In this document: positions 1 to 64,000 of the stretch, piece after piece
How the letters are laid out: the number at the start of each line of letters is the position of its first letter
Numbering within the stretch: position 1 is the stretch's first letter
Source: Candidatus Sulfotelmatobacter sp.
GTDB taxonomy: Bacteria > Acidobacteriota > Terriglobia > Terriglobales > Acidobacteriaceae
Direction: 5' to 3'
Length of the DNA: 64,000 nt
NCBI GenBank assembly: GCA_036513255.1
Contig: DATBZH010000037.1
Location: 15,542-79,541 of the forward strand
Translations under genes and position numbers: made by a program
The notes under the pieces: generated by a model
The model's input: the letters and a program-made list of their open reading frames with translations, nothing else
Told to the model about the DNA's origin: nothing
Database searches by the model: none

Positions 1-219
1 GAGCGCGCTTTGATTCGAATGATGGCCGGAGCCGACTGTGCCGGTGCCCATGGCGAGGCGGCTGGTCTTGATGCCGGTGCTGCCGAGAGTGACGGTATCG
101 GTGGCGGAGAATTTTCCGGCCGACGGCTGCGCGGCAATGGCGTCGAGGATCGTTTTTGAAGTGAGCCACATGGCTCCGATGCCGGTGGCAGAGCGAATGA
201 GGAATTCGCGGCGTTGCAT
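1..219 (-). CDS. aldo/keto reductase-like protein, N-terminal part only (3' end outside window), twin-arginine leader
   Basis: Hand translation of the minus strand from the ATG at 219-217 gives MQRREFLIRSATGIGAMWLTSKTILDAIAAQPSAGKFSATDTVTLGSTGIKTSRLAMGTGTVGSGHH. It has an RR leader and an LGxTGxxxSxLxxGT motif typical of aldo/keto reductases. A GGAGG lies 6 nt upstream. It is absent from the ORF track because the stop lies outside the window. Confidence 0.55.
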   Translation of the reverse strand, partial: MQRREFLIRSATGIGAMWLTSKTILDAIAAQPSAGKFSATDTVTLGSTGIKTSRLAMGTGTVGSGHHSNQSAL

Positions 220-316
220 GGGGAACCTCCAAGTGCGGAATTCGGACCTCGAACCCACGTGATTTTACTAGGCTACACCCGAGACGCGGATGCGGTCGCT
301 GGCTTTTTATTGCCGC

Positions 317-370
317 GAAAAAAATTCTTTACCACAGAGGGCACCTGGGGATTTCATAGGGTTGCACAGA
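317..370. repeat. REP-like intergenic element, TTTACCAC type (copy 1)
   Basis: GAAAAAAATTCTTTACCACAGAGGGCACCTGGGGATTTCATAGGGTTGCACAGA resembles the copy at 2510-2565 (GAAAGAAAACCTTTACCACTGAGGCGCACAGGGATGTCGCAGAGGAAACACAGAGG). Confidence 0.6.
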
Positions 371-378
371 TAAATTTT

Positions 379-1059
379 CTATTCGAATTGTTTGCGGAAC
401 GTGGCTAGTTGCTGCTGGAGGGTAGAGACTTCTTCGCGCAGGCCGGCTACTTCTTGTTCCAGATGAGCGAGGCGGTTGGCAGTACTGGCATTCGCAGGTG
501 AGAGTCCGTCCTCAGATTGTCGAAGGGGCGCCATCGCTACACTCGCTTGTGTTTCAGAATCCACTTCCGGTTCGCCGCTAAGCAGATGCATGTAGCGGGA
601 TTCTTTTGTTCCCGGCTGGCGTGGAAGAATTCTTGCCAGCGCAGGATCACGCTGACTTAGACGATCGAGTGTGGAGACCACATCTTCGAGGGCTTCGAAG
701 TGATACATGCGGTCAGCGCGGCTGCGGAGTTCGCCGGGAGTTTGCGGGCCGCGAAGAAGCAGCACGCAGAGGACGGCGATCTCGCGCCGATCGAAGTTGA
801 AAACTTCCTGAAGGCGATGTTCGTACTTGGTGACGCGGCTGTCGGCTCCGCCGGTGGGTCCGGCGAGACGTTTTTCCTGCAGAGTGCTTAGGGCTTCGCG
901 GACGGTTTGTTCGTCGAAGTAAGTGACCGGCTCGCGATTGTTTTTTTGATTACAGGCGTTGACCAGGGCGTTGAGGGATAGCGGGTAGTAGTCCGGCGTG
1001 GTGATGTCTTTTTCAATCAGGGAGCCGAGGACGCGGGTTTCGATTTCGGTGAGGATCAT
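379..1059 (-). CDS. yceH: YceH-like DUF480 family protein
   Basis: 226-aa ORF. The N-terminus MILTEIETRVLGSLIEKDITTPDYYPLSLNALVNACNQKNNREP matches the DUF480/YceH signature as I remember it. The C-terminal tail looks coiled-coil. Confidence 0.8.
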   Translation of the reverse strand: MILTEIETRVLGSLIEKDITTPDYYPLSLNALVNACNQKNNREPVTYFDEQTVREALSTLQEKRLAGPTGGADSRVTKYEHRLQEVFNFDRREIAVLCVLLLRGPQTPGELRSRADRMYHFEALEDVVSTLDRLSQRDPALARILPRQPGTKESRYMHLLSGEPEVDSETQASVAMAPLRQSEDGLSPANASTANRLAHLEQEVAGLREEVSTLQQQLATFRKQFE

Positions 1060-1063
1060 AAGC

Positions 1064-1128
1064 GGTCGTTGGTCGATCGTCGTTGGTTATTCGCCAAAAC
1101 TTTATTGCCGTGTTTAACGACTAACGAT
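1064..1128. repeat. REP-like palindromic element, GGTCGTTGG / CGACTAACGA type (copy 1)
   Basis: GGTCGTTGGTCGATCGTCGTTGG ... TTAACGACTAACGAT. The arms are partly reverse-complementary. The same building blocks recur at 10487-10561. Confidence 0.6.
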
Positions 1129-1203
1129 ATTTTTGAGACCGGCATTTCGCGGGCGAGGGCGCACGCGTCACATTTAGTTCAAAATCTCCGCCCGCGCCGC
1201 TTT

Positions 1204-2049
1204 CTAGAACAACGCAGTAGGGCGGCGCTTCCAGGTCTTTCCTTTTTCTTGCGCTATTTTTTCCATGTCGGCGACGTAGGCACCGGATTGCGTTAGCACG
1301 TGGTGCAGGTCGTTGCCGATGCTGATGAAGGTAAATCCCTTCTCAAGAAATTCTCCTACACGCGCTGTACCGAACAGAAACAAGCCGAGAATGACGTTGT
1401 TCTTGTGGGCGTGTTCGATCAGCTTTTTGGTGGCGGCGTCGAGTTCAGGAGAAGTGTACATGTGCGGGAACTCGTATCTGTTGTAGAGGCCCATCGACAT
1501 GCAGAGATCGTTCTGGCCAAGGAAGAGAATGTCGACGCCGGGGACGGCGGCGATTTCGGCGATGTTTTCGATGCAGGATGCGGTTTCGACCTGCAGGGCG
1601 ACGATGCCGTCGTTGTTGAAGTTGCCGGCGTAGCCGAGAAGGCCATTCTTATTCATGCTGCGCTGCGGAAAATAAACGGAGCGAGTACCGACCGTGGGAT
1701 ATTTTGTGCAGCTTATCGCTTGGCGAGCTTCCTCGGCGGTGTTGATGTAGGGGACTAGGACGCCGTCTGCACCGAGGTCGAGGGCTTGCTGGATGCCGGG
1801 GCGGTCGTCGTATCCGCCGACGCGGACCAGAGATTTTGCGCCGCCGTTGGCGACCGCGCTGAGCATGGCGGAAAGCTTTTCGTAGTGCATGGGTCCGTGT
1901 TGCGTATCGACGAGGAGCCAGTCGTAGCCGCTGTGGGCGAGTTGCTCGGCGACGGTGGGGCTGTGGGCGTTGAGGAACAGGCCCATCTTGGGCGATCCGG
2001 AGCGCAGTTGCTTTTTGAATTCGGAACCGCTGAGGGCGGCGTCGGGCAT
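1204..2049 (-). CDS. HpcH/HpaI family aldolase
   Basis: 281 aa. GLFLNAHSPTVAEQLAHSGYDWLLVDTQHGP and VRVGGYDDRPGIQQALDLGADGVLVPYINTAEEA are typical of HpcH/HpaI 2-keto-3-deoxy-acid aldolases. Confidence 0.8.
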   Translation of the reverse strand: MPDAALSGSEFKKQLRSGSPKMGLFLNAHSPTVAEQLAHSGYDWLLVDTQHGPMHYEKLSAMLSAVANGGAKSLVRVGGYDDRPGIQQALDLGADGVLVPYINTAEEARQAISCTKYPTVGTRSVYFPQRSMNKNGLLGYAGNFNNDGIVALQVETASCIENIAEIAAVPGVDILFLGQNDLCMSMGLYNRYEFPHMYTSPELDAATKKLIEHAHKNNVILGLFLFGTARVGEFLEKGFTFISIGNDLHHVLTQSGAYVADMEKIAQEKGKTWKRRPTALF

Positions 2050-2148
2050 GGAAATCCTCCTGGGAATGAGAAGAGGTAGTTTAACTCAGGCGATGGTTCG
2101 GTGGTTTCGGCTTGATATAGTGGAGCGTCGTCGACTGAAAGGGCTTCC

Positions 2149-2499
2149 ATGCGATTGCTTTTGAAATGGCTATTGAGCGGGCTCGCAGTTTGGATTGTGG
2201 CGCAGGTGGTCCCGGGAATCTATGTGAGCGGAGTATTTTCCGCGCTGATTGCCGCGCTGGTGATTGGCTTTGTTAACGCGACGATCGGTGCCGTGCTGAA
2301 GATTCTGACGTTTCCTTTGACTTTAATTACGCTGGGGCTGTTCTGGTTTGTGATCAATGCGTTGATGTTGAAATTTGCTTCGGCGCTGGTGCCTGGGTTT
2401 CAGGTGCGCGGATTCTTCGCGGCATTTGTGGGCGCAATTGTGTTGAGTCTCGTGAATATGATGCTCCGCTGGCTGGTCGATCCGCGGCATGAGGGATGA
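2149..2499 (+). CDS. small 4-TM membrane protein (phage holin family IV / YvlD-like)
   Basis: 116 aa and almost entirely hydrophobic, with four helices. The pattern (VPGIYVSG...LIAALVIGFVNATIGAVLKILTFPLTLITLGLFWFVINALML) resembles PF04020-type proteins. Confidence 0.6.
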   Translation: MRLLLKWLLSGLAVWIVAQVVPGIYVSGVFSALIAALVIGFVNATIGAVLKILTFPLTLITLGLFWFVINALMLKFASALVPGFQVRGFFAAFVGAIVLSLVNMMLRWLVDPRHEG

Positions 2500-2509
2500 G
2501 GCTGGCTGC

Positions 2510-2565
2510 GAAAGAAAACCTTTACCACTGAGGCGCACAGGGATGTCGCAGAGGAAACACAGAGG
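2510..2565. repeat. REP-like intergenic element, TTTACCAC type (copy 2)
   Basis: See 317-370. The shared head is GAAA(A/G)AAA..CTTTACCAC(A/T)GAGG and the shared tail is CACAGA. Confidence 0.6.
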
Positions 2566-2647
2566 TTAGAAACTTCGCAATTTAGGCCCCATGTCTCGCC
2601 ACGGCGGCGGGGCATGGGGCTTTACTTTTTTGCTGGCTATTCTTAGA

Positions 2648-4228
2648 TCATTTGGAGAGCAGGCCGAAGACGCCGACCCCGTTGGTTGTTCCTACATACA
2701 CTTTGCCATTGGCGATTGTCGGGGTGATGAATTTGTTGCCGTCGCCGAAGTTATCGCGTCCACCCGATGCCTGGTTGGTGTTGTAGAGTTCCGTCAGAGT
2801 GCTGGGAGCGTAGGCGTGCAGAACCGCGGGATTTGTATTTTCGGTCGCCCAAAGAATTGAGTTGGCCCCGTTGTTGGACGATACGCTGAGCGTCGCTCCG
2901 GGGAAGGCGAAAGTGTTGACGGACTTCGCAGCCGGGGCAGTGAGCAGCTTGGCATTTTTGAATTGAAAGGCGAAAATTGGCGACCCCACGGGGCCGTAAT
3001 AGAGCCGGCCGTTATAGTAAGCGGGACTGGCCCACAGGCCGCCAGGCAAAGCTCCGGCGAGTTCCTGATAAATCTTGTTGCTGCCGGAGTTGAACTTTCC
3101 CATCGAGTTTCGATTTATGAGATAAAGATTGCCATCTTTGCCCGCGCCCGCCGTAAGTTGCCACGTCGTGCCGGCAGAATCCTTTTGATCGGGCAGAAGA
3201 AGAGCACCGCCCGAGCCCAGGTCTACGTCGCCGTCATTTTCGCTTTGCTCGTTATCCATCTCGAAGTAGTCCACTACCGACAGCCCGCCTTTCGTGGAAA
3301 GCCTGAGGAAAGCGTTGCCATAGTCGCCGCTCGTGGGAAAGCCGGAAGAATTCAGCTTGGTGTCAAAGAGTCCATTGGCATCGAGCACAAACATGTTCCC
3401 GCTGTTATCGAGCGTGAGGCCGGCGCCGGAGCCCCAGATGGCGCCTTCGTTGCCGTTGGGGGTTAGGTTGAGTACGTAAGTCTGGGTAAGTTTGGTCGAA
3501 TTGTAGGCCATGATCCATCCGGTGTAGGGGCGAATGTCGCAGTGCGAAGCCCAAGTCAGATAAACCGTTCCATTCGACAGCAGCAGCCCGGAGCGTTCTT
3601 TGTATTGCGAAGGATCGAAGATCACATAGCCGCCCGAACTGTTGTCACCCGTGCCCGGATATTTCGCGGAGATGTCGACCGGGCCCTTGTAGAGCTCAGC
3701 ACCGCTGGCGGCGTCGAGCGCGTGCAGGCGCTGGTGATAAGCGCCGGAAGAATCCTTGGACATGGCGACGGTGTAGATGACTCCGTTGGAGCCGACGGGG
3801 CGCGCGATGACGGGAGTCGAGGTGATTCCGATCTCGGGCTCGACCTGGCTGCAGCCGCGATCGTCGGAAGTAGTTTCACCGGATTTGAGTGCGGTGACAT
3901 GCCAATAGGGTGCGCCGGAATCGGCGTCGAAAGCATAGACACTATCGTGTTCGGTGGCCACGATGAGCACGTTGTGCGTTCCTCCGGCAATCGTGACGGC
4001 GGAAAGATAGAGAGGCTGGGCGTCGACTTTGCCGTCGACGGAAAGAACGAACAGTTTGCCGAAGGTGCTTGCGGTTACGTTGCTGGGTGTCAGGATGGTT
4101 TCTTTGGCATCGAGGGCGGTACGGGCATTATTGTTGCGGTAGGTGAGGACATCTTGAGAGTGGGCTGGAATTGCGACGGCCACTGCGGCTAACAGGATGA
4201 GAGTAGGGGAGAACTTACATGCTTTCAT
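2648..4228 (-). CDS. secreted PQQ-like beta-propeller repeat protein
   Basis: 526 aa with a signal peptide (MKACKFSPTLILLAAVAVAIPAHSQ). Repeated Gly/aromatic beta-propeller-like blades run through the protein. No catalytic motif was recognised. Confidence 0.55.
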   Translation of the reverse strand: MKACKFSPTLILLAAVAVAIPAHSQDVLTYRNNNARTALDAKETILTPSNVTASTFGKLFVLSVDGKVDAQPLYLSAVTIAGGTHNVLIVATEHDSVYAFDADSGAPYWHVTALKSGETTSDDRGCSQVEPEIGITSTPVIARPVGSNGVIYTVAMSKDSSGAYHQRLHALDAASGAELYKGPVDISAKYPGTGDNSSGGYVIFDPSQYKERSGLLLSNGTVYLTWASHCDIRPYTGWIMAYNSTKLTQTYVLNLTPNGNEGAIWGSGAGLTLDNSGNMFVLDANGLFDTKLNSSGFPTSGDYGNAFLRLSTKGGLSVVDYFEMDNEQSENDGDVDLGSGGALLLPDQKDSAGTTWQLTAGAGKDGNLYLINRNSMGKFNSGSNKIYQELAGALPGGLWASPAYYNGRLYYGPVGSPIFAFQFKNAKLLTAPAAKSVNTFAFPGATLSVSSNNGANSILWATENTNPAVLHAYAPSTLTELYNTNQASGGRDNFGDGNKFITPTIANGKVYVGTTNGVGVFGLLSK

Positions 4229-4415
4229 TACGAAACCCTTCTTGATCTAAATTCGGGAAGTGGCGTGACGGGTGGCGATGGGTTAGTTGCAGAAATTCGC
4301 CAAGAGGAAGCCGATGCCGATATTTTCTGAATAAAACCTCGAAGTATTATGGAATGATGGAATCCAGGAAGCAATAATCGAAGGGACATAACGGCGGTCT
4401 CAGAGCTAGCGGCTT

Positions 4416-4658
4416 ATGAATCAGATGACAACCATGGCTCAACTGGGAAGGCTGTTTGTTGTCTTCGGAGCGACTTTAATGGGAGTGGGCGTCGGTTTGT
4501 TGTTGCTGGGAAGAACCGACCTTCCGCTGGGCCATCTGCCGGGGGATATTGCTTATCGCGGGAAGAACTCGACGATTTATTTCCCGCTGGCAACTTCCAT
4601 TTTGTTGAGCGTAGTGATTTCGATTGTGCTGTATGTGATTGGCAGGGTGCGGAGATAG
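4416..4658 (+). CDS. DUF2905 family small membrane protein
   Basis: 80 aa. LPLGHLPGDIAYRGKNSTIYFPLATSILLSVVISIVLY matches the DUF2905 signature (PGDI...FYFP). Confidence 0.7.
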   Translation: MNQMTTMAQLGRLFVVFGATLMGVGVGLLLLGRTDLPLGHLPGDIAYRGKNSTIYFPLATSILLSVVISIVLYVIGRVRR

Positions 4659-4672
4659 GGCCAAGTCGAACT

Positions 4673-5188
4673 CTATTTTCTGGTGAGTTTCACGCGGGCG
4701 AAGGGCGTCAGCTTGCCGCCGACTTCGTTGTCCATAAGCCACTGCCAGGTGCCGGTATTCTTGTTGTAGGAGAAAGCTGTGTGGATGCTGCTTCCGTCCG
4801 GGCTGTTGAACAGGAATGCGATTTCGTCGCCGTTGCGTTTGCCGTGACCCATGGTCTGGGCTGAGAGGCCGCCACCGCTTGTCGAATCCAGCCACAGGCA
4901 TTTATATTCGCCGGACGATTCGTTCCATTCGATAAAGACGATGGCTTCATACGCGGGCTGGCCTTGGGCATTCTTTTCGCGCGAGGTTTCATGCATGCGC
5001 ACATACTCGCGGTTCAACACCCAGTCGGATTCGATATCGTGCGTCGTCTGGCGACCGGCGATCGTGCCCTGAAGAATCCAACGGCCTGTCATGCGATCCA
5101 GCAGCGGATCAGGGCGGGTTGGCTGTTGCCCGGAAACGACCAACGAAAGTAGGGCGATCAAGGCAAAGATTGTAACGGTGCTTTTCAT
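4673..5188 (-). CDS. secreted DUF1579-like protein
   Basis: 171 aa with a signal peptide. MTGRWILQGTIAG...YEAIVFIEWNESSGEYKCLWLDSTSGGG resembles DUF1579. A second DUF1579-like gene lies at 48005-48532. Confidence 0.5.
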   Translation of the reverse strand: MKSTVTIFALIALLSLVVSGQQPTRPDPLLDRMTGRWILQGTIAGRQTTHDIESDWVLNREYVRMHETSREKNAQGQPAYEAIVFIEWNESSGEYKCLWLDSTSGGGLSAQTMGHGKRNGDEIAFLFNSPDGSSIHTAFSYNKNTGTWQWLMDNEVGGKLTPFARVKLTRK

Positions 5189-5257
5189 TGCGGAATCTCC
5201 CGCGCCTTGAAAATGATTACCGTTCTTACATTTCTATTTCACATTTCTATTTCAAAT

Positions 5258-7489
5258 CTATTTTAAATTGATCGTGTCTTTCAACGGCAGGTTTTGCGAA
5301 GAGCCGCCGACCATGAATGTGTAATCTCCGGGGGCGATTTGCCAGGCATTTTTGTCGACGTTAAAGATGCTGAGGTACAGGGGATCAATGTCGACGGTTA
5401 CCTTTTTGCTCTCGCCGGGATTGAGTTTGACTTTGCTAAAGCCGACCAGGCGCTTGGGTGGTTCGCCGGCGCTGTCGGGGAGGGCGGCATAAACTTCAGC
5501 GATCTCCGCTCCGGGGCGGCTGCCGGAGTTGGTCAGAGTGAAACGTACGCTCACGTTTGTCCCGGGGCTAAGCTTGAGAGCGGAGTAGGAATACGTTGTG
5601 TAGGACAGGCCATGACCAAAGGGGAAAAGGACTTGCTTGTGTTCGGCGTCATACCATTTGTAGCCTACCTTGAGACCTTCGTTGTAGGTGGTTTGGAAGG
5701 CGGGAAGACCTTTCAGGATTTCTTCCCAATCGCGAGGGCCGCCGTGGGAAAGCGAATGGGCGGGCGGCTTGACGATGGTGGGATGAGGAAGATCGGCGTC
5801 GCTGACCGGAAAAGTGATGGGCAACTTCGCGCTGGGGTTGACCTCGCCGAAAAGAATATTGGCGACGGCTTCGGCGCCGCGGCTGCCCGCGTACCAGGCT
5901 TCGAGAATCGCGGCGGGTGCGCCGACCCACGGCATGGTCACGGGGCTTCCGGTTTCAAGGACAACTATGGTGTGCGGGTTGGCGGCCGCGACTTGAGCGA
6001 TTAAATCGTCCTGCTTTTCGGGAAGCGAGAGGCTGTCGAGATCCATGCCTTCGCTTTCCCACTGATATACGAAGATAATGGCGACGTCGGCGGTTTTGGC
6101 CAGAGCAGCGGCGATTGCGGGATCCGCACCCGAATCGAAGGAGACGGTCGCGCCTGGAACTTTGGCTTTGATGGAACGCAGCGGAGACGTGGGAAACCAG
6201 ATGTGATCCTGCCAGTGAGTGCGTCCCTGGCCGGGGGGCATAATTGCATTGCCGCCGGGAGGATCGACCTGCGCTGAGCCTCCGCCGGAAATCATGCCTA
6301 CGTCGGCGTGAGGACCGATTACCGCGATGCTGTGAATCTTCGAAGCGTCGAGCGGAAGCGCATTTTCGTTCTTCAGCAGAACCATGCTTCCTTCGGCAAT
6401 TTTCTGAGCGATGTCCAGGTCGCGAGAAATGTCGATCACGCTTCTCTGCGGCGGATCGTCGATGACGCCGGTTGCGAACATCGAACGCAGAATTCGATGG
6501 ACGTGATCGTCCAATTGCGACATGGGAATCTGCTTGGATTCCACGGCCTGCTTGAATTTATCGGAATAGAAATACCAGTTGGGCTCTTCGTGATCGAGTC
6601 CGGCGGCGGAAGCTTTGGCGACGCTGTGAGTGCCTCCCCAGTCGGAGAGGACGAAGCCGGGGAAATGCCAGTCGTTTTTTAGAACGTCGGTGAGCAGGTA
6701 ACTGTTTTCGCAGGCGTAGTCGCCGTTGATGCGGTTGTAGGAGCACATGACGGCGGCGGCGTGAGAGGCCTGCAATCCGATTTCAAATGCGAGGAGATCG
6801 CTTTCGCGCATAGAACGCTTGTCGATGTTGGCGTTGACGGCGTTGCGTCCGCTCTCCTGGTCGTTCATGGCGTAGTGCTTGATGTCACCGATGACGTGCT
6901 GGGCCTGGAGTCCGGTCATAACGGAGCCGACCATCTTTCCGGCGAGGACGGGATCTTCGCCTTGATATTCGAAGGTCCGGCCGTTGCGCGGTTCACGTGT
7001 GAGGTTGACGCCCCCGCCGAGAGTCATGTTGTAGCCCTGGGCGCGAAGTTCTGTGCCGATGAGCGCGCCGTATTGATAAGCGGCGTCGAGATCCCAACTG
7101 GAGGCGGCTCCGAGATCGGAAGGTAGCGCGGTGGAGTAGCGGCCGTTCTCTCCGCTGGCGCGGACACCGTAGGCGGCGTCGGATATTTGAATCGGAGGAA
7201 TGCCGAGGCGCTCAACTCCGACGACATAGCCAGCGCCGCCGTCAGACATCACGTGCAGCGGGCTAAGCGGGCCAAGGCCTGCCATGCCGGTGCCGTGGAG
7301 CATGCCGATTTTTTCGTCGAGAGTCATTTCTTTGAGGACCATGGAAGCACGATCGTCGGGCGAGAGACTGGAGTTCATCCACGGGAATGGCGGATGGTCT
7401 TTGGAAGCGGATTGGGAAAATGCGGAAGCGGTGAAAAGCAACGCAACGAGAAGTACGGCGACCAAATTGGAGAGCGAACGCAGGGGCAT
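5258..7489 (-). CDS. bglX: glycoside hydrolase family 3 beta-glucosidase
   Basis: 743 aa with a signal peptide. It has the GH3 motifs KHYAMNDQE and FVLSDWGG (nucleophile Asp) and a C-terminal fibronectin-like domain. Confidence 0.9.
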   Translation of the reverse strand: MPLRSLSNLVAVLLVALLFTASAFSQSASKDHPPFPWMNSSLSPDDRASMVLKEMTLDEKIGMLHGTGMAGLGPLSPLHVMSDGGAGYVVGVERLGIPPIQISDAAYGVRASGENGRYSTALPSDLGAASSWDLDAAYQYGALIGTELRAQGYNMTLGGGVNLTREPRNGRTFEYQGEDPVLAGKMVGSVMTGLQAQHVIGDIKHYAMNDQESGRNAVNANIDKRSMRESDLLAFEIGLQASHAAAVMCSYNRINGDYACENSYLLTDVLKNDWHFPGFVLSDWGGTHSVAKASAAGLDHEEPNWYFYSDKFKQAVESKQIPMSQLDDHVHRILRSMFATGVIDDPPQRSVIDISRDLDIAQKIAEGSMVLLKNENALPLDASKIHSIAVIGPHADVGMISGGGSAQVDPPGGNAIMPPGQGRTHWQDHIWFPTSPLRSIKAKVPGATVSFDSGADPAIAAALAKTADVAIIFVYQWESEGMDLDSLSLPEKQDDLIAQVAAANPHTIVVLETGSPVTMPWVGAPAAILEAWYAGSRGAEAVANILFGEVNPSAKLPITFPVSDADLPHPTIVKPPAHSLSHGGPRDWEEILKGLPAFQTTYNEGLKVGYKWYDAEHKQVLFPFGHGLSYTTYSYSALKLSPGTNVSVRFTLTNSGSRPGAEIAEVYAALPDSAGEPPKRLVGFSKVKLNPGESKKVTVDIDPLYLSIFNVDKNAWQIAPGDYTFMVGGSSQNLPLKDTINLK

Positions 7490-7742
7490 GAATGATCCTC
7501 ATTGTTGTTTCGTTTCTACTTGCTAGGACGTTTTGTTGCCTTGAAGTTGACCCGGAAAATCTGTGCCAAATCGATAATGTTAACGCTTTTTGGCGATTAG
7601 TGCTTGATAGCGGGCGGCGCGGCTCGTGATGGCTTCGGGAAGATTGACGGCGTTGGCGGGCGAGGGCGCCCGCCCCACACACAGGTCACTATCGGCGTTC
7701 TGTTAGCATGGTTCGCTCTCGATCCCTATCGCTGGAGTCGCC

Positions 7743-9059
7743 ATGAACTTGACCGGACGCCGGGCTTTCCTGCGCAACGCTGCAAGCACCGCAGCACTCA
7801 CTCTCACTGCACGAATTTCGACTTTTGGCCGCACCCGCAGCCTCAGAGTTTCCGCATCAATGCCTTCGGCGGCTGCTGCTGGAGCAGGTTTGCCGGATCG
7901 CCTGGATCCCGATTGGTATCGGCGCAAAATCAGCCAGGTGCAGCAGGAGATGGAGCGTCGCAAACTGGATGCGCTGGTTCTCCTCGACTCCCATAATGTG
8001 ATTTATACGACGGGTTACTTCCATCTTTCCACCGAACGGCCGCTGGGCGTGTTGATCCCGAAATCCGGCGACCCGGCGCTGTTCGTTCCCGGTCTCGAGA
8101 GCGATCAGGTGAAGCTGTGGTGGGTGAAAGACTTTGAAGCCTACTTCGACTTTCCCGGCCCGGTGAACCGCGTGCGCTGGATTTTTGAGCGGGTGGCGCG
8201 GCGTGGCCTGGATAAGGGCCGCATTGGTATAGAGGAAGCTAAACCGAGCCGGATGCGTGAAATCAAGCTTGGCGCGCCGAACGCGGAGATCGTTGAGGCC
8301 GGTGATCTGATTGAGCACATGCGCTGGGTCAAAGATGAAGACGAGTTGAACATCATGCGCCGCGGCATGTATTTCTCCGATTTCTACGTTCAGGCTGGGC
8401 GTGACTATGTGCAAAATCATGGCGGCGTGACCGAAGACGAAATTCTCAAAAACGCAGCCGATGCACTCGCCGACAAGATGTCTTCAGAATTGAAAGCGGT
8501 GGTCGGCGTCAGTATCGATGCACCGTTCGGAGGACTGGTGCCGTTTGGCAAGCGTTCGGCGTTTCCTCATGCCGTTCCCAGCAAGGATCGGTTGAAAAAA
8601 GGAGACGCCCTTATCCTGAGCTACGGCACACAGGTTGGCGGTTACGCCGTGGAAGATGAGCGGTCGTTCGTGATCGGCAAGCCGACTGATTATGCCAAGC
8701 GGCTCTATGAGGCGATGCTGGCCGCGCATGACACCGGAGTAGAAAATATGAAAGAGGGCGCGATTGCCGAAGAGGTAGACAAGAAGAGCCTGGACCAGAT
8801 CCGCAAAGCGGGATTTGAAAAGTTCCTCAAGCACCGGACGGGGCACGGCATCGGCCTCGAAGGCCATGAATCTCCCTGGATCGCCGAGGGCGACAAGACT
8901 GTTCTGAAGCCGGGAATGACCTTCAGCTGCGAGCCCGGCGTCTACGATCCGGATTGGGGCGGGTTCCGTCACTCCGATACGGTCATCGTAGGTAAGGATA
9001 AGGGAGAGGTTATCAACAAATATCCCACGCGCCTCGAAGACATGGTGATTGAGATTTGA
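7743..9059 (+). CDS. M24 family Xaa-Pro peptidase with twin-arginine signal
   Basis: 438 aa. The TAT leader is MNLTGRRAFLRNAASTAAL. The creatinase/prolidase N-domain is followed by a pita-bread fold with HRTGHGIGLEGHE and FSCEPG motifs. Confidence 0.8.
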   Translation: MNLTGRRAFLRNAASTAALTLTARISTFGRTRSLRVSASMPSAAAAGAGLPDRLDPDWYRRKISQVQQEMERRKLDALVLLDSHNVIYTTGYFHLSTERPLGVLIPKSGDPALFVPGLESDQVKLWWVKDFEAYFDFPGPVNRVRWIFERVARRGLDKGRIGIEEAKPSRMREIKLGAPNAEIVEAGDLIEHMRWVKDEDELNIMRRGMYFSDFYVQAGRDYVQNHGGVTEDEILKNAADALADKMSSELKAVVGVSIDAPFGGLVPFGKRSAFPHAVPSKDRLKKGDALILSYGTQVGGYAVEDERSFVIGKPTDYAKRLYEAMLAAHDTGVENMKEGAIAEEVDKKSLDQIRKAGFEKFLKHRTGHGIGLEGHESPWIAEGDKTVLKPGMTFSCEPGVYDPDWGGFRHSDTVIVGKDKGEVINKYPTRLEDMVIEI

Positions 9060-9099
9060 AGAGCGTGGCCGGGCAGAAGCCCGTGCGCTTGAGGGCTCG

Positions 9100-10479
9100 A
9101 TGTCGTCTCGAACAGACCAACTCGGATTTAGCTTTCGTCCGCCGGAGCGGCAGGTTTGGAAGGTGCGCGAACTGGTAGCGGCGGTGCGTACCCATGTGGA
9201 GCGCGAATATACGGACGCGTGGGTGGAAGGAGAGATATCAAATTTTCGCGCGCCGGATTCGGGGCACCTTTATTTCACGCTGAAGGATGGGAATGCGCAG
9301 ATTCGCGTGGTGATGTTCCGCTCCTCGGCTCGGCTGCTGCGTTTTCGTCCGGCGGATGGATTGCAGGCGCTGGTGCGCGGGCGCGTGACGGTGTACGAAG
9401 ACCGCGGCGAGCTTCAGATTTCGGCGGAATTTATTGAGCCCAAGGGCGCGGGCTCGCTGCAACTGGCGTTCGAGCAGCTTAAGGCGAAGTTGCAGGACGA
9501 AGGATTGTTTGCGGCAGAGCGCAAAAAAGCGATTCCGTCGCTGCCGGCGAGAATTGGCGTGGTAACGTCGCCGCAGGCAGCGGCATTGCGCGACATTCTG
9601 AATGTTTTGCGGCGTCGGCACCACACGGTGAGCGTGCTGATCTATCCGGCACAGGTGCAGGGTGACGCCGCGGCGGGAGAAGTCGCTGCGGGCGTGCGGG
9701 TTTTTAATCAGCGGAAAAATGTGGATGTGATTGTGGTGGCGCGCGGCGGCGGATCGACGGAAGATCTGGCGACGTTCAACGATGAAGGGCTGGCGCGGAC
9801 GGTTGCGGCGTCGGGGATTCCGGTGATTTCGGCGGTGGGTCACGAGACAGATTTTACGATTCTGGATTTCGTGGCTGATTTGCGGGCGCCTACGCCCTCC
9901 GCCGCTGCGGAGTTGGTAATTCGGTCGCGGCAGGAAGTGGAAGATCATTCGGCGGCCTTGCAGCAGCGGCTGGCGCGTGCAATGCGCTACCGCTTGCTGA
10001 TGGGACGTCAGGCATTGACGGAAGTGGCGCAGCACGGCGCGTTTGCGCGCATCATGGAAGTAATCAATCAGAGGCAGCAGAAAGTTGACGACCTTACTTA
10101 CAGGGCGGAACGGGCAGAACGGCGGTTGCTGGACCAGATGCGGCGGCGGTGGGAGACGACTGCGGCGGCGGTTCGCCATTACGACTTGCGGCTGGTGCTG
10201 AGTGGAATGAGGAAAGAGTTGACCGCCGGAACCGGGGCACTGGTGGCGGCGATGCGGAATTCGTTGCTGGTACACAAGGTGCGAAGCGAGCGGTTGCAGA
10301 CGGCGCTGGAGTCGCTGTCTCCACTGGCGATTTTGGAACGCGGATATGCGCTGGTGTTTGATGCGTCGGGCAAGCTGATCAAGGACGTCAACGGTGTGGA
10401 AACTGGGCAGAACATTTCTGCGCGGCTGGCGCGGGGCGAGATTAGGGCGCAGGTGACGGGGAAGAAGGTTGGTCGATAG
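9100..10479 (+). CDS. xseA: exodeoxyribonuclease VII large subunit
   Basis: It has an OB-fold N-terminus (WVEGEISNFRAPDSGHLYFTLKD), a catalytic core (ARGGGSTEDL, VGHETDFT) and a long helical tail. The ATG at 9100 follows GAGGG. The ORF-track start at 9049 overlaps the upstream gene. Confidence 0.9.
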   Translation: MSSRTDQLGFSFRPPERQVWKVRELVAAVRTHVEREYTDAWVEGEISNFRAPDSGHLYFTLKDGNAQIRVVMFRSSARLLRFRPADGLQALVRGRVTVYEDRGELQISAEFIEPKGAGSLQLAFEQLKAKLQDEGLFAAERKKAIPSLPARIGVVTSPQAAALRDILNVLRRRHHTVSVLIYPAQVQGDAAAGEVAAGVRVFNQRKNVDVIVVARGGGSTEDLATFNDEGLARTVAASGIPVISAVGHETDFTILDFVADLRAPTPSAAAELVIRSRQEVEDHSAALQQRLARAMRYRLLMGRQALTEVAQHGAFARIMEVINQRQQKVDDLTYRAERAERRLLDQMRRRWETTAAAVRHYDLRLVLSGMRKELTAGTGALVAAMRNSLLVHKVRSERLQTALESLSPLAILERGYALVFDASGKLIKDVNGVETGQNISARLARGEIRAQVTGKKVGR

Positions 10480-10486
10480 GCTCGGT

Positions 10487-10561
10487 CCTTGGTCGTCGGT
10501 CGTTGGCTCCTCCATGCTCATCGTCGGTTTGGCTAACGGCTAACGACCAGCGACTAACGAC
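10487..10561. repeat. REP-like palindromic element, GGTCGTTGG / CGACTAACGA type (copy 2)
   Basis: CCTTGGTCGTCGGTCGTTGGC ... GCTAACGGCTAACGACCAGCGACTAACGAC lies directly after the xseA stop. The sequence spanning the xseA stop (GGTTGGTCGATAG) also resembles copy 1 (CGTTGGTCGATCG). Confidence 0.6.
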
Positions 10562-10622
10562 TTACTCTCCAGCATTTAGAATGTGGGTGTACTGAGCGAA
10601 GCGGTTTTAGGGAAGATTTCCG

Positions 10623-11537
10623 ATGACGCAATTTGTTACGTCATGGTCGTCGTGGGCATGGATTGGGCTCGACATCCTGCTCGTTGCCCTGCTGATTTAT
10701 CAGGTGCTGACGATGATTCGCGGTACGCGCGCCGCGCCGATGCTGGCGGGTTTGGCCGTAATCGCAATCATGGTTTATTTGGCGCGGATTGGCGAACTGA
10801 CTACTTTGAACTGGGTGGTCAGCCGGTCCCTTCCTTATGTTGTCTTTGCTTTGATCGTAGTGTTTCAGGCGGAAATCCGGCACGTGCTGGCGAACCTGGG
10901 GCGCAGGTTGAGCTTCGCGCGGGCTTCGTCAAGGGATGGCGATTCCTATGATGACATTGTGCTGGCTGCGAACCTTTTTTCGCAGAATCAGACGGGCGCG
11001 CTGATTGTGATTGAGCGGGAGATTGGGCTGCGCACGCATGTGGAAAGCGGAGTGCCGCTCGATGCGAGGCTTTCTTACGATCTGTTGGCGACCATTTTTC
11101 GGCCGAGCGCGCCGCTACATGACGGCGCGGTGATCGTGCAGAAGGATCGCATTGCCGCGGCGGCGTGTTTCTTGCCGCTCTCGATGAATCCGATGCTTTC
11201 AACTCAATTGGGAACGCGCCACCGCGCGGGAATTGGAATCACGGAAGAGACCGACGCGATCGCAGTGATTGTGTCCGAAGAGACAGGCGCAATCAGCATG
11301 GCGGTGGGCGGCAAGATTGAGCGCGACTTAACGGTCGAGCAACTGCGCGAAAGGTTGAGTGTGGAGTTGCGGCGATATATGTCTCCAGTGACGCTGCCCA
11401 CGACGATTTCGCCTTCGGATGATTCGGATGCGGCGCTGGATTCGCCGCTGCGGGCGGAAGTGGATCTGGGCGGCGAATCCGGTGACGCACTCGACGTACA
11501 GAAAACCGCGGCCCCCGATGCGGAGCGACGCGCGTGA
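10623..11537 (+). CDS. cdaA: diadenylate cyclase CdaA (c-di-AMP synthase)
   Basis: Three N-terminal TM helices precede a DisA_N/DAC domain (HDGAVIV, GTRHRAGIGITEETDAIAVIVSEETGAIS). Confidence 0.9.
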   Translation: MTQFVTSWSSWAWIGLDILLVALLIYQVLTMIRGTRAAPMLAGLAVIAIMVYLARIGELTTLNWVVSRSLPYVVFALIVVFQAEIRHVLANLGRRLSFARASSRDGDSYDDIVLAANLFSQNQTGALIVIEREIGLRTHVESGVPLDARLSYDLLATIFRPSAPLHDGAVIVQKDRIAAAACFLPLSMNPMLSTQLGTRHRAGIGITEETDAIAVIVSEETGAISMAVGGKIERDLTVEQLRERLSVELRRYMSPVTLPTTISPSDDSDAALDSPLRAEVDLGGESGDALDVQKTAAPDAERRA

Positions 11538-12211
11538 TCAGTTTCTTTCAGCGATACGTGGTTCACAACTTTGGATTGAAAGTATTGTCATTGCTGCTGG
11601 CCACGGGATTGTGGATGGTGGTTTCGCCGGACGAACAGCCTGCAGAAGTGGCAGTGCGCGCGCCAATTGAGTTTGAGCACGTGCCCGATGCGCTGGAGAT
11701 TAGCTCGGAGACAATTCCCGAGGCGCAGATTCGAGTGCGCGGCCCGGAACGGTTGATCCGGCAATTGCGGTCGCAGGACGTGCGAGCGCACATTGACTTG
11801 ACTGGCGCCAAGCCAGGAGAGCGCACGTTTGATTTAACGGCGCAGGAAATTCAACGGCCGCGGGAGGTGAGCATCGTGCAGGTGGTGCCCAGCCAGGTTC
11901 ATCTCGCCTTTGATACGCGGCTGACCCGAGACGTGGAAATCCATCCGAGGGTAACGGGGACTTTTCTGCCGGGAGAGCAGATTACAAAAGTTGAGTCGGA
12001 ACCGGCGAAGATTACGGTGACTGGGCCGCGCCATCACGTGGAGCGGATCGATTCGGCAACCACCGATCTGGTGGATGCTTCAGGGATCACGGGGCAAGTG
12101 ACTTTCACGACGAATGTTTATGTCTCGGACCCGCTGGTGCAGGTGGTGCAGCCGGTGTTGATTCATGTGACAGTGGACGTAGAAAAGACAGCGAACGATC
12201 CGAAACATTAG
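11534..12211 (+). CDS. cdaR: YbbR-domain protein (CdaR-like regulator of CdaA)
   Basis: 225 aa with an N-terminal TM helix and repeated YbbR-like beta domains. Its start overlaps the cdaA stop by 4 nt, and it sits between cdaA and glmM. Confidence 0.7.
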   Translation: MISFFQRYVVHNFGLKVLSLLLATGLWMVVSPDEQPAEVAVRAPIEFEHVPDALEISSETIPEAQIRVRGPERLIRQLRSQDVRAHIDLTGAKPGERTFDLTAQEIQRPREVSIVQVVPSQVHLAFDTRLTRDVEIHPRVTGTFLPGEQITKVESEPAKITVTGPRHHVERIDSATTDLVDASGITGQVTFTTNVYVSDPLVQVVQPVLIHVTVDVEKTANDPKH

Positions 12212-12249
12212 TTGGCGAACATCTAATCCTTGCAACCATCCTTTCCTCT

Positions 12250-13629
12250 ATGAGCCAGCAAAATAGACAACTATTCGGGACTGACGGCATCCGCGGGGTT
12301 GCGGGCGAATTTCCGCTGACGCGGCAAAGCACTTATCTGATTGGGCGGGCGCTGGGCCATGACTTGATGCGGAGTGCACCGCGCGTCCAAGCCATAATCG
12401 GCCAGGATACACGCGAATCGAGCCAGTGGATTGCGGATCGCGTCGCGGCGGGGTTGGCGTCGATTGGAGTCGAGGTACACAGCGCGGGCGTGATTACGAC
12501 GCCGGGAGTCGCGTATCTGGCACGGTCGCGCGGATTCGCGGCGGGCGTGGTGATTTCCGCGTCGCACAATCCGTGGACGGATAATGGGATTAAAGTTTTT
12601 TCCGGCGATGGATTCAAGCTGACGGATGCGCGGGAACTCGCAATTGAAAAAGAAATCTTTACTCTGCTGGAGAATCCGTCGGCAACGGAGATAACCGCAT
12701 TGCGGATTGCAAAGCCTTCGCTGCCGGGCGAGGCGGAGTTGAGACGCGCTTATATTGAGTCGCTGGCAAGGAGTATTTCGTCGGACTTGAGCATGTTGCG
12801 CGTGCTGGTCGATTGCGCCAACGGCGCGGCGGCGGCTGAGGCGCCGGAGCTATTTCGCGGCTTGGGAATTCAGGCGACATTTATTCATGTGACGCCGGAT
12901 GGAAAAAATATTAATGAAGGCTGCGGAGCTCTGCACCCTGCAACTTTGGGCAAGACCGTGGCGGAATCAGGCGGGAAGTTTGATTTGGGAGTGACGTTTG
13001 ACGGCGACGCGGATCGGGCTTTGTTTTGCGATGCAGGCGGGCGAGTGGTAAATGGAGATGGCGTTCTGCTGACCGTGGCGCGCGATCTTCATGCGCGCGG
13101 CATGTTGAAAAACGACACTGTAGTGGCAACCACCATGTCGAATATGGGCCTGGAGATTGCGCTGAAGAAATCTGGCATTCGCATGTTGCGGGCGAATGTG
13201 GGCGACAAGTATGTCCTCGAAGAAATGTTAAAGAGCGGAGACACGCTGGGCGGAGAACAGTCGGGGCACATTATTTTTCGCGATGGCGATGCGACCACCG
13301 GCGACGGCTTGCTGACCGCGTTGCGCGTGATGGACGTGATCGTGCGCAGCGGGAAATCGCTGGCGGAGTTGGTGAGCGATTTGAAAGTGTTTCCCCAGAA
13401 AATTCAGAATGTGCGGGTGCGGGAGAAGATTCCGTTCGCGCAGGTGCCTGCAGTGCAGGCGGCAATTGATGCTGCCGAGCGTGAGCTAGATGGAAACGGC
13501 CGCATCGTAGTGCGGTATTCGGGGACCGAGGCACTGGCGCGAGTGATGGTGGAGGCAGAGTCGGAAGAGCGGATGCTGGCGCTGACCGCGGGGATTGCGG
13601 GGGAGATTCAGAGGGCACTCGGAGTGTGA
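12250..13629 (+). CDS. glmM: phosphoglucosamine mutase
   Basis: 459 aa. The N-terminus is FGTDGIRG, the active-site loop is SASHNPWTDNGIK, and GDGDADR and GEQSGH motifs are present. Confidence 0.95.
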   Translation: MSQQNRQLFGTDGIRGVAGEFPLTRQSTYLIGRALGHDLMRSAPRVQAIIGQDTRESSQWIADRVAAGLASIGVEVHSAGVITTPGVAYLARSRGFAAGVVISASHNPWTDNGIKVFSGDGFKLTDARELAIEKEIFTLLENPSATEITALRIAKPSLPGEAELRRAYIESLARSISSDLSMLRVLVDCANGAAAAEAPELFRGLGIQATFIHVTPDGKNINEGCGALHPATLGKTVAESGGKFDLGVTFDGDADRALFCDAGGRVVNGDGVLLTVARDLHARGMLKNDTVVATTMSNMGLEIALKKSGIRMLRANVGDKYVLEEMLKSGDTLGGEQSGHIIFRDGDATTGDGLLTALRVMDVIVRSGKSLAELVSDLKVFPQKIQNVRVREKIPFAQVPAVQAAIDAAERELDGNGRIVVRYSGTEALARVMVEAESEERMLALTAGIAGEIQRALGV

Positions 13630-13644
13630 GAGGAGGACGCAACC

Positions 13645-14181
13645 ATGATTGACAAAGTCGATCAACTGATGAGTCAAGCTCTTCAGGCGCGAAGAGAGAA
13701 TCGATTTGACGATGCGAAGCGCGATCTGGTCGAGGCCGTTGTGCTTTGCAGGGAAGCTCACGAGCCTGGTGAGTTGGCGAGGGCTCTGGCCGATCTTGGC
13801 CAGATTGAGAGAGACATGCATCACAACGACGCCGCGCTTCGGCACTACGAGGAAGCTGTGGCTCTTTACCGGGATCAAGGAGATCCGCTCAAACTGGCTC
13901 ATGCAATTCGGCATGTGGCGGACATTCAGCGGCATGTAAGGAATCATCAGCTCGCCGAAAGTTGTTACGATGAGACGCTGCGTATTTACCGCGAGCATCC
14001 GGAGACCCCGCCGCTGGATTTAGCCAACGCGCTCCGTGGCTGGGCGCTGTTGAAGGAGACGATGGGAGAAATCGAGGAAGCCCGCGCGCGCTGGCAAGAA
14101 GCGGGCAGGCTTTATGCGGACGTTCATGTGGAGGCAGGCGTGACGGAAAGCAACCGGCGATTGAAACTGTTGACGGTCTGA
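13645..14181 (+). CDS. tetratricopeptide-repeat protein
   Basis: 178 aa, all-helical, with repeated A..Y.EAL.LYR-type TPR units. It starts 15 nt after glmM. Confidence 0.55.
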   Translation: MIDKVDQLMSQALQARRENRFDDAKRDLVEAVVLCREAHEPGELARALADLGQIERDMHHNDAALRHYEEAVALYRDQGDPLKLAHAIRHVADIQRHVRNHQLAESCYDETLRIYREHPETPPLDLANALRGWALLKETMGEIEEARARWQEAGRLYADVHVEAGVTESNRRLKLLTV

Positions 14182-14219
14182 GGCTCTCTGCAATCAGCGG
14201 GGCGGCTTCTGAAGCTCGT

Positions 14220-14552
14220 TCACTCAAAGATCGGCGCTATCCTCGCCAGCACTTCATTCACGATCGCGTTCGGAATGCTCTCCAGTTTCTTGCCGCCGCG
14301 AGCAACGAGATCGAGAGCGCGAGGCTGATCGCAGCGAACAATCCCCGTCGTTTTGGTTCCCGCTCCCGCCAGGGGCACGGCGAAACCCGCGGCGCGCGCG
14401 AAATTGCCGCCGCTCGTAATCGGCAGAACTATTGGGACTTTCGTGATTCGATTGAAGGCTTCGGGAGATACGATCAGTACGGGACGGCGGCCCTTTTGCT
14501 CGTGGCCCGAGGTAGGATCGAGACTGACCAGCCAGATTTCGCCGCGCTTCAT
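14220..14552 (-). CDS. mazF: MazF/PemK family endoribonuclease toxin
   Basis: MKRGEIWLVSLDPTSGHEQKGRRPVLIVSPEAFN...PITSGG is the classical PemK/MazF N-terminus. AAGGAG lies 5 nt upstream of the ATG at 14552. The ORF-track start at 14630 is probably too far upstream. Confidence 0.85.
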   Translation of the reverse strand: MKRGEIWLVSLDPTSGHEQKGRRPVLIVSPEAFNRITKVPIVLPITSGGNFARAAGFAVPLAGAGTKTTGIVRCDQPRALDLVARGGKKLESIPNAIVNEVLARIAPIFE

Positions 14553-14590
14553 TGCTGCTCCTTGCGTTCCTCGCTCCATTCTGGGTTCCG

Positions 14591-14860
14591 TCAGACGAGT
14601 TCGCGGCCCACGGGCTTGCTGTCGAGCCATTCTCTTTCTTGTTTCGAGCCTCGTTTAGAACGACGGGCCTTAGGATCACATTGGGCCAGCAGTTCGTCCA
14701 GGCTATAGCGTCGGCGCGGACGTGGTTCCACGATGAGACGGCCGCTTTGAATCGCGATGCCGACCTTCGCGCCAGGCGCCAATTGGAGGATGTCGAGCAG
14801 CGCGGGCGGGACGGCCAGCATGACCGAGCCGCCGACTTTACGCAGGTTGGTGGTATGCAT
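14591..14860 (-). CDS. mazE: MazE/AbrB-SpoVT family antitoxin
   Basis: 89 aa. LRKVGGSVMLAVPPALLDILQLAPGAKVGIAIQSGRLIVEP is a swapped-hairpin AbrB/MazE fold signature. It lies directly upstream of mazF. Confidence 0.8.
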   Translation of the reverse strand: MHTTNLRKVGGSVMLAVPPALLDILQLAPGAKVGIAIQSGRLIVEPRPRRRYSLDELLAQCDPKARRSKRGSKQEREWLDSKPVGRELV

Positions 14861-14874
14861 CGCGGTTCCCCAGA

Positions 14875-14892
14875 GTTATACTATAGTATAAC
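14875..14892. promoter_or_regulatory. perfect 18-bp palindrome, candidate mazEF operator overlapping -10-like boxes
   Basis: GTTATACTATAGTATAAC is its own reverse complement. It lies 14 nt upstream of the mazE ATG and contains TATACT / TATAAC hexamers. Confidence 0.6.
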
Positions 14893-15333
14893 AGGAAGTC
14901 GAGGGATCCTTCGATTAGCTTCCTGCATAGTCAGACGCGTAGTGCATAGGCGGAGCGGGTTGGCGGAGCGCGCCAGCCCCTCAAGCGTCTCGATTTCGGT
15001 GACCCGTTGACGCCATGACGGCTCGTCACGTACGTTCGGATCGTTCTGGATGGACTGGCGCGCCTTGCTGTACATGGCGACAGCATTTGGGTAATCCCCG
15101 TCGGCGTGGCTGGAAAGACCTCGAGCGAAAAAGTTTTTCCAGTGAGAATCATCGACGAACTGCTCGACAATCTTGGCCATAAGGCGACGGAACTCTTTAT
15201 CCTCTACCGCGTTCTCCTCTGCTACCGAAAAAAGAACTGCATTGGCCGCAGTCCTGCGCAGCTGATGCCTGAAGCCAAAAGTGGAGAAAGGGACGGTTCT
15301 CTGCAACAGTTTCGCAGTAAAGGTCGACGCCAA
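14881..15333 (-). CDS. hypothetical protein (weak call)
   Basis: 150-aa ORF with no recognised motif. Its stop falls inside the mazE operator palindrome. It could be spurious. Confidence 0.3.
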   Translation of the reverse strand: MASTFTAKLLQRTVPFSTFGFRHQLRRTAANAVLFSVAEENAVEDKEFRRLMAKIVEQFVDDSHWKNFFARGLSSHADGDYPNAVAMYSKARQSIQNDPNVRDEPSWRQRVTEIETLEGLARSANPLRLCTTRLTMQEANRRIPRLPVIL

Positions 15334-15506
15334 CGTCAGTGTCGGCGGCTACAGGCCTCACCAGACATTCGGAGCTTAGCCTATTCATGAGCAGCGCCGT
15401 ACCGTAGTTCCCTTAAGTCGATTTTCCATGACGACGGGCATAGATTTCTCCCAAAGAAATTTTATTTGCGTCGCGGCGCTTGGCGGACAAGAGTGTCCGC
15501 CGCAGA

Positions 15507-18404
15507 CTAATCCAAATCTCTCCAGTTGGGACCTGTGCCCATTTCTACAAGCAACGGCACCGCGAGCGCATGGGCTTTTTCCATCTGCTCGCGGACCAGG
15601 GACTGCATTGTGTCTACTTCCTTTTCTGGGACTTCGAAGACCAACTCGTCGTGGACTTGCAGGGTCATTCTGGATTTAAGGTCGCGCTCGCGCAACGCTT
15701 TGTCGATGCGGATCATTGCGACTTTGATCAAGTCGGCGGCGGTGCCTTGCAGTGGGGTGTTCACGGCGGTGCGTTCGGCGAAGCCGCGCTGGTTGGCGTT
15801 TTTGCTGTTGATGTCGGGGATGGGGCGAATGCGGCCATGGAGGGTTTTTACTTTTAGGTCGCGGCGAGCTTGCTCGAGAGTTTTGTCGATGAAGGCGCGG
15901 ACGCCTTTGTATTGTTCGAAATAGTTGGCGATGAATTGTTTGGCTTCGGCGGGTTCAATGCCGAGATTTTGCGAGAGGCCGAAGGGCGAGAGTCCGTAGA
16001 CGATGCCGAAGTTGACGACCTTGGCCTGACGGCGATGGTCGGCGGTGACCATGAGCGGCGGAACGCCGAAGACTTGCGAGGCGGTGAGCGTGTGGATGTC
16101 GTCGCCGCGGCGGTAAGCTTCGACGAGGAGCGGATCATGCGAGAAATGGGCGAGCAGGCGAAGCTCGATCTGCGAGTAGTCGGCGGTGAGCAGCACGTGG
16201 CCCGGTTCGGCAATAAAGGCGACGCGAATGCCGCGTCCGAGTTCGGTGCGGATGGGAATGTTTTGCAGATTCGGATTCGCGGATGAAAGGCGGCCCGTGG
16301 CGGTTCCGGTTTGACCGAAGGTGGTGTGGACGCGGCCGGTTTTAGGATCGATCAAGGCCGGTAATGTATCGACGTAGGTCGATTTAAGTTTTGTGAGCTG
16401 GCGGTAGTCGAGGACCATGCGGGCGATGGGATGATCTTCGGCGAGCGTTTCCAGCACATCCACGGCGGTCGATATGGTGCGGCCCTTGCCGTACTTCACG
16501 GGCTTGGGCAGATTCATGCGGTTGAAAAGAACGTCGCCGAGCTGCTTGGGGGAGCCGACGTTGAATTCCATTCCGGCCGCTTCGTGAATCGCTTTCTCCT
16601 GAGTCGCGATCTCGCGTTCGAGTTCAGACGACATTTTCGCCAAAGCAGCCGTATCGATCTTGACTCCGGCTTGCTCCATACGCGCCAGCACCGGAACCAG
16701 AGGCAGATCGATTTCCTCGTAGAGCCTGGTCAGACCTTCGCGCTCGACTTCGTCGCGCAGGGTAGTGGTGAGTCGTCCTGTAATGTCAGCGGCTTCGGCC
16801 AGGCTGCCGCCCAGTTTGAGATTGAAGCGGCGCAGGGCTACGTCGGGCAGGCGGTGTGAAGAATACGTTGGGTCGAGGAGATACGAATACAGCATCGAAT
16901 CGTGGCGCACGCCTTCGATTTCCAGACCTAATGGAGCAAGAGCGTGAATGGCTGATTTGTAATCGTGAATTGTCTTAGCCACAGAGGCGCTGGTCAGGGC
17001 GAAGCGCAATCTTGCGGCAGTCTCGGCGGAATCGAGCTTCACCACGACGGCGGAGCCTGCCTTTGCGGAGATGGCGACGCGCTGGGCTGCCAGGGCGACA
17101 TTGGCTGACGCTCCGGTGAGGGGCAGCATCGCTTCTTCCGGCTCTTCTTCTTTTTCTTCTTCCGGTTCGGGCGGGAATGCTGCTTCGACGGCTATTGCCA
17201 GATCGCCATCATCCGGTACGGAGCCCAGGACGCGTTCTACATCTGCTACCGATTCCGCTTCGGTATAGTGCGCGTCGGTGACTTCGACCACCGGCAGCAA
17301 TTCTTTGAGCAGCGAAGTGAATTCGAGTTCGGTAAAAAGATCGCGCAGCGCATCAATTTCCGGCTCGCCGGCTCGCATTGCGTTCACATCCAGTTCGAGG
17401 GGGACGTTGACATCGATGGTCGCCATGCTTTTGCTGAAGAGAATCGTGTCACGATTGTTCTGCAGCGACTCACGGTAGGTTTTCTTTTCCACTTCGGCAG
17501 CGCGTTCGAGCGCTTGTTCGACAGTGCCGAAGCGCTTGATGATTTCGACGGAACCTTTATCGCCGATGCCGGGCGCGCCGGGGATGTTGTCGATGGTGTC
17601 GCCGCGGAGGGCCATTACATCGACCACGCGCTCCGGAGGGACGCCAAGGATTTCTTCGACTTTCGCGGCGTCGCAGATCAAATTATCTTTCGGCGGATTC
17701 AGGATGCAGACTTTGTCGTTGACGAGCTGCATCATATCTTTGTCGCTGGAGACGACGTAGACCGAATGAGATGCGGCGGCGGCTTTGCGGGCCAGGGTGC
17801 CGATCACGTCGTCGGCTTCGAAGCCGGAAAGTTCGAGAATGGGGATGCGATAGGCTTCGAGCGCGCGGCGAATGTAGGGAACCTGCTGCGCCAGATCTTC
17901 CGGCATTGCCTTGCGATTCGCCTTGTAGCCTTTGTATTCGATTTCGGTGAAGGTTTGGGTTTTGATATCGAATTTGCGGACGCTGGTAATGGCTTCGGCC
18001 TGTTGCTTGCGGAAAGTGGGCGCGGCTACATCGAAGACTGCAGCCAGATATTCAGGAGAAAAATCGTCGCGAAGCTTGCGCAGCATGTTGACGAAGACAT
18101 AGATGGCAGCTGTCGGCAAGCCGGTTTTCGTCGACATGGGGCGCTGGCGAGCCATGGCGTGATAGGCGCGGAAGATGAACGACATGGTGTCGATCAAGAA
18201 GATGGCACCTTCGGCCACCGGCGCATTAACTTTCGCGGCGGGAGCGGGAACCGGAGCGGCGTCAGGCGCGGAAGACTTTGATTGCGGTGATATTTTTCGC
18301 GGAGGCAATGAGGTTAGTTTAACAGCCGGAGGATGAGAACGATGTTCTGAACATAGCGCGAATCCGCCTGAAGGCGCACAGCATAAACGATGACTATTTG
18401 ACAC
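15507..18404 (-). CDS. polA: DNA polymerase I
   Basis: It has a 5'-3' exonuclease domain (LIDTMSFIFRAYHA), a 3'-5' exo-like domain and a pol domain (DYSQIELR, QVHDELVFE). The start is uncertain. The ATG at 18404 adds about 60 low-complexity residues. The GTG at 18218 gives the usual short N-terminus (VAEGAIFLID). Confidence 0.95.
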   Translation of the reverse strand: MSNSHRLCCAPSGGFALCSEHRSHPPAVKLTSLPPRKISPQSKSSAPDAAPVPAPAAKVNAPVAEGAIFLIDTMSFIFRAYHAMARQRPMSTKTGLPTAAIYVFVNMLRKLRDDFSPEYLAAVFDVAAPTFRKQQAEAITSVRKFDIKTQTFTEIEYKGYKANRKAMPEDLAQQVPYIRRALEAYRIPILELSGFEADDVIGTLARKAAAASHSVYVVSSDKDMMQLVNDKVCILNPPKDNLICDAAKVEEILGVPPERVVDVMALRGDTIDNIPGAPGIGDKGSVEIIKRFGTVEQALERAAEVEKKTYRESLQNNRDTILFSKSMATIDVNVPLELDVNAMRAGEPEIDALRDLFTELEFTSLLKELLPVVEVTDAHYTEAESVADVERVLGSVPDDGDLAIAVEAAFPPEPEEEKEEEPEEAMLPLTGASANVALAAQRVAISAKAGSAVVVKLDSAETAARLRFALTSASVAKTIHDYKSAIHALAPLGLEIEGVRHDSMLYSYLLDPTYSSHRLPDVALRRFNLKLGGSLAEAADITGRLTTTLRDEVEREGLTRLYEEIDLPLVPVLARMEQAGVKIDTAALAKMSSELEREIATQEKAIHEAAGMEFNVGSPKQLGDVLFNRMNLPKPVKYGKGRTISTAVDVLETLAEDHPIARMVLDYRQLTKLKSTYVDTLPALIDPKTGRVHTTFGQTGTATGRLSSANPNLQNIPIRTELGRGIRVAFIAEPGHVLLTADYSQIELRLLAHFSHDPLLVEAYRRGDDIHTLTASQVFGVPPLMVTADHRRQAKVVNFGIVYGLSPFGLSQNLGIEPAEAKQFIANYFEQYKGVRAFIDKTLEQARRDLKVKTLHGRIRPIPDINSKNANQRGFAERTAVNTPLQGTAADLIKVAMIRIDKALRERDLKSRMTLQVHDELVFEVPEKEVDTMQSLVREQMEKAHALAVPLLVEMGTGPNWRDLD

Positions 18405-18500
18405 GTATAAATGCGTGCCCTGATACGAATCCCCGAAACTGACTACAGAGCGTACCGGTTAAGGTCTCTGCAATCAGACGTCGCTGTATACTCGTGTGCC

Positions 18501-20483
18501 ATGAAACTAGCAAGTCCTCCCATGCGATTCTTTGCGCTGTCCTGCCTGATTGCAGCTTCTTTCTTCTTTGCGCCCTTCTTGCGGGTGCAAGCGGCCGAAT
18601 CTTCTCGCGCCGCCGGCATCCTCGATTCCATGCCTCACGCGAAGAAGATCGATCAGGCGGCGCTGTCGCCAGATGGAATGCAAGCGGCCTATACCGTGGA
18701 CGGAGAACTCACGGTAGTCGCCTTCAGCAGTGGCGCGTCTCATCTAGTGTCCGTAGAAGGGAAGCCTCCGCTGCGCGATCTTGCCTGGTCGGCGGACAGC
18801 AGGCAGCTTGCGTTTCTGGCGGACATGCCGGGCGATGTTCCATCGGCACAGCTTTGGACCGTTAGTGTCGATGGCGGCGCTCCGGTAAAGCGGGTAGACC
18901 TGAAAGGCTATGCTCAGACGCTGCGGTTTTCGCCGGATGGATTCAGAGTCGCGGTGTTGTTTATTGAGGGAATGCCACGCGTGGCTGGTCCGCTGCAACC
19001 GATGACGCCGTTATCGGGAGTGGCGGGCGAGAAGATTTACGAGCAGCGGCTTGCGACCATTGATCTCAGCACAAACAAACTGGCCCAGGTCACACCCGCC
19101 GATATTTATATCTACGAATATGATTGGACGCCCGATGGGAAAAGCTGGGCGGCGATTGCGGCGCACGGCAATGGGGATGCGAACTGGTGGGTTGCGCGGA
19201 TGTATCGCGTGGATGCGGCGAGTGGGGCGATGCGGGAGATTTACGCGCCGAAGTTGCAGATTACCGATCCTCATGTCTCTCCGGATGGGAAGAACGTGGT
19301 GTTCATTGAAGGATTGATGAGCGATGAAGGGATCACCGGTGGAGACGTTTACGTTGTGGCGTTCGCGGGCGGGGCGGCGCGGAATCTTACGCCGGGGATT
19401 AAGGCGTCGCCTTCGGCGGTGACGTGGGCGGGAGATGAGCGCATTGTGTTTGTGCAGGATGTAGATGGAAATTCCAGCTTTGCTGCCATGAGCGTGAATG
19501 GCGGGGGGGTAGAGACGCTTTGGACGGGCGAGGAATTGGTGGGTACGGGCAGCGATGCGTGGGAGCACGCGGCTTCATTTTCTCGGGATGGAGCGAAGGC
19601 TGCGGTAGTGAGGCAGTCGGCGGGTACGCCGTCAGAACTTTGGGCGGGGCAGATTGGCAAGTGGCAGCAGGTGACGCATGTGAATGACGGGATCAAACCC
19701 GCATGGGGCGAGACACGCAACGTGAACTGGATGAACGGGAAAACACGAGTGCAAGGATGGCTGACTCTGCCCAAAGATTTCAGCCCGAGCAAAAGCTATC
19801 CGCTGTTGGTGAGCGTGCATGGCGGGCCGGCGCACGCCTGCACTTCGCGCTGGGACGAGGGGATCGCCGGCGCGGCATCGGCGCTGGGATATTTTGTGCT
19901 GTGTCCGAACCCGCGCGGAAGTTATGGGCAGGGCGAGGCGTTTACGCAGGGCAACGTCAAGGACTTCGGCGGCGGCGACTATCGCGATATTGTCGCCGGC
20001 GTTGATGCGCTCGCGAAACAATTTCCGATCGACCCAAAGCGGGTAGGCATACGTGGGCACAGCTATGGCGGATACATGGTGATGTGGGCGGAGACGCAGA
20101 CTACGCGCTTTGCCGCGGCGGTGGCGGGTGCGGGGCTTTCGGATTGGCTGAGCTACTACGGACTGAACGATATTGACGAGTGGATGATTCCGTTCTTCGG
20201 GGCTTCAGTGTATGACGATCCGGCGGTGTATGCCAAGAGCGATCCCATGCATTTTGTGAAGGCGGTGAAAACGCCGACGCTGATTCTGGTTGGCGAGCGT
20301 GATGGGGAGGTTCCTATGGAGCAGTCGGTGGAGTGGTGGCACGCGCTGAAGGCGATGAATGTGCCGACAACGCTCGTGGTGTATCCGAACGAAGGGCATC
20401 TGTTTCTGAAGCCGGCGGATGCGCGGGACTACAATTTGCGGACGTTGGAGTGGTTTGAGGCGTGGTTTGGGAAGGCGAAGTGA
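18501..20483 (+). CDS. S9 family serine peptidase (prolyl oligopeptidase / acylaminoacyl-peptidase-like)
   Basis: Signal peptide from MKLASPPMRFFALSCLIAASFFFAP, then a WD40-like beta-propeller and a C-terminal alpha/beta hydrolase domain with GHSYGGYM (Ser nucleophile), a GERDGEVP Asp and an NEGH His. Confidence 0.85.
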   Translation: MKLASPPMRFFALSCLIAASFFFAPFLRVQAAESSRAAGILDSMPHAKKIDQAALSPDGMQAAYTVDGELTVVAFSSGASHLVSVEGKPPLRDLAWSADSRQLAFLADMPGDVPSAQLWTVSVDGGAPVKRVDLKGYAQTLRFSPDGFRVAVLFIEGMPRVAGPLQPMTPLSGVAGEKIYEQRLATIDLSTNKLAQVTPADIYIYEYDWTPDGKSWAAIAAHGNGDANWWVARMYRVDAASGAMREIYAPKLQITDPHVSPDGKNVVFIEGLMSDEGITGGDVYVVAFAGGAARNLTPGIKASPSAVTWAGDERIVFVQDVDGNSSFAAMSVNGGGVETLWTGEELVGTGSDAWEHAASFSRDGAKAAVVRQSAGTPSELWAGQIGKWQQVTHVNDGIKPAWGETRNVNWMNGKTRVQGWLTLPKDFSPSKSYPLLVSVHGGPAHACTSRWDEGIAGAASALGYFVLCPNPRGSYGQGEAFTQGNVKDFGGGDYRDIVAGVDALAKQFPIDPKRVGIRGHSYGGYMVMWAETQTTRFAAAVAGAGLSDWLSYYGLNDIDEWMIPFFGASVYDDPAVYAKSDPMHFVKAVKTPTLILVGERDGEVPMEQSVEWWHALKAMNVPTTLVVYPNEGHLFLKPADARDYNLRTLEWFEAWFGKAK

Positions 20484-20484
20484 A

Positions 20485-20892
20485 GTGATTCATAATCGCC
20501 CACACCCGAAGCGGAAGCTTGTGCCAGTAGTTACCGTGATCGCCGTTCTTGCCTTTGGCTTGGCTTGTCGTCGAATCGAGGATAACGACTTGACGGGACG
20601 CTTTGTGTTCGAACGAGACTCTGTACGTTTGGAACTGCGGCTCAATCCGGATCATACTTACACCGAAACGGTCACTCAGGCCAGGACCCAGAAGCAGGCC
20701 AGTGGAGCATGGCGTACTGGGACGGTCCAGAATTTGAGTTTGGTGGATGTCTGGGTGCCGTTTGTTCAGCCTGGGTCAGATCATATCGATCTAAGACAGA
20801 CTCTCTTCAGTTTTCAGGTAGTGCCTTGCGGGTCGAAGCTCTGTTTGGGCGTTAGCGATAACGATCCCGCGCTCCCGTTCGTCAAAGAGTAA
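20485..20892 (+). CDS. hypothetical membrane-anchored protein
   Basis: The GTG at 20485 follows GAAGG. The N-terminal hydrophobic segment is LVPVVTVIAVLAFGLAC. No family was recognised. Confidence 0.4.
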   Translation: MIHNRPHPKRKLVPVVTVIAVLAFGLACRRIEDNDLTGRFVFERDSVRLELRLNPDHTYTETVTQARTQKQASGAWRTGTVQNLSLVDVWVPFVQPGSDHIDLRQTLFSFQVVPCGSKLCLGVSDNDPALPFVKE

Positions 20893-20993
20893 GACTTATA
20901 TCGTTTAGGCGCCGACCGGCGGCTGTCCGTTCCCTGTGTTAAACTTTTCACTTCACACATAGAAGACGCTGACGGCAAGCACCTAATCCGCAA

Positions 20994-21272
20994 ATGCTTT
21001 TTTCCAAAGAATATGTGGGCTATCTGGCCCGCGAAGTCACCAAGAAACTGATTGCTGGCAAGTTCATCGAGACCACGGCTGTGCCCGCGGTCACCGAGAA
21101 AGTGCATGCCGCGCTGCTGGATGAACTCACGCTGGAAGACCGCATCAACGACGACGTACGCAAGATTCTGGAAACCTACGCCGACGAGATGAACAAGACG
21201 GGCGCGAATTACCAGGAAATGTTTCGCAAGGTGAAAAGTGAACTCGTGAAAAAGTACAAGGCGGTGCTGTGA
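20994..21272 (+). CDS. DUF507 family protein (paralog 1)
   Basis: 92 aa. LEDRINDDVRKILETYADEMNKTGANYQEMFRKVKSELVKKY fits the DUF507 pattern as remembered. Confidence 0.65.
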   Translation: MLFSKEYVGYLAREVTKKLIAGKFIETTAVPAVTEKVHAALLDELTLEDRINDDVRKILETYADEMNKTGANYQEMFRKVKSELVKKYKAVL

Positions 21273-21544
21273 GATTAAGCCGCGACAAGGTGAACGTGTT
21301 GGCGCGGGCCGTCGCCGATGTGCTCAAGCAGATGGACGAGGTTGAGTTCATCGAAGACCCGAATACCATCCGTCAGGAGACGCGCAAGATTCTCGAAGAC
21401 CTGCTCAACCAGGAAGCCAGGATTGACGCTTCGGCCAAGCAGAAGATCGAAAGCCAGAAGCGGACGATTCTTGAAGGCTCGCAGGAGTGGGACATTCTCT
21501 ATCGCAAGTACTACAACGAGGAAGTGAAGAAGCTGGGAGTGTAG
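21269..21544 (+). CDS. DUF507 family protein (paralog 2)
   Basis: 91 aa. LSRDKVNVLARAVADVL...IRQETRKILEDLL...EARIDASAKQKIESQKR. Its start (GTGA) overlaps the stop of paralog 1. Confidence 0.65.
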   Translation: MRLSRDKVNVLARAVADVLKQMDEVEFIEDPNTIRQETRKILEDLLNQEARIDASAKQKIESQKRTILEGSQEWDILYRKYYNEEVKKLGV

Positions 21545-21571
21545 AGATTACGAATCCGGCTTGGTTATTGG

Positions 21572-21600
21572 AGCGGCCTGCTGGCCGCTTTTGTTTTTGT
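21572..21600 (+). terminator. rho-independent terminator after the DUF507 pair
   Basis: Stem AGCGGCC / GGCCGCT with loop TGCT, followed by TTTGTTTTTG. Confidence 0.7.
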
Positions 21601-21622
21601 AGCACTACCGAAGAAAACCGAA

Positions 21623-21702
21623 TTAACGCGGAGAACGCCAAGCATGCCGAGAAAAGCGGAGCAACTTAGAGTCTCGGCGTGCTCTGCGTTCTCGGCGATT
21701 AA
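21623..21702. repeat. REP-like inverted pair, TTAACGCGGAGAACGC...GCCGAGA type
   Basis: The left arm is TTAACGCGGAGAACGCCAAGCATGCCGAGA (21623-21652). The right arm is TCTCGGCGTGCTCTGCGTTCTCGGCGATTAA (21672-21702). They are imperfectly reverse-complementary. A third arm-like copy lies at 29807-29838. Confidence 0.7.
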
Positions 21703-21719
21703 TGTCTTTGAATTCGTTG

Positions 21720-22535
21720 CTAGTCAGCCGACTTCAGTTCAATCTCTGCGAGATTGCGGACTGAGCGGGCCGGGCGCTTGTCTTCGGTGACAACCAGACG
21801 AAATGGGCCGGTCTGCGCATTGAGTTGGGCGCCGTTCATAGTGTCGGCGACCAGAACTTCTCCGGGATGGAAGCTGGGATCGACTTCGGCAAGGGAGAAG
21901 ATTGCCTGATAGCCGTCCGATCCCGTCGCCACGACGTAACTTGCTAGAGCGAAACCGTGCAGTTCGCTTCCCAGAGGTGCATCCATTTTTGCCAGCAAGT
22001 CGGAAAGACGTACACCGGAATATGACTCGTCGACATTGGTGTGAGGATTGTGAATAGTGGCGGAGACGTGGGGCAGGGCCTTCAAATCCGCTGCGGTTAA
22101 AGTTAGATCCTCATGATAGGGAACCGCAGAGAGCAAAAGCGTGGGTCCGCCCGACGGATGGACTTCACGTGAACCGGCAGGCGCTATCAGCAGGCTGACT
22201 GTAATGGTTTGTCCTTCGGTTGCGTGCTGAACCGTGACGTGAGTGGCTGATCTCTTAAAGCCTGAGCTGTTCACGAACAAAGCGTATCCGCCGGGAAGCA
22301 AATCCAGACGCAGTTTGCCTTTGGCATCGGTTTCCATCACAGATGGAGCTGGATTCGGCGCGGGAACCAGGCGAACTTGGGCATGTGAAACAACGGTTCC
22401 GGATGGATCGGTTACCACGATGTTGACCGGCGTTTTTGCTTCCTGCGCAGCAGCGAGGGCCGCAATCAGGCAGACAGCGAAAACCGCGAGGCGATTCTTT
22501 GGTGCGCGCATGCGCAAGGATAACGCAGCAGGCAA
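21720..22535 (-). CDS. secreted protein: carboxypeptidase-regulatory-like domain plus molybdopterin-oxidoreductase-like domain
   Basis: It has a signal peptide. The N-domain is VNIVVTDPSGTVVSHAQVRLV...DAKGKLRLDLLPGGYALFV. The C-domain LTAADLKALP...YSGVRLSDLLAKM...SDGYQAIFSLAEVDP...GPFRLVVTEDKRPARSVRNLAEIEL resembles the small oxidoreductase molybdopterin-binding-like family. Confidence 0.55.
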   Translation of the reverse strand: MPAALSLRMRAPKNRLAVFAVCLIAALAAAQEAKTPVNIVVTDPSGTVVSHAQVRLVPAPNPAPSVMETDAKGKLRLDLLPGGYALFVNSSGFKRSATHVTVQHATEGQTITVSLLIAPAGSREVHPSGGPTLLLSAVPYHEDLTLTAADLKALPHVSATIHNPHTNVDESYSGVRLSDLLAKMDAPLGSELHGFALASYVVATGSDGYQAIFSLAEVDPSFHPGEVLVADTMNGAQLNAQTGPFRLVVTEDKRPARSVRNLAEIELKSAD

Positions 22536-22676
22536 CCGGTGTCAGCAAGGTCGAGTGCTCCTCTACATATTCGATTGCTCGACAAAAAAGGCCTCGCGTG
22601 CGAAACGCGAGGCCAGTGGAGAGAGACAACAGACAAGAACCAGTTCGGAGCCGCCCATTAATCGAATGTCTACTGC

Positions 22677-23516
22677 TCAGGCGGCAACAACACCGGCAGC
22701 TTCCCGGCGCCGCAAGATCGACTCGAGATGCTGGCGGTATCGCTGCGCATTGGCGGAAATTCTGCGTTGCGCCAAACTGGCCACCCACTGCGAGCGGGGT
22801 GTGCCGCGGCGTTCGCGGCGGGAACCAACCGGTCCACGGAACTTGAGGTTCACCGGCTTGTCTTCCATCGTTTGTTGCTGCCAGCCGCTACCGTTCGTGA
22901 CATTGAATACTCCGATATAGCCGCCCTTCAATAGCTGCAGCGGGTTGTGGACTTGGTTCATGCGGTCGAATTGTGTCGATCCCTGGGTGCGGAAGCTTTC
23001 AAACCACGAGGGATAAACGAAGTCCGAAACGAGAACATTGTCGATGGTGTAGCCAAAGCTGTCGTCTTCGCAGGCGTCACAGACTTCGTAGGCATAGAGG
23101 GTGCCGTTGGTGTCAGCGTTCTGCACGAATGCGGTTAGGTTGATGTCGGGATCGGCCAGCATTTCCAAGAGTTCGTGGCTAGCCGTGACCGTCCAAGAAC
23201 TGCCGGCTTTGAGATCGCTGGCGGCAAATACTTTGCTGATTGGCAAGGATGCTGGCGTAAGGTCGTGATAACCAAGAGCTCCGGCCTGATCGGAATCGTC
23301 GAGCATGACCAGCCACCAGCTTGCATCGGGCGGCGGCGTGCCCTTGGGAATCATTGTGAGTTCGGCGTCGATGCCCCAGACAGGGCGGAAGTCGTTGGTG
23401 ACCTGCTGTTGCAGCGCGTTGATCACGGGAAGGACGTCGGCATCTTTCAGCACGGTGCTTTCGTTGATGACGGCGATCTGGAGGGTGGCAAGTTGCGCGT
23501 GAGAGATTTGGGGCAT
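22677..23516 (-). CDS. conserved hypothetical protein with HELLE motif
   Basis: 279 aa with no signal peptide. It contains GALGYHD...WTVTASHELLEMLADPD and an Arg-rich C-terminal tail. No family name could be assigned. Confidence 0.6.
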   Translation of the reverse strand: MPQISHAQLATLQIAVINESTVLKDADVLPVINALQQQVTNDFRPVWGIDAELTMIPKGTPPPDASWWLVMLDDSDQAGALGYHDLTPASLPISKVFAASDLKAGSSWTVTASHELLEMLADPDINLTAFVQNADTNGTLYAYEVCDACEDDSFGYTIDNVLVSDFVYPSWFESFRTQGSTQFDRMNQVHNPLQLLKGGYIGVFNVTNGSGWQQQTMEDKPVNLKFRGPVGSRRERRGTPRSQWVASLAQRRISANAQRYRQHLESILRRREAAGVVAA

Positions 23517-23659
23517 GGAATTCTCCTTTTAGTTTCAGGATTGGAGAACGCGCATGGGAAATGCGTGACTCTGTGCTGGCAGATTACAACCGGCTGCGGT
23601 GCGAATACAGGAAAGCGCCAATAAAAATTCAAAACGGTTTCGTTTTGGAACGGCAATAA

Positions 23660-24763
23660 TTGTTTATGAGTTCGATCAGCGAAATTGCGGCCATTGCCAA
23701 GCAGTCGGCGCAGAGTGCCGGATTCGATTTGTGCGGAGTCGCGTCCGCTACCGACTCGCCGGAGCTTGCGTATTTTGCCGATTGGATCGCCGCCGGACAT
23801 GCGGGCGAGATGAAATATCTGGTGTCGCGCACCGAAGCGAACCCGGTTGAATCAGGTTCACTCAAAAGGTCCTCGCTGTCACACACGGCTCCGTGGGCGC
23901 GAAGCGTGATTGTGTGCGCGATCAACTACAACACGGAGCAGCCGTATTCGACCGAAGTGAATGATTCCGGTCGGGGATGGATTTCGCGCTATGCCTGGAG
24001 CGGCGAGGATTATCACGAGTCGGTGATGCGGAGGCTGAGGCAGGTGGAAGCGGCAATCCGCGCGGCTGTGAATGATGGCTCAAAGGAAGCTAACTTGATC
24101 ACGCGTTGCTACGTCGATACCGGGCCCATCATCGAGCGCGTGTATGCGAAATATGCCGGCGTTGGATGGATTGGCAAGAACACCTGCATCATCAATCAGA
24201 AGAAAGGATCGTGGCTGTTTCTTGGCGTGATTCTGACTTCGCTGGAGTTGCAGGCCGACATTCCCGCACCTGATCGATGCGGCACCTGCACCCGCTGCAT
24301 TCAGGCCTGCCCGACAAACGCGTTCGTTGCTCCGTATCAGCTCGACGCTAATAAATGTATTTCTTATCTCACAATCGAAAAGCGCGGGCCTATTCCCCAA
24401 GAGCTCAGAGCGGGAGTCGGGCACCAGGTTTTCGGATGTGACATTTGCCAGGACGTTTGTCCGTGGAACCGCAAAGCACCGGCGTCAACAGAAGCGGAAT
24501 TTCAAGCGCAGCCGGAGTTGGTGAACCCGGCGCTCGATTGGCTGGCTGAGATCAGCGAAGAAGAATTTCGGCGGCTGTTCCGCAAATCGGCTGTGCGGCG
24601 CACGAAGCGATCAGGAATGCGGCGGAATGCGGTGGTCGCGATGGGGAACAGCGCGAATAGGAACTTCCTGCCACTGCTGGAAAAGCTGACGACCGATCAA
24701 GACGAAGTGGTGGCCCAAACCGCTCGATGGGCCCGGTCAGAACTCGCCAGAAACGGCCACTAA
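23660..24763 (+). CDS. queG: tRNA epoxyqueuosine(34) reductase
   Basis: 367 aa. It has two ferredoxin-like clusters (CGTCTRCIQACPTNA, CDICQDVCPWN) and a C-terminal HEAT-like tail, which is typical QueG architecture. Confidence 0.9.
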   Translation: MFMSSISEIAAIAKQSAQSAGFDLCGVASATDSPELAYFADWIAAGHAGEMKYLVSRTEANPVESGSLKRSSLSHTAPWARSVIVCAINYNTEQPYSTEVNDSGRGWISRYAWSGEDYHESVMRRLRQVEAAIRAAVNDGSKEANLITRCYVDTGPIIERVYAKYAGVGWIGKNTCIINQKKGSWLFLGVILTSLELQADIPAPDRCGTCTRCIQACPTNAFVAPYQLDANKCISYLTIEKRGPIPQELRAGVGHQVFGCDICQDVCPWNRKAPASTEAEFQAQPELVNPALDWLAEISEEEFRRLFRKSAVRRTKRSGMRRNAVVAMGNSANRNFLPLLEKLTTDQDEVVAQTARWARSELARNGH

Positions 24764-24937
24764 AGCATCCTGTCTTTCTTGTATTTTTGTAAGGATTTCC
24801 TTTCCCCGCGCGCCTTCCAAACTTGCATCTAACTTGTCTGAGATCGGGCTAAACTTCAGTAACTGGTTTTTCGAATCCGGAGCAACTAATCTTCGGCTAA
24901 AGGGTTGTTAATAAGAAGGTTAGGATTATTTGTTGAG

Positions 24938-26362
24938 ATGAAAACTGCATCCCAATACGCACGGCAAGTGCAGCAGACTGCGTGCCTGCTCATGCTGTTT
25001 TTTGTGTCAATCTTGGCCAGCACCCCGCATGCTCAGGCTTCGGCTACTCTGTTGTTGGAAGAGCCGTACGGGAAGCTGGGATTTTTCACCGCCACGGGTC
25101 ACGCGGCGGTGTATCTCTCCGGCGTCTGCGCGGAATCCCCCCTGGTCCTTCGCCGTTGCAAGCCCGGCGAAACAGGAATCGTGCTGAGCCGCTATAACGG
25201 AGTGGGCGGCTACGACTGGATCGCGGTACCGCTGATCCCGTATCTTTACGCCGTCGAAAATGCGGACGAAGTTCCATTGTTCGCGGATGCCAAGATGGTC
25301 GCATTTCTCCGCGACCGTTATCGCAGAAAATATCTGGAAGCGGTTGCGCCCGATCTTGCCGATGGAGCGTCTCCGGGTGGCAACTGGTATGAATTGGTCG
25401 GATCTTCGTTTGACAGGACGATCTACGGATATGAAATCGAAACCAGCGCCGCGCAGGATGCAGCACTGATTCGTAAGTACAACGCCTCGGTCAACGAATC
25501 GCACTTCCGCACCGTCACGAGGAACTGCGCCGATTTCGCCAAAGACGTCATTAATTTTTACTATCCCAAAGCGCTGCACCGGAGCGTTGTGGCCGATGTG
25601 GGCATAACGACGCCCAAGCAGATGGCGAAAACCATAATGCGCTATAGCGATCACCATCCTGAACTAGAGTTCACGCGCGTAATTATCCCGCAGGTTCCGG
25701 GAAGCGCAGCGCGGAGCTCCAATGTTCACGGCGTAGTAGAAAGCTTTTTTAAATCGAAGAAATACATTGTGCCGAGCGCTATTGTGAGTCCCATTTTTGC
25801 GGGATGTGTTGCCGCTGTGTATGTGGGCACGGAGCGCGGACGATTTGATCCCGCGCGCGACGCGCTGGTTTTCTCCCCCGGGAATGATCCCGAAGCCCGG
25901 CTGGGACGTGAAGATCGGCGGGCCTATGAGAAAGAATTGAGCCATTTGCTGGCTCTGGACCAAGCAACAGGATCGGCGCCCCATGTCAAGAAAAACTGGG
26001 AACACATGGAAGCGAAGGCCAACACCGAATTCGACGATCAGGGCCGGCCAGTATTGCAAATGCAGTTGGAATCGGGGTTGGTGAACGTGGGTGTTTCCGC
26101 CGGCAACGTTCTTAACGGCCATGCTCCCGCGCAACTGACGCAGGAACTTCTCGCGGCCAGACTGCAACAGGAATTGCGCGATAAAGCGCCCCACGGAGTG
26201 GCGGAGAGCGAAGTCACTCGCGATTGGAATCTGCTGCAGGAAGCGATACGGCAGAGCGGAAGTGAAATTGCGCGAAACGCAAGACGGCAGCCGCTGGAAG
26301 CCTCTGCGAACACCGGAACAGCCAATCCTCGCGCGGAACGCAGCCGCGGGAACCTGCCTTAA
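24938..26362 (+). CDS. secreted hypothetical protein with papain-like His...Cys motif pair
   Basis: Signal peptide MKTASQYARQVQQTACLLMLFFVSILASTPHAQA. It contains GFFTATGHAAVYLSG and FRTVTRNCADFAKDVINFYYP. An alternative TTG start lies at 24905. Confidence 0.6.
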   Translation: MKTASQYARQVQQTACLLMLFFVSILASTPHAQASATLLLEEPYGKLGFFTATGHAAVYLSGVCAESPLVLRRCKPGETGIVLSRYNGVGGYDWIAVPLIPYLYAVENADEVPLFADAKMVAFLRDRYRRKYLEAVAPDLADGASPGGNWYELVGSSFDRTIYGYEIETSAAQDAALIRKYNASVNESHFRTVTRNCADFAKDVINFYYPKALHRSVVADVGITTPKQMAKTIMRYSDHHPELEFTRVIIPQVPGSAARSSNVHGVVESFFKSKKYIVPSAIVSPIFAGCVAAVYVGTERGRFDPARDALVFSPGNDPEARLGREDRRAYEKELSHLLALDQATGSAPHVKKNWEHMEAKANTEFDDQGRPVLQMQLESGLVNVGVSAGNVLNGHAPAQLTQELLAARLQQELRDKAPHGVAESEVTRDWNLLQEAIRQSGSEIARNARRQPLEASANTGTANPRAERSRGNLP

Positions 26363-26439
26363 CAAATCCGTACGGCGAGGAAACTCTCTGATTCTGACAT
26401 CGCAGATCTTTTCACTGAGTTCTTTCAGTTAAGACAAAA

Positions 26440-26466
26440 GCCGCGCCCTAGTGGCGCGGCTTCTTT
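26440..26466. terminator. bidirectional rho-independent terminator between convergent genes
   Basis: Stem GCCGCGCC / GGCGCGGC with loop CTAGT, flanked by AAAA upstream and TTCTTT downstream. Confidence 0.75.
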
Positions 26467-26504
26467 AAGTCTTAACTATTTTCTCAACCAGCTATTGTCG
26501 TTCC

Positions 26505-27275
26505 TCACTGAGGACGAGGGATTCCGCCGCTAGGAATCGGAGGTTGGCCCGGGGCCATCTGCTGCTGCATCTGCAATTGCCGCTGCTGCATTTCCTGCAA
26601 CATCTGCTGCGGAGTCTTTATGCCGGGCTGATCGGCGGGAGGCGTCTGTTCCGCTTCGGCAGTAGCCGCGTTTTGGTCGGCGCTGTCGTCGGGAGTCTCT
26701 TCGGGCGACGCGTCGGCATCGGTGGTATCGGGCGCGGTGGCGTCCGGCGGAGGGGCCATGTTCGGCTGATTAGGATCGGCCTGCGGTGCGCCTGGAGCTT
26801 GATTGTCGCCACCGGACTTGGCCACCAGAACCACTCGCGTGAGCAGGCCGGTATTAGACGGAGAACCGAGCAACACGTAGTTGAACTTGGAACCATTCAG
26901 TAATTCGGCGACCACATCGCGCGCCGGTCCCGGACCCAAGTGCGTAACCACACGCTCGCTGGCGGTAGGAGGAATTTCGATGTCAGCCGAAGTCTGTTTG
27001 CGCACCGCGCGCAGAATATCGCCTAGCGTGGAATTAGGCGCGACAATAGTGAGTTGTCCATCACGATAGCTCACTTGTGGCGCTACGGGCTGCATCGTAT
27101 CTAAAGGCATCTGCGGCACTGGGCCCTGCGGGCCTGAAGGAAGCGGAGCCAACTGCGGCGTCTTCTTGGCGGCTTTGCGAGGATGAGTCGATGTCGTCGC
27201 AACTTCCGCGTTCAGGCATCCCAGCGACAGAGCCCCTGTCAGCAAGAGACATGAAAATCGACGTCGTGTGCTCAT
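26505..27275 (-). CDS. secreted hypothetical protein with low-complexity Pro/Gln/Asp-rich C-terminus
   Basis: 256 aa with a signal peptide. A short globular segment (QVSYRDGQLTIVAPNSTLGDILRAVRKQTSADIEIP, STN-like) is followed by a disordered tail. Confidence 0.55.
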   Translation of the reverse strand: MSTRRRFSCLLLTGALSLGCLNAEVATTSTHPRKAAKKTPQLAPLPSGPQGPVPQMPLDTMQPVAPQVSYRDGQLTIVAPNSTLGDILRAVRKQTSADIEIPPTASERVVTHLGPGPARDVVAELLNGSKFNYVLLGSPSNTGLLTRVVLVAKSGGDNQAPGAPQADPNQPNMAPPPDATAPDTTDADASPEETPDDSADQNAATAEAEQTPPADQPGIKTPQQMLQEMQQRQLQMQQQMAPGQPPIPSGGIPRPQ

Positions 27276-27566
27276 GTAGATCCTCCCTCGAAGAACTCTT
27301 AGAAAAATTTTATCACCCAGAAACTGTGTCCAGGTGCAACAAAAAACTTATTCGGTGACGCTTACCAAAGGGAACGTTACTGACAGTACGCCCTTGCGTA
27401 GTTTAATCCTATGGCACCGAGCGGGAGGGTAACCGGCAAGTGGTAATGGCACTCGCCGTATGTGATTGTCGTACAATGAATTAGCTGGAGAATGGCAAAC
27501 AAATCCAAGGCTTTGGCATCTTTGAATAGACCGATTAAAGCCCAATCTCTGCAAGGAGCCGCTTCG

Positions 27567-28577
27567 ATGATTTTCTCCTCAAGTCGAGTTTTGGCTGGTA
27601 CTGCGTTTTTTTCACTTTTACTGGTTTTCCTACCCTGCGCGCGCGGCGAAGATTGCCAAACGTCCAGCGATATGGATGAAGGGACGCGTTCGGCCCTGAC
27701 GAGCGCAGGCCAGCGCTACTTCGGCATGATCGCGAAGGGGGACACGGCCTCGCTGAAGGCAAATTCCATCCCGAACGTCGCGTCTGATTTTTCCGGCATT
27801 GAGGGGACGATCAAGGAGAATCAGCCGAAATTGGCGGGAACTCAAGCTACGGCGCGGCCGCCTTTTCTGCTCGACGCGCCCGGCACGGCGCCAATCGCGC
27901 ACGCGGAATTTTTTTGCGGGGTCTTCGGCAAGAGCGGGCAAACTTCCAATAGCGCCGCTTTTTATTTGAACAATCTGCCGCCGGGCAAGTATGGAGTGGT
28001 CTTGCTCGACGCCGCTGCGGCTAAGCCTCCCGAGACGGTGTCGTTCATTCTGCAGCAGGTGGGAACGGACTGGAAGCTGGGCGGGCTCTATGTAAAGTCA
28101 TTGCAGTTTGCCGGACACGACAGCGATTGGTTCATTACTCATGCCCGGGAATACAAGACCAAGGGCCAGGTGCATAATGCCTGGTTTTATTTTCTGGAAG
28201 CGCGAGACCTAATTTCGCCTCTGCCGTTTATGAGCACGGCCACGACCGACAAGCTCTATGACGAATCGAAGGGAATGCAACCGGCCGATGTTCCGGCGGA
28301 AGGAAAGACCGCGAGTCTTTCTGCCAGCACGACCACGTATCAATTGACTGCGTTGTTTCCTGAAGCCGTGGGCAACGATCTGGACTTGATTGTGAAATAT
28401 TCGGCCAGCGATGTGTCGAATACGAATCTGACGTATGCCAGCAATGTCGCGGTTATGAAGGCTCTAGTGGCGAAATATCCAGAGGTGCGGGATGCGTTTG
28501 CCGCCGTAGTGGCGCGGGCGGTCGACCCCAGTGGGCGCGATTACGGGACTATGCTGCCGATGAAGGATATTAAGTAA
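27567..28577 (+). CDS. secreted hypothetical protein
   Basis: AAGGAG lies 8 nt upstream of the ATG at 27567. The signal peptide is MIFSSSRVLAGTAFFSLLLVFLPCARG. No family was recognised. Confidence 0.55.
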   Translation: MIFSSSRVLAGTAFFSLLLVFLPCARGEDCQTSSDMDEGTRSALTSAGQRYFGMIAKGDTASLKANSIPNVASDFSGIEGTIKENQPKLAGTQATARPPFLLDAPGTAPIAHAEFFCGVFGKSGQTSNSAAFYLNNLPPGKYGVVLLDAAAAKPPETVSFILQQVGTDWKLGGLYVKSLQFAGHDSDWFITHAREYKTKGQVHNAWFYFLEARDLISPLPFMSTATTDKLYDESKGMQPADVPAEGKTASLSASTTTYQLTALFPEAVGNDLDLIVKYSASDVSNTNLTYASNVAVMKALVAKYPEVRDAFAAVVARAVDPSGRDYGTMLPMKDIK

Positions 28578-28671
28578 GACGAGGCAGTGGTAGAAACGCC
28601 TTGCCAGGCCCGAGGGTAGCGCCCGGCGGGCGTAGGGTTCTTCGCTTCGCTCAGAATGACAGAGTCGATGT

Positions 28672-29661
28672 TTAGGCTCCGCCTCCTGTTTTTACTTCTT
28701 CCAGCGTGCAGTCACTGGGATCTTTATCATCGCGCAAGCCTAGAAAAACTGGGGCGCGTAACTTCGGTCCGCTTCCGCTGGTCGCGCCCTCAGTCCAATC
28801 GGCGAACTCAATCTCGGCTACCAGTTCCGGTTTGACCCAATAGACTTTGCGCAGAGCTTCCACTTTGCCGGGGAAGGGATTTTGTTTTGTCTCCAGCTTC
28901 TTCAGGCGGCTCCAGACTTCGGCCAGGGTCTTCTGATCGAAGCCGCTGCCTGCCTGGCCCACATGGATCAAATTCTTCTTCTTGTCATAGAGTCCCAGAA
29001 CGATTGATCCAAAATGCGCGCGAGTGCCTTCGGGTTCTGTATATCCTCCGATGACGCATTCGATGCGATGCGTGATCTTGATCTTGAGCCATTCTCGGCT
29101 GCGCTGCTCGTGATAAGGGCTGTCGCGGCGCTTGGCCAGAATGCCTTCCAGGCCTTTTTCCCGCGCCATTGCAAAGAGCGCTTTGCCTTGCTCTTCGTAG
29201 TGATCGGAATAACGCATGGAATCGCCCGGCGTGAGCAAGGACGCAAGCTTCCGCTTGCGCTCTTCGAGCGAGACGCGGCGCAGATCGTAGCCATCGAGAT
29301 AAAGAAGGTCAAAGACGTAATAGAGCACAGGCACATCGGCTTTGGCGACAGTGCGGCGGCCGCCGGGACGAAATCCCGTGCGCTGCTGCATCAGGCTGAA
29401 AGAAGGTCTTCCCTGCTCGTCGAGCGCGACCACCTCACCGTCGAGAATCGCGGTCTTCGCCTTGACCAACTGCGGCAGATCTTTCAGTTCGGGATAACGC
29501 GCCGTCAGATCATTCTGATTGCGTGAAACCAGGCGCGCTTTTCCGTCTTCGATAAACGCGACAGCGCGATAGCCGTCCCACTTGATTTCAAACAACCACT
29601 CGGGGCCGTCAAAGGGCTCATCGACGGGCGTGGCCAGCATAGGATGGATCGTGGACGGCAT
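28672..29661 (-). CDS. ligD: ATP-dependent DNA ligase, LigD ligase domain
   Basis: 329 aa. The adenylation motif I is WLFEIKWDGYRAV (KxDG), followed by EGILAKR and an OB domain. The reading frame stays open upstream to 29856 (see finding). Confidence 0.85.
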   Translation of the reverse strand: MPSTIHPMLATPVDEPFDGPEWLFEIKWDGYRAVAFIEDGKARLVSRNQNDLTARYPELKDLPQLVKAKTAILDGEVVALDEQGRPSFSLMQQRTGFRPGGRRTVAKADVPVLYYVFDLLYLDGYDLRRVSLEERKRKLASLLTPGDSMRYSDHYEEQGKALFAMAREKGLEGILAKRRDSPYHEQRSREWLKIKITHRIECVIGGYTEPEGTRAHFGSIVLGLYDKKKNLIHVGQAGSGFDQKTLAEVWSRLKKLETKQNPFPGKVEALRKVYWVKPELVAEIEFADWTEGATSGSGPKLRAPVFLGLRDDKDPSDCTLEEVKTGGGA

Positions 29662-29806
29662 TGGCCGTTTGACGGCGCCGTCGAGGTCAGAAGTTTTAAA
29701 CGCAGAGACCGCAGAGGACGCCGAGGGTTTTGAACTTTTCTTACTCTGAGCAGGGGGTGCGGACGGTAAATCGAGTTCGGACGAGAGCGTGGTATCGTCG
29801 TTATTT

Positions 29807-29838
29807 TTCTCGGAGGCCTTTGCGTTCTCGGCGTTTAA
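29807..29838. repeat. REP-like arm copy at the LigD domain junction
   Basis: TTCTCGGAGGCCTTTGCGTTCTCGGCGTTTAA compared with 21671-21702 GTCTCGGCGTGCTCTGCGTTCTCGGCGATTAA. The two share TCTCGG and a 12-nt identical core GCGTTCTCGGCG. Both are followed by TGT and a T-rich stretch. Confidence 0.65.
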
Positions 29839-30569
29839 TGTTTTTTTTTTGCGCCGCTAGTCGCGGCTTTCTTGTCGAGTTTTGCCACCGCATCGGCCAG
29901 CCAAGCAGCTTTTAGTTTGCCGCGTCCCGAGGGCTTGCTTCGCCATTCCGCCGATCCCTGATCGCCGGCAATTTCGGCCAAACTGCGTTTGCTCAGAACC
30001 GACGAATCGAACCCATCGATGTCGAATCCTTCTACTACGTCGTCGTCATGCTTCTTGATCATTAACCATTCGTTGCCTTTGCTTCCCGGTCGCCGACCGC
30101 GCATCTTAACTAGGGCGAAGTCTCCCTTGAGCCGTTTGCCTGCCAGGCGAAATTTCAAATCGCCTTTCGCCAGCATCGCCGCCGCTTCGGCTTCGGTGCC
30201 TGGCACGTATTTTCCGTTTACTGGCAAGGGTGAGCGCGGCTGCCAAGTGCCAACATCCCATACCATCACCGTACCTGCGCCGTAGTTATTCTCGGGAATG
30301 ATCCCTTCGAAGTCGAAGTAGGAGACCGGGTGATCTTCCACCTGCATGGCCAGCCGCTTGTCCGCGGGATCAAGCGACGGGCCTTTGGGGACGGCCCAAG
30401 ATTTCAAAACGCCTTCCATCTCCAGGCGAAAATCGTAGTGCAAGCGGGTGGCGTCGTGTTTCTGCACGACAAAGCGATTTCCTGCTTTTTTTTCGAGCTT
30501 GGCCGGAGGTTCAGGCGTGTCCTGGAATCGTCGTTTGCGTGCGTACTCTTCGAGGGCCATGAATGCCAA
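29835..30569 (-). CDS. ligD: LigD 3'-phosphoesterase (PE) domain protein
   Basis: 244 aa. YARKRRFQDTPEP, FVVQKHDATRLHYDFRLE and LKSWAVPKGPS are the LigD PE-domain signatures. It ends ...GAKKKH* inside an A10 run. Confidence 0.85.
   Translation of the reverse strand: MAFMALEEYARKRRFQDTPEPPAKLEKKAGNRFVVQKHDATRLHYDFRLEMEGVLKSWAVPKGPSLDPADKRLAMQVEDHPVSYFDFEGIIPENNYGAGTVMVWDVGTWQPRSPLPVNGKYVPGTEAEAAAMLAKGDLKFRLAGKRLKGDFALVKMRGRRPGSKGNEWLMIKKHDDDVVEGFDIDGFDSSVLSKRSLAEIAGDQGSAEWRSKPSGRGKLKAAWLADAVAKLDKKAATSGAKKKH
29841..29850 (-). other. A10 homopolymer (T10 on + strand) at the PE / ligase frame junction
   Basis: Counted directly as ten consecutive T at 29841-29850. The PE frame reads GCA AAA AAA AAA CAT TAA. 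The ligase frame reads CGC AAA AAA AAA ACA TTA AAC. Confidence 0.9.
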
Positions 30570-30678
30570 TTGTAGAATAATCCCCTGCTCTCGCTTCGAA
30601 AACCAGCCCAGGCGTTGCGTCCAACTTTTGAAACTCGCCTAACCCGTTCAGATTAAACACTTTAGAAGCACCTTGTTG

Positions 30679-30708
30679 TTGACAGGAATCACGCATTCCG
30701 AGTACACT
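30679..30708 (+). promoter_or_regulatory. candidate sigma70-type promoter for the large secreted protein
   Basis: TTGACA (30679-30684), an 18-nt spacer, then TACACT (30703-30708). This would give a leader of about 95 nt before the ATG at 30808. Confidence 0.35.
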
Positions 30709-30807
30709 AAAGGGAGTTTATCCCTACGGGCTTTAGCTAGCCTCCCCTCCCTTAGTAGAAAACTGGGTAGACCCACGGAAACTTCCGTTCGAACCGGAGA
30801 AATCGTA

Positions 30808-33612
30808 ATGGGCACAGCTAGCTCCACTCTGCTACGGGTTTCGGCGTTTTTGCTCCTTGCAGCCGGCTTTTCCGCGCACGCCCAAACCGTCACGACCTTT
30901 GAGGGAATTGACGCTTCGCAATTGTCCAAACCGCTGCTGGACTTTGATCCCAATGGCGCGGTCGGAACCAAGCAGTATATGGAGTGGGTCGATGTTTATT
31001 ACCAGGCCTGGAGCACGACCAGTCCGTTTACCGCGGTTTGGTCCAAGCCGCAAGTTGGCACCACGCCTTTTACAGCCAACGGCCTCACGAATTGCTCCAC
31101 CGTCAATGGCGACGGTATCGTCAACTTCGACCGGCTCGCGTCGCGCTGGATCATTGCCGGCCACAATCAATTAACCTCGACGATAACTAGCTATTACTAC
31201 TGCGTCGCTATTTCCAACACCGACGACCTGACTTCGAGCAATCTTCAGTGGTTCACTTATGCGTTCCCCTTGAATTCCATTCTCGGGACCAATTCCCAGG
31301 GCACTCTGTATTTCCCCGACTGGCCCAAAATCGGTACCTGGTCCGATGCCTACTATGTGGGAATGGACTTTCAAGACACCAATAACGGCTTTCAGGAAGA
31401 TGGCGTAGTCGCCTGTGCGCTGGACCGCTCCGACATGCTGATTGGCGCTACCGCGCTGCCTCCACAGTGCTTTCGCACTCCGACGAGCGGCGGCAGCCTG
31501 TTTACCGCGCACAGTCTTGAGCCGGCCGATGTGGAAGGCACGACCGCGCCGCCGGCGGGCAGTCCCGAATATTTCGTGAGCATCCAGAATCCAGTCATTG
31601 ATGGCGTCACGACCACTTCCGACACATTTAACCTGTGGCAGTTCCATGTGGATTGGTCGAACCCGGCGAACTCCACGTTCACCGAAAGTACCGTCTCTGC
31701 GCCGGTTTACACGCCGGGGTGTTACAACGTCAGGTTTCCTACCAATACGGTTTGCGTTCCTGAGCCTTCGACGGCGAGTACCAACCAGCCCATCGATTCC
31801 GTTGGCGACCGTTTCATGTGGCGCTTGGCTTACCGGAATTTTGGCACTTACCAGTCGTATCTCGCCAGCCACACCGTGCAAGTTGGCACCGGAGCCTTGA
31901 GCCAGACCGGAATCCGCTGGTATGAACTGCGCGGCAACGGCGTGCCCGCCATTTTTCAGTCGGGAACAGTCAGCCCCGATTCGTCACTGTACCGCTTCAT
32001 GCCCAGCATCGCGCAGGACCAGAGTGCGAATGCAGCCGTAGGTTACAGCGTCTCCAGCGCTTCGACGCATCCCGGCATCCGCGCTTCCTATTGGAATCTG
32101 ACGAATCAGACTACGCCCACCGAGCTTTCGCTGTTTAGCGGAGCGGGGGACGAAGAAAATTCTTACAAATGGGGCGACTACACCAGCATGACCGTTGATC
32201 CCGTTGGCGGCTGCGCTTTCTGGTATGTGAACGAATATTTCAACACCAATCAGACAGGCACGGGAAAACCAATCTGGCAGACGCGCATTTCAACGTTCAC
32301 CCTGCCGTCATGCGGAACAGTGACGGTGTCGCCCACGAGTCTGACGTTTGGTTCGCAGGCGGTGGGAACGACGAGCGCGACACAGAACGTCACGCTTACC
32401 AACACCCTCAGCACCGCTTTGACCATCAACAATATTTTTGGCAGCGGGACGAACCTCTCAGATTTTGGGCAGTCGAATGACTGCGGGTCGAGCGTTCCCG
32501 CCGGTGATTCCTGCACCATCGGCATAACCTTCACGCCCACTGGCACGGGCACTCGAACCGCTACTCTGAACATTTCCGATAGCGCCGGCAACAGCCCGCA
32601 AACTGTGGCTCTGACCGGCACGGGAACCAATTCTGCGACCATTAGCCTTTCCACCACCAGCATCAATTTCGGCAATCAGGCTTACGGCACGACGAGTGGA
32701 GCGTCGCAAATCACCGTCAACAATACGGGTGCCTCGACCGTAACTTTTTCGAGCATTGGACTTACGGGAACGAATGCTGCCAGCTTTGGCGAGAGCGACA
32801 ACTGCGTACCCACACTGGCGGCCGGCAAAACCTGCGCCATCAACGTAACTTTCAGTCCTGCAGCGGCAGCCAGCTATAGCGCTGCGGTCACTCTGACTGA
32901 CAATGCCGCCAACAGCCCGCAGAATGTTTCGCTGACGGGAACTGGAATTGTGCCAGTCACTCTTTCGGCGAGCAGCCTGGGCTTTGGCACGGTTCTGGTG
33001 GGCAGCAGCAGCACGGCTTCGCCAGTAACACTGAACAATAAGATGTCGGTGGCGTTGACCGGCATTACAGTGGCCGCGACAGGGACCGGGTTTAGCCAGA
33101 CCAATACTTGCGGCAGCAGCGTCGCCGCCGGAGGACAGTGCAAGATCACGGTCACCTTCACGCCAACCGTCGCCGGCTCTGAAACAGGCGCGGTCACCAT
33201 TACCGACAATGCAGCCAACAGTCCGCAGAAGCTTGCGCTGACGGCTTTCGGCCAACTGCCCGTGAATTTGAATCCAACGGCGTTGGCATTTGGCACGGTC
33301 AAGGTTGGCGCGACCAGCGCCAGCAAGTCCGTGGTCGTGGGCAACAATGAGAAGACTACGCTCACCCTCAGCAGCATCGTTCTGGGCGGAGCGGATCCTG
33401 GCGACTTTTCGCAGACCGGCAACACGTGTGGTGCAACGCTGGCCGCCGGCGCCACGTGCACGCTGACCTACACGTTTGCTCCAGCAAAGATCGGCGCACG
33501 CACCGCTACGGTTACACTTACAGATAGCGCTTTGACTAGCCCGCAAGTTATAAAGCTCAACGGCACGGGCCAGACGGCAACGATCGTCAAGGCCAGACTG
33601 ATAAGGCCCTAA
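30808..33612 (+). CDS. large secreted protein with four C-terminal choice-of-anchor-D (HYDIN/ASH-like Ig) repeats
   Basis: GGAGA lies upstream of the ATG at 30808. The signal peptide is MGTASSTLLRVSAFLLLAAGFSAHAQ. An N-terminal region of about 500 aa has no recognised motif. Four repeats of about 105 aa follow (32317-33573), each with L.FG...VG..S....V.L.N......FS....C...LAAG.SC...V.F.P...G...A.L...D.A..SPQ...L.G.G. Confidence 0.8.
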   Translation: MGTASSTLLRVSAFLLLAAGFSAHAQTVTTFEGIDASQLSKPLLDFDPNGAVGTKQYMEWVDVYYQAWSTTSPFTAVWSKPQVGTTPFTANGLTNCSTVNGDGIVNFDRLASRWIIAGHNQLTSTITSYYYCVAISNTDDLTSSNLQWFTYAFPLNSILGTNSQGTLYFPDWPKIGTWSDAYYVGMDFQDTNNGFQEDGVVACALDRSDMLIGATALPPQCFRTPTSGGSLFTAHSLEPADVEGTTAPPAGSPEYFVSIQNPVIDGVTTTSDTFNLWQFHVDWSNPANSTFTESTVSAPVYTPGCYNVRFPTNTVCVPEPSTASTNQPIDSVGDRFMWRLAYRNFGTYQSYLASHTVQVGTGALSQTGIRWYELRGNGVPAIFQSGTVSPDSSLYRFMPSIAQDQSANAAVGYSVSSASTHPGIRASYWNLTNQTTPTELSLFSGAGDEENSYKWGDYTSMTVDPVGGCAFWYVNEYFNTNQTGTGKPIWQTRISTFTLPSCGTVTVSPTSLTFGSQAVGTTSATQNVTLTNTLSTALTINNIFGSGTNLSDFGQSNDCGSSVPAGDSCTIGITFTPTGTGTRTATLNISDSAGNSPQTVALTGTGTNSATISLSTTSINFGNQAYGTTSGASQITVNNTGASTVTFSSIGLTGTNAASFGESDNCVPTLAAGKTCAINVTFSPAAAASYSAAVTLTDNAANSPQNVSLTGTGIVPVTLSASSLGFGTVLVGSSSTASPVTLNNKMSVALTGITVAATGTGFSQTNTCGSSVAAGGQCKITVTFTPTVAGSETGAVTITDNAANSPQKLALTAFGQLPVNLNPTALAFGTVKVGATSASKSVVVGNNEKTTLTLSSIVLGGADPGDFSQTGNTCGATLAAGATCTLTYTFAPAKIGARTATVTLTDSALTSPQVIKLNGTGQTATIVKARLIRP

Positions 33613-33685
33613 TCGCAGAATACGGAACATGGAGGCCTGCACTCCATGTTCCCCTTCTGCACGTTATAATCCGCTTTCATTCCGC

Positions 33686-34129
33686 ATGAAACGCGAATTC
33701 CCCGAAACCCCACTAGTCGGAGTGGGCGCTGTAATCATCGACTTCGCCGGAGAAGCCGCGCGCGTGGTTTTGGTGAAGCGGGCGCATCCGCCCTTGCAGG
33801 CGCAGTGGTCGATTCCCGGAGGCGTGCTCGAAGTTGGAGAATTGGTGCGCGAGGCGGCGATGCGTGAGGCTCTCGAAGAGACCGGACTCGTCGTGGAAGC
33901 GGGCGAGTTGCTGGGCGTCTATGACCGCGTTCTGCGAAATGCGGAACAGCGTGTGCAATACCACTACGTGCTGATCGACTTCTTGTGCCGGCGAATTTCC
34001 GGTGAATTGCGAGCGGGGAGCGATGCTGCCGAGGTGCGATGGTTCAGGCGCGAAGAATTGGCTGCGCTTAAGCTGGCGGAGGATACGTTGGATGTGATTG
34101 GGAAGGGATTTGAGAAGGCACATTGTTAG
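33686..34129 (+). CDS. NUDIX hydrolase
   Basis: The Nudix box is GGVLEVGELVREAAMREALEETG. The ATG at 33686 lies 15 nt after a TATAAT hexamer (33665-33670). The ORF-track start is at 33629. Confidence 0.8.
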   Translation: MKREFPETPLVGVGAVIIDFAGEAARVVLVKRAHPPLQAQWSIPGGVLEVGELVREAAMREALEETGLVVEAGELLGVYDRVLRNAEQRVQYHYVLIDFLCRRISGELRAGSDAAEVRWFRREELAALKLAEDTLDVIGKGFEKAHC

Positions 34130-34221
34130 CCGGGCGCCTGGAAGAGATAGGCCGCGTAGCTGTTTACATGAATTAAGGTGTAGCAAAGCGGGTGTCACTG
34201 TAAACCATCATGGCGATATAG

Positions 34222-34953
34222 ATGCGGGTATCTCTCTTCAATATTGTTGCGCGAATACTGGTCGCTGCAACCTTATGCTTGGTTCCATCCATAGTGTGGT
34301 CCTCAAGCGATGACGATCAGTGGAACAACGTCAAACGACTCAGCCACCGTACCACCTACATCTTCGTTGCACGTGACCATAGCTGCGCGCTGGGTAAAAT
34401 CAAGCGCATCGACGATTCAGGTATTACGGTCGTGCGCCGCAACTCTCCTGAGGTTACGATTCTGCGGGCTGACTTACTACGGATCACAATAAACGCGTGG
34501 GTACCTAACGTCGTCTATACTGCCAGAAGCTCATGGATTGACGTTACGTTTCTCGCGGGAAAGTACTTCCACCCATACATCGCGGTTCTCACAAAGTCTG
34601 GACAAAAGCACGAGGGCAAACTGCGCGGCGCCTCCGATACAGCCGTGATTCTCGAAAGCGCCTCAGGCGCTGTAGACATTAACAAGAACGAGATTTCCAC
34701 GGTTAACTATATTCGGCCCAGCCCACTCAGCGACTCTGCGGCTAACTCCGATGATGAGCTTGCTTGGATGAAGATTTTTGATCCTCAGCTATGGCCAAAG
34801 ATGCTGCATCTCGAACCGGTTATGTCTGTTCGTCTGTACGACGCGTCGTTCCCAGAAGACGACTCTACGATCGTGTGCAAAAATAATCCTTGGAGTCAGA
34901 AGCAACCTGGCTTGGACGTGACGAGGCCAGCATATATACCCAAGACCCACTAG
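34222..34953 (+). CDS. secreted hypothetical protein
   Basis: 243 aa. The N-terminal hydrophobic leader is MRVSLFNIVARILVAATLCLVPSIVWS. No family was recognised. Confidence 0.5.
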   Translation: MRVSLFNIVARILVAATLCLVPSIVWSSSDDDQWNNVKRLSHRTTYIFVARDHSCALGKIKRIDDSGITVVRRNSPEVTILRADLLRITINAWVPNVVYTARSSWIDVTFLAGKYFHPYIAVLTKSGQKHEGKLRGASDTAVILESASGAVDINKNEISTVNYIRPSPLSDSAANSDDELAWMKIFDPQLWPKMLHLEPVMSVRLYDASFPEDDSTIVCKNNPWSQKQPGLDVTRPAYIPKTH

Positions 34954-36338
34954 CGCACTATATGCCCAGCTTGTTTTTTCTCGTCTTCCGCAGCCCCGCG
35001 CCGGATGAAGTAATGCCACTTATCCATCGCTGCAGGCACGGCCACGTCAAAAAATCCAACCATCATTTCATCGGAAGTCTGATCGCCCCAGGTCACGGTC
35101 TTCTCGGGATTGGGATTGTGCGGATTGTTTTTTGAATTGTCGTACCAGGCGACGGCGCGCAGGCGCGTGCCGGCTTTGAGCGGGCGCGGCTCGGCCAGGC
35201 GATAACTCAATTGCCAGTGAAAGTGATAGTTCACGCGCAGCAGTGGCTCGATTGTGCCGTCCTCGTGCACGATGTCATATTCAAATCGCTTGCCGCGCAG
35301 GTGCATGTGCGGGAACAAACTGAGCAGAGTGGCGTCATTGGGCAGAGTGCCTGCAACCTCCACGCGGAAATTGTCGGCTCCGGGAGGAATCACGAGCGCG
35401 TGATTGTTGAGTTGGAGCGTGATGACACGTTGCTTCGGCGGGCTCTTGGCAAAGACCAGGCCCATGCTCGTCTGATCTTCGGCCGCCGTGCCGTTTGTGG
35501 TGTAGTGCATTTGGAACACGAGGTCTGATCCCGCAGGAACAAACTTCGCCATGCTGTCGGGCCATTGATCGGGAGAACTTCCCGGCGCATAGACGAGAAG
35601 CAGATCGCTGGTAGTTTCATGCGCCTGCCGGCGCTCGTCGGGATCGGTGAGCATCGAAGCAGTGAACGGAGATCCCGCGGGTGCGTGCCTCAGCCACGTC
35701 GAGTCGGGCGGGCGAATGTACACCACGGCGTGGTGGACATGATCGGGCGCGGATGGACGCATCTCCGCCATCTGCACCCAGCGATCTTCCGCGAAATGCG
35801 TGGGCACGATCTCGTACGTGTATTCGACTTCGCCGTTGGCCGGAAGTACGACGGGCTTGGGCATGATCACGACGAGATCAGGCTGGGCGATATTCCATCC
35901 GCTCGCCCATTTCTTGGGCGACGGGGCGTCGTGTGGATCGCCGGCGGGCGCTTTGTTTTCCGCCCACGTCACCAACGTTTGAATTTGCTGATCGGTCAGC
36001 GAGGGATCGTTGGCGAAATGTCCGTAGCGGGGATCGGCAAACCACGGCGGCATCATCTTCATCGCGACGGCGGCACCGATTTTGCGCGCAACGGGCTGAA
36101 CCTGCTCGTAAGTGACGAGCGGCAGGTCGGCGATTTCGCCAGGCCGGTGGCAACTCTGACAGTGGTTCTGCAAGATGGGAAGAACATCGCGATAGAACGT
36201 GGGCGAAGCCAATTTGCTTTCGTGCTGATCAGTCGCGGGAGACGAGTTTTGGTGTTTTTCGAGAAGGCGGATGGGCAACGCCACTATGCACCCAGCGTAG
36301 AGAAAACATGCCAATCGATGAGCGATCGTGCCTCGCAC
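34950..36338 (-). CDS. heme-c (CxxCH) domain fused to a PHM/DBH-like copper type II monooxygenase-like domain
   Basis: 462 aa. FYRDVLPILQNHCQSCHRPGEIADLPL is a planctomycete-type cytochrome c motif. Candidate Cu ligands are HHAVVY ... FQMHY (CuH-like) and HMHLRGK ... SDEMMVGF (CuM-like). Confidence 0.6.
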   Translation of the reverse strand: MRGTIAHRLACFLYAGCIVALPIRLLEKHQNSSPATDQHESKLASPTFYRDVLPILQNHCQSCHRPGEIADLPLVTYEQVQPVARKIGAAVAMKMMPPWFADPRYGHFANDPSLTDQQIQTLVTWAENKAPAGDPHDAPSPKKWASGWNIAQPDLVVIMPKPVVLPANGEVEYTYEIVPTHFAEDRWVQMAEMRPSAPDHVHHAVVYIRPPDSTWLRHAPAGSPFTASMLTDPDERRQAHETTSDLLLVYAPGSSPDQWPDSMAKFVPAGSDLVFQMHYTTNGTAAEDQTSMGLVFAKSPPKQRVITLQLNNHALVIPPGADNFRVEVAGTLPNDATLLSLFPHMHLRGKRFEYDIVHEDGTIEPLLRVNYHFHWQLSYRLAEPRPLKAGTRLRAVAWYDNSKNNPHNPNPEKTVTWGDQTSDEMMVGFFDVAVPAAMDKWHYFIRRGAAEDEKKQAGHIVR

Positions 36339-36437
36339 TCAGACCTCCGATTCCAGTGTGCCACAGGCACGCGGCGCACCGCTTGCAGCAAGCTTTATCG
36401 AGCGAAGCTTCCCGGCAAAATGCTACATTGAGCATTC

Positions 36438-37526
36438 ATGTCGGCTCCCGAGTCCATCTTCGTGCGCGCGTGTAAGTCTCTGCCGGTAGAGCGGACTCCG
36501 GTGTGGTTCATGCGCCAAGCCGGGCGCTACATGCCGGAATATCGAGCTGTCCGCAAGCAGCACTCTTTACTGGAGATTTGCAGGAACCCCGCGCTGGCTG
36601 CCGAAGTGACGATCACGGCCGCGGAAAAGCTGGGCGTGGATGCCGCGATTATTTTTGCCGACTTGCTCTTGCCGCTCGAAGTCATGGGATTGCCTTTTCA
36701 TTTTTCAGCGGGCGAAGGTCCGGTGATCGAGAAACCGATCCGCGAAAAAGAAGACATCAAGCGGCTGCGCACCGACCGGGCTGCGGAACTCGGATATGTG
36801 GCCGAAGCCGTGACTCGCGTCGCGAAACATTTTGGCGATCGGCTGCCGGTGATCGGTTTTTGCGGCGCGCCGTTTACGCTGGCCAGTTACATGATCGAAG
36901 GCGGTGGTTCACGGAATTACGTTCACGCGAAGCGAATGATGTACAACGCTCCCACTGATTGGGATGAGCTGTTGCGAAAGCTTGTCGATGTCACGGCGGA
37001 ATACTCGTGCGAGCAAGTGCGCGCCGGAGCGGATGTGATTCAGGTGTTCGACAGTTGGGTGGGTTGTCTCAGCGGAGAGGACTATCGCCGTTACGTTCTT
37101 CCCCGCACAACAGAACTCATCCGGCGCATTCGGCAGAGCGGCGCTCCCGTCATTTATTTTGGCACCGACAGCGCGATGCTGCTTCCATCGATGAAAGAAA
37201 CGGGCGCGGAAGTGATTGGCCTCGACTGGCGTATTCCGCTGGATGAAGGCTGGAGTCGTCTCGATCATAGTTGCGCGGTGCAAGGTAACCTTGACCCCGT
37301 TTTGCTTTTCGCGGAATGGAAAGAATTGAAGACGCGAGCGGAAGATATTCTGCGCCGCGCCGCTGGACGCTCTGGTCACATCTTTAATCTTGGCCACGGA
37401 ATTGTGCCCGAAACTCCGGTAGAGAATGTGATGAATCTAACGCGCTTCATGCAGGAGTACTCGCAGGAATACTCCAATAAGCAATCGGGCGTCGAGAAGC
37501 CGGAAGCGGGAAGCCGGAAACCGTGA
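36438..37526 (+). CDS. hemE: uroporphyrinogen decarboxylase
   Basis: 362 aa. PVWFMRQAGRYMPEYR is the signature motif. The last roughly 12 codons (GVEKPEAGSRKP) are encoded by a GAAGCCGGAAGC-type repeat. Confidence 0.9.
   Translation: MSAPESIFVRACKSLPVERTPVWFMRQAGRYMPEYRAVRKQHSLLEICRNPALAAEVTITAAEKLGVDAAIIFADLLLPLEVMGLPFHFSAGEGPVIEKPIREKEDIKRLRTDRAAELGYVAEAVTRVAKHFGDRLPVIGFCGAPFTLASYMIEGGGSRNYVHAKRMMYNAPTDWDELLRKLVDVTAEYSCEQVRAGADVIQVFDSWVGCLSGEDYRRYVLPRTTELIRRIRQSGAPVIYFGTDSAMLLPSMKETGAEVIGLDWRIPLDEGWSRLDHSCAVQGNLDPVLLFAEWKELKTRAEDILRRAAGRSGHIFNLGHGIVPETPVENVMNLTRFMQEYSQEYSNKQSGVEKPEAGSRKP
37494..37523. repeat. GAAGCCGGAAGC-type repeat copy overlapping the hemE 3' end / hemY start
   Basis: GAGAAGCCGGAAGCGGGAAGCCGGAAACCG. 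Related strings occur at 58699-58736 and 61103-61131. Confidence 0.5.
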
Positions 37527-38908
37527 TGCGCATTGCCATCGTGGGCGGAGGAATTTCCGGACTTCGCGCCGCCTTTACCCTGGAGCAGCAGCGCCGGGGC
37601 GCAAATGCAAATCTGGAATACATGTTGTTTGAATCATCGGCCCGGCTGGGCGGAGTTCTGCGTACCGAGCAAGTTGACGGCTGCGTCGTCGAAGCCGGGC
37701 CGGATTCGTTTCTCACCGAGAAACCCTGGGCCGCGGATCTGTGCCGTGCGCTCGGAATCGGCGACCAACTGATTGGTTCGAATGACGCTGGGCGAAAGAC
37801 TTACATCCTACGCGCAGGTCGGCTGGTCGAAGTTCCCGACGGCTTGATGTTCATGGTTCCGACGAAGATTTTGCCAACTGCATTTTCTCCGCTGTTTTCC
37901 TGGAGGACGAAGCTGCGCATGGCGCGGGAATTTTTCCATCCTCCGGCAACTGCGACGAGCGATGAGAGCGTGGCTTCGCTGGTCGCCCGGCATTACGGCG
38001 AAGAAATGGTCGATTGCCTGGCCGATCCGTTGCTCTCCGGAATTTACGGCGGCAATGCGCAGGATCTCAGCGTGCGCGCCGTTCTGCCGCGCTTCGTGGA
38101 GATGGAGCGATCGCACGGCAGTTTGAGCCGCGCGATGTTGAAGGCCCGCAAACAAGTGCCGCGCCCGAACGTGCAACGTCCGTTATTCACGTCATTGAAA
38201 AACGGAATGGAGCAGTTGCCGCAAGCGATTGTTGCCCGACTTCATCCATCCTCGTTATTGACGAGCACTTCCGTGCAGGCAATTCATGCTGACGGCGGAG
38301 ACTGGGTGATCTCCTCTGGAACTAAGAAGGAAAAGTTCGACGCGGTGATCCTTGCTGTTCCGGCTCATACTGCTGCGTCGCTCCTGCACGACTGCGCCAC
38401 GCAACTATCTGACGAGCTATCCGCTATTCGATACAGCTCGTCGATTGTAGTGGCGCTCGGTTATGACGCGAATGTTCGTCGCACGCTGCCGCCGGGCTTT
38501 GGTTTCCTGGTGCCGCGCAGCGAAGGCAAGCAAATATTGGCTGCGACGTTCGTTCACAACAAATTTTCTCATCGCGCTCCGGATGATCGCGCTCTGCTGC
38601 GCTGCTTTTTGGCGGGAGCGAATGCGGATGCCATGGGCCAACAATCCGACACGGAGATCACCAACGTGGTGCGCGAAGAACTGCGGCAAATTCTCGGGCT
38701 GCGCTCCGTGCCGTTGTTTACGCGAATCTATAAATGGAAGTCGGCGATGGCGCAATATGGCATGGGACATCTGGACCGATTGGATCGCATTGAGCAGCTT
38801 TGCCGAAAGTTGCGCGGAATAGCGCTGGCTGGTAACGGCTATCGCGGGATCGGGATTCCTGATTGCGTGCGCAGCGGGATTGACGCTGCGAATCGACTCT
38901 TAAGCTAA
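37523..38908 (+). CDS. hemY: protoporphyrinogen / coproporphyrinogen III oxidase (HemY-type FAD oxidase)
   Basis: 461 aa. The N-terminal dinucleotide fold is IAIVGGGISGL. The length is HemY-like. The start overlaps the hemE stop (GTGATG). Confidence 0.85.
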   Translation: MMRIAIVGGGISGLRAAFTLEQQRRGANANLEYMLFESSARLGGVLRTEQVDGCVVEAGPDSFLTEKPWAADLCRALGIGDQLIGSNDAGRKTYILRAGRLVEVPDGLMFMVPTKILPTAFSPLFSWRTKLRMAREFFHPPATATSDESVASLVARHYGEEMVDCLADPLLSGIYGGNAQDLSVRAVLPRFVEMERSHGSLSRAMLKARKQVPRPNVQRPLFTSLKNGMEQLPQAIVARLHPSSLLTSTSVQAIHADGGDWVISSGTKKEKFDAVILAVPAHTAASLLHDCATQLSDELSAIRYSSSIVVALGYDANVRRTLPPGFGFLVPRSEGKQILAATFVHNKFSHRAPDDRALLRCFLAGANADAMGQQSDTEITNVVREELRQILGLRSVPLFTRIYKWKSAMAQYGMGHLDRLDRIEQLCRKLRGIALAGNGYRGIGIPDCVRSGIDAANRLLS

Positions 38909-40827
38909 GCGCGGATGTCGTCCGGCTTGCCGCTTTGTTCGGCGCGTAACCGAGCAACGACCAAACGGATGTCGTCATAAGAAATCTCAGGCGGCAAAAT
39001 ATCCTTCAGCGGCTTGAGCGGCTGAAACGGTTCTATCCCCACCTGAGCGCAAGCGGCTTGGATAACCGACTGTTTTTCTTTGCTGATCCAATGTTCCTGA
39101 AATTTGATTCGGCCTGTTGTGACCAGGTTCGCCACAGTGCTGGCCACAGTTGAGACTTGAACGCCGCGCGTGACGGCGATCTCCTCGAAGGTTCGGCCTT
39201 CGTTGAGGAGTTGCAGCGTTTCATCGGCGGGCTTGGCGAGCTTCTTTTGCAGCGGCGCAGAACGCGCGCCGGCGCGGAACCTTGCTAGTGCGTTTAGAAT
39301 CTCGGTTCCGTAGGTCTCAGCCTTGCGCTCTCCGATGCCGGGAATTTGCCTCAGCTCGGCGAAGAACTTCGGCTGCCTGTGGCAGATTTCTTCAAGCGAC
39401 GAATCGTGGAGCACAAGATACGCTGGGATATTGTTTTCCTTGGCGATGGTGCGGCGCCACTCGCGGAGATAGTCGCGCAAATCCGCGTCTGGCTCGGGCT
39501 CGCCAACACCCAATTCCGGACGCTCCTTTTCCTTGGGCGTACTCGTCACAGTTACCGACTTGCCGCGCGCGGCACGCTTTGAGCTTCGCGACGGCACCGC
39601 ATCCGACATCCAATCGGGCACGCTGCCGCAAACGTCGCAGGCATCGCATGAATTCCACTTAGGCGTTTCGCCGAAGTGCGTGCAAATTTGCCGATGGCGG
39701 CACAGCCTGGAATCGACAAAGGCGCGGATGATGTTGTAGCGCTGCCATGCGCGCTCGCGTTCCGCCGAATCCGTGATCTGATTGGCGAAAAAACCGAGCA
39801 GGGCGGCATCTTTCTTTTGCCAGAGCAAAACGCAATCGGCGGGCTTGCCATCGCGTCCAGCACGGCCAGCCTCCTGATAATACTGTTCTATCGACTTAGG
39901 CAGCGACAAGTGAATCACCGCACGCACCGTCGCTTTGTTAATCCCCAGGCCAAACGCAATCGTCCCAACCATTACCCGCACTTCGTCCGAGGTCCAATGC
40001 TCCTGGTTGGCGCGCCGCTGTTCACTGCTCATCTTCCCGTGATAGCCCACGGCGGAGATTCCCTGATCCTGCAGCGAATCCACGGTTTCTTCTACGCGCG
40101 CGATGGTCGGAGCGTAAACGATGACGTTGCCGCTGGAGTAGTGCCGCAACGCCGCAGCGAGAAGATCGGTTTGCTCAAACGATTGATATTCACGCACCAG
40201 GTAACGAAGATTGGGCCGGTGGAAGCTGGCGATGTATTTGTCCGGTTGACGAAGCTGAAGCTGCGCAAGAATATCGTGGCGCACATGGCGCGTGGCGCTG
40301 GCCGTAAATGCGGCGATGGGACGATCGGGAAAATGCGTGCGCAAGCGGCTTAGTTGCCGGTATTCGGGACGGAATTCGTGCCCCCACTCGGAGATACAAT
40401 GCGCCTCATCGATAGCGAACAACGCTATCGGAACGTGCTGCAGCCAGCCGATCGTATCTCCACGAGCGATGCGCTCGGGCGACAAGTAGAGCAGGCGGTA
40501 CGTTCCTTCGCGAGCCTGTCGCATCACGCTCGATTGCTGTTGATCGCTCAGCGTGCTGTTGAGCACCCCGGCTGGAATGCCCATCTGCGCCAGTTGCGTG
40601 GCTTGATCCTGCATCAGCGCAATTAGCGGAGAAATCACCACAACAGTGCGGTCTGAAACTACGGCGGGCAATTGATAGCACAGAGACTTGCCGCCACCGG
40701 TGGGCATCACGACACAAGTGTCATGACCGGCAATCAGGCTCTTAACCACGCGCTCCTGCAGGGGACGAAACGAACTGTATCCCCAATAGCGGCGAAGCGG
40801 CGTCAGTAGGTCAGTTTCCGGAGTCAT
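38905..40827 (-). CDS. recQ: ATP-dependent DNA helicase RecQ
   Basis: 640 aa. It has helicase motifs (MPTGGGKSLCYQLP, DEAHCISEWGHEFRPEY), a Zn-binding Cys cluster, an HRDC-like region and a C-terminal HTH-like domain. Confidence 0.9.
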   Translation of the reverse strand: MTPETDLLTPLRRYWGYSSFRPLQERVVKSLIAGHDTCVVMPTGGGKSLCYQLPAVVSDRTVVVISPLIALMQDQATQLAQMGIPAGVLNSTLSDQQQSSVMRQAREGTYRLLYLSPERIARGDTIGWLQHVPIALFAIDEAHCISEWGHEFRPEYRQLSRLRTHFPDRPIAAFTASATRHVRHDILAQLQLRQPDKYIASFHRPNLRYLVREYQSFEQTDLLAAALRHYSSGNVIVYAPTIARVEETVDSLQDQGISAVGYHGKMSSEQRRANQEHWTSDEVRVMVGTIAFGLGINKATVRAVIHLSLPKSIEQYYQEAGRAGRDGKPADCVLLWQKKDAALLGFFANQITDSAERERAWQRYNIIRAFVDSRLCRHRQICTHFGETPKWNSCDACDVCGSVPDWMSDAVPSRSSKRAARGKSVTVTSTPKEKERPELGVGEPEPDADLRDYLREWRRTIAKENNIPAYLVLHDSSLEEICHRQPKFFAELRQIPGIGERKAETYGTEILNALARFRAGARSAPLQKKLAKPADETLQLLNEGRTFEEIAVTRGVQVSTVASTVANLVTTGRIKFQEHWISKEKQSVIQAACAQVGIEPFQPLKPLKDILPPEISYDDIRLVVARLRAEQSGKPDDIRA

Positions 40828-40935
40828 TTGGTTAAAGCCAACGAGAATTAGTATAGGGGCAAAATTGCGGGCTGACGAAAACGGAGAGCTGTAGCTGCCA
40901 AGGCGGGCTCCCGGAGCGGGAACAGGCTCGCTGGC

Positions 40936-41895
40936 TTACGCTTGTTCGAGATCTCGTTCCGGAGGAAAATATTTTGCGTTGCGGTAAATGCGATGAAACA
41001 CCAGCCACAACGCGCCAATTACTACAAAACACAATGCACTGCCTTCGGGGCCAACCGATCCCCCTGTGATCCAATGAGGGCCACGGAATGAAGAACTGAG
41101 CAGATGGCCGGGAAACACGGTCCCACTGTCGGGCACGGAATAGAAAAATGTCTCTCCCCAATCCCACGCCGCATGGAATCCGACAGCGAACCACAAACTG
41201 CCTGTGCGACGCAAAGTAAGACAGAAAAAGAAACCGATCGCGGCCGCAGCCAGCAAACCGGGCCACTCTTCGCCCCCGTTCCAGTAATGAATTAAGCCAA
41301 AGGCAGACGAAAGCACGACCGCTGCCGGCCAAAAACCAAGACCGCGTGTAAGCGTAAATTGCGTGTAGCCGCGCAGCAGAAATTCTTCAAAGAGGCCGAC
41401 CAACAAGAACATCAGCGCCCAGAACGCGGCGAATTTTGCGATTCGCGCGCCATGCAGCACAATATGGCCGAAATCGAAGGCGTGCAGTTCATACTGTGAT
41501 CCGACGAGAATTGTGATTCCTGCAAATCCCCACAGAGTTCCTACCCAGAACAGTTTACCGAAGGCGTTACGCAACGGAAGTCCGTAGCTGCGCCACGGCC
41601 TCTGCTCCACTTTTGCGAGTATCAGCGACGGGATGATTGCCGCCAGCATTGACCCAAATTCCTCCAGCATCATCGAGCGCAGCTCTTCAAGTTTCCACGA
41701 TTCGCTCCAAAAACCTACTAACCGCTGCAAGCCGTAGAACATCAGGAAATAAAATGCGATCCCCCAGCCCGGGCGCAAACCGCCCGCGCCCATGAAAAGC
41801 GTGTGCCCGTAAGAAGGCTGGGTGGCGGCGGCGAATGTCGGAGCGGAAGAGTGCTGTGACGAATCTTCAGCTTCGCTCTTGTCAATTTCAGTCAT
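40936..41895 (-). CDS. CPBP family intramembrane glutamic endopeptidase
   Basis: 319 aa and multi-TM. It has an EEFLLRGY motif and a downstream FGLIH / HAAWD pair typical of CAAX/CPBP proteases. Confidence 0.8.
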   Translation of the reverse strand: MTEIDKSEAEDSSQHSSAPTFAAATQPSYGHTLFMGAGGLRPGWGIAFYFLMFYGLQRLVGFWSESWKLEELRSMMLEEFGSMLAAIIPSLILAKVEQRPWRSYGLPLRNAFGKLFWVGTLWGFAGITILVGSQYELHAFDFGHIVLHGARIAKFAAFWALMFLLVGLFEEFLLRGYTQFTLTRGLGFWPAAVVLSSAFGLIHYWNGGEEWPGLLAAAAIGFFFCLTLRRTGSLWFAVGFHAAWDWGETFFYSVPDSGTVFPGHLLSSSFRGPHWITGGSVGPEGSALCFVVIGALWLVFHRIYRNAKYFPPERDLEQA

Positions 41896-41977
41896 TTCAA
41901 CCCGTTCATTTCAATCTTATTCATCAGGAGATTACCCGAAACTGGCTGCGCCGTGGTAAAACACTCGACTTGCCATA

Positions 41978-43225
41978 ATGCGTGACTTTTTCACACGCCA
42001 GCGTTTCGGCCGTCCCCAATTTCTTGCGGGCACGCTGTTGTGCGTGTTCTTCGCGCAGGCGCTCTGGCTGGTGAATGCTCAACTTCGGGGAACTTCCGGA
42101 CCGGACGAAAGCGAGGCAATCCGCATCCGCGAAGGATGGAAACAACTGCACGGACGCGGCATAGCGGCCAATCCTTTTTTGGAGGGAACGCCTTCTGAAA
42201 ATCGCGGGCAAGCCTCCAATGACGGGAATGGTTCGCAAGCGTTCGATCGCGATCATTCGCCCTTGGACTATCTAGTTTCGGCCGCGCCAATGCTCGCGTG
42301 GCCACGCAGTGCCTTTGACGCGGGAACTGCCAAATATTGGATGTGGCTGCCGCGAATTCCATTTTTGATGTGTGGAATATTGTTGGGAGCCTCCTTATGG
42401 TATGTGGCGAGAAGACTATGCAGCAACGCCGGAGGACTGGCCGCGCTTACACTTTATTGCTTTTCGCCGGCCATGATTCAGGCAAGCGCCGTCTGGCACA
42501 CGGAGCCGGAACTGATCGCCGTCTGGGGAGCGTTCGGCACAATCTTTACCGCCATCGCCGTTGCGCACACGCTGTATGCTCCGCGCGAGGTCGTCCTCTG
42601 GAATTGGCGACGCATTGTGCTGCTTGGGATTTCGCTGGCCCTGGCGATTGGTACGCAGTTTTCGATGATAGTGCTGCTACCCATGGCGCTGGCATTCTTG
42701 CTTTACGTTGCCCCGGTGCGCCGCAAAGCCGCCTTCGTGATCTGGATTGCTGCGTGCATAGTGGGCATCTTCTTGCTTTTCGCAACGTATTTTTTTCACC
42801 CGCGAATGTTCGCAGACGCAATGTCTCACGCGGTTTTTTGGGGCGCGACGTGGAGAGGGTTTGCCGTCCCTGGAATCTATCGACAGGTCGCCGTCGAAAT
42901 TGGACGAGCGTGCCCGGCGCTCGCCTTTATTCTGCCCGTCGCTATGATTACTTATGCAGCGTGGCCGCGCACCCGGTATTTCGGCAATACCGCCCCGCTG
43001 CTTGTGGCTCTGCTGTTTCTGATTCTCGGTATGGCGCATCCGCATGTTGCGGGGGAAGGATTTCTGCTGGGCGCAGTCCCCTTCCTGTTTCTATTTGTTT
43101 CCGGGGTAATCGCAGATCTGATGGAGACGCACTATCGATCCCTGGTATCCGCTTGCGTTTTTGGCATGCTGGCGGCTTACGCGCTTTGGAGTTTGTTTGC
43201 GCTGGCCCGCGTTCCCCAAGGTTAA
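41978..43225 (+). CDS. polytopic membrane protein, possibly a GT-C (ArnT/PMT-like) glycosyltransferase
   Basis: 415 aa with about 10 hydrophobic helices. An acidic DESEAIRIREGW segment sits in the first loop. The assignment is weak. Confidence 0.4.
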   Translation: MRDFFTRQRFGRPQFLAGTLLCVFFAQALWLVNAQLRGTSGPDESEAIRIREGWKQLHGRGIAANPFLEGTPSENRGQASNDGNGSQAFDRDHSPLDYLVSAAPMLAWPRSAFDAGTAKYWMWLPRIPFLMCGILLGASLWYVARRLCSNAGGLAALTLYCFSPAMIQASAVWHTEPELIAVWGAFGTIFTAIAVAHTLYAPREVVLWNWRRIVLLGISLALAIGTQFSMIVLLPMALAFLLYVAPVRRKAAFVIWIAACIVGIFLLFATYFFHPRMFADAMSHAVFWGATWRGFAVPGIYRQVAVEIGRACPALAFILPVAMITYAAWPRTRYFGNTAPLLVALLFLILGMAHPHVAGEGFLLGAVPFLFLFVSGVIADLMETHYRSLVSACVFGMLAAYALWSLFALARVPQG

Positions 43226-43276
43226 GACGATGGACTTGGGCCGTGAGCGATGGATCGTGATGATCGAGCCGATAAA

Positions 43277-43690
43277 TTACGCCACGGATCCCGGTCCACC
43301 CAGGGATTGTGGCAACTGATCCATGCCCACCACGGAGCAATCGCCGGGCACACGCATTCCCGCCTGCTGAATGGCGTGAATCGCGCGGAGAAAATTTTCC
43401 GTGCCCACGAACATCAGCGCGCCGGTCGCTTTGCCCAGGTCGTTGGTAGTGCTGTTCGCCTGAGCTCCGGGGCCGACCCGAAGGGCGCGTGCAAAGAGAT
43501 TGGGCTGATAGTTCAGTTTTCGCGCTGCGGCAAAGATGCGATCCTGTGTGGGTTTTGGAATCACGCTGGACTGCGGGGCGCGGTTCAATACGAGCGAAAC
43601 CGTTCCCGAGGTGAGCCCAACATAATCTGCCACCGACTTCAATGTGACGGGCCCTGATTTTTTTACGGGACTCTTTTCGATCTTGCGCAT
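43277..43690 (-). pseudogene. LacI-family regulator remnant (HTH plus a short C-terminal fragment, sugar-binding core missing)
   Basis: 137 aa. An intact HTH (VTLKSVADYVGLTSGTVSLVLNR...ARKLNYQPNLFARAL) joins directly to ...AIHAIQQAGMRVPGDCSVVGMD, which in full-length LacI proteins lies about 200 aa further on. Confidence 0.5.
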
Positions 43691-43967
43691 GATTTCTCCA
43701 TTCCGGTTTCTCTGTCGCTTTTCCCTGCCACTCTGAACGGAAAAGCGGTATGAGAAGGGATCGATTTCAGATACACGTGTGCCACGGCACGCACTTTTTA
43801 GTTAGCTAGAAACAGCCAGGCCGGGACATCGGGGTCCGCAGATTGAACTATCCAACTTGGATCAGCATCAACAATCTGACAAAAACCTGCGAGGATGTCC
43901 AATTCAAAAAAGCTATCGCAACGATCAATGGAAAATCGATGTAATTGAGTGGGTCAGCGAGAGAAAT

Positions 43968-46283
43968 TCAGTGAGATTCTTCCGCCGCGGGCGCGGTGTC
44001 AGCGGTATCGAGTTTGACTGCGCCAACATGCGGCATAACTGGTGGAGGCTGGAAGTCTCCTGCATCCTTGCCCGCCATCGCAACCGTCATGAAGTTCATC
44101 CAGATGGGTAGTGCCGCGTGCGCGCCGGTTTCTTTTGCTCCCAACGATCTTTTCTCGTCAAAGCCCAGCCACACCCCGCAAGTTGTGGTCGGCGAAAAAC
44201 CGACGAACCAGGCATCCGTAAAGTCATTGGTCGTGCCAGTTTTGCCTGCAACCGGGAACGGCAATTTGGCGGCGGCAATGCCCGTGCCGTGCAGGACAAC
44301 TTCTCGCAACATCGAAGTCAGAATGCGGGCGGTGCGGGCGCTGATCACATCTTTAACGTCGGGAAAATTTTCTTCCAGCACGCGGCCTTCATAGTCGCTC
44401 ACCTTGGTTATGTAGCGAGGAGTAACGCGTACACCGTCGTTGGGAAACACGCTGTAAGCTGAAGTTTGCTCCAGTAGCGTGATCTCGGCCGACCCGAGTG
44501 CAACGGGCAGATATGGCGGAATCTTGCTGGTAATCCCGAAACGGCCCGCGTATTCGATCACACTCTTAATGCCAACTTTGCTGGCCAGTTTCAGCGCAGG
44601 AATGTTGCGCGACTGGGCCAGCGCGCGGCGCAGCGTGATAATGCCTTCGAATTTTTCATCATAGTTGTGCGGAGAATATGGTCCCGAGGCTGTATCGAAG
44701 GTGACTGGCTCATCGAGGATGGTGTCGTCGGGACTCGCGCCCTGATCGATGACCGTGGTGTAGACGTAAGGCTTAAACGACGAACCGACCTGGCGTAGCG
44801 CCTGGGTGGCGCGATCGAATTTGGATTCGTTGAAATCGCGGCCGCCCACCAGGGCCTCGATACCACCGGTAGCATTGTCGATGGCGATCAACGCCGCCTG
44901 CGCCCCGGAGTCCTGCTCCAGCGTGACGCGCGCGGCGCCGTTGGAAGTGAGCGATAGGATTCTGACGTAGCAGATGTCGCCTGGCTTGAGAATATCTTGC
45001 AGCTTCTGCTTCGTCCACACGGCATCCGCCTGGCCTAACGCGGCTGTATAGCGGCCAAATTTCAACGTGGCAATTCCCGCTCCTGAGGAAGTCACGAGCG
45101 CGTGAACGTAACCGTTGACCGACGGTTCGTCGTCCCAATCGGGATGAGAATATTTGCTCAGAGCCGCGCCTTCCGTGAGTACGTTCTCCAGGCGGCCTTT
45201 CCATCCATGGCGCCGCTCATAAGCCGCGAGACCGTCGAGCACTGCCTGATTTGCGGCCTTTTGGATATCCACATCGAGAGAGGTATAGACTTTCAATCCG
45301 CCTTCGTGAACTTGATCTGTTCCGTATTTGCCTTCCAGGTAGCGGCGAATTTCTTCGACGAAATTCGGAGCGAGCGAATTGGGATCATGCGCGAGATGAA
45401 TAACCAAGGGCGCGGAGCGGGCGTCGGCCGCTTGCGCCGCAGTGATCTTGCCGTCTTCGAGCATAGCGTTGATGACCAGGTTGCGGCGCTTTTGCGCCCG
45501 CTCAGGATGATTGATGGGGGAATAGATTCCGGGCCCTTTGGGCAATCCTGCGAGCAGCGCGGCTTCATCGAGCGTTAGCAGTTTTGCGGGCTTGCTGAAA
45601 TAATATTCTGAAGCTGCTTCGAAGCCATAGACTCCGTGGCCGAGGAAAATCTGATTGGCATACAACGTGAAGATTTGCGGCTTGGTGAAGCGCCGTTCGA
45701 TTTGGATGGCGAGCATTGCCTCCTGCACCTTGCGGTGGAACGAGCGGTCCGGCGAAAGAAAAAGATTCCGCGCCAATTGCATCGTAAGCGTGGATGCGCC
45801 CTGCACCTTGCCGCCGGATTCGACATCGCGATAAGCCGCGCCGACAATACGAAAAATGTTGATCCCCGAATGGCGATAAAAGTCTTTGTCCTCGATGGAG
45901 ACTAGTGCCTCGCGGAGCACCGGCGGGAAGTCGTCGTATGTGACCACCACGCGGCGTTGCAGGGCAAAAGAGCCGATGACGTGGCCATGATCGTCGTAGA
46001 GTTCGGTGATGGAACTCGGACGATACGCTTCGAGCGCTTCGACCTGCGGCAGGTCAGTGGTGTAGACCAGCACAAGACCGGCGGTCGCTCCCACAAGCGC
46101 CGCAACCAGCGCCAACAAACCGAACAAAACGCGGCCCACGAGCTTGCGTCCGGCAACCTCGCCCGGCGGAAGTTGATCGTAGGAGGACTTCATCGGGGGT
46201 TGACTCAGGATAGCACCAGCTTCGCGTCTTTCCCGTTCCCGCGCGCGCCATTGCCCTGGCGCGCACCGGACCTCTTGCGGCAC
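43968..46283 (-). CDS. mrcA: class A penicillin-binding protein (transglycosylase/transpeptidase)
   Basis: It has GT51 motifs (EDKDFYRHSGI, GASTLTMQLARN) and transpeptidase motifs (SSFKP, KTGTT). An alternative start at 46193 (MKSSYD) is likely. Confidence 0.9.
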   Translation of the reverse strand: MPQEVRCAPGQWRARERERREAGAILSQPPMKSSYDQLPPGEVAGRKLVGRVLFGLLALVAALVGATAGLVLVYTTDLPQVEALEAYRPSSITELYDDHGHVIGSFALQRRVVVTYDDFPPVLREALVSIEDKDFYRHSGINIFRIVGAAYRDVESGGKVQGASTLTMQLARNLFLSPDRSFHRKVQEAMLAIQIERRFTKPQIFTLYANQIFLGHGVYGFEAASEYYFSKPAKLLTLDEAALLAGLPKGPGIYSPINHPERAQKRRNLVINAMLEDGKITAAQAADARSAPLVIHLAHDPNSLAPNFVEEIRRYLEGKYGTDQVHEGGLKVYTSLDVDIQKAANQAVLDGLAAYERRHGWKGRLENVLTEGAALSKYSHPDWDDEPSVNGYVHALVTSSGAGIATLKFGRYTAALGQADAVWTKQKLQDILKPGDICYVRILSLTSNGAARVTLEQDSGAQAALIAIDNATGGIEALVGGRDFNESKFDRATQALRQVGSSFKPYVYTTVIDQGASPDDTILDEPVTFDTASGPYSPHNYDEKFEGIITLRRALAQSRNIPALKLASKVGIKSVIEYAGRFGITSKIPPYLPVALGSAEITLLEQTSAYSVFPNDGVRVTPRYITKVSDYEGRVLEENFPDVKDVISARTARILTSMLREVVLHGTGIAAAKLPFPVAGKTGTTNDFTDAWFVGFSPTTTCGVWLGFDEKRSLGAKETGAHAALPIWMNFMTVAMAGKDAGDFQPPPVMPHVGAVKLDTADTAPAAEESH

Positions 46284-46334
46284 GTTTGCTGAGAAAAAAA
46301 CCGAGCCGATGCTCTCGCAGCGGCTTTGCCCGTA

Positions 46335-47060
46335 TCAGAATCTGTATCCGAATCCCAGCGAGATCACGGGATAGAATTTGTAAGGCGCTACCTCTTTGCG
46401 AATTTGGATTTGTTCGGCTTGGAAGCTACTCTGGATTGATGGATCGGCGCTGGCGGCCAGGCACATCATATTTCCAGGACTGCACTGGATGGGGTTCATG
46501 TGCAGAGAGGCCTTCGGCTCGCCGTGGTAGACCACTCCAAACTCGAAGGGGATGCTGACCCGTCGGCCACGGCGCGGAATCAGATTTCCCCAACCCATCA
46601 GAAACATCGGCGCAACTCTACTAAATCCGATTCTGGCCGAACCGGTGATGGGATTGGTGAAAATGCCCGGCGCGGCCTCGGTCGCCGATGTGTCCGAGGT
46701 GTTGGCCTTTACGCGATTGGCATCGTAAGCGAGCCCGGGACTCAGATGGAACGAATTTCCGAAGGGAAACCAGTCGTAATTGGCCTGCAAGGAGAACAGG
46801 CTGAGTTGCGCGACATACAGACTGCCGTCGTCCTTAAGGTCATGATCGTACACAAAATCGTTGAACCCTATACGCAGATTCGCGCGTTGTGTGATGGGAG
46901 TTGCCAGCTCGATTCCAGCGCCCAGGGTTGACATCTTCAGGCCGATGCCGATGTGAGGAAACTTTGGCCGATCATCATCCTGTTGGGCACATGCAGGGAC
47001 AGGCAAACAGAGGATAAAGAGATGCGCTGACACTATGGCCAGCGCGCACAGACGTGACAA
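46335..47060 (-). CDS. outer-membrane beta-barrel protein
   Basis: 241 aa with a signal peptide, alternating beta-strand pattern and a C-terminal ...GFGYRF. Confidence 0.65.
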   Translation of the reverse strand: MSRLCALAIVSAHLFILCLPVPACAQQDDDRPKFPHIGIGLKMSTLGAGIELATPITQRANLRIGFNDFVYDHDLKDDGSLYVAQLSLFSLQANYDWFPFGNSFHLSPGLAYDANRVKANTSDTSATEAAPGIFTNPITGSARIGFSRVAPMFLMGWGNLIPRRGRRVSIPFEFGVVYHGEPKASLHMNPIQCSPGNMMCLAASADPSIQSSFQAEQIQIRKEVAPYKFYPVISLGFGYRF

Positions 47061-47411
47061 AGTGCGCTCCTAAGAAATGAGTTTTTGGGAGGGGAGAAAG
47101 CGAACAGACCACGCTATCGTAGCGGGGGCCGGAGGCGGGGTCAATCAATATTAGAGACGAAATTTCTCATTAAAAGAAAGTTCGAAGGATCGTAATTGAT
47201 CTTCTAATCAAATCGATTGTTGCAGTCGGCGTTCTACGAAAATGCCGTTCGGAATCTCTTGGATGCGCTGTGGCCTTGTGAAACCATCGTCGACGGCAGA
47301 TTGGTTTTGAGTGGCGCAGCACATTGGGCGCTGCGATAATCGCCACGTCGGATGAGGCTTGGTCCAGGAAGCCGGCTTCACACTCTTCAAGAAACCCAGA
47401 TGGAGATCATT

Positions 47412-47882
47412 ATGAAATCTTCTTGCGTCTTGCATGTACTTCTCTTTGCTTTTGTAACGGCCAGTTTCGCCCAAAGTACGGGAACCATAAAGCCGTCTGG
47501 CTCCCTTGAGCAGACGCTGCGAGCCAGCGAGAGCAATCTGATTGCAGCAAAGCGAAAAGACGATGCGGTCTTTTTCAAGCGCACGCTGGCGGAGAATTTT
47601 TCTCTGGTTGGGGTCGACGGAAAGTTGTTGGAAGGTGCGGAAGCGAAGGATAACCTGGGCGATTCCGATCTGGTGGAACTAACGCCCTACGACATGAAAG
47701 TGGTCGCTGCCAGCGACGACGTGGCCATCGTCACGTACGACGCAATCGTGCGCCAGGCTCCGCAGGAAGACCAGGGATCTCCGCCGCGTTATCAACATTT
47801 CAGTTCGGTGTGGGTGAAGCAGGGCGGGCAGTGGAAGCTGGAGTTTCACCAGGCAACGGCGGCGCATTGGGGAGACTGGTAG
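47412..47882 (+). CDS. secreted DUF4440 / SnoaL-like (NTF2 fold) protein
   Basis: GGAGA lies upstream of the ATG at 47412. The signal peptide is MKSSCVLHVLLFAFVTASFAQ. The C-terminal FSSVWVKQGGQWKLEFHQAT is typical of DUF4440. Confidence 0.6.
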   Translation: MKSSCVLHVLLFAFVTASFAQSTGTIKPSGSLEQTLRASESNLIAAKRKDDAVFFKRTLAENFSLVGVDGKLLEGAEAKDNLGDSDLVELTPYDMKVVAASDDVAIVTYDAIVRQAPQEDQGSPPRYQHFSSVWVKQGGQWKLEFHQATAAHWGDW

Positions 47883-48004
47883 GAAGCCCGGCGTTTGCTA
47901 TCCAATTTTCATGCGGCAGTAAACATCCGGTTGACGGCCACGCTGCGCCCCCCTTACTATTTGCTCCTGTTTAATCGATCGGAGTTGTGCTCAGGAGACA
48001 ACAC

Positions 48005-48532
48005 ATGAAGCGGATAGCAATCGTGGTGGCGGGATTTCTGCTTTGCGCAGCCGCGGCACTGGCCCAGATGGAAGCCCCCAAGCCGGGTCCGGAGCTCAAG
48101 AAACTCGACATGTTTACTGGTTCTTGGACTCTGGATGGCGACATGAAGCCGGGTGCGATGGGCCCTGGCGGCAAGACCACCGAGGATCAAAAGTGCTCGT
48201 GGATGGAGGGCGGCTTCTACCTGATCTGCCATTTCGACTACAAAACCTCCATGGGAAACGGCGTGGGCCTCGCGGTGATGGGATATTCCACCGAAGACAA
48301 AACTTACACCTACCGCGAGTTCAATAGCCAGGGCGAATTCGACGACTCCAAGGGTACGCTCGATGGCGATAACTGGAGTTGGACGAACGATATGAAGATG
48401 GGCGCCATTACCATGAAAGGCAAGTACACGATGAAGATTCTTTCTCCCACGTCCTACAACTTCGCCTATGAGGTATCGCAGGACGGCACAAAGTGGACGC
48501 CGGTGATGGACGGCAAGGCGACGAAGAAGTAG
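48005..48532 (+). CDS. secreted DUF1579 family protein
   Basis: AGGAGA lies 7 nt upstream of the ATG at 48005. PKPGPELKKLDMFTGSWTLDGDMKPG is the DUF1579 N-terminal signature. Confidence 0.65.
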   Translation: MKRIAIVVAGFLLCAAAALAQMEAPKPGPELKKLDMFTGSWTLDGDMKPGAMGPGGKTTEDQKCSWMEGGFYLICHFDYKTSMGNGVGLAVMGYSTEDKTYTYREFNSQGEFDDSKGTLDGDNWSWTNDMKMGAITMKGKYTMKILSPTSYNFAYEVSQDGTKWTPVMDGKATKK

Positions 48533-48620
48533 GCCGATTCAAGCAGCCAACTGAACCGCCATCGTCCCCTGAATTTACCGGCCCACGCACCCGCCTAGTA
48601 ATCGCGGCCGGGTCGCGAGA

Positions 48621-49313
48621 CTATTTTGCTCCACGCGCGAGAGCGCCCAGATTTCCCGATTGCGCATTGCTGACGGCCGCTCCGTGAAGTTCGCCTTCGA
48701 TAATCTTCGTGTTCGGAATCGTCTCGTAGGCGTAGCCGGTAAGGATGCTGGGCCCGTGCAGATCATTTATGCTCAACCGCGCCCAGCCATAATGGGTCTG
48801 CCCATTGATCGTGAACCTCAGGCCAAGATACCGGTTCGTGGAATGCGCCCACGGTCCATTCGACCACGAGTAAGGACCGTAGGCTCCGGCAGCGATCATA
48901 ACGTTGCCGTAGCTCGGCGTTCCGTCCCCGGTAAGAAATTTCTCGCCCGGCCCAACGGGAACCCCAAAAAATCCTGCCGCCACTTCAGACGCAATCGCCC
49001 CGCCCGGCCGAAAGCCATTCCCGGCGGCCAGGGGATTCAGGACGATACAGTTGGAATGTGACGACCCACATTGACGCCTAAGAACTTCAAAATCAGGGAT
49101 GCCGTCATTGTTAAGATCGATCGTGACCTTGCCGGTATCCTGGAACGAGACGTTCGCCGGAGTGTAGACAACTTCGCCCTCAGCAACTTTCGGCGCAGCC
49201 AACATGCCGATACCGGCAGCGCTGGCCACGGCCACGTAGGCAGCCAGGCGCCGGTCGAGTTTCGCGTTGATGGGTGATGGCGTGCGACGGGAAACGACTT
49301 TAGGCTGAGTCAT
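48621..49313 (-). CDS. secreted hypothetical protein
   Basis: 230 aa. It has an N-terminal RR-containing leader and hydrophobic segment, and a Gly-rich beta-type sequence with HYGWARLS. No family name could be assigned. Confidence 0.5.
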   Translation of the reverse strand: MTQPKVVSRRTPSPINAKLDRRLAAYVAVASAAGIGMLAAPKVAEGEVVYTPANVSFQDTGKVTIDLNNDGIPDFEVLRRQCGSSHSNCIVLNPLAAGNGFRPGGAIASEVAAGFFGVPVGPGEKFLTGDGTPSYGNVMIAAGAYGPYSWSNGPWAHSTNRYLGLRFTINGQTHYGWARLSINDLHGPSILTGYAYETIPNTKIIEGELHGAAVSNAQSGNLGALARGAK

Positions 49314-49442
49314 TTTTTAATTCCTCGCTCAAGGTTCGATAACTGCAGGGCCGAGTGGGAGTTGCGTGCGCCGAGTCCCACTGAAAGCGAAGAGAATTGT
49401 GTCACCTGCGGAAAAGCGCGTCAATCGCCCTTTTGGGGGGTC

Positions 49443-49450
49443 ATTTTTCG
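49443..49450. repeat. target-site duplication, left copy (ATTTTTCG)
   Basis: An identical octamer lies at 52203-52210, immediately outside the two terminal inverted repeats. Confidence 0.8.
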
Positions 49451-49473
49451 GGTAATAATATACTTGACTGACT
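49451..49473. repeat. terminal inverted repeat, left
   Basis: GGTAATAATATACTTGACTGACT is the exact reverse complement of 52180-52202. Confidence 0.9.
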
Positions 49474-49538
49474 GGAGATGATAATGGAAACTGAAAAGGC
49501 CGTGACAGGGCAGGCTGAGGACCGCGAAGAGCGGATTC

Positions 49539-49826
49539 TTAATTTGATTTACCGGGCGGGAGAGGGTCTGTTAAAAGGGCTTCAAACCCCGCTAGTTTTC
49601 CCGCCTCCAGAAGGTTCGCCCGCATTTGAGCATACGCTTCGCGAGATCGTCTCTGACGTTCAGGATCGGCTTGTGCATCGTCCGAAATCCGCTTTATCTG
49701 TTGCGGAGTAAACCCAGCCTTGAACAGAGTTTCGCCGAATGCGTCTCTGTCTATCCACATGCGCTCTAACTGATCGGCGATCTTGCTTAGGAGAACAGCA
49801 ACGGCCTGTAGCGAAGGCGACGACAT
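49539..49826 (-). CDS. cargo gene 3: small helical hypothetical protein
   Basis: 95 aa from MSSPSLQAVAVLLSKIADQLERMW. The start lies 11 nt after the stop of the 2-TM gene. A +strand ORF (49484-49711) overlaps it and cannot be excluded. Confidence 0.45.
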   Translation of the reverse strand: MSSPSLQAVAVLLSKIADQLERMWIDRDAFGETLFKAGFTPQQIKRISDDAQADPERQRRSREAYAQMRANLLEAGKLAGFEALLTDPLPPGKSN

Positions 49827-49837
49827 AGCGCCGCGAA

Positions 49838-50050
49838 TTATACGCCGTTGCGGAGCGCGGAAAACAATCTCCACGCGACAAAAGCAAATAGAAGCCACAA
49901 AAAACCTACAAACAGATCGAAGCCTGTAGCTTGGTTATTGACGGGAGAAATGAAACCCAAGGTACCGTGGAGCACGGTTGGTAGCCACAATATAAGCACA
50001 AGCAAAAATCCAGCAATGGCTCGGCCTCTACTTTTCGATTCTTTAGGCAT
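49838..50050 (-). CDS. cargo gene 2: small 2-TM membrane protein
   Basis: 70 aa with two hydrophobic helices (AIAGFLLVLILWLPTVL; LFVGFLWLLFAFVAWRLF). The start lies 6 nt after the DUF3800-like stop. Confidence 0.55.
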   Translation of the reverse strand: MPKESKSRGRAIAGFLLVLILWLPTVLHGTLGFISPVNNQATGFDLFVGFLWLLFAFVAWRLFSALRNGV

Positions 50051-50056
50051 AATGGC

Positions 50057-50869
50057 TCAAAGTTCCCCCGCTTTTTCGAGATAATCCAGCATCTCATGCA
50101 CGTTCTTTAATTCTGGTATTTCCCCGTCGTCAGCTTCCTCTTTTTGGCTTGCGAACTGTTCGCATCTCTTTCGAGTCCAGATTGAGCCGAGAGTTCGCAC
50201 ATGGTCTAAATCCTGGAATTGTTCCTTCGGCAAATCTGGGCGGAACGGCTCCTTGCTCATTCGCTCCGCGAATAATCGCCTGATATACCACGATTGGGCA
50301 TCCGCAGCTTGGAGCGGCAGGAATTGCAGGTCATCCTCAAACTTCGGCGAGGGCGCTATAAGGTGCCTGAGTTCCGGCGGCAGCATCTTATGGGTCAGTT
50401 GATACCAGCGCGGAACCTTCGCCGCCAGTCGCGGGTTATTGTCGAAGATAAAGTCCACGGTGTCTTCCGATTTTAGTGCGATCTGATTCCATAGAATCTT
50501 CATCACGATGTCGAAGAGGGCGAGGAAGTACGGATCGTCAAACTCACGGTGGACTTTGCCTTTGATGTGCGCCTTGTAGAGATCAATAGGCACCACGGAA
50601 ACCACGGAGGCGTGAGCGGCCATCCGAATCAGTGAGAAGAATTTCTTGATGCGCTCATTTCGGGCAGTCGCCTTCATTCCGCCGAACTGCTCGCTGCGGG
50701 TCGCCGCTTCGCGCATTTTGAAATATTTGAGCGACGGAGGTTCGTCGAGCAAACCTTGCCAATGGTCGGAAAAATCCTCCCACCAATCTAGGCGGCTAAC
50801 GTAGCCGGATAATACGAAGACGGGCTTCCCGGTGCCACTGTCATCGACAAAGGCTTGGAACGTGGTCAC
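50057..50869 (-). CDS. cargo gene 1: DUF3800-like protein
   Basis: FQAFVDDSGTGKPVFVLSGYV near the N-terminus resembles the DUF3800 D-x-S-G start motif. The GTG at 50869 follows GAGGA. The ORF-track ATG at 51001 would add about 45 aa and overlap the divergent small ORF. Confidence 0.6.
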   Translation of the reverse strand: MTTFQAFVDDSGTGKPVFVLSGYVSRLDWWEDFSDHWQGLLDEPPSLKYFKMREAATRSEQFGGMKATARNERIKKFFSLIRMAAHASVVSVVPIDLYKAHIKGKVHREFDDPYFLALFDIVMKILWNQIALKSEDTVDFIFDNNPRLAAKVPRWYQLTHKMLPPELRHLIAPSPKFEDDLQFLPLQAADAQSWYIRRLFAERMSKEPFRPDLPKEQFQDLDHVRTLGSIWTRKRCEQFASQKEEADDGEIPELKNVHEMLDYLEKAGEL

Positions 50870-50985
50870 CCTGCGCGATCCTCTCTTGTGCTGAGGAAGA
50901 CCAGAAACCAGCGCTCGCAGTCTCTCGCTGGGAGTTTGACTTTCGACGCACACTGCGACTACCCTGCTTTCTAGGTAGCCCCAGA

Positions 50986-51174
50986 GTGAGCCAGAAGCCA
51001 ACGCGCCCGACGCAATCCGCCAAGAATGTCACAGGCGATTTTGGCAAGTTCACGGATTTTATGCGGAAACTTGTAGCCGTTCCGCATTCGGAAATCAAAG
51101 CTAAACTCGACGCCGAAAAACTGGAGAAGAAGCGGAAACGCGCTTCTTCCCGCGCTTCCCACGGTAAGGATTAG
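50986..51174 (+). CDS. small basic hypothetical protein inside the element
   Basis: 62 aa with a Lys-rich C-terminus (KAKLDAEKLEKKRKRASSR). It converges on the transposase stop. Weak call. Confidence 0.35.
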   Translation: MSQKPTRPTQSAKNVTGDFGKFTDFMRKLVAVPHSEIKAKLDAEKLEKKRKRASSRASHGKD

Positions 51175-52154
51175 AACGGCGTTTCACCCACCTTGCCAGT
51201 TACCTCAGCGAAGGTTAACCGCTTCCCTACAATCTGCGATAAGACTAGGCCGAATCGTTCTGCATCGGTCAGTTTGCGTCCGTTTTCATCCTTGCGGTTA
51301 TTGTAGCGGAACATTTGCTCATCCAAGTAACGCGAGAGATGGAACGGCTCTACAGCAACGTAGGTTCCATTCAATCCACGCTTGAGCAGGCTCCAGAAGT
51401 TCTCCAGTCCGTTTGTGTGGACTCGCCCGCGAACGTATTCCTTGGTGTGGTTCACAATCTCATGCACGTAGTTTTTCTGGCCTAGAGTCCGGTACGCTCC
51501 AGCTTCATCGGTGTAGACGTTGGAATCTTCCGCCACATGCTTGAGCACTTGGGCCTGTAGTGTGGCGCGGGAAGTGTTCGGCACAATGGCAGTCCGCACC
51601 TTACGCTGTTCGCGGTCAAGGAAACCCATCACGATAGTCTTGCTGGCGTTCGGGTCGCCGCCTTCCTTGGTCATCTTGACTCGCTTCCGCATGTGCATAT
51701 TTTTCATCTTCCCGCCGATGTATGCCTCATCGACTTCGACTTCGCTGTTCTCGCCGCCGCCGAACTTCTGGAAAGAGCCTGTCTGCATTGCGAGTCTGAT
51801 TCGGTGCATCATGAACCAAGCGGACTTCTGAGTTACGCCCAGAGCGCGGTGAATCTCGTAAGACGAAATCCCATTTCGGCAGCTTGCCAGCAACCAAGTA
51901 GCAGGAAGCCATTTCTCCAGCGGGATCGGCGAGTCCTCAAACACGGTGCCAATCTTGAGTGAGAACTTTTGCTTGGGGTGCTTTTCGTAGCAGCGATAGA
52001 GCCGCGCTTTCTCAAGGTAGGTTACCTTTTCGGATTCGCAGTAAGGGCAGCGAACTTTGCCATCTGCCCAGCGCACGGCGATCATGAATTGACGGCAGTT
52101 CTCATACACCGCAAAGAACTTAATGGCGTCTTGGAGTGTCTGTGGGCCTTTCAT
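51171..52154 (-). CDS. IS1595 family (ISXO2-like) DDE transposase
   Basis: 327 aa. The N-terminal zinc ribbon is CPYCESEKVTYLEKARLYRC. The HTH region is GISSYEIHRALGVTQKSAWFMMHRIR. The catalytic candidates are VEVDEAYIGG, VYTDEAGAY and NGLENFWSLLKR. Confidence 0.9.
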   Translation of the reverse strand: MKGPQTLQDAIKFFAVYENCRQFMIAVRWADGKVRCPYCESEKVTYLEKARLYRCYEKHPKQKFSLKIGTVFEDSPIPLEKWLPATWLLASCRNGISSYEIHRALGVTQKSAWFMMHRIRLAMQTGSFQKFGGGENSEVEVDEAYIGGKMKNMHMRKRVKMTKEGGDPNASKTIVMGFLDREQRKVRTAIVPNTSRATLQAQVLKHVAEDSNVYTDEAGAYRTLGQKNYVHEIVNHTKEYVRGRVHTNGLENFWSLLKRGLNGTYVAVEPFHLSRYLDEQMFRYNNRKDENGRKLTDAERFGLVLSQIVGKRLTFAEVTGKVGETPF

Positions 52155-52160
52155 GCACCC

Positions 52161-52189
52161 ACATTAGCAAAATATCGTTAGTCAGTCAA
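52161..52189 (-). promoter_or_regulatory. candidate transposase promoter partly inside the right inverted repeat
   Basis: On the minus strand: TTGACT (52189-52184), a 17-nt spacer, then TAATGT (52166-52161). Only 6 nt separate the -10 from the A of the transposase ATG, which suggests a leaderless or near-leaderless mRNA. Confidence 0.45.
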
Positions 52190-52202
52190 GTATATTATTA
52201 CC
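52180..52202. repeat. terminal inverted repeat, right
   Basis: AGTCAGTCAAGTATATTATTACC is the exact reverse complement of 49451-49473. Confidence 0.9.
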
Positions 52203-52210
52203 ATTTTTCG
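52203..52210. repeat. target-site duplication, right copy (ATTTTTCG)
   Basis: See 49443-49450. Confidence 0.8.
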
Positions 52211-52381
52211 CGATTGACTGGGAGTTTAGACGTTCCCGGTATTCCATCTCTGGGACGAATAACTCCCGTCGATAAGTTCGAGGCGACGATGCCGTACTCA
52301 CGGTTGCCGCAGGAACTACGGCCATACATTTATAATCTTCCATTCAGCTATCCATCACATTCCTCACGGTAAGGAAATATT

Positions 52382-54943
52382 TTGCTCGATTATCTAGGCG
52401 ATTTAAGACGGACTCACATGTGCGGAGCCTTACGCGCTGCTGATGCTGGCAAGAAAACAGTGCTCATGGGCTGGGTCAACCGCCGCCGTGACCACGGCAA
52501 TCTTCTCTTTATCGACCTCCGTGACCGCACGGGACTGACCCAGGTCGTCATCAATGCCGAGCGCGATGCTGCCATCCACGAAAAAGCCGGAAGTCTGCGC
52601 AACGAATACGTGATTGCCGTAATCGGCACGGTGAAACTGCGCGAGGCGAACACGGTCAACCCGAACATGCCCACTGGTGAAGTGGAACTGGTCGCCGAAG
52701 AGTTGCGTATTCTCAACGAATCCAAACTGCCCCCATTCCTGCCCTCGGATACGGCGCTTACCAACGAGGAGACGCGGCTTAAATATCGCTATATCGATCT
52801 GCGCCGCGACGTGATGCAGTTCAACATCGAGACGCGCCACAAAGTCGCGAAAGCAATCCGCGACTATCTTTCCGCGCAGGGATTCTTCGAAATCGAAACG
52901 CCTTTCATGACGCGCTCTACGCCGGAAGGCGCGCGTGACTATCTCGTGCCCAGCCGCGTTCAGCCTGGCACGTTTTACGCGCTGCCGCAGTCGCCGCAGT
53001 TGTTCAAGCAAATTTTGATGATCTCGGGGTTCGACAAATACTTCCAGATTGTCCGCTGCTTCCGCGACGAAGATTTGCGCGCCGACCGCCAACCCGAATT
53101 CACCCAGATCGATTTGGAAATGACGTATCCGCAGCCCGAACGTGTGTGGGAAGTAGTCGAAGGATTTCTAACGGCGGCCTTCGCCGCCGCCGGCTCTGTG
53201 ATCGAGACACCTTTCCCGCGCATGGATTATGACGAAGCAATCCGCCTTTACGGTATCGACAAGCCGGATCTCCGTCTTTCCGCCTTCACCGACGTGCGCG
53301 AATGTTTTGCTCCGGAAAATTTGCAGCAGTTGGCCGTGAATGCGAACTTGCCGGTGGTGGCCATTCGCATTCCGAAAGTCGGTGAGCTTTCCCGCGCCGA
53401 GCGCGACAGCATCAAGCCGCTGTTCATTTCCAAGGGCGGAGCCAAGATATTCGAAGACTTCAAGCGAATCGAAAAGAATTTCTCCGAAGCCGCCGCGAAA
53501 ATTTCTGCGAAGGTCGGGAGTGAGCCCGGAGATCTGATTGTGATTGTCGCAGGCTCGGCGCAAACCGGCGAACGGACGGCGCTCCCGGCGAATCGCAAAG
53601 TCAGTCCGCAGGAACTCTCAATCTACGCTTCGGCCGGATTGCTGCGCCTTGCTCTGGCACAGAAATATGCCGACAAGCATGGCATGTTCAAAAAGTCGGG
53701 CGACCCGCAAAAAGATTTCCGTTTCGTCTGGGTCACCAACTTCCCCATGTTCGAGTGGGATGAAGGCGAAAAGAGCTGGATGGCCGCTCATCATCCTTTT
53801 ACCTCGCCGCATGAAGAAGACATGACTTTGCTGGAAACGGGAGTTGACTCCGTTAACGACCGGCAATCGTCGCTGAGTGCGGTGCGCGCGCTGGCCTACG
53901 ACGTTGTGCTGAACGGCACGGAGCTCGGTTCAGGCTCCATCCGTATTCACCGCCAGGACGTGCAGAGCCGAATCTTCCGCGCACTGGGCATGACCGACGA
54001 AGAAGCCCGCTCTCGGTTCGGATTTTTTCTGGAAGCGCTGGAATACGGCACGCCTCCACATGGAGGCATCGCGCTGGGGCTGGACCGCATCGTCATGATC
54101 CTGACCGGAGCTGAGAGCCTGCGCGAAGTCATTCCGTTCCCCAAAACAGCTCGCGCCGTAGATTTGATGGTCGATGCGCCTAGCGATATTGGAATTGGCC
54201 AGGGTGATGAGTTAGAACTGCTCTCAGCTTGGCCAAGATTGTCCGAGCGCGAGAGGGCACTGGCAGGGTATTGCCAGAGCCTGTTGAAAATTGTAGACAG
54301 TCTCTTCTTCGATCGCCCCCTTAAATGGGAGACACACTTCCAGCAGGCGATGGCAATAAATCTCACAAAGGCGTACAACGATGCCCATGCTGCTGTGCAG
54401 CTTTCGAAAGCTGGATATGCCTTGCAGGCCGCTGCACTGTGCCGATCTATCGTGGAAGCAGCCGCCAATAGCGAATGGATTGCAGCGGAGCCTGAAGCCC
54501 GGGCGACGGCGTTTCTGAGGTCCGTTGGCCCCGAGGCGAAACGGTTGGCCGGCAAGATTCATCGGTCTGCACAGTCGAGAGAATCCCTCAATGCTTTGGA
54601 AAGAGCAAGCTCTCTCGCGGCAGATGCTGGATGGCCGAAGACAGTTCGGGAGCGTTTTCAGGGTTTAGGGGAGAACGCTGCTACATATGAGCTCGTTTTC
54701 AGTATGTTGTCGCAATTTGTACACCCCACGGCAGCCTCGGTAGCAGCGGTTACCAGATACGACGGCGGCGAACTAAGTTTCCGTATCGGTCCCAACGACG
54801 AATTCGTCGAGCTTGCGTTGGCAATAGTTTTCGACTTCCTGTCGAATGTCGTGCTCACCGCAACCAAAGCCTTCGACCTGCCCCAAGGGGCCGTCCTAGA
54901 TGCTCGGAATGGCTTTCAAAAATTGCAGGCAGCCCTTAAATAA
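52382..54943 (+). CDS. aspS: aspartate--tRNA ligase with an appended non-synthetase C-terminal domain of about 250 aa
   Basis: The start is TTG, after AAGGAAA. Residues 1 to about 602 are a complete bacterial-type AspRS: OB fold, motif 1/2/3 regions (FRDEDLRADRQPEFTQID, GSGSIRIH, GGIALGLDR) and the PFPKT...APS end. The ORF then runs on without a stop for another 251 codons. Confidence 0.9.
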   Translation: MLDYLGDLRRTHMCGALRAADAGKKTVLMGWVNRRRDHGNLLFIDLRDRTGLTQVVINAERDAAIHEKAGSLRNEYVIAVIGTVKLREANTVNPNMPTGEVELVAEELRILNESKLPPFLPSDTALTNEETRLKYRYIDLRRDVMQFNIETRHKVAKAIRDYLSAQGFFEIETPFMTRSTPEGARDYLVPSRVQPGTFYALPQSPQLFKQILMISGFDKYFQIVRCFRDEDLRADRQPEFTQIDLEMTYPQPERVWEVVEGFLTAAFAAAGSVIETPFPRMDYDEAIRLYGIDKPDLRLSAFTDVRECFAPENLQQLAVNANLPVVAIRIPKVGELSRAERDSIKPLFISKGGAKIFEDFKRIEKNFSEAAAKISAKVGSEPGDLIVIVAGSAQTGERTALPANRKVSPQELSIYASAGLLRLALAQKYADKHGMFKKSGDPQKDFRFVWVTNFPMFEWDEGEKSWMAAHHPFTSPHEEDMTLLETGVDSVNDRQSSLSAVRALAYDVVLNGTELGSGSIRIHRQDVQSRIFRALGMTDEEARSRFGFFLEALEYGTPPHGGIALGLDRIVMILTGAESLREVIPFPKTARAVDLMVDAPSDIGIGQGDELELLSAWPRLSERERALAGYCQSLLKIVDSLFFDRPLKWETHFQQAMAINLTKAYNDAHAAVQLSKAGYALQAAALCRSIVEAAANSEWIAAEPEARATAFLRSVGPEAKRLAGKIHRSAQSRESLNALERASSLAADAGWPKTVRERFQGLGENAATYELVFSMLSQFVHPTAASVAAVTRYDGGELSFRIGPNDEFVELALAIVFDFLSNVVLTATKAFDLPQGAVLDARNGFQKLQAALK

Positions 54944-54984
54944 TAAGCTTTCCGAGGCATCACATTGCAGCGGAACCCTTACCT

Positions 54985-56862
54985 ATGAACATTCTCGATC
55001 TGGTCGTCGGCAAACCTATCAGAACTAGCGACGAACGGGCCGAGCAGATCGGCCCGACGCAAGGTGTTCCGATCTTTGGCCTCGATGGCCTGAGTTCGGC
55101 CGCCTACGGACCGGAAGCCGCGCTTAGCCTTCTGCTTCCGCTGGGCCTTCTGGGCGTTCGTTATATCGTTCCCATCAGCGCGGCGATTATCACGTTATTG
55201 GTGATAGTGTATTTCTCTTATCGCCAGACCATCGCCGCGTATCCTTCGGGCGGCGGCTCGTATACGGTGGCGCGGTTTAATTTAGGAGCGCCAGCCGGTT
55301 TGCTGGCCGCCGCGGCGCTGCTGGCCGACTATATTCTGACCGCGGCTGTGGGGATTTCCGCGGGCGTGGGGGCGCTGGTTTCAGCCGTTCCGTCGCTGCT
55401 GCCGCACACGGTTTCCTTGTGCGTGGGAATTCTGATCGTTATTACGATTCTCAACCTGCGTGGAGTGCGGGAAGCTGGCACCGTGTTCGCGATTCCGACT
55501 TACTTGTTTGTGGGCACGCTGCTCATAACTATTCTTGCGGGGGTTGCGCGGGTGCTGATGAGTGGAGGGCATCCGACTCCGGCATTTGCGTTGCCGCCTC
55601 CGCCGCCGGTAACGGAGGCAGTTGGCTACTGGCTGCTGCTCAAGGTGTTTGCCAGCGGCTGCACGGCTCTGACGGGTGTAGAGGCGGTGAGCAACGGCGT
55701 GAAGGCGTTCAAGGAGCCAACCGTCAAGAACGCACAGCGCACGCTCACCGTAATTATTTTCTTGCTGGCGGTGCTGCTGGCGGGAATCTCTTATCTGGTG
55801 AAGGTGTACGGAATCGCAGCCACCGATCCGGGTAAACCGGGCTATCAGAGCGTGCTTTCGATGCTGACGGCTTCCGTTTTCGGCAAAGGATTTTTTTACT
55901 ATCTTACGATCGGCTCGATTCTGGTAGTGCTGTCTCTCTCGGCCAACACTGCATTTGCCGATTTTCCGCGGCTATGCCGTGCGATCGCCAGCAATAATTA
56001 CCTGCCCCATGCCTTTGGATACCGCGGACGGCGTCTAGTTTATACCTATGGGATTGTCGTGTTGGCGGTGCTATGCGGCGGGGTGCTCATCGCGTTCGGC
56101 GGCGTGACCGACAGACTGATTCCGCTTTATGCGGTGGGCGCGTTTCTGGCCTTTACGCTTTCGCAAGCTGGGATGGTGGTGCACTGGACGAGGAAGCGCG
56201 GGCCGCATTGGTTGAAGAGCGCGATGGTGAATGGCTTGGGCGCTTTCGTTACCGGCATTACGACGCTGGTTGTATTGGTCGCGAAGTTTGTGGAAGGCGC
56301 GTGGATTACGCTTCTGTTTATTCCCGCGACGATTCTTCTGTTTGCGCTGGTACGGCGGCACTATCACTTTGTGACAATGGAAACCGCGTGCAATGAAGCG
56401 GTCAACACAGAGACGCTGGCCCAACCTCCCATTGTGGTGATTGCGTTTGACCGCTGGAGCAAGATCACGTGCCAGGGAATTCAATTTGCCGCGCGCCTTT
56501 CGCCGGAGGTCATAGCGGTACATGTCGAGCCCAGCGAGCATTCCCCAAGGCTCGAAGACGAGTGGGAACGCTACGTGGTGAAAGCTTTCCGGGCAGCAGG
56601 CAAAGAGCCGCCCACGCTGCACATGCTGCCTTCGCCGTATCGCTTTGTCATTATTCCGTTCGTGCAATACGTTCTCGATCTGTCGAAACAATTTCCCAAG
56701 CGGAGCATCGTCGTCGTGATACCGGAATTGGTAGAAGACAAGTGGTATGAATATTTTCTGCATAATCAGCGGGGAAGAATGTTGGAGTGGGTGCTGATGG
56801 CGCGGGGGAATGAACGCATTTTTACGGTGAGCGCGCCTTGGTATATCGGTCACGGACGGTGA
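54985..56862 (+). CDS. APC superfamily permease with C-terminal cytoplasmic domain
   Basis: 625 aa. About 12 TM helices (GLDGLSSAAYGPEAAL start motif) are followed by a soluble tail of about 170 aa. Confidence 0.7.
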   Translation: MNILDLVVGKPIRTSDERAEQIGPTQGVPIFGLDGLSSAAYGPEAALSLLLPLGLLGVRYIVPISAAIITLLVIVYFSYRQTIAAYPSGGGSYTVARFNLGAPAGLLAAAALLADYILTAAVGISAGVGALVSAVPSLLPHTVSLCVGILIVITILNLRGVREAGTVFAIPTYLFVGTLLITILAGVARVLMSGGHPTPAFALPPPPPVTEAVGYWLLLKVFASGCTALTGVEAVSNGVKAFKEPTVKNAQRTLTVIIFLLAVLLAGISYLVKVYGIAATDPGKPGYQSVLSMLTASVFGKGFFYYLTIGSILVVLSLSANTAFADFPRLCRAIASNNYLPHAFGYRGRRLVYTYGIVVLAVLCGGVLIAFGGVTDRLIPLYAVGAFLAFTLSQAGMVVHWTRKRGPHWLKSAMVNGLGAFVTGITTLVVLVAKFVEGAWITLLFIPATILLFALVRRHYHFVTMETACNEAVNTETLAQPPIVVIAFDRWSKITCQGIQFAARLSPEVIAVHVEPSEHSPRLEDEWERYVVKAFRAAGKEPPTLHMLPSPYRFVIIPFVQYVLDLSKQFPKRSIVVVIPELVEDKWYEYFLHNQRGRMLEWVLMARGNERIFTVSAPWYIGHGR

Positions 56863-56899
56863 TTTCAGCTGAATTAGTCGCTCAAGATGGGCCGCAATT

Positions 56900-57289
56900 T
56901 CAAGGAGTGCACATACCGTAGTCCCGAGCAAGACGATCCACGCGAAACCCGCGTCCGGAAGTTACCTTCACTCTATGGCCGCGTAGCGAAAAACGTCGAT
57001 GAGGAGTTACACCCTGCGGCGCGTTTACCAATTCATAGTTGTCGCCGTTCTTCGCAATCAAGCTGAGACCATTACCCGTTTGCTGGATACATCCCGTAAG
57101 CGAAGTGCGGCTGCGATGTATAAAATAAATACCGACCCCGACCCCTGCTGCTACGCCAATTGCCGTTCCGACGATCGCCGCGGCACAATTAGCACAAATT
57201 TGCGATGACGCGCGTGCCGGACGAGAGAACATAGGCAAAATCAGCACGACGCAGCAGAGAACAGAAGTCAAGCGGCTAGATATCTTCAA
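56900..57289 (-). CDS. small secreted/membrane hypothetical protein
   Basis: 129 aa with a signal peptide, one Gly-rich TM segment (AAAIVGTAIGVAAGVGVGIYF) and a short beta-rich tail. Confidence 0.45.
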   Translation of the reverse strand: MKISSRLTSVLCCVVLILPMFSRPARASSQICANCAAAIVGTAIGVAAGVGVGIYFIHRSRTSLTGCIQQTGNGLSLIAKNGDNYELVNAPQGVTPHRRFSLRGHRVKVTSGRGFRVDRLARDYGMCTP

Positions 57290-57574
57290 AGGTGATTGCC
57301 TTCCCGCAGTATTTCTCTAGATTCAAAACCTGAGGCATCATACGCGGATTTTGAGGATAGGAACGTTTTCCCTACTGCGATCGCGGCTGCGCTGTGCTGC
57401 GAATCGCCGCCGGTCCAATCGAGGCATCTGAACGAGCCTCAGCCGTCGCTGACTTAAGTTGTTGTCCAGTCGTCGCAAGGCGGCCGTTACCTAGGTCATC
57501 TTGGGGAAGGTGACGATTCGAGTCAATATAAGCAGAGCACCGGAAGCTGAACGGCTTCTCCAGGATTACTCTGC

Positions 57575-58699
57575 ATGAACATTGACGACCTGCTGCGGAT
57601 TGCCACGGAACGGCGCGCTTCGGACTTGCACCTCAAGGTCGGAAACTATCCTCACCTGCGAGTCGATGGCGAACTGCAACCGCTGACCGACCAGCCGCGC
57701 GTGAGCGCCGAAGACATGCTGACCATGGCGTTCAGCATGATGTCGGCACGGCAGAAGCAAAAATTTAAAGAGACCACGGAAATCGACATGGCTTACGGCG
57801 TAGCCGGGCTGGGACGATTCCGTGTGAACATTTTTCAGCAGCGCGGCAATGTGGGATTGGTGCTGCGCGTTATTCCGACGAAGATTCGCGCGCTGGATGA
57901 GTTGTTTCTGCCCAAAGTAGTCGAGCAAATTTGCGATATGCCGCGCGGGTTGGTGCTGGTGACAGGTGTCACCGGTTCCGGTAAGTCGACGACGCTGGCG
58001 GCGATGGTCGATCGCGTGAATTCCTGCCGCGCCGAACACATCATCACGATTGAAGACCCAATCGAATTCTTGCACCGCGATAAAAAAGGTTACGTCAACC
58101 AGCGCGAGATTCAGGTGGATACGCCTTCGTTCGGAGCGGCGCTGCGAGCTTCTCTGCGTCAGGATCCGGACGTGATTCTGGTGGGCGAAATGCGTGATCT
58201 GGAAACTATCGGCACGGCGCTGCACGCCGCCGAGACCGGCCACATGGTGTTTTCAACATTGCATACGCTGGATGCGGTCGAGACCGTAAATCGCATCATC
58301 TCGGTATTCCCGCCGCCGGAACAAAAACAGATTCGTATGCAGCTTGCGGCTGTGTTACGCGCGATTGTAAGCCAAAGATTAGTCCGGCGCTGCGACGCTG
58401 AAGGCCGCGTGCCCGCCGTCGAAGTGATGATCAACACTGCGTTCATTCGTGAGTGCATTCTGGTGCCGGAGAAGACGCGTTCGATTCGCGACGCAATTGC
58501 AGCCGGAACCTCGCAATATGGCATGCAGACTTTCGATCAGTCGCTGTGGGATTTGTTCCAGGCCGGACTGGTGAATTACGAAACAGCTCTGGAGAACGCT
58601 TCCAACGCCGACGACTTCAAACTGCGCATGCAAGGCATCGCTTCGACCGCGGATATTTCGCGGCAGTCGATGCAAGCGGCGGGATTCAGCGGACGGTAG
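57575..58699 (+). CDS. pilT: type IV pilus retraction ATPase PilT
   Basis: 374 aa. It has Walker A GVTGSGKSTT, an Asp box, Walker B ILVGEMRD and a His box TGHMVFSTLHT. Confidence 0.9.
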   Translation: MNIDDLLRIATERRASDLHLKVGNYPHLRVDGELQPLTDQPRVSAEDMLTMAFSMMSARQKQKFKETTEIDMAYGVAGLGRFRVNIFQQRGNVGLVLRVIPTKIRALDELFLPKVVEQICDMPRGLVLVTGVTGSGKSTTLAAMVDRVNSCRAEHIITIEDPIEFLHRDKKGYVNQREIQVDTPSFGAALRASLRQDPDVILVGEMRDLETIGTALHAAETGHMVFSTLHTLDAVETVNRIISVFPPPEQKQIRMQLAAVLRAIVSQRLVRRCDAEGRVPAVEVMINTAFIRECILVPEKTRSIRDAIAAGTSQYGMQTFDQSLWDLFQAGLVNYETALENASNADDFKLRMQGIASTADISRQSMQAAGFSGR

Positions 58700-58736
58700 A
58701 AGCGGCTTCTGGCTTCCGGCTATCGGCTTCCGGAAG
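58699..58736. repeat. GAAGCCGGAAGC-type palindromic repeat copy
   Basis: GAAGCGGCTTCTGGCTTCCGGCTATCGGCTTCCGGAAG starts at the pilT stop. Confidence 0.5.
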
Positions 58737-58779
58737 AACAAGAAGAGATTGACTGTTGTGTTGAGTAGCCTCCTTGGAT

Positions 58780-58812
58780 GGGCGCACGCCGGTGCGCCCT
58801 TTTTTCTTTTTA
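58780..58812 (+). terminator. rho-independent terminator after pilT
   Basis: Stem GGGCGCAC / GTGCGCCC with loop GCCG, then TTTTTTCTTTTT. Confidence 0.8.
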
Positions 58813-58857
58813 CTCGGTACTAGCCACCCGGTACTCACTTTGCGCTATCGTTAGAAC

Positions 58858-59397
58858 ATGCCGTTCGCCCGTCCCAAGAAGAAGTTCTATTCTGAGGATG
58901 AACTCTACGAATATGCAGTTGGATCGTTGGCCCGGCGCATGCGTACTGTGGCGGAGCTCAAGCGGTTGATGCGGGCGCGCATCGAAGACAGCGATTCCGA
59001 ATATGGACGGACGCTGGTCGAGTTGGTGATTCGCCGCTTAAAAGACCAGGGCTATCTGAACGATTCGCAGTATGCGGCTTCGTATTCTTCATTGCGCCGC
59101 GATAATCAAAAGTTCGGGCGCATGCGCGTGGTTACGGAATTGAAATTGCGCGGTGTGCATGGTGATGTGATCGGTAAAGCCGTGGATACAGCGTTTGAGA
59201 ACGTGAACGAAGAGAAGCAGGCGCGCGACTATTTACGCAAGAAGCGCATGGACAAACCGCAGGGACAAAAAGAAGCGGCGCGCATATTCCGCCGGCTGGC
59301 ACACGCCGGATTCGGCACCAAGACGATAATGACTATTCTGAAGCGCTGGGACGTAGACGACGAAACGTTGACGGCGCTGGAAAGCGAAGCGCCTTAA
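58858..59397 (+). CDS. recX: recombination regulator RecX
   Basis: 179 aa with a three-repeat helical pattern (YAVGSLARRMRTVAELKRLM...YLNDSQYAASY...) typical of RecX. Confidence 0.75.
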   Translation: MPFARPKKKFYSEDELYEYAVGSLARRMRTVAELKRLMRARIEDSDSEYGRTLVELVIRRLKDQGYLNDSQYAASYSSLRRDNQKFGRMRVVTELKLRGVHGDVIGKAVDTAFENVNEEKQARDYLRKKRMDKPQGQKEAARIFRRLAHAGFGTKTIMTILKRWDVDDETLTALESEAP

Positions 59398-59786
59398 GGT
59401 TGCGTGTTATTTTACTTAATACGGAACGGGCCATTTACCCAAAAACACAACGTATCGTGAAGGCTCGCATTTAGCGCTTTTTTTCGTGCGATCTCGTATC
59501 CGTGGTTAACTCCATTGAATTGAACACTGCTGCGTGACCCTTATCCTGGGGCTGGTGAACTTCTCTATTCGTTCGGCTAGTCTCTTCTGACTAGCATCTA
59601 GCCTACCCATACTAATCATGACCTTAGTAACACGCGAGTGCTATCACTAAGGTGCCATTCTTCAATCTGAGCTGGCCGCATAGAATTGCAACAGATGAGG
59701 CTCGGCTTTGGTTGTAGGGAAGCCGGTACTCGGTAGTTGCAACAGACTGGCTTTCTTCCTCCCCGTGGTGCTCCCCCTAAATTTTT

Positions 59787-61091
59787 GTGACCCCATTCTC
59801 CAAGTCCGAGCTTCAGTCTGAAGACGTGCTGCTTGACGGATCGCAGTCCGGACGGAATTCGTCCGTGCAGATCCGGTCGGTTCGGGTTACGCCGGATTCG
59901 GCGCAGTCGCCGACGCTCACCGAGAGCATGCCTGTCTATGATGATGCTGACGACTTAGCTGACGCGGCGGGCGCCAACGCGCTCTGGTCGGAAGTCAATC
60001 GCGAAGAGTTATCCTTGTGGAACAACCTCCTGATGCAGAGCGGCGCATCTCTTTATCAGTATCCATTTTGGAATGAGCCGCAGCGTCCGTTGTGGCTCCG
60101 GCCGCGATATCTCGTGCTTGAAGATCAGGACAAGCTGCTGGCTTACGTTTGCATTCTCACAGTGGGATTTGGTCCGGCAAAGATTGGGTTAGTGTTTCGC
60201 GGGCCGGTGCTGTTGTCGGGACAGAAGAAACTTCCCCAGGAAGCCATGGAGCGATTGCTGGCCTGGACACGCGCTCAGGGTTACATTTTTATTCGCTTCA
60301 CGCACTCGGACGGCGCCGTGTTGAACCAGGTCGCCTCCGCTGGAGACGCGCGCCATCTGGATGCGTTCCCATATTTTCTGGATTATCCGATACTGTCGCC
60401 CGACTATGTAGTCGAGCAGCACGAGAGCGAAGCGGACACGCTGGCGGGTTTTGATCGCGAAGTGCGGCGCAAGATTCGCCGGGCGGTGGAAATGGGATAC
60501 GAGTTCCGCTGCAGCGATTCGCCGGCGGCCCTGGCCGGCTTGTGGCCTCTTTATCAGGAGTGTGCGCGGCGCAAGGGATTCCGTCTGGAGCGTCCGCTTT
60601 CGGTGTATATGGAGGCGATGCGTATGGCGCGTCCCGACGGCGGCGCCCGCCTGTTCGCCGTGTATCTGAAAGGGAAGCCCGTAGGCAGCGCGCTGATTTT
60701 TCGCGACCGTGATACCGCTCACTGCACGCTCGCTGCATTTGCGGAAGAGCACCGGCAGTCCGCGGTTTTCCTGCACTGGAACTGCATGCGCTACATGTAT
60801 GCGCAGGGCGCCACTCGCTATAACCTGGGCCCCGGCCCAGGCACTTTGGCAAGATTCAAAGAGCAGTTTTCCCGGCAAGGTCCGGAATGTCCGGCACCGC
60901 TGACTATGGTCTTGAAAAAAAATTGGTTTCGCTTCTGGATGAAGGCGATATTTCCTGTAGCGAAAAAACTGCGGCCGGCGCTGCGCAGCGCGGTTTCAAA
61001 ATTGGCCGTCGAAGCGAAGCCGCAGGTGAAGCACGTGCCTGGCAGAGTTGCGGCACGTGGAGCATTCACCAGCTTAAAAAGCGTGCGTTAA
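59787..61091 (+). CDS. FemAB-like / GNAT (acetyltransf_6-type) peptidoglycan-bridge or lipid-modifying transferase
   Basis: 434 aa with a GTG start. The central and C-terminal regions resemble FemAB/BioF2-like acyltransferases (FDREVRRKIRRA..., LFAVYLKGKPVGSALIF). The assignment is moderate. Confidence 0.5.
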   Translation: MTPFSKSELQSEDVLLDGSQSGRNSSVQIRSVRVTPDSAQSPTLTESMPVYDDADDLADAAGANALWSEVNREELSLWNNLLMQSGASLYQYPFWNEPQRPLWLRPRYLVLEDQDKLLAYVCILTVGFGPAKIGLVFRGPVLLSGQKKLPQEAMERLLAWTRAQGYIFIRFTHSDGAVLNQVASAGDARHLDAFPYFLDYPILSPDYVVEQHESEADTLAGFDREVRRKIRRAVEMGYEFRCSDSPAALAGLWPLYQECARRKGFRLERPLSVYMEAMRMARPDGGARLFAVYLKGKPVGSALIFRDRDTAHCTLAAFAEEHRQSAVFLHWNCMRYMYAQGATRYNLGPGPGTLARFKEQFSRQGPECPAPLTMVLKKNWFRFWMKAIFPVAKKLRPALRSAVSKLAVEAKPQVKHVPGRVAARGAFTSLKSVR

Positions 61092-61102
61092 AAAAATTCT
61101 TT

Positions 61103-61131
61103 CCGGGAGCCGAAGAACGGAAGCCGGAGGC
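61103..61131. repeat. GAAGCCGGAAGC-type repeat copy with A-rich head
   Basis: AAAAAAATTCTTTCC (61090-61104) is followed by CCGGGAGCCGAAGAACGGAAGCCGGAGGC. The head is nearly identical to 318-332 (AAAAAAATTCTTTACC). Confidence 0.5.
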
Positions 61132-61138
61132 TTGTATC

Positions 61139-61408
61139 TCAATCAATCGATTGCAGTTCTTTTCCCGGTTTAAAGCGCACGGCCTTGCCTGGCGGGATGG
61201 AAACTTCCGCGCCGGTGCGCGGATTGCGGCCGATTCCTGTCTTGCGAGGACGCACGTTGAACACGCCAAATCCTCGCAACTCGATGCGATGGCCGCGAGC
61301 CAATGACTTCTTCATGCTCTCAAAAACAGTTTCCACAGCCAGCTCAGCTTTGGTCTTGGTGATGCCGGTCCTGGCCACCACTTCATTGATGATATCGAGC
61401 TTGATCAC
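61139..61408 (-). CDS. HU/IHF family DNA-binding protein
   Basis: 89 aa. ELRGFGVFNVRPRKTGIGRNPRTGAEVSIPPGKAVRFKPGKEL is the beta-arm signature of HU/IHF. Confidence 0.9.
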   Translation of the reverse strand: MIKLDIINEVVARTGITKTKAELAVETVFESMKKSLARGHRIELRGFGVFNVRPRKTGIGRNPRTGAEVSIPPGKAVRFKPGKELQSID

Positions 61409-61508
61409 GCGAGGCTCCCCGGTTCGGGCTCAGAATAGCCCTTCAAGTGATTGATGCTAAGGGAGATATCAGAGATTGTCAACGGGTGGACCAGCGCCGT
61501 AAACTGGC

Positions 61509-62027
61509 GTGAGTGAGAAACTGCAGCAGTCCGATCGAGGAACTATGAAGAAGGTCTTTCATTTCGACGCTCCACGAGCGAGGTATCACTGCGACGCGGC
61601 TATTTTGTGGTGCTTCGATAACCGTTTTGATATGGGATTTCGCAAGTTTCTCAAGCGTATTGGTGTGGTCAATTCCGATCCCATCAAAGTGGCGGGCGGA
61701 GCCAAGAGCCTCTCTTCTCCCGAGAACGAGAGCGACCGCGGGTTCGTTCTCGAACAGATTCGCATATCGATTCGGCTGCATGGAACGAAGAAAGTGATTC
61801 TGATGGTGCATTCCGATTGCGGCGCATATGGCGGGCTGGACGGCGGTTTCCGCGGCGACGCGAAGGCCGAGGCTACGCATCACGAAAAGGAACTGCGGCG
61901 CGCGGCGGCTGTTTTGCTGGAAGCGATCCCCGGACTGGAGGTGCGTGGGTATTTTGTGGACTTCGAGGGGATTTGGGACGCCGAACTGGGGAGCGAAGCA
62001 AAAGCCGAGGCAGAGGCGGTCGCGTGA
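61509..62027 (+). CDS. hypothetical protein with beta-carbonic-anhydrase-like Cys/His motifs
   Basis: WCFDNRF (C-x-D-x-R) and MVHSDCGAYGG (H-x-x-C-G) are spaced as in beta-class carbonic anhydrases. The start is either the GTG at 61509 or the ATG at 61545. Confidence 0.45.
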   Translation: MSEKLQQSDRGTMKKVFHFDAPRARYHCDAAILWCFDNRFDMGFRKFLKRIGVVNSDPIKVAGGAKSLSSPENESDRGFVLEQIRISIRLHGTKKVILMVHSDCGAYGGLDGGFRGDAKAEATHHEKELRRAAAVLLEAIPGLEVRGYFVDFEGIWDAELGSEAKAEAEAVA

Positions 62028-62043
62028 TGAGTTAAGGAAGGTC

Positions 62044-62120
62044 TGGTAGGCGCGGCAGGATTCGAACCTGCAACCGTCGGATTAGAAATCCGATGCTCTA
62101 TCCGTTTGAGCTACGCGCCC
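62044..62120 (-). tRNA. tRNA-Arg (anticodon UCU), CCA encoded
   Basis: Hand-folded cloverleaf. The acceptor is GGGCGCG/CGCGCCU (G1-U72 wobble). The D arm is GCTC-AAACGGATA-GAGC. The anticodon arm is TCGGA-TTTCTAA-TCCGA, with anticodon TCT at 62086-62084. The T arm is GCAGG-TTCGAAT-CCTGC, followed by discriminator A and CCA. Confidence 0.85.
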
Positions 62121-62513
62121 CTCAATGACTTGCAGCGCCAAAGTATTCGGGTCGCTATTTGTGGCTCTGGATACTCCCAAAGGGGGGCCAACTCCTCGAA
62201 GGTATCATAAGGATTCAGACGACGGCTCATCGACCTTGCCTCGATGCCGGTTTGGTTTTGTGATTGGAACTTTGCCAACGTGCAGACACCGCCTTACAAT
62301 TGAAATCAAACCAGAGTGGCATCCCGCGTAGAGTAAGTACTTTTCCTGATTGGCGCGCGTCTTGCGCTTCTTGTAACCTCTCGACAAGGCAGAGATAGCT
62401 GGCGGCCACGTCCTCTCCGAGGAGTGACTGCACACGGTGGCCCTGACGGGCCTTTGCAGTTTGACCGTTTTGGAAGCCATCCTTGGTCGCCAGCTTTATT
62501 CGAGGAAAGAGAA

Positions 62514-62809
62514 ATGGGCAGTTCAACGGTATTCGGAATCTACCTCAACCTAACGACGCGGAAGCCACTATCACTGCATTAGAGGCAGCGAACTTCACCG
62601 ACGCAGACGTTTCCCTCCTAACTGCCCCAAACATCGAAAATCAGAGTCTCGCTACTCAACGCACAACCAAGGCCCCCGCAGCCACGGCAAGAGGCGCAGA
62701 CAAGAGGAAAGATATTAAGTGGTTGATCGTTTGTGAGGTGCTTTTTGAAGGGGCAGGTGCCGGTCCTCCCAGTGGGCCAACACCTGCATGGGGGCGTCGT
62801 GTCGAGTAG
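62514..62809 (+). pseudogene. frameshifted small Gly-rich stress-protein-like gene
   Basis: A strong RBS (GAGGAAAG) precedes the ATG at 62514. MGSSTVFGIY... stops after 22 codons (TAG at 62580). An overlapping frame (ORF 62483-62809) continues PNDAEATITALEAANFTDADVSLLTAPNIENQSLATQRTTKAP, which reads like the natural continuation of the same protein. Confidence 0.45.
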
Positions 62810-63070
62810 GATTTCAAATTAGAACGCTGTCTTCTTCCTCACAATACGGATTTTCCTGTACGCAAAAGCCGGAAGAATATGGAAACTGTGGAAAGAAAGA
62901 AGGCATCCGTTGTCGTCACAAACATAGGAGCGTACAGCAACGAATAGCATTCATTACGGCTGCAACCCGATAGGCCATAGCGAATGTTAAATCTAATCTC
63001 CCTTTGAACGCTGGATGCTTCCGAAAGCTTCGCGAACGGAGACTGAAGTCCCAGCCAGAAGGAGACTACA

Positions 63071-63772
63071 GTGGCGACTCTCGCAATCTCAAACACATTT
63101 AACGTGCTCCCCATTGCACGGAAAGAAAGCAGCTCCAGTAACAACGACAACCCCGAACTCACGCTTGTTCAGCGCGCTCAACGCGGCGACGAAGAAGCTT
63201 TCTCGATTCTTTTTCAGACGCACAAGAAGCGCGTCTATTCTGTTTGCCTGCTGATGACCAAAGATGTTGCCGAAGCGGAAGATCTGACCCAGGAAGCTTT
63301 CCTGCAAGTGTTCCGCAGTGTCGGAAGTTTTCGTGGTGATTCTGCGTTCTCTACCTGGCTTTATCGCGTGGCAGTGAATACTGTTTTGATGAAACTCCGC
63401 CGGCGAAAAGCGCCGCCGGCTGTGTCGCTGGACGAGCCGGTATCGGCGGAGTCACCATCACTGCGCCGTGACTTCGGGCAGGCGGATCTGCGGTTGTCAG
63501 GCGCCGTCGATCGCATTGCGCTGCGGCGGGCGATCGAAGAACTGCCGGAGGGTTGCCGGAAAATCTTTTCTCTGCATGAAGTCCAGGGCTACCAACATCA
63601 CGAGATCGCGGAGCTATTGCACTGCTCGATTGGGAACTCCAAATCGCAGTTGCACAAAGCCAAGCTTAAAATGCGAGATTTACTCTTTCCCAAGAGGAAG
63701 GCTGTCCGGCGGAAAATGGCGGGACGGTCAACTCCCATCGCTGCATCTGCGCCTGATGGACTGGGACTTTAA
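63071..63772 (+). CDS. ECF-type RNA polymerase sigma-70 family factor
   Basis: AAGGAG lies upstream of the GTG at 63071. Region 2 is EDLTQEAFLQVFRSVGSFRGDSAFSTWLYRVAVN. Region 4 is EVQGYQHHEIAELLHCSIGNSKSQLHKAKLKM. Confidence 0.85.
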   Translation: MATLAISNTFNVLPIARKESSSSNNDNPELTLVQRAQRGDEEAFSILFQTHKKRVYSVCLLMTKDVAEAEDLTQEAFLQVFRSVGSFRGDSAFSTWLYRVAVNTVLMKLRRRKAPPAVSLDEPVSAESPSLRRDFGQADLRLSGAVDRIALRRAIEELPEGCRKIFSLHEVQGYQHHEIAELLHCSIGNSKSQLHKAKLKMRDLLFPKRKAVRRKMAGRSTPIAASAPDGLGL

Positions 63773-64000
63773 GGGGCAAATTACAATTATTGCGATAACA
63801 ATGGCTTCTTCCAGCGTGCCGGTCCCTCCTGGCAAATACAGGATTCACCTTATTCGACGACGCGGCTACAAATGGTAGCGTTTATACGCAAGTGACTGTA
63901 TCCTAGCCACATAAGGTTTGTTCTTGGGCATAATGGCGATACACTGTGACGAGCCTGTTTTTCCCGGGCTCTGGAATCGAGCCGGCAACCGGTCATGACG

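Follow-up and report, generated by a model that had tools for sequence, protein, structure and literature searches.

The aspS::DUF5677 gene and its surroundings

The 64,000-nucleotide stretch of DNA analyzed here (referred to as the window) contains an aspS gene that runs in frame into a DUF5677 module; no second copy of either aspS or DUF5677 was found within the 64 kb. The features of the locus are as follows.

49451-52202: IS1595-family element, bounded by 23-bp inverted repeats that match perfectly and by an 8-bp target duplication
52331..52375, + strand: putative aspS expression signals, comprising a -10-like TATAAT (52331-52336) and a Shine-Dalgarno-like TAAGGA (52370-52375)
52382..54943, + strand: aspS::DUF5677 fusion ORF, 853 codons plus stop, with a TTG start and 0 internal stops
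52463..52714, + strand: AspRS N-terminal OB-fold anticodon-binding domain (residues 28-111; Pfam PF01336, 58.7 bits)
52763..54148, + strand: class II catalytic core, including the putative bacterial insertion domain (residues 128-589; PF00152, 389.9 bits)
54188..54235, + strand: native C-terminal tail of AspRS, kept here, and the conserved junction of the fusion (residues 603-618, IGIGQGDELELLSAWP), equivalent to ...PVGEKQLRELGI... in plain AspRS
54227..54940, + strand: complete DUF5677 module (residues 616-853), equal to a whole stand-alone DUF5677 protein and probably a hypervariable, exchangeable cassette
54359..54745, + strand: Pfam DUF5677 model match (residues 660-788)
54407..54478, + strand: best-conserved block of the module (residues 676-699, with G678, Y679, R688, S689, E692 and N696; entropy 0.72-0.76 bits)
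54632..54637, + strand: conserved W751-P752, the W being nearly invariant family-wide
54686..54724, + strand: second conserved block (Y769 ... L776, S777 ... H781), H781 being nearly invariant family-wide

The synthetase part of the 853-aa product has the layout of a complete bacterial AspRS, from residue 1 to ~613. The NCBIfam aspS equivalog NF001750 matched residues 9-613 with 717.5 bits against a cut-off of 443. The match takes in positions 4-584 of the 590-position profile, so that by about residue 613 the whole synthetase has been encoded. With TIGR00459, the fused protein scored 628 bits (cut-off 373.85). The FRDED and GGIALGLDR motifs are present in the AspRS translation, and the putative GAD-like insertion region, which gave a weak Pfam GAD match (E 0.18, residues 320-395), is one through which the equivalog profile aligns. 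Judged by the equivalog cut-off, the domain content and the aspS locus, the gene is confidently predicted to encode a bacterial-type aspartate--tRNA ligase. The TATAAT and TAAGGA sequences upstream are predicted promoter-like and ribosome-binding signals; TATAATCTT and TAAGGA are invariant across four aligned aspS upstream regions, which include plain and fused genes.

The DUF5677 module is joined to AspRS directly, without a stop or linker. In plain relatives a stop lies 17-20 residues past the DAP motif (...DAPTPVGEKQLRELGIQVKK*), whereas the window protein has 253 residues past DAP. The DUF5677 family (PF18928) matched with 44.9 bits when the whole protein was searched and with 48.0-48.2 bits for the extension alone, the gathering cut-off being 27.1, and 90 of the 91 aligned relatives of the extension also match. 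The nearly invariant residues of the family (L, G, A, R, W and H) are all kept in the window extension, among them R688, W751 and H781, with R688 nearly invariant over the whole family. An AlphaFold2 model of the extension, built from the 91-sequence alignment (pLDDT 94.6, pTM 0.89), consists of ~10 helices and one small beta-hairpin, so that the extension is essentially all-helical. The original prediction of an AspRS running on in frame into an all-helical, DUF5677-type extension is thus borne out, the equivalog and DUF5677 profiles both being matched above their cut-offs; the coordinates it gave for the extension (54191-54943) were right within one codon, with the module proper starting at about residue 616 (54227).

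A fold search of the extension model against the PDB and BFVD (solved and viral structures) returned no match with E < 0.1, and a profile search of PDB sequences with the extension returned nothing meaningful. The best match to an AbiV fold (9bj7) had a probability of 0.41, TM values of 0.28/0.38 and an E value of 0.7, and was not significant. A HEPN Rx4-6H motif was rejected since the window protein has MLSQFVH, with Met in place of Arg; the motif was found only in the stand-alone protein P0024 (WRLSQIAH), and one DUF5677-family member matched the Csm6 HEPN domain with an E value of 0.028. In profile and fold searches the module resembled neither GatC nor any family of tRNA-binding or editing domains. 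A basic, RNA-binding character was also rejected, the module being acidic (pI 5.3-6.3).

Conservation of the fusion among relatives

The aspS::DUF5677 gene is almost certainly a real and conserved fusion. The same in-frame junction, QE[ED][EQ]LE[LI][LM]xA[WFY]P, was found in about three dozen independent assemblies (JGI, ENA and NCBI), which argues against an assembly error, and its motif is kept in 36 other fused sequences with 0 indels among the nearest relatives. Specifically, three close homologues from different assemblies are all fused in frame, nine full-length fused relatives measure 828-859 aa, a Terriglobales MAG carries an 834-aa fusion flanked by hisS and rho, and the ENA contig WILH17-1 scaffold_7 carries the same gene with Pfam tRNA_anti-codon, tRNA-synt_2 and DUF5677 matches. 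All 17 metagenome loci with sufficient sequence upstream carry the fusion, in ORFs of 828-972 codons delimited by stops. A split form, with aspS ending at its own stop and DUF5677 as a gene of its own behind it, was seen in none of these 17 loci and was also absent among ~20 other fused sequences, the fused AspRS cores being diverged to ~53% identity in some lineages. P0005 and P0014 looked stand-alone at first; the contig of P0014 begins within the junction, and the apparent split forms P0006 and P0007 are pieces left by frameshifts in assemblies rich in indels.

The fused gene always occupies the canonical aspS locus, most commonly in the order hisS-aspS-mutL-cmk; the hisS-aspS order was seen in L006, L010 and L018-L037, and a hisS-aspS::ext-mutL-cmk(-rho) arrangement was found in other loci. 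The mutL gene starts at, or within ~100 nt of, the fusion stop; the window instead has a permease gene, which begins 41 nt past the stop. Upstream, the order hexapep-hisS-PNPOx-DUF4440-DUF1579-aspS is common to plain and fused genes, window included, and in the order DUF4440-DUF1579-(230 aa)-aspS the window matches plain relatives. The host lineages of the fusion are from soil and, wherever a taxon is named, belong to the Acidobacteriota (Terriglobia). Close relatives within Ca. Sulfotelmatobacter have a plain AspRS of 605-624 aa, the core of which is 88-93% identical to that of the window; these genes share the upstream synteny and the promoter-like elements but end in ...GEKQLRELGIQVKK*, without the 238-aa module. 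The fusion is an old architecture, maintained across deeply diverged soil lineages, and the module has been lost in some close relatives.

Two trivial origins can be set against these data. An artefact or functionless read-through, with a stop or frameshift hidden at the junction or a junk tail being translated, might be suspected given that the source is a single metagenome assembly and that two related assemblies (L011 and L012) are frameshift-rich, but a missed stop or frameshift is effectively refuted by the junction shared among some three dozen assemblies, and a pN/pS of ~0.15, the high-confidence fold and the Pfam match above its cut-off speak against a junk tail; this origin is highly improbable. 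The original prediction had hinted at a foreign origin of the extension and pointed to the upstream IS1595 element, which would suggest a recent insertion associated with that element. An intact IS1595-family copy does lie 179 bp 5' of aspS, and the extension has a low GC3 as detailed below, but the element sits on the 5' side, is self-contained within its own inverted repeats and target duplication, and the junction is common to lineages with ~53% identical cores. Since IS-free relatives have the same fusion, an IS1595-associated origin is refuted, and a peculiarity or recent foreign acquisition of this one genome is contradicted by the occurrence of the same architecture at the canonical aspS locus of about three dozen assemblies; an insertion of this kind is scarcely credible, and the IS1595 copy is a separate recent insertion without a link to the fusion. 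As a finding that would speak against it, the original prediction had named relatives commonly carrying the same long aspS with a known AspRS accessory domain. Half of this holds: a long aspS is indeed common in relatives, whereas the domain appended to it is none of the known accessories of AspRS.

Variation of the extension and its stand-alone relatives

The two parts of the gene differ in composition. The AspRS part has a GC3 of 0.678 and the extension one of 0.562, which places the extension ~2.9 sd below the mean of 30 long ORFs of the window (0.659, sd 0.033) and agrees with the lower third-position G/C first estimated by eye. The extension is lower in GC3 than the core in all 16 of the 16 genes compared, with a mean gap of 0.19.

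In syntenic loci, DNA identity is 75-95% in the aspS core and in mutL and drops to ~50% over exactly the extension. In the comparison of L018 with L021, the core showed 75-89% DNA identity and mutL 72-87%, against 46-58% for the extension, and between L030 and L029 identity dropped from 87-95% to 51-64%. For the latter pair, pN and pS were 0.029 and 0.38 in the core and 0.42 and 0.80 in the extension. The core tree and the extension tree are discordant. Spearman correlations were 0.50 for the core with MutL and 0.15 and 0.07 for the extension with either flank. Some of the core/extension discordance could come from metagenome chimeras, which is argued against by discordant pairs showing matching similarity on both flanks. 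The extension of the L018 class is, for example, nearer to that of L019 (60%, with cores 70% identical) than to that of L021 (44%, with cores 90% identical). The extension allele classes are 35-47% identical, their distribution crosses the phylogeny of the flanks, and they replace each other in backgrounds with 90-95% identical cores. The extension is thus, in all likelihood, a hypervariable cassette exchanged between lineages. This exchange had been missed in the original prediction. No core residue was found to track the presence of the extension when fused and plain AspRS sequences were compared.

Within an allele class, the extension is under purifying selection: pN/pS is about 0.15, the comparison of the window with L009 gave a pN of 0.118 and a pS of 0.75 for the extension (core pN 0.092), and dN/dS of the extension between L010 and L006 was 0.077. 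In-situ positive selection is disfavored as the source of the hypervariability, synonymous sites also reaching saturation. It is worth noting that pS is higher in the extension than in the core even inside one allele class, which suggests that the synonymous excess partly reflects a weaker codon bias and not an older coalescence.

The stand-alone DUF5677 proteins, to whose full length the extension corresponds from the first helix onwards, are ~240-270 aa long and encoded in accessory regions, in line with the initial description of the family as stand-alone genes in such regions (about 250-270 aa). This usual architecture of a stand-alone protein of ~250 aa was not observed for the window or its close clade, which are fused throughout. 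Other DUF5677 fusions have HTH_17 or SEC-C N-termini and involve no translation genes; among the top profile matches with extra N-terminal sequence, AspRS is the sole aaRS partner. Defence-island placement of stand-alone relatives was seen in two genomic contexts, one (L013) among R-HinP1I, MmeI/Eco57I and DraIII restriction genes and the other (L015) adjoining an integrase with GmrSD_N, mCpol/Cap15, KAP-QatB-TatD and nSTAND3 genes. DUF5677 has been listed as significantly enriched beside defence-island serine recombinases (PMC12632615). The lone tested DUF5677 ORF, from a lactic-acid bacterium, was outside the five ORFs protecting against six phages. Neither the whole fused protein nor its extension by itself matched a PADLOC-DB 2.0 model, nor did any of the ten stand-alone relatives nearest to the extension; distant DUF5677 members gave weak matches to PADLOC candidates (PDC-S52, DitA, PDC-S12 and PDC-S47). 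PHROGs gave no match for the extension or its nearest stand-alone relatives, and tblastn found nothing in plasmids or phages with the extension, P0030 or P0093 as query, and nothing in viral contigs with P0024 or P0026.

Possible functions of the module on AspRS

Domains appended to bacterial aaRSs are rare, and most of them are fixed accessories that co-evolve with the enzyme; the Trbp111/EMAPII, WHEP and GST-like appendages of aaRSs are mostly eukaryotic, co-evolving and often basic RNA-binding or complex-forming. The window protein is like these in carrying a non-catalytic domain on a complete synthetase but differs in that the module is acidic, bacterial and exchangeable. The AspRS-GatC family (NF009460 / PRK12820) is likewise a bacterial AspRS with an extra C-terminal module; a GatC-type fusion was rejected, with 514.2 bits against a cut-off of 1379 and the AspRS segments alone aligning, and whereas GatC is a partner in Asn-tRNA synthesis, DUF5677 has no known translation link. 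With stand-alone DUF5677 proteins the module shares an above-threshold match over its full length and the invariant R, W and H, the difference being that it is covalently joined to an essential aaRS encoded at a housekeeping locus. CapRel-SJ46 is a fused defence protein in which a tRNA-acting enzyme carries a C-terminal sensor domain that is hypervariable among close relatives; sharp variation of a C-terminal domain is expected for an arms-race recognition surface. The likeness to the window fusion, a tRNA-acting enzyme with a variable C-terminal domain, is an analogy of logic alone, since the N-terminal part of CapRel-SJ46 is a toxin and not an essential synthetase, and sequence and fold are unrelated. 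In CdiA-CT and Rhs-CT polymorphic toxins, C-terminal modules are replaced via recombination at a conserved junction motif. The window module is similarly exchanged at a conserved junction, but its carrier is a cytoplasmic essential enzyme in which a secretion or delivery N-terminus is absent, and the fusion has no downstream immunity gene, the next gene (mutL or another with a housekeeping role) beginning at or just past its stop. No paper on an AspRS-DUF5677 architecture was found in the literature, DUF5677 being mentioned solely in passing; the probable exchange of the extension between lineages is a new result and is unusual for a housekeeping enzyme.

The best overall explanation, which we put forward tentatively and at somewhat less than even confidence, is an ancient fusion with a swapped module that has a recognition role on AspRS. 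It is shown that the canonical housekeeping aspS keeps a complete AspRS, including its native tail, and continues into a complete DUF5677 module. The evolution of this module does not follow that of the enzyme, and several deeply diverged allele classes of it exist. These are very probably swapped via recombination with breakpoints at the junction and at the stop codon; the conserved 3' end of aspS and the gene downstream would presumably provide the homology arms. Purifying selection and the retention of the invariant R, W and H suggest that the module retains whatever activity stand-alone DUF5677 proteins have. Cassette-like allele turnover and a low GC3 are typical of genetic-conflict genes. 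From the defence-island relatives, the conflict-like allele turnover, the never-split fusion and the conserved junction, we infer a role as a recognition domain: the module would most likely be a sensor or guard held on the AspRS dimer, where it would couple AspRS or tRNA-Asp to some variable factor of foreign origin (a protein from a phage or a competitor, for instance), with the outcome that tRNA-Asp charging is either protected or shut down. The module probably makes no contribution to aminoacylation itself, as the plain cores 88-93% identical to that of the window, with no core residue tracking the extension, would indicate. A conflict-related recognition module tethered to AspRS is accordingly worded here as a best guess of low confidence; a function both conflict-related and coupled to AspRS is possible but doubtful. 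The specific form in which AspRS acts as the carrier of a hypervariable module for innate immunity or guarding, sensing a phage or competitor factor, is distinctly unlikely. In such a system, sensing would turn tRNA-Asp charging off (abortive translational arrest), or AspRS and tRNA-Asp would be shielded from the invader, and frequency-dependent selection would maintain and exchange the allele classes. The long retention within a housekeeping gene is also compatible with a housekeeping role.

Two other accounts of the module have to be weighed against recognition on AspRS. The module could be an independent passenger, derived from a DUF5677 gene formerly situated between aspS and mutL and fused upon loss of the aspS stop; the halves would do unrelated jobs, the fusion would give constitutive co-expression and the hypervariability would stem from the module's own biology. 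The correspondence of the extension to a whole stand-alone protein from its first helix, the 0 core residues co-varying with its presence, its loss without visible change in the core and its swapping independently of the core are all as a passenger would have it. The absence of a split form in the 17 informative metagenome loci and ~20 other fused sequences, a junction that lacks a flexible linker and is conserved over allele classes only 35% identical, and AspRS as the only aaRS partner among the top profile matches with extra N-terminal sequence instead suggest selection for physical linkage, and leave the passenger account rather unlikely. A housekeeping accessory of AspRS, acting in tRNA binding or discrimination, as an Asn-transamidosome scaffold with GatCAB, or in allostery or localization, which are roles that appended domains have in other synthetases, would fit the very long retention in an essential gene at its canonical locus, the purifying selection on the module and the precedent of a C-terminal AspRS fusion in the AspRS-GatC family NF009460. 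We nevertheless consider such an accessory unlikely: with a pI of 5.3-6.3 the module is acidic, where tRNA-binding appendages are typically basic; it lacks similarity to GatC or tRNA-binding and editing families and is dispensable in close relatives; its homologues stand alone in defence islands or have HTH_17 or SEC-C as fusion partners rather than translation genes; and the swapping of 35-47% identical alleles under 90-95% identical cores is hard to reconcile with a co-adapted accessory.

Across a large group of abundant soil bacteria, an essential synthetase has a domain with conflict-like turnover, and the enzyme and mutL stay conserved around it. If the module is functionally coupled to AspRS, the fusion would represent a new wiring of translation to defence or competition and would provide a first tractable handle on the DUF5677 family, since it offers a defined partner, the residues R688, E692, W751 and H781, and natural allele classes and loss variants. 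If the halves are independent, the locus would be a clean natural case of cassette exchange with a housekeeping gene as the recombination anchor.

The aspS-DUF5677 fusion and its recurrence

An uninterrupted ORF of 853 codons with a TTG start (window 52382-54943, +) encodes an aspartyl-tRNA synthetase (AspRS; the core) running in frame into a DUF5677 extension (residues 616-853; the module). The synthetase part is complete, given its near-full coverage of the NCBIfam aspS equivalog NF001750 (717.5 bits, cut-off 443; residues 9-613 aligned with profile positions 4-584 of 590) and two Pfam domains:

Residues 28-111, OB anticodon-binding domain
Residues 128-589, class II core

In relatives lacking the module ("plain"), only 17-20 residues remain beyond the DAP motif (...DAPTPVGEKQLRELGIQVKK), compared with 253 residues in the window protein. 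The extension matched Pfam DUF5677 with 44.9-48.2 bits (gathering score 27.1) and gave no match in an NCBIfam profile scan of the window protein. Its AlphaFold2 model, from a 91-sequence alignment, consisted of some ten helices plus one small hairpin (pLDDT 94.6), and its GC3 was 0.562 as compared with 0.678 in the AspRS part and a mean of 0.659 ± 0.033 for the genes of the window. The factual elements of the original prediction (the ORF, a plain AspRS stopping shortly past its last elements, and a helical DUF5677-type extension with less G/C-biased third positions) were thus all borne out by ORF, profile scores, predicted fold and GC3. Elsewhere in the window, a 979-aa ORF (30673-33612, +) showed a codon-position pattern unusual among the window genes (GC1 0.485, GC2 0.56, GC3 0.674).

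The fusion is real, old and lineage-wide; it lies at the canonical locus and joins a housekeeping AspRS to a DUF5677 module that is complete. An identical protein is present on a 206-kb ENA metagenome scaffold, and the three nearest homologues of the extension (58-72% identical) are encoded in three further assemblies, each in frame from AspRS and with no junction indel relative to the window. A search with the entire protein returned nine relatives fused over their full length (828-859 aa) and plain forms of 605-624 aa. A Terriglobales MAG (L006) has an 834-aa fusion flanked by hisS and rho. When 1.84 billion representatives were searched with a profile, nearly all of the 14 clusters at E ≤ 1e-30 carried AspRS C-terminal residues before the module; below them, stand-alone DUF5677 proteins (about 250-270 aa) were numerous, so that the domain does occur as a separate gene. 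A metagenome scan gave 22 loci, five of them interrupted by contig ends; all 17 with enough upstream DNA showed one stop-bounded ORF of 828-972 codons with AspRS and module, and a split aspS/DUF5677 arrangement was found in none of these. An artefactual origin of the fused ORF is effectively excluded, as the in-frame fusion recurs across independent assemblies and the junction motif QE[ED][EQ]LE[LI][LM]xA[WFY]PxL is kept in 36 further sequences. Precomputed Pfam annotations already show the combination in database proteins; no paper describing it was found in the literature.

Three candidate short forms were rejected, P0014 as a contig-end truncation and P0006 and P0007 as frameshift fragments from indel-rich assemblies. 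In L011 (ENA ERZ25039537) and L012 (ERZ25039529), many housekeeping genes (hisS, aspS, mutL, lon, tig) are broken into fragments, which points to indel-rich long-read assemblies; their short AspRS-DUF5677 proteins are artefactual.

Locus, module loss and the upstream IS1595 element

The order hexapep-hisS-PNPOx-DUF4440-DUF1579-aspS is common to the window, plain relative L007 and type-B fused relative L010, is kept in part in L009 (type-A fused, as is the window), and more distant lineages show hisS-aspS::DUF5677-mutL-cmk(-rho); this gene order marks the fused gene as the canonical aspS. The hisS of plain relatives L007 (5695-7317) and L008 (1424-3046) is called as 540 aa vs 426 aa in L006 and L010, a difference that may come from extra N-terminal sequence or from a wrongly called start. 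Downstream, each Sulfotelmatobacter-like relative has a different neighbour (amino-acid permease, aminotransferase, amidohydrolase, cmk or mutL), making the aspS 3' end a rearrangement boundary in this group. The downstream side was compared at:

Window, 54985-56862
L007, 11863
L009, 12568
L010, 12944
L002 (a further relative), 1126

The cores nearest to that of the window (88-93% identical) belong to plain proteins of 605-624 aa, those with a named source being from Candidatus Sulfotelmatobacter (Acidobacteriota, Terriglobia, Terriglobales). Plain forms were nested among fused lineages in an NJ tree, which suggests, from a plain sample biased to the closest hits, that the module was lost in some lineages.

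The original prediction had also hinted at a link between the extension and an IS1595 element upstream of the gene:

49451-52202, intact IS1595-family element of 2752 bp, intergenic
51171-52154 (-), transposase
50057-51001 (-), one of the passenger ORFs, for a 314-aa DUF3800-like protein (Pfam E 4e-4)

This hint did not hold. The element is self-bounded by terminal inverted repeats that match perfectly over 23 bp (GGTAATAATATACTTGACTGACT), has an 8-bp target duplication (ATTTTTCG), and is unrelated to the 3' extension, so that a recent IS-linked insertion is effectively excluded. The corresponding intergenic region in L007 is only about 257 bp long, and conserved TATAAT and TAAGGA elements upstream of aspS were left in place by the insertion.

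Constraint and cassette exchange of the module

The match between the extension and stand-alone proteins reaches from the first helix of the latter through to their end, and the extension follows the retained native AspRS tail directly, with no linker. Near-invariant L, G, A, R, W and H residues in 91 family members include R688, W751 and H781 of the window; the fused clade has about 30 positions with ≥95% conservation, concentrated in residues 676-699 and 769-781, and residues 640-651, 724-747, 784-807 and the C-terminal helix are variable. Between the window and L009, pN was 0.118 in the extension (pS saturated at ~0.75) and 0.092 in the core, and extension dN/dS between L010 and L006 was 0.077, showing that the module is translated and constrained. 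It is under purifying selection, compositionally distinct (GC3 below that of the core in 16/16 fused genes, mean difference 0.19) and dispensable in some relatives.

At the junction codons (window 54209-54235 and counterparts in L018-L037), a Met preceded by GAG-rich, Shine-Dalgarno-like codons is present in most of the fusions that are not of type A (...QEEELELM(S/A)A(W/F/Y)P...); the type-A fusions, that of the window among them, have Leu (CTC) in its place. In addition to the fusion, a free DUF5677 protein might be made by internal initiation in some lineages, a feature that is not conserved.

Core and extension identities were only loosely related (Spearman 0.47, 231 pairs).

Identity of core and extension in selected pairs
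Window and P0128 (homologous protein): core 86%, extension 37%
Window and P0127 (homologous protein): core 73%, extension 74%
L029 and L030: core 95%, extension 43%
L018 and L021: core 90%, extension 44%

Sliding-window DNA identity
L018 and L021: core 75-89%, extension 46-58%, mutL 72-87%
L030 and L029: core 87-95%, extension 51-64%, recovery at the stop
L031 and L033 (control): core ~80%, extension ~70%, after the stop ~82%

From core to extension of L029 and L030, pN rose from 0.029 to 0.42 and pS from 0.38 to 0.80; since both jump, replacement by a deeply diverged allele fits better than in-situ positive selection, with the caveat that extension pS is somewhat above core pS within a class too. 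In a three-segment test of eight loci, core and MutL correlated (Spearman 0.50) and the extension correlated with either flank at only 0.15 and 0.07; given the agreement of the two flanks, chimeric contigs are an unlikely cause for these pairs. The L018-class extension was nearer that of L019 (60%, core 70%) than that of L021 (44%, core 90%). The first 100 codons of the window aspS are plain-like (86% vs 70-75% to fused L009), and its last ~45 core codons and extension resemble type-A fused alleles. By these comparisons, lineages have swapped the module as a cassette whose limits are the junction and the stop codon.

Stand-alone relatives and possible role of the module

Both nearest stand-alone relatives with readable contigs (n=2) sit in defence islands, one surrounded by R-HinP1I, MmeI/Eco57I-type and DraIII restriction genes. 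The second is closely spaced behind a GmrSD_N gene, with an integrase nearby and adjoining mCpol/Cap15-like, KAP NTPase-QatB-TatD and nSTAND3 genes. At L015 (5264-8233) and L016 (1381-4350), a GmrSD_N-only gene is followed after 13 nt by a 142-aa ORF and after a further 23 nt by a stand-alone DUF5677 gene; this spacing points to an operon of three genes, where DUF5677 may form part of a type IV restriction-like system. Other family members carry N-terminal HTH_17 or SEC-C, and PADLOC matches were confined to distant members. A 2025 preprint names DUF5677 as one of the domains with significant enrichment near serine recombinases of defence islands, and the DUF5677 ORF tested was outside the five ORFs protecting against six phages (PMC12632615).

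A structure search with the extension model detected no relatives among solved structures or among predicted structures of viral proteins; the lowest E-value against the PDB was 0.19, and the match of highest probability was AbiV (probability 0.41, TM 0.28/0.38). A PDB sequence profile search with the extension gave no meaningful match, and the HEPN-type Rx4-6H motif was not found in the window protein. The module is acidic (pI 5.3-6.3), and no AspRS core position tracked its presence.

The defence-island homes of the stand-alone relatives and the allele turnover point, tentatively, to a conflict-related recognition role. A main rival, that the module is an independent passenger, appears rather doubtful; that the fusion is never split, that its junction is conserved and has no linker, and that AspRS is the exclusive partner suggest that physical coupling matters. 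The other main rival, a housekeeping accessory of AspRS, is considered unlikely. Like other aminoacyl-tRNA synthetases with an appended domain, this AspRS has had a domain added; it differs in that the added domain is hypervariable and exchangeable, which is the unusual property of the fusion.
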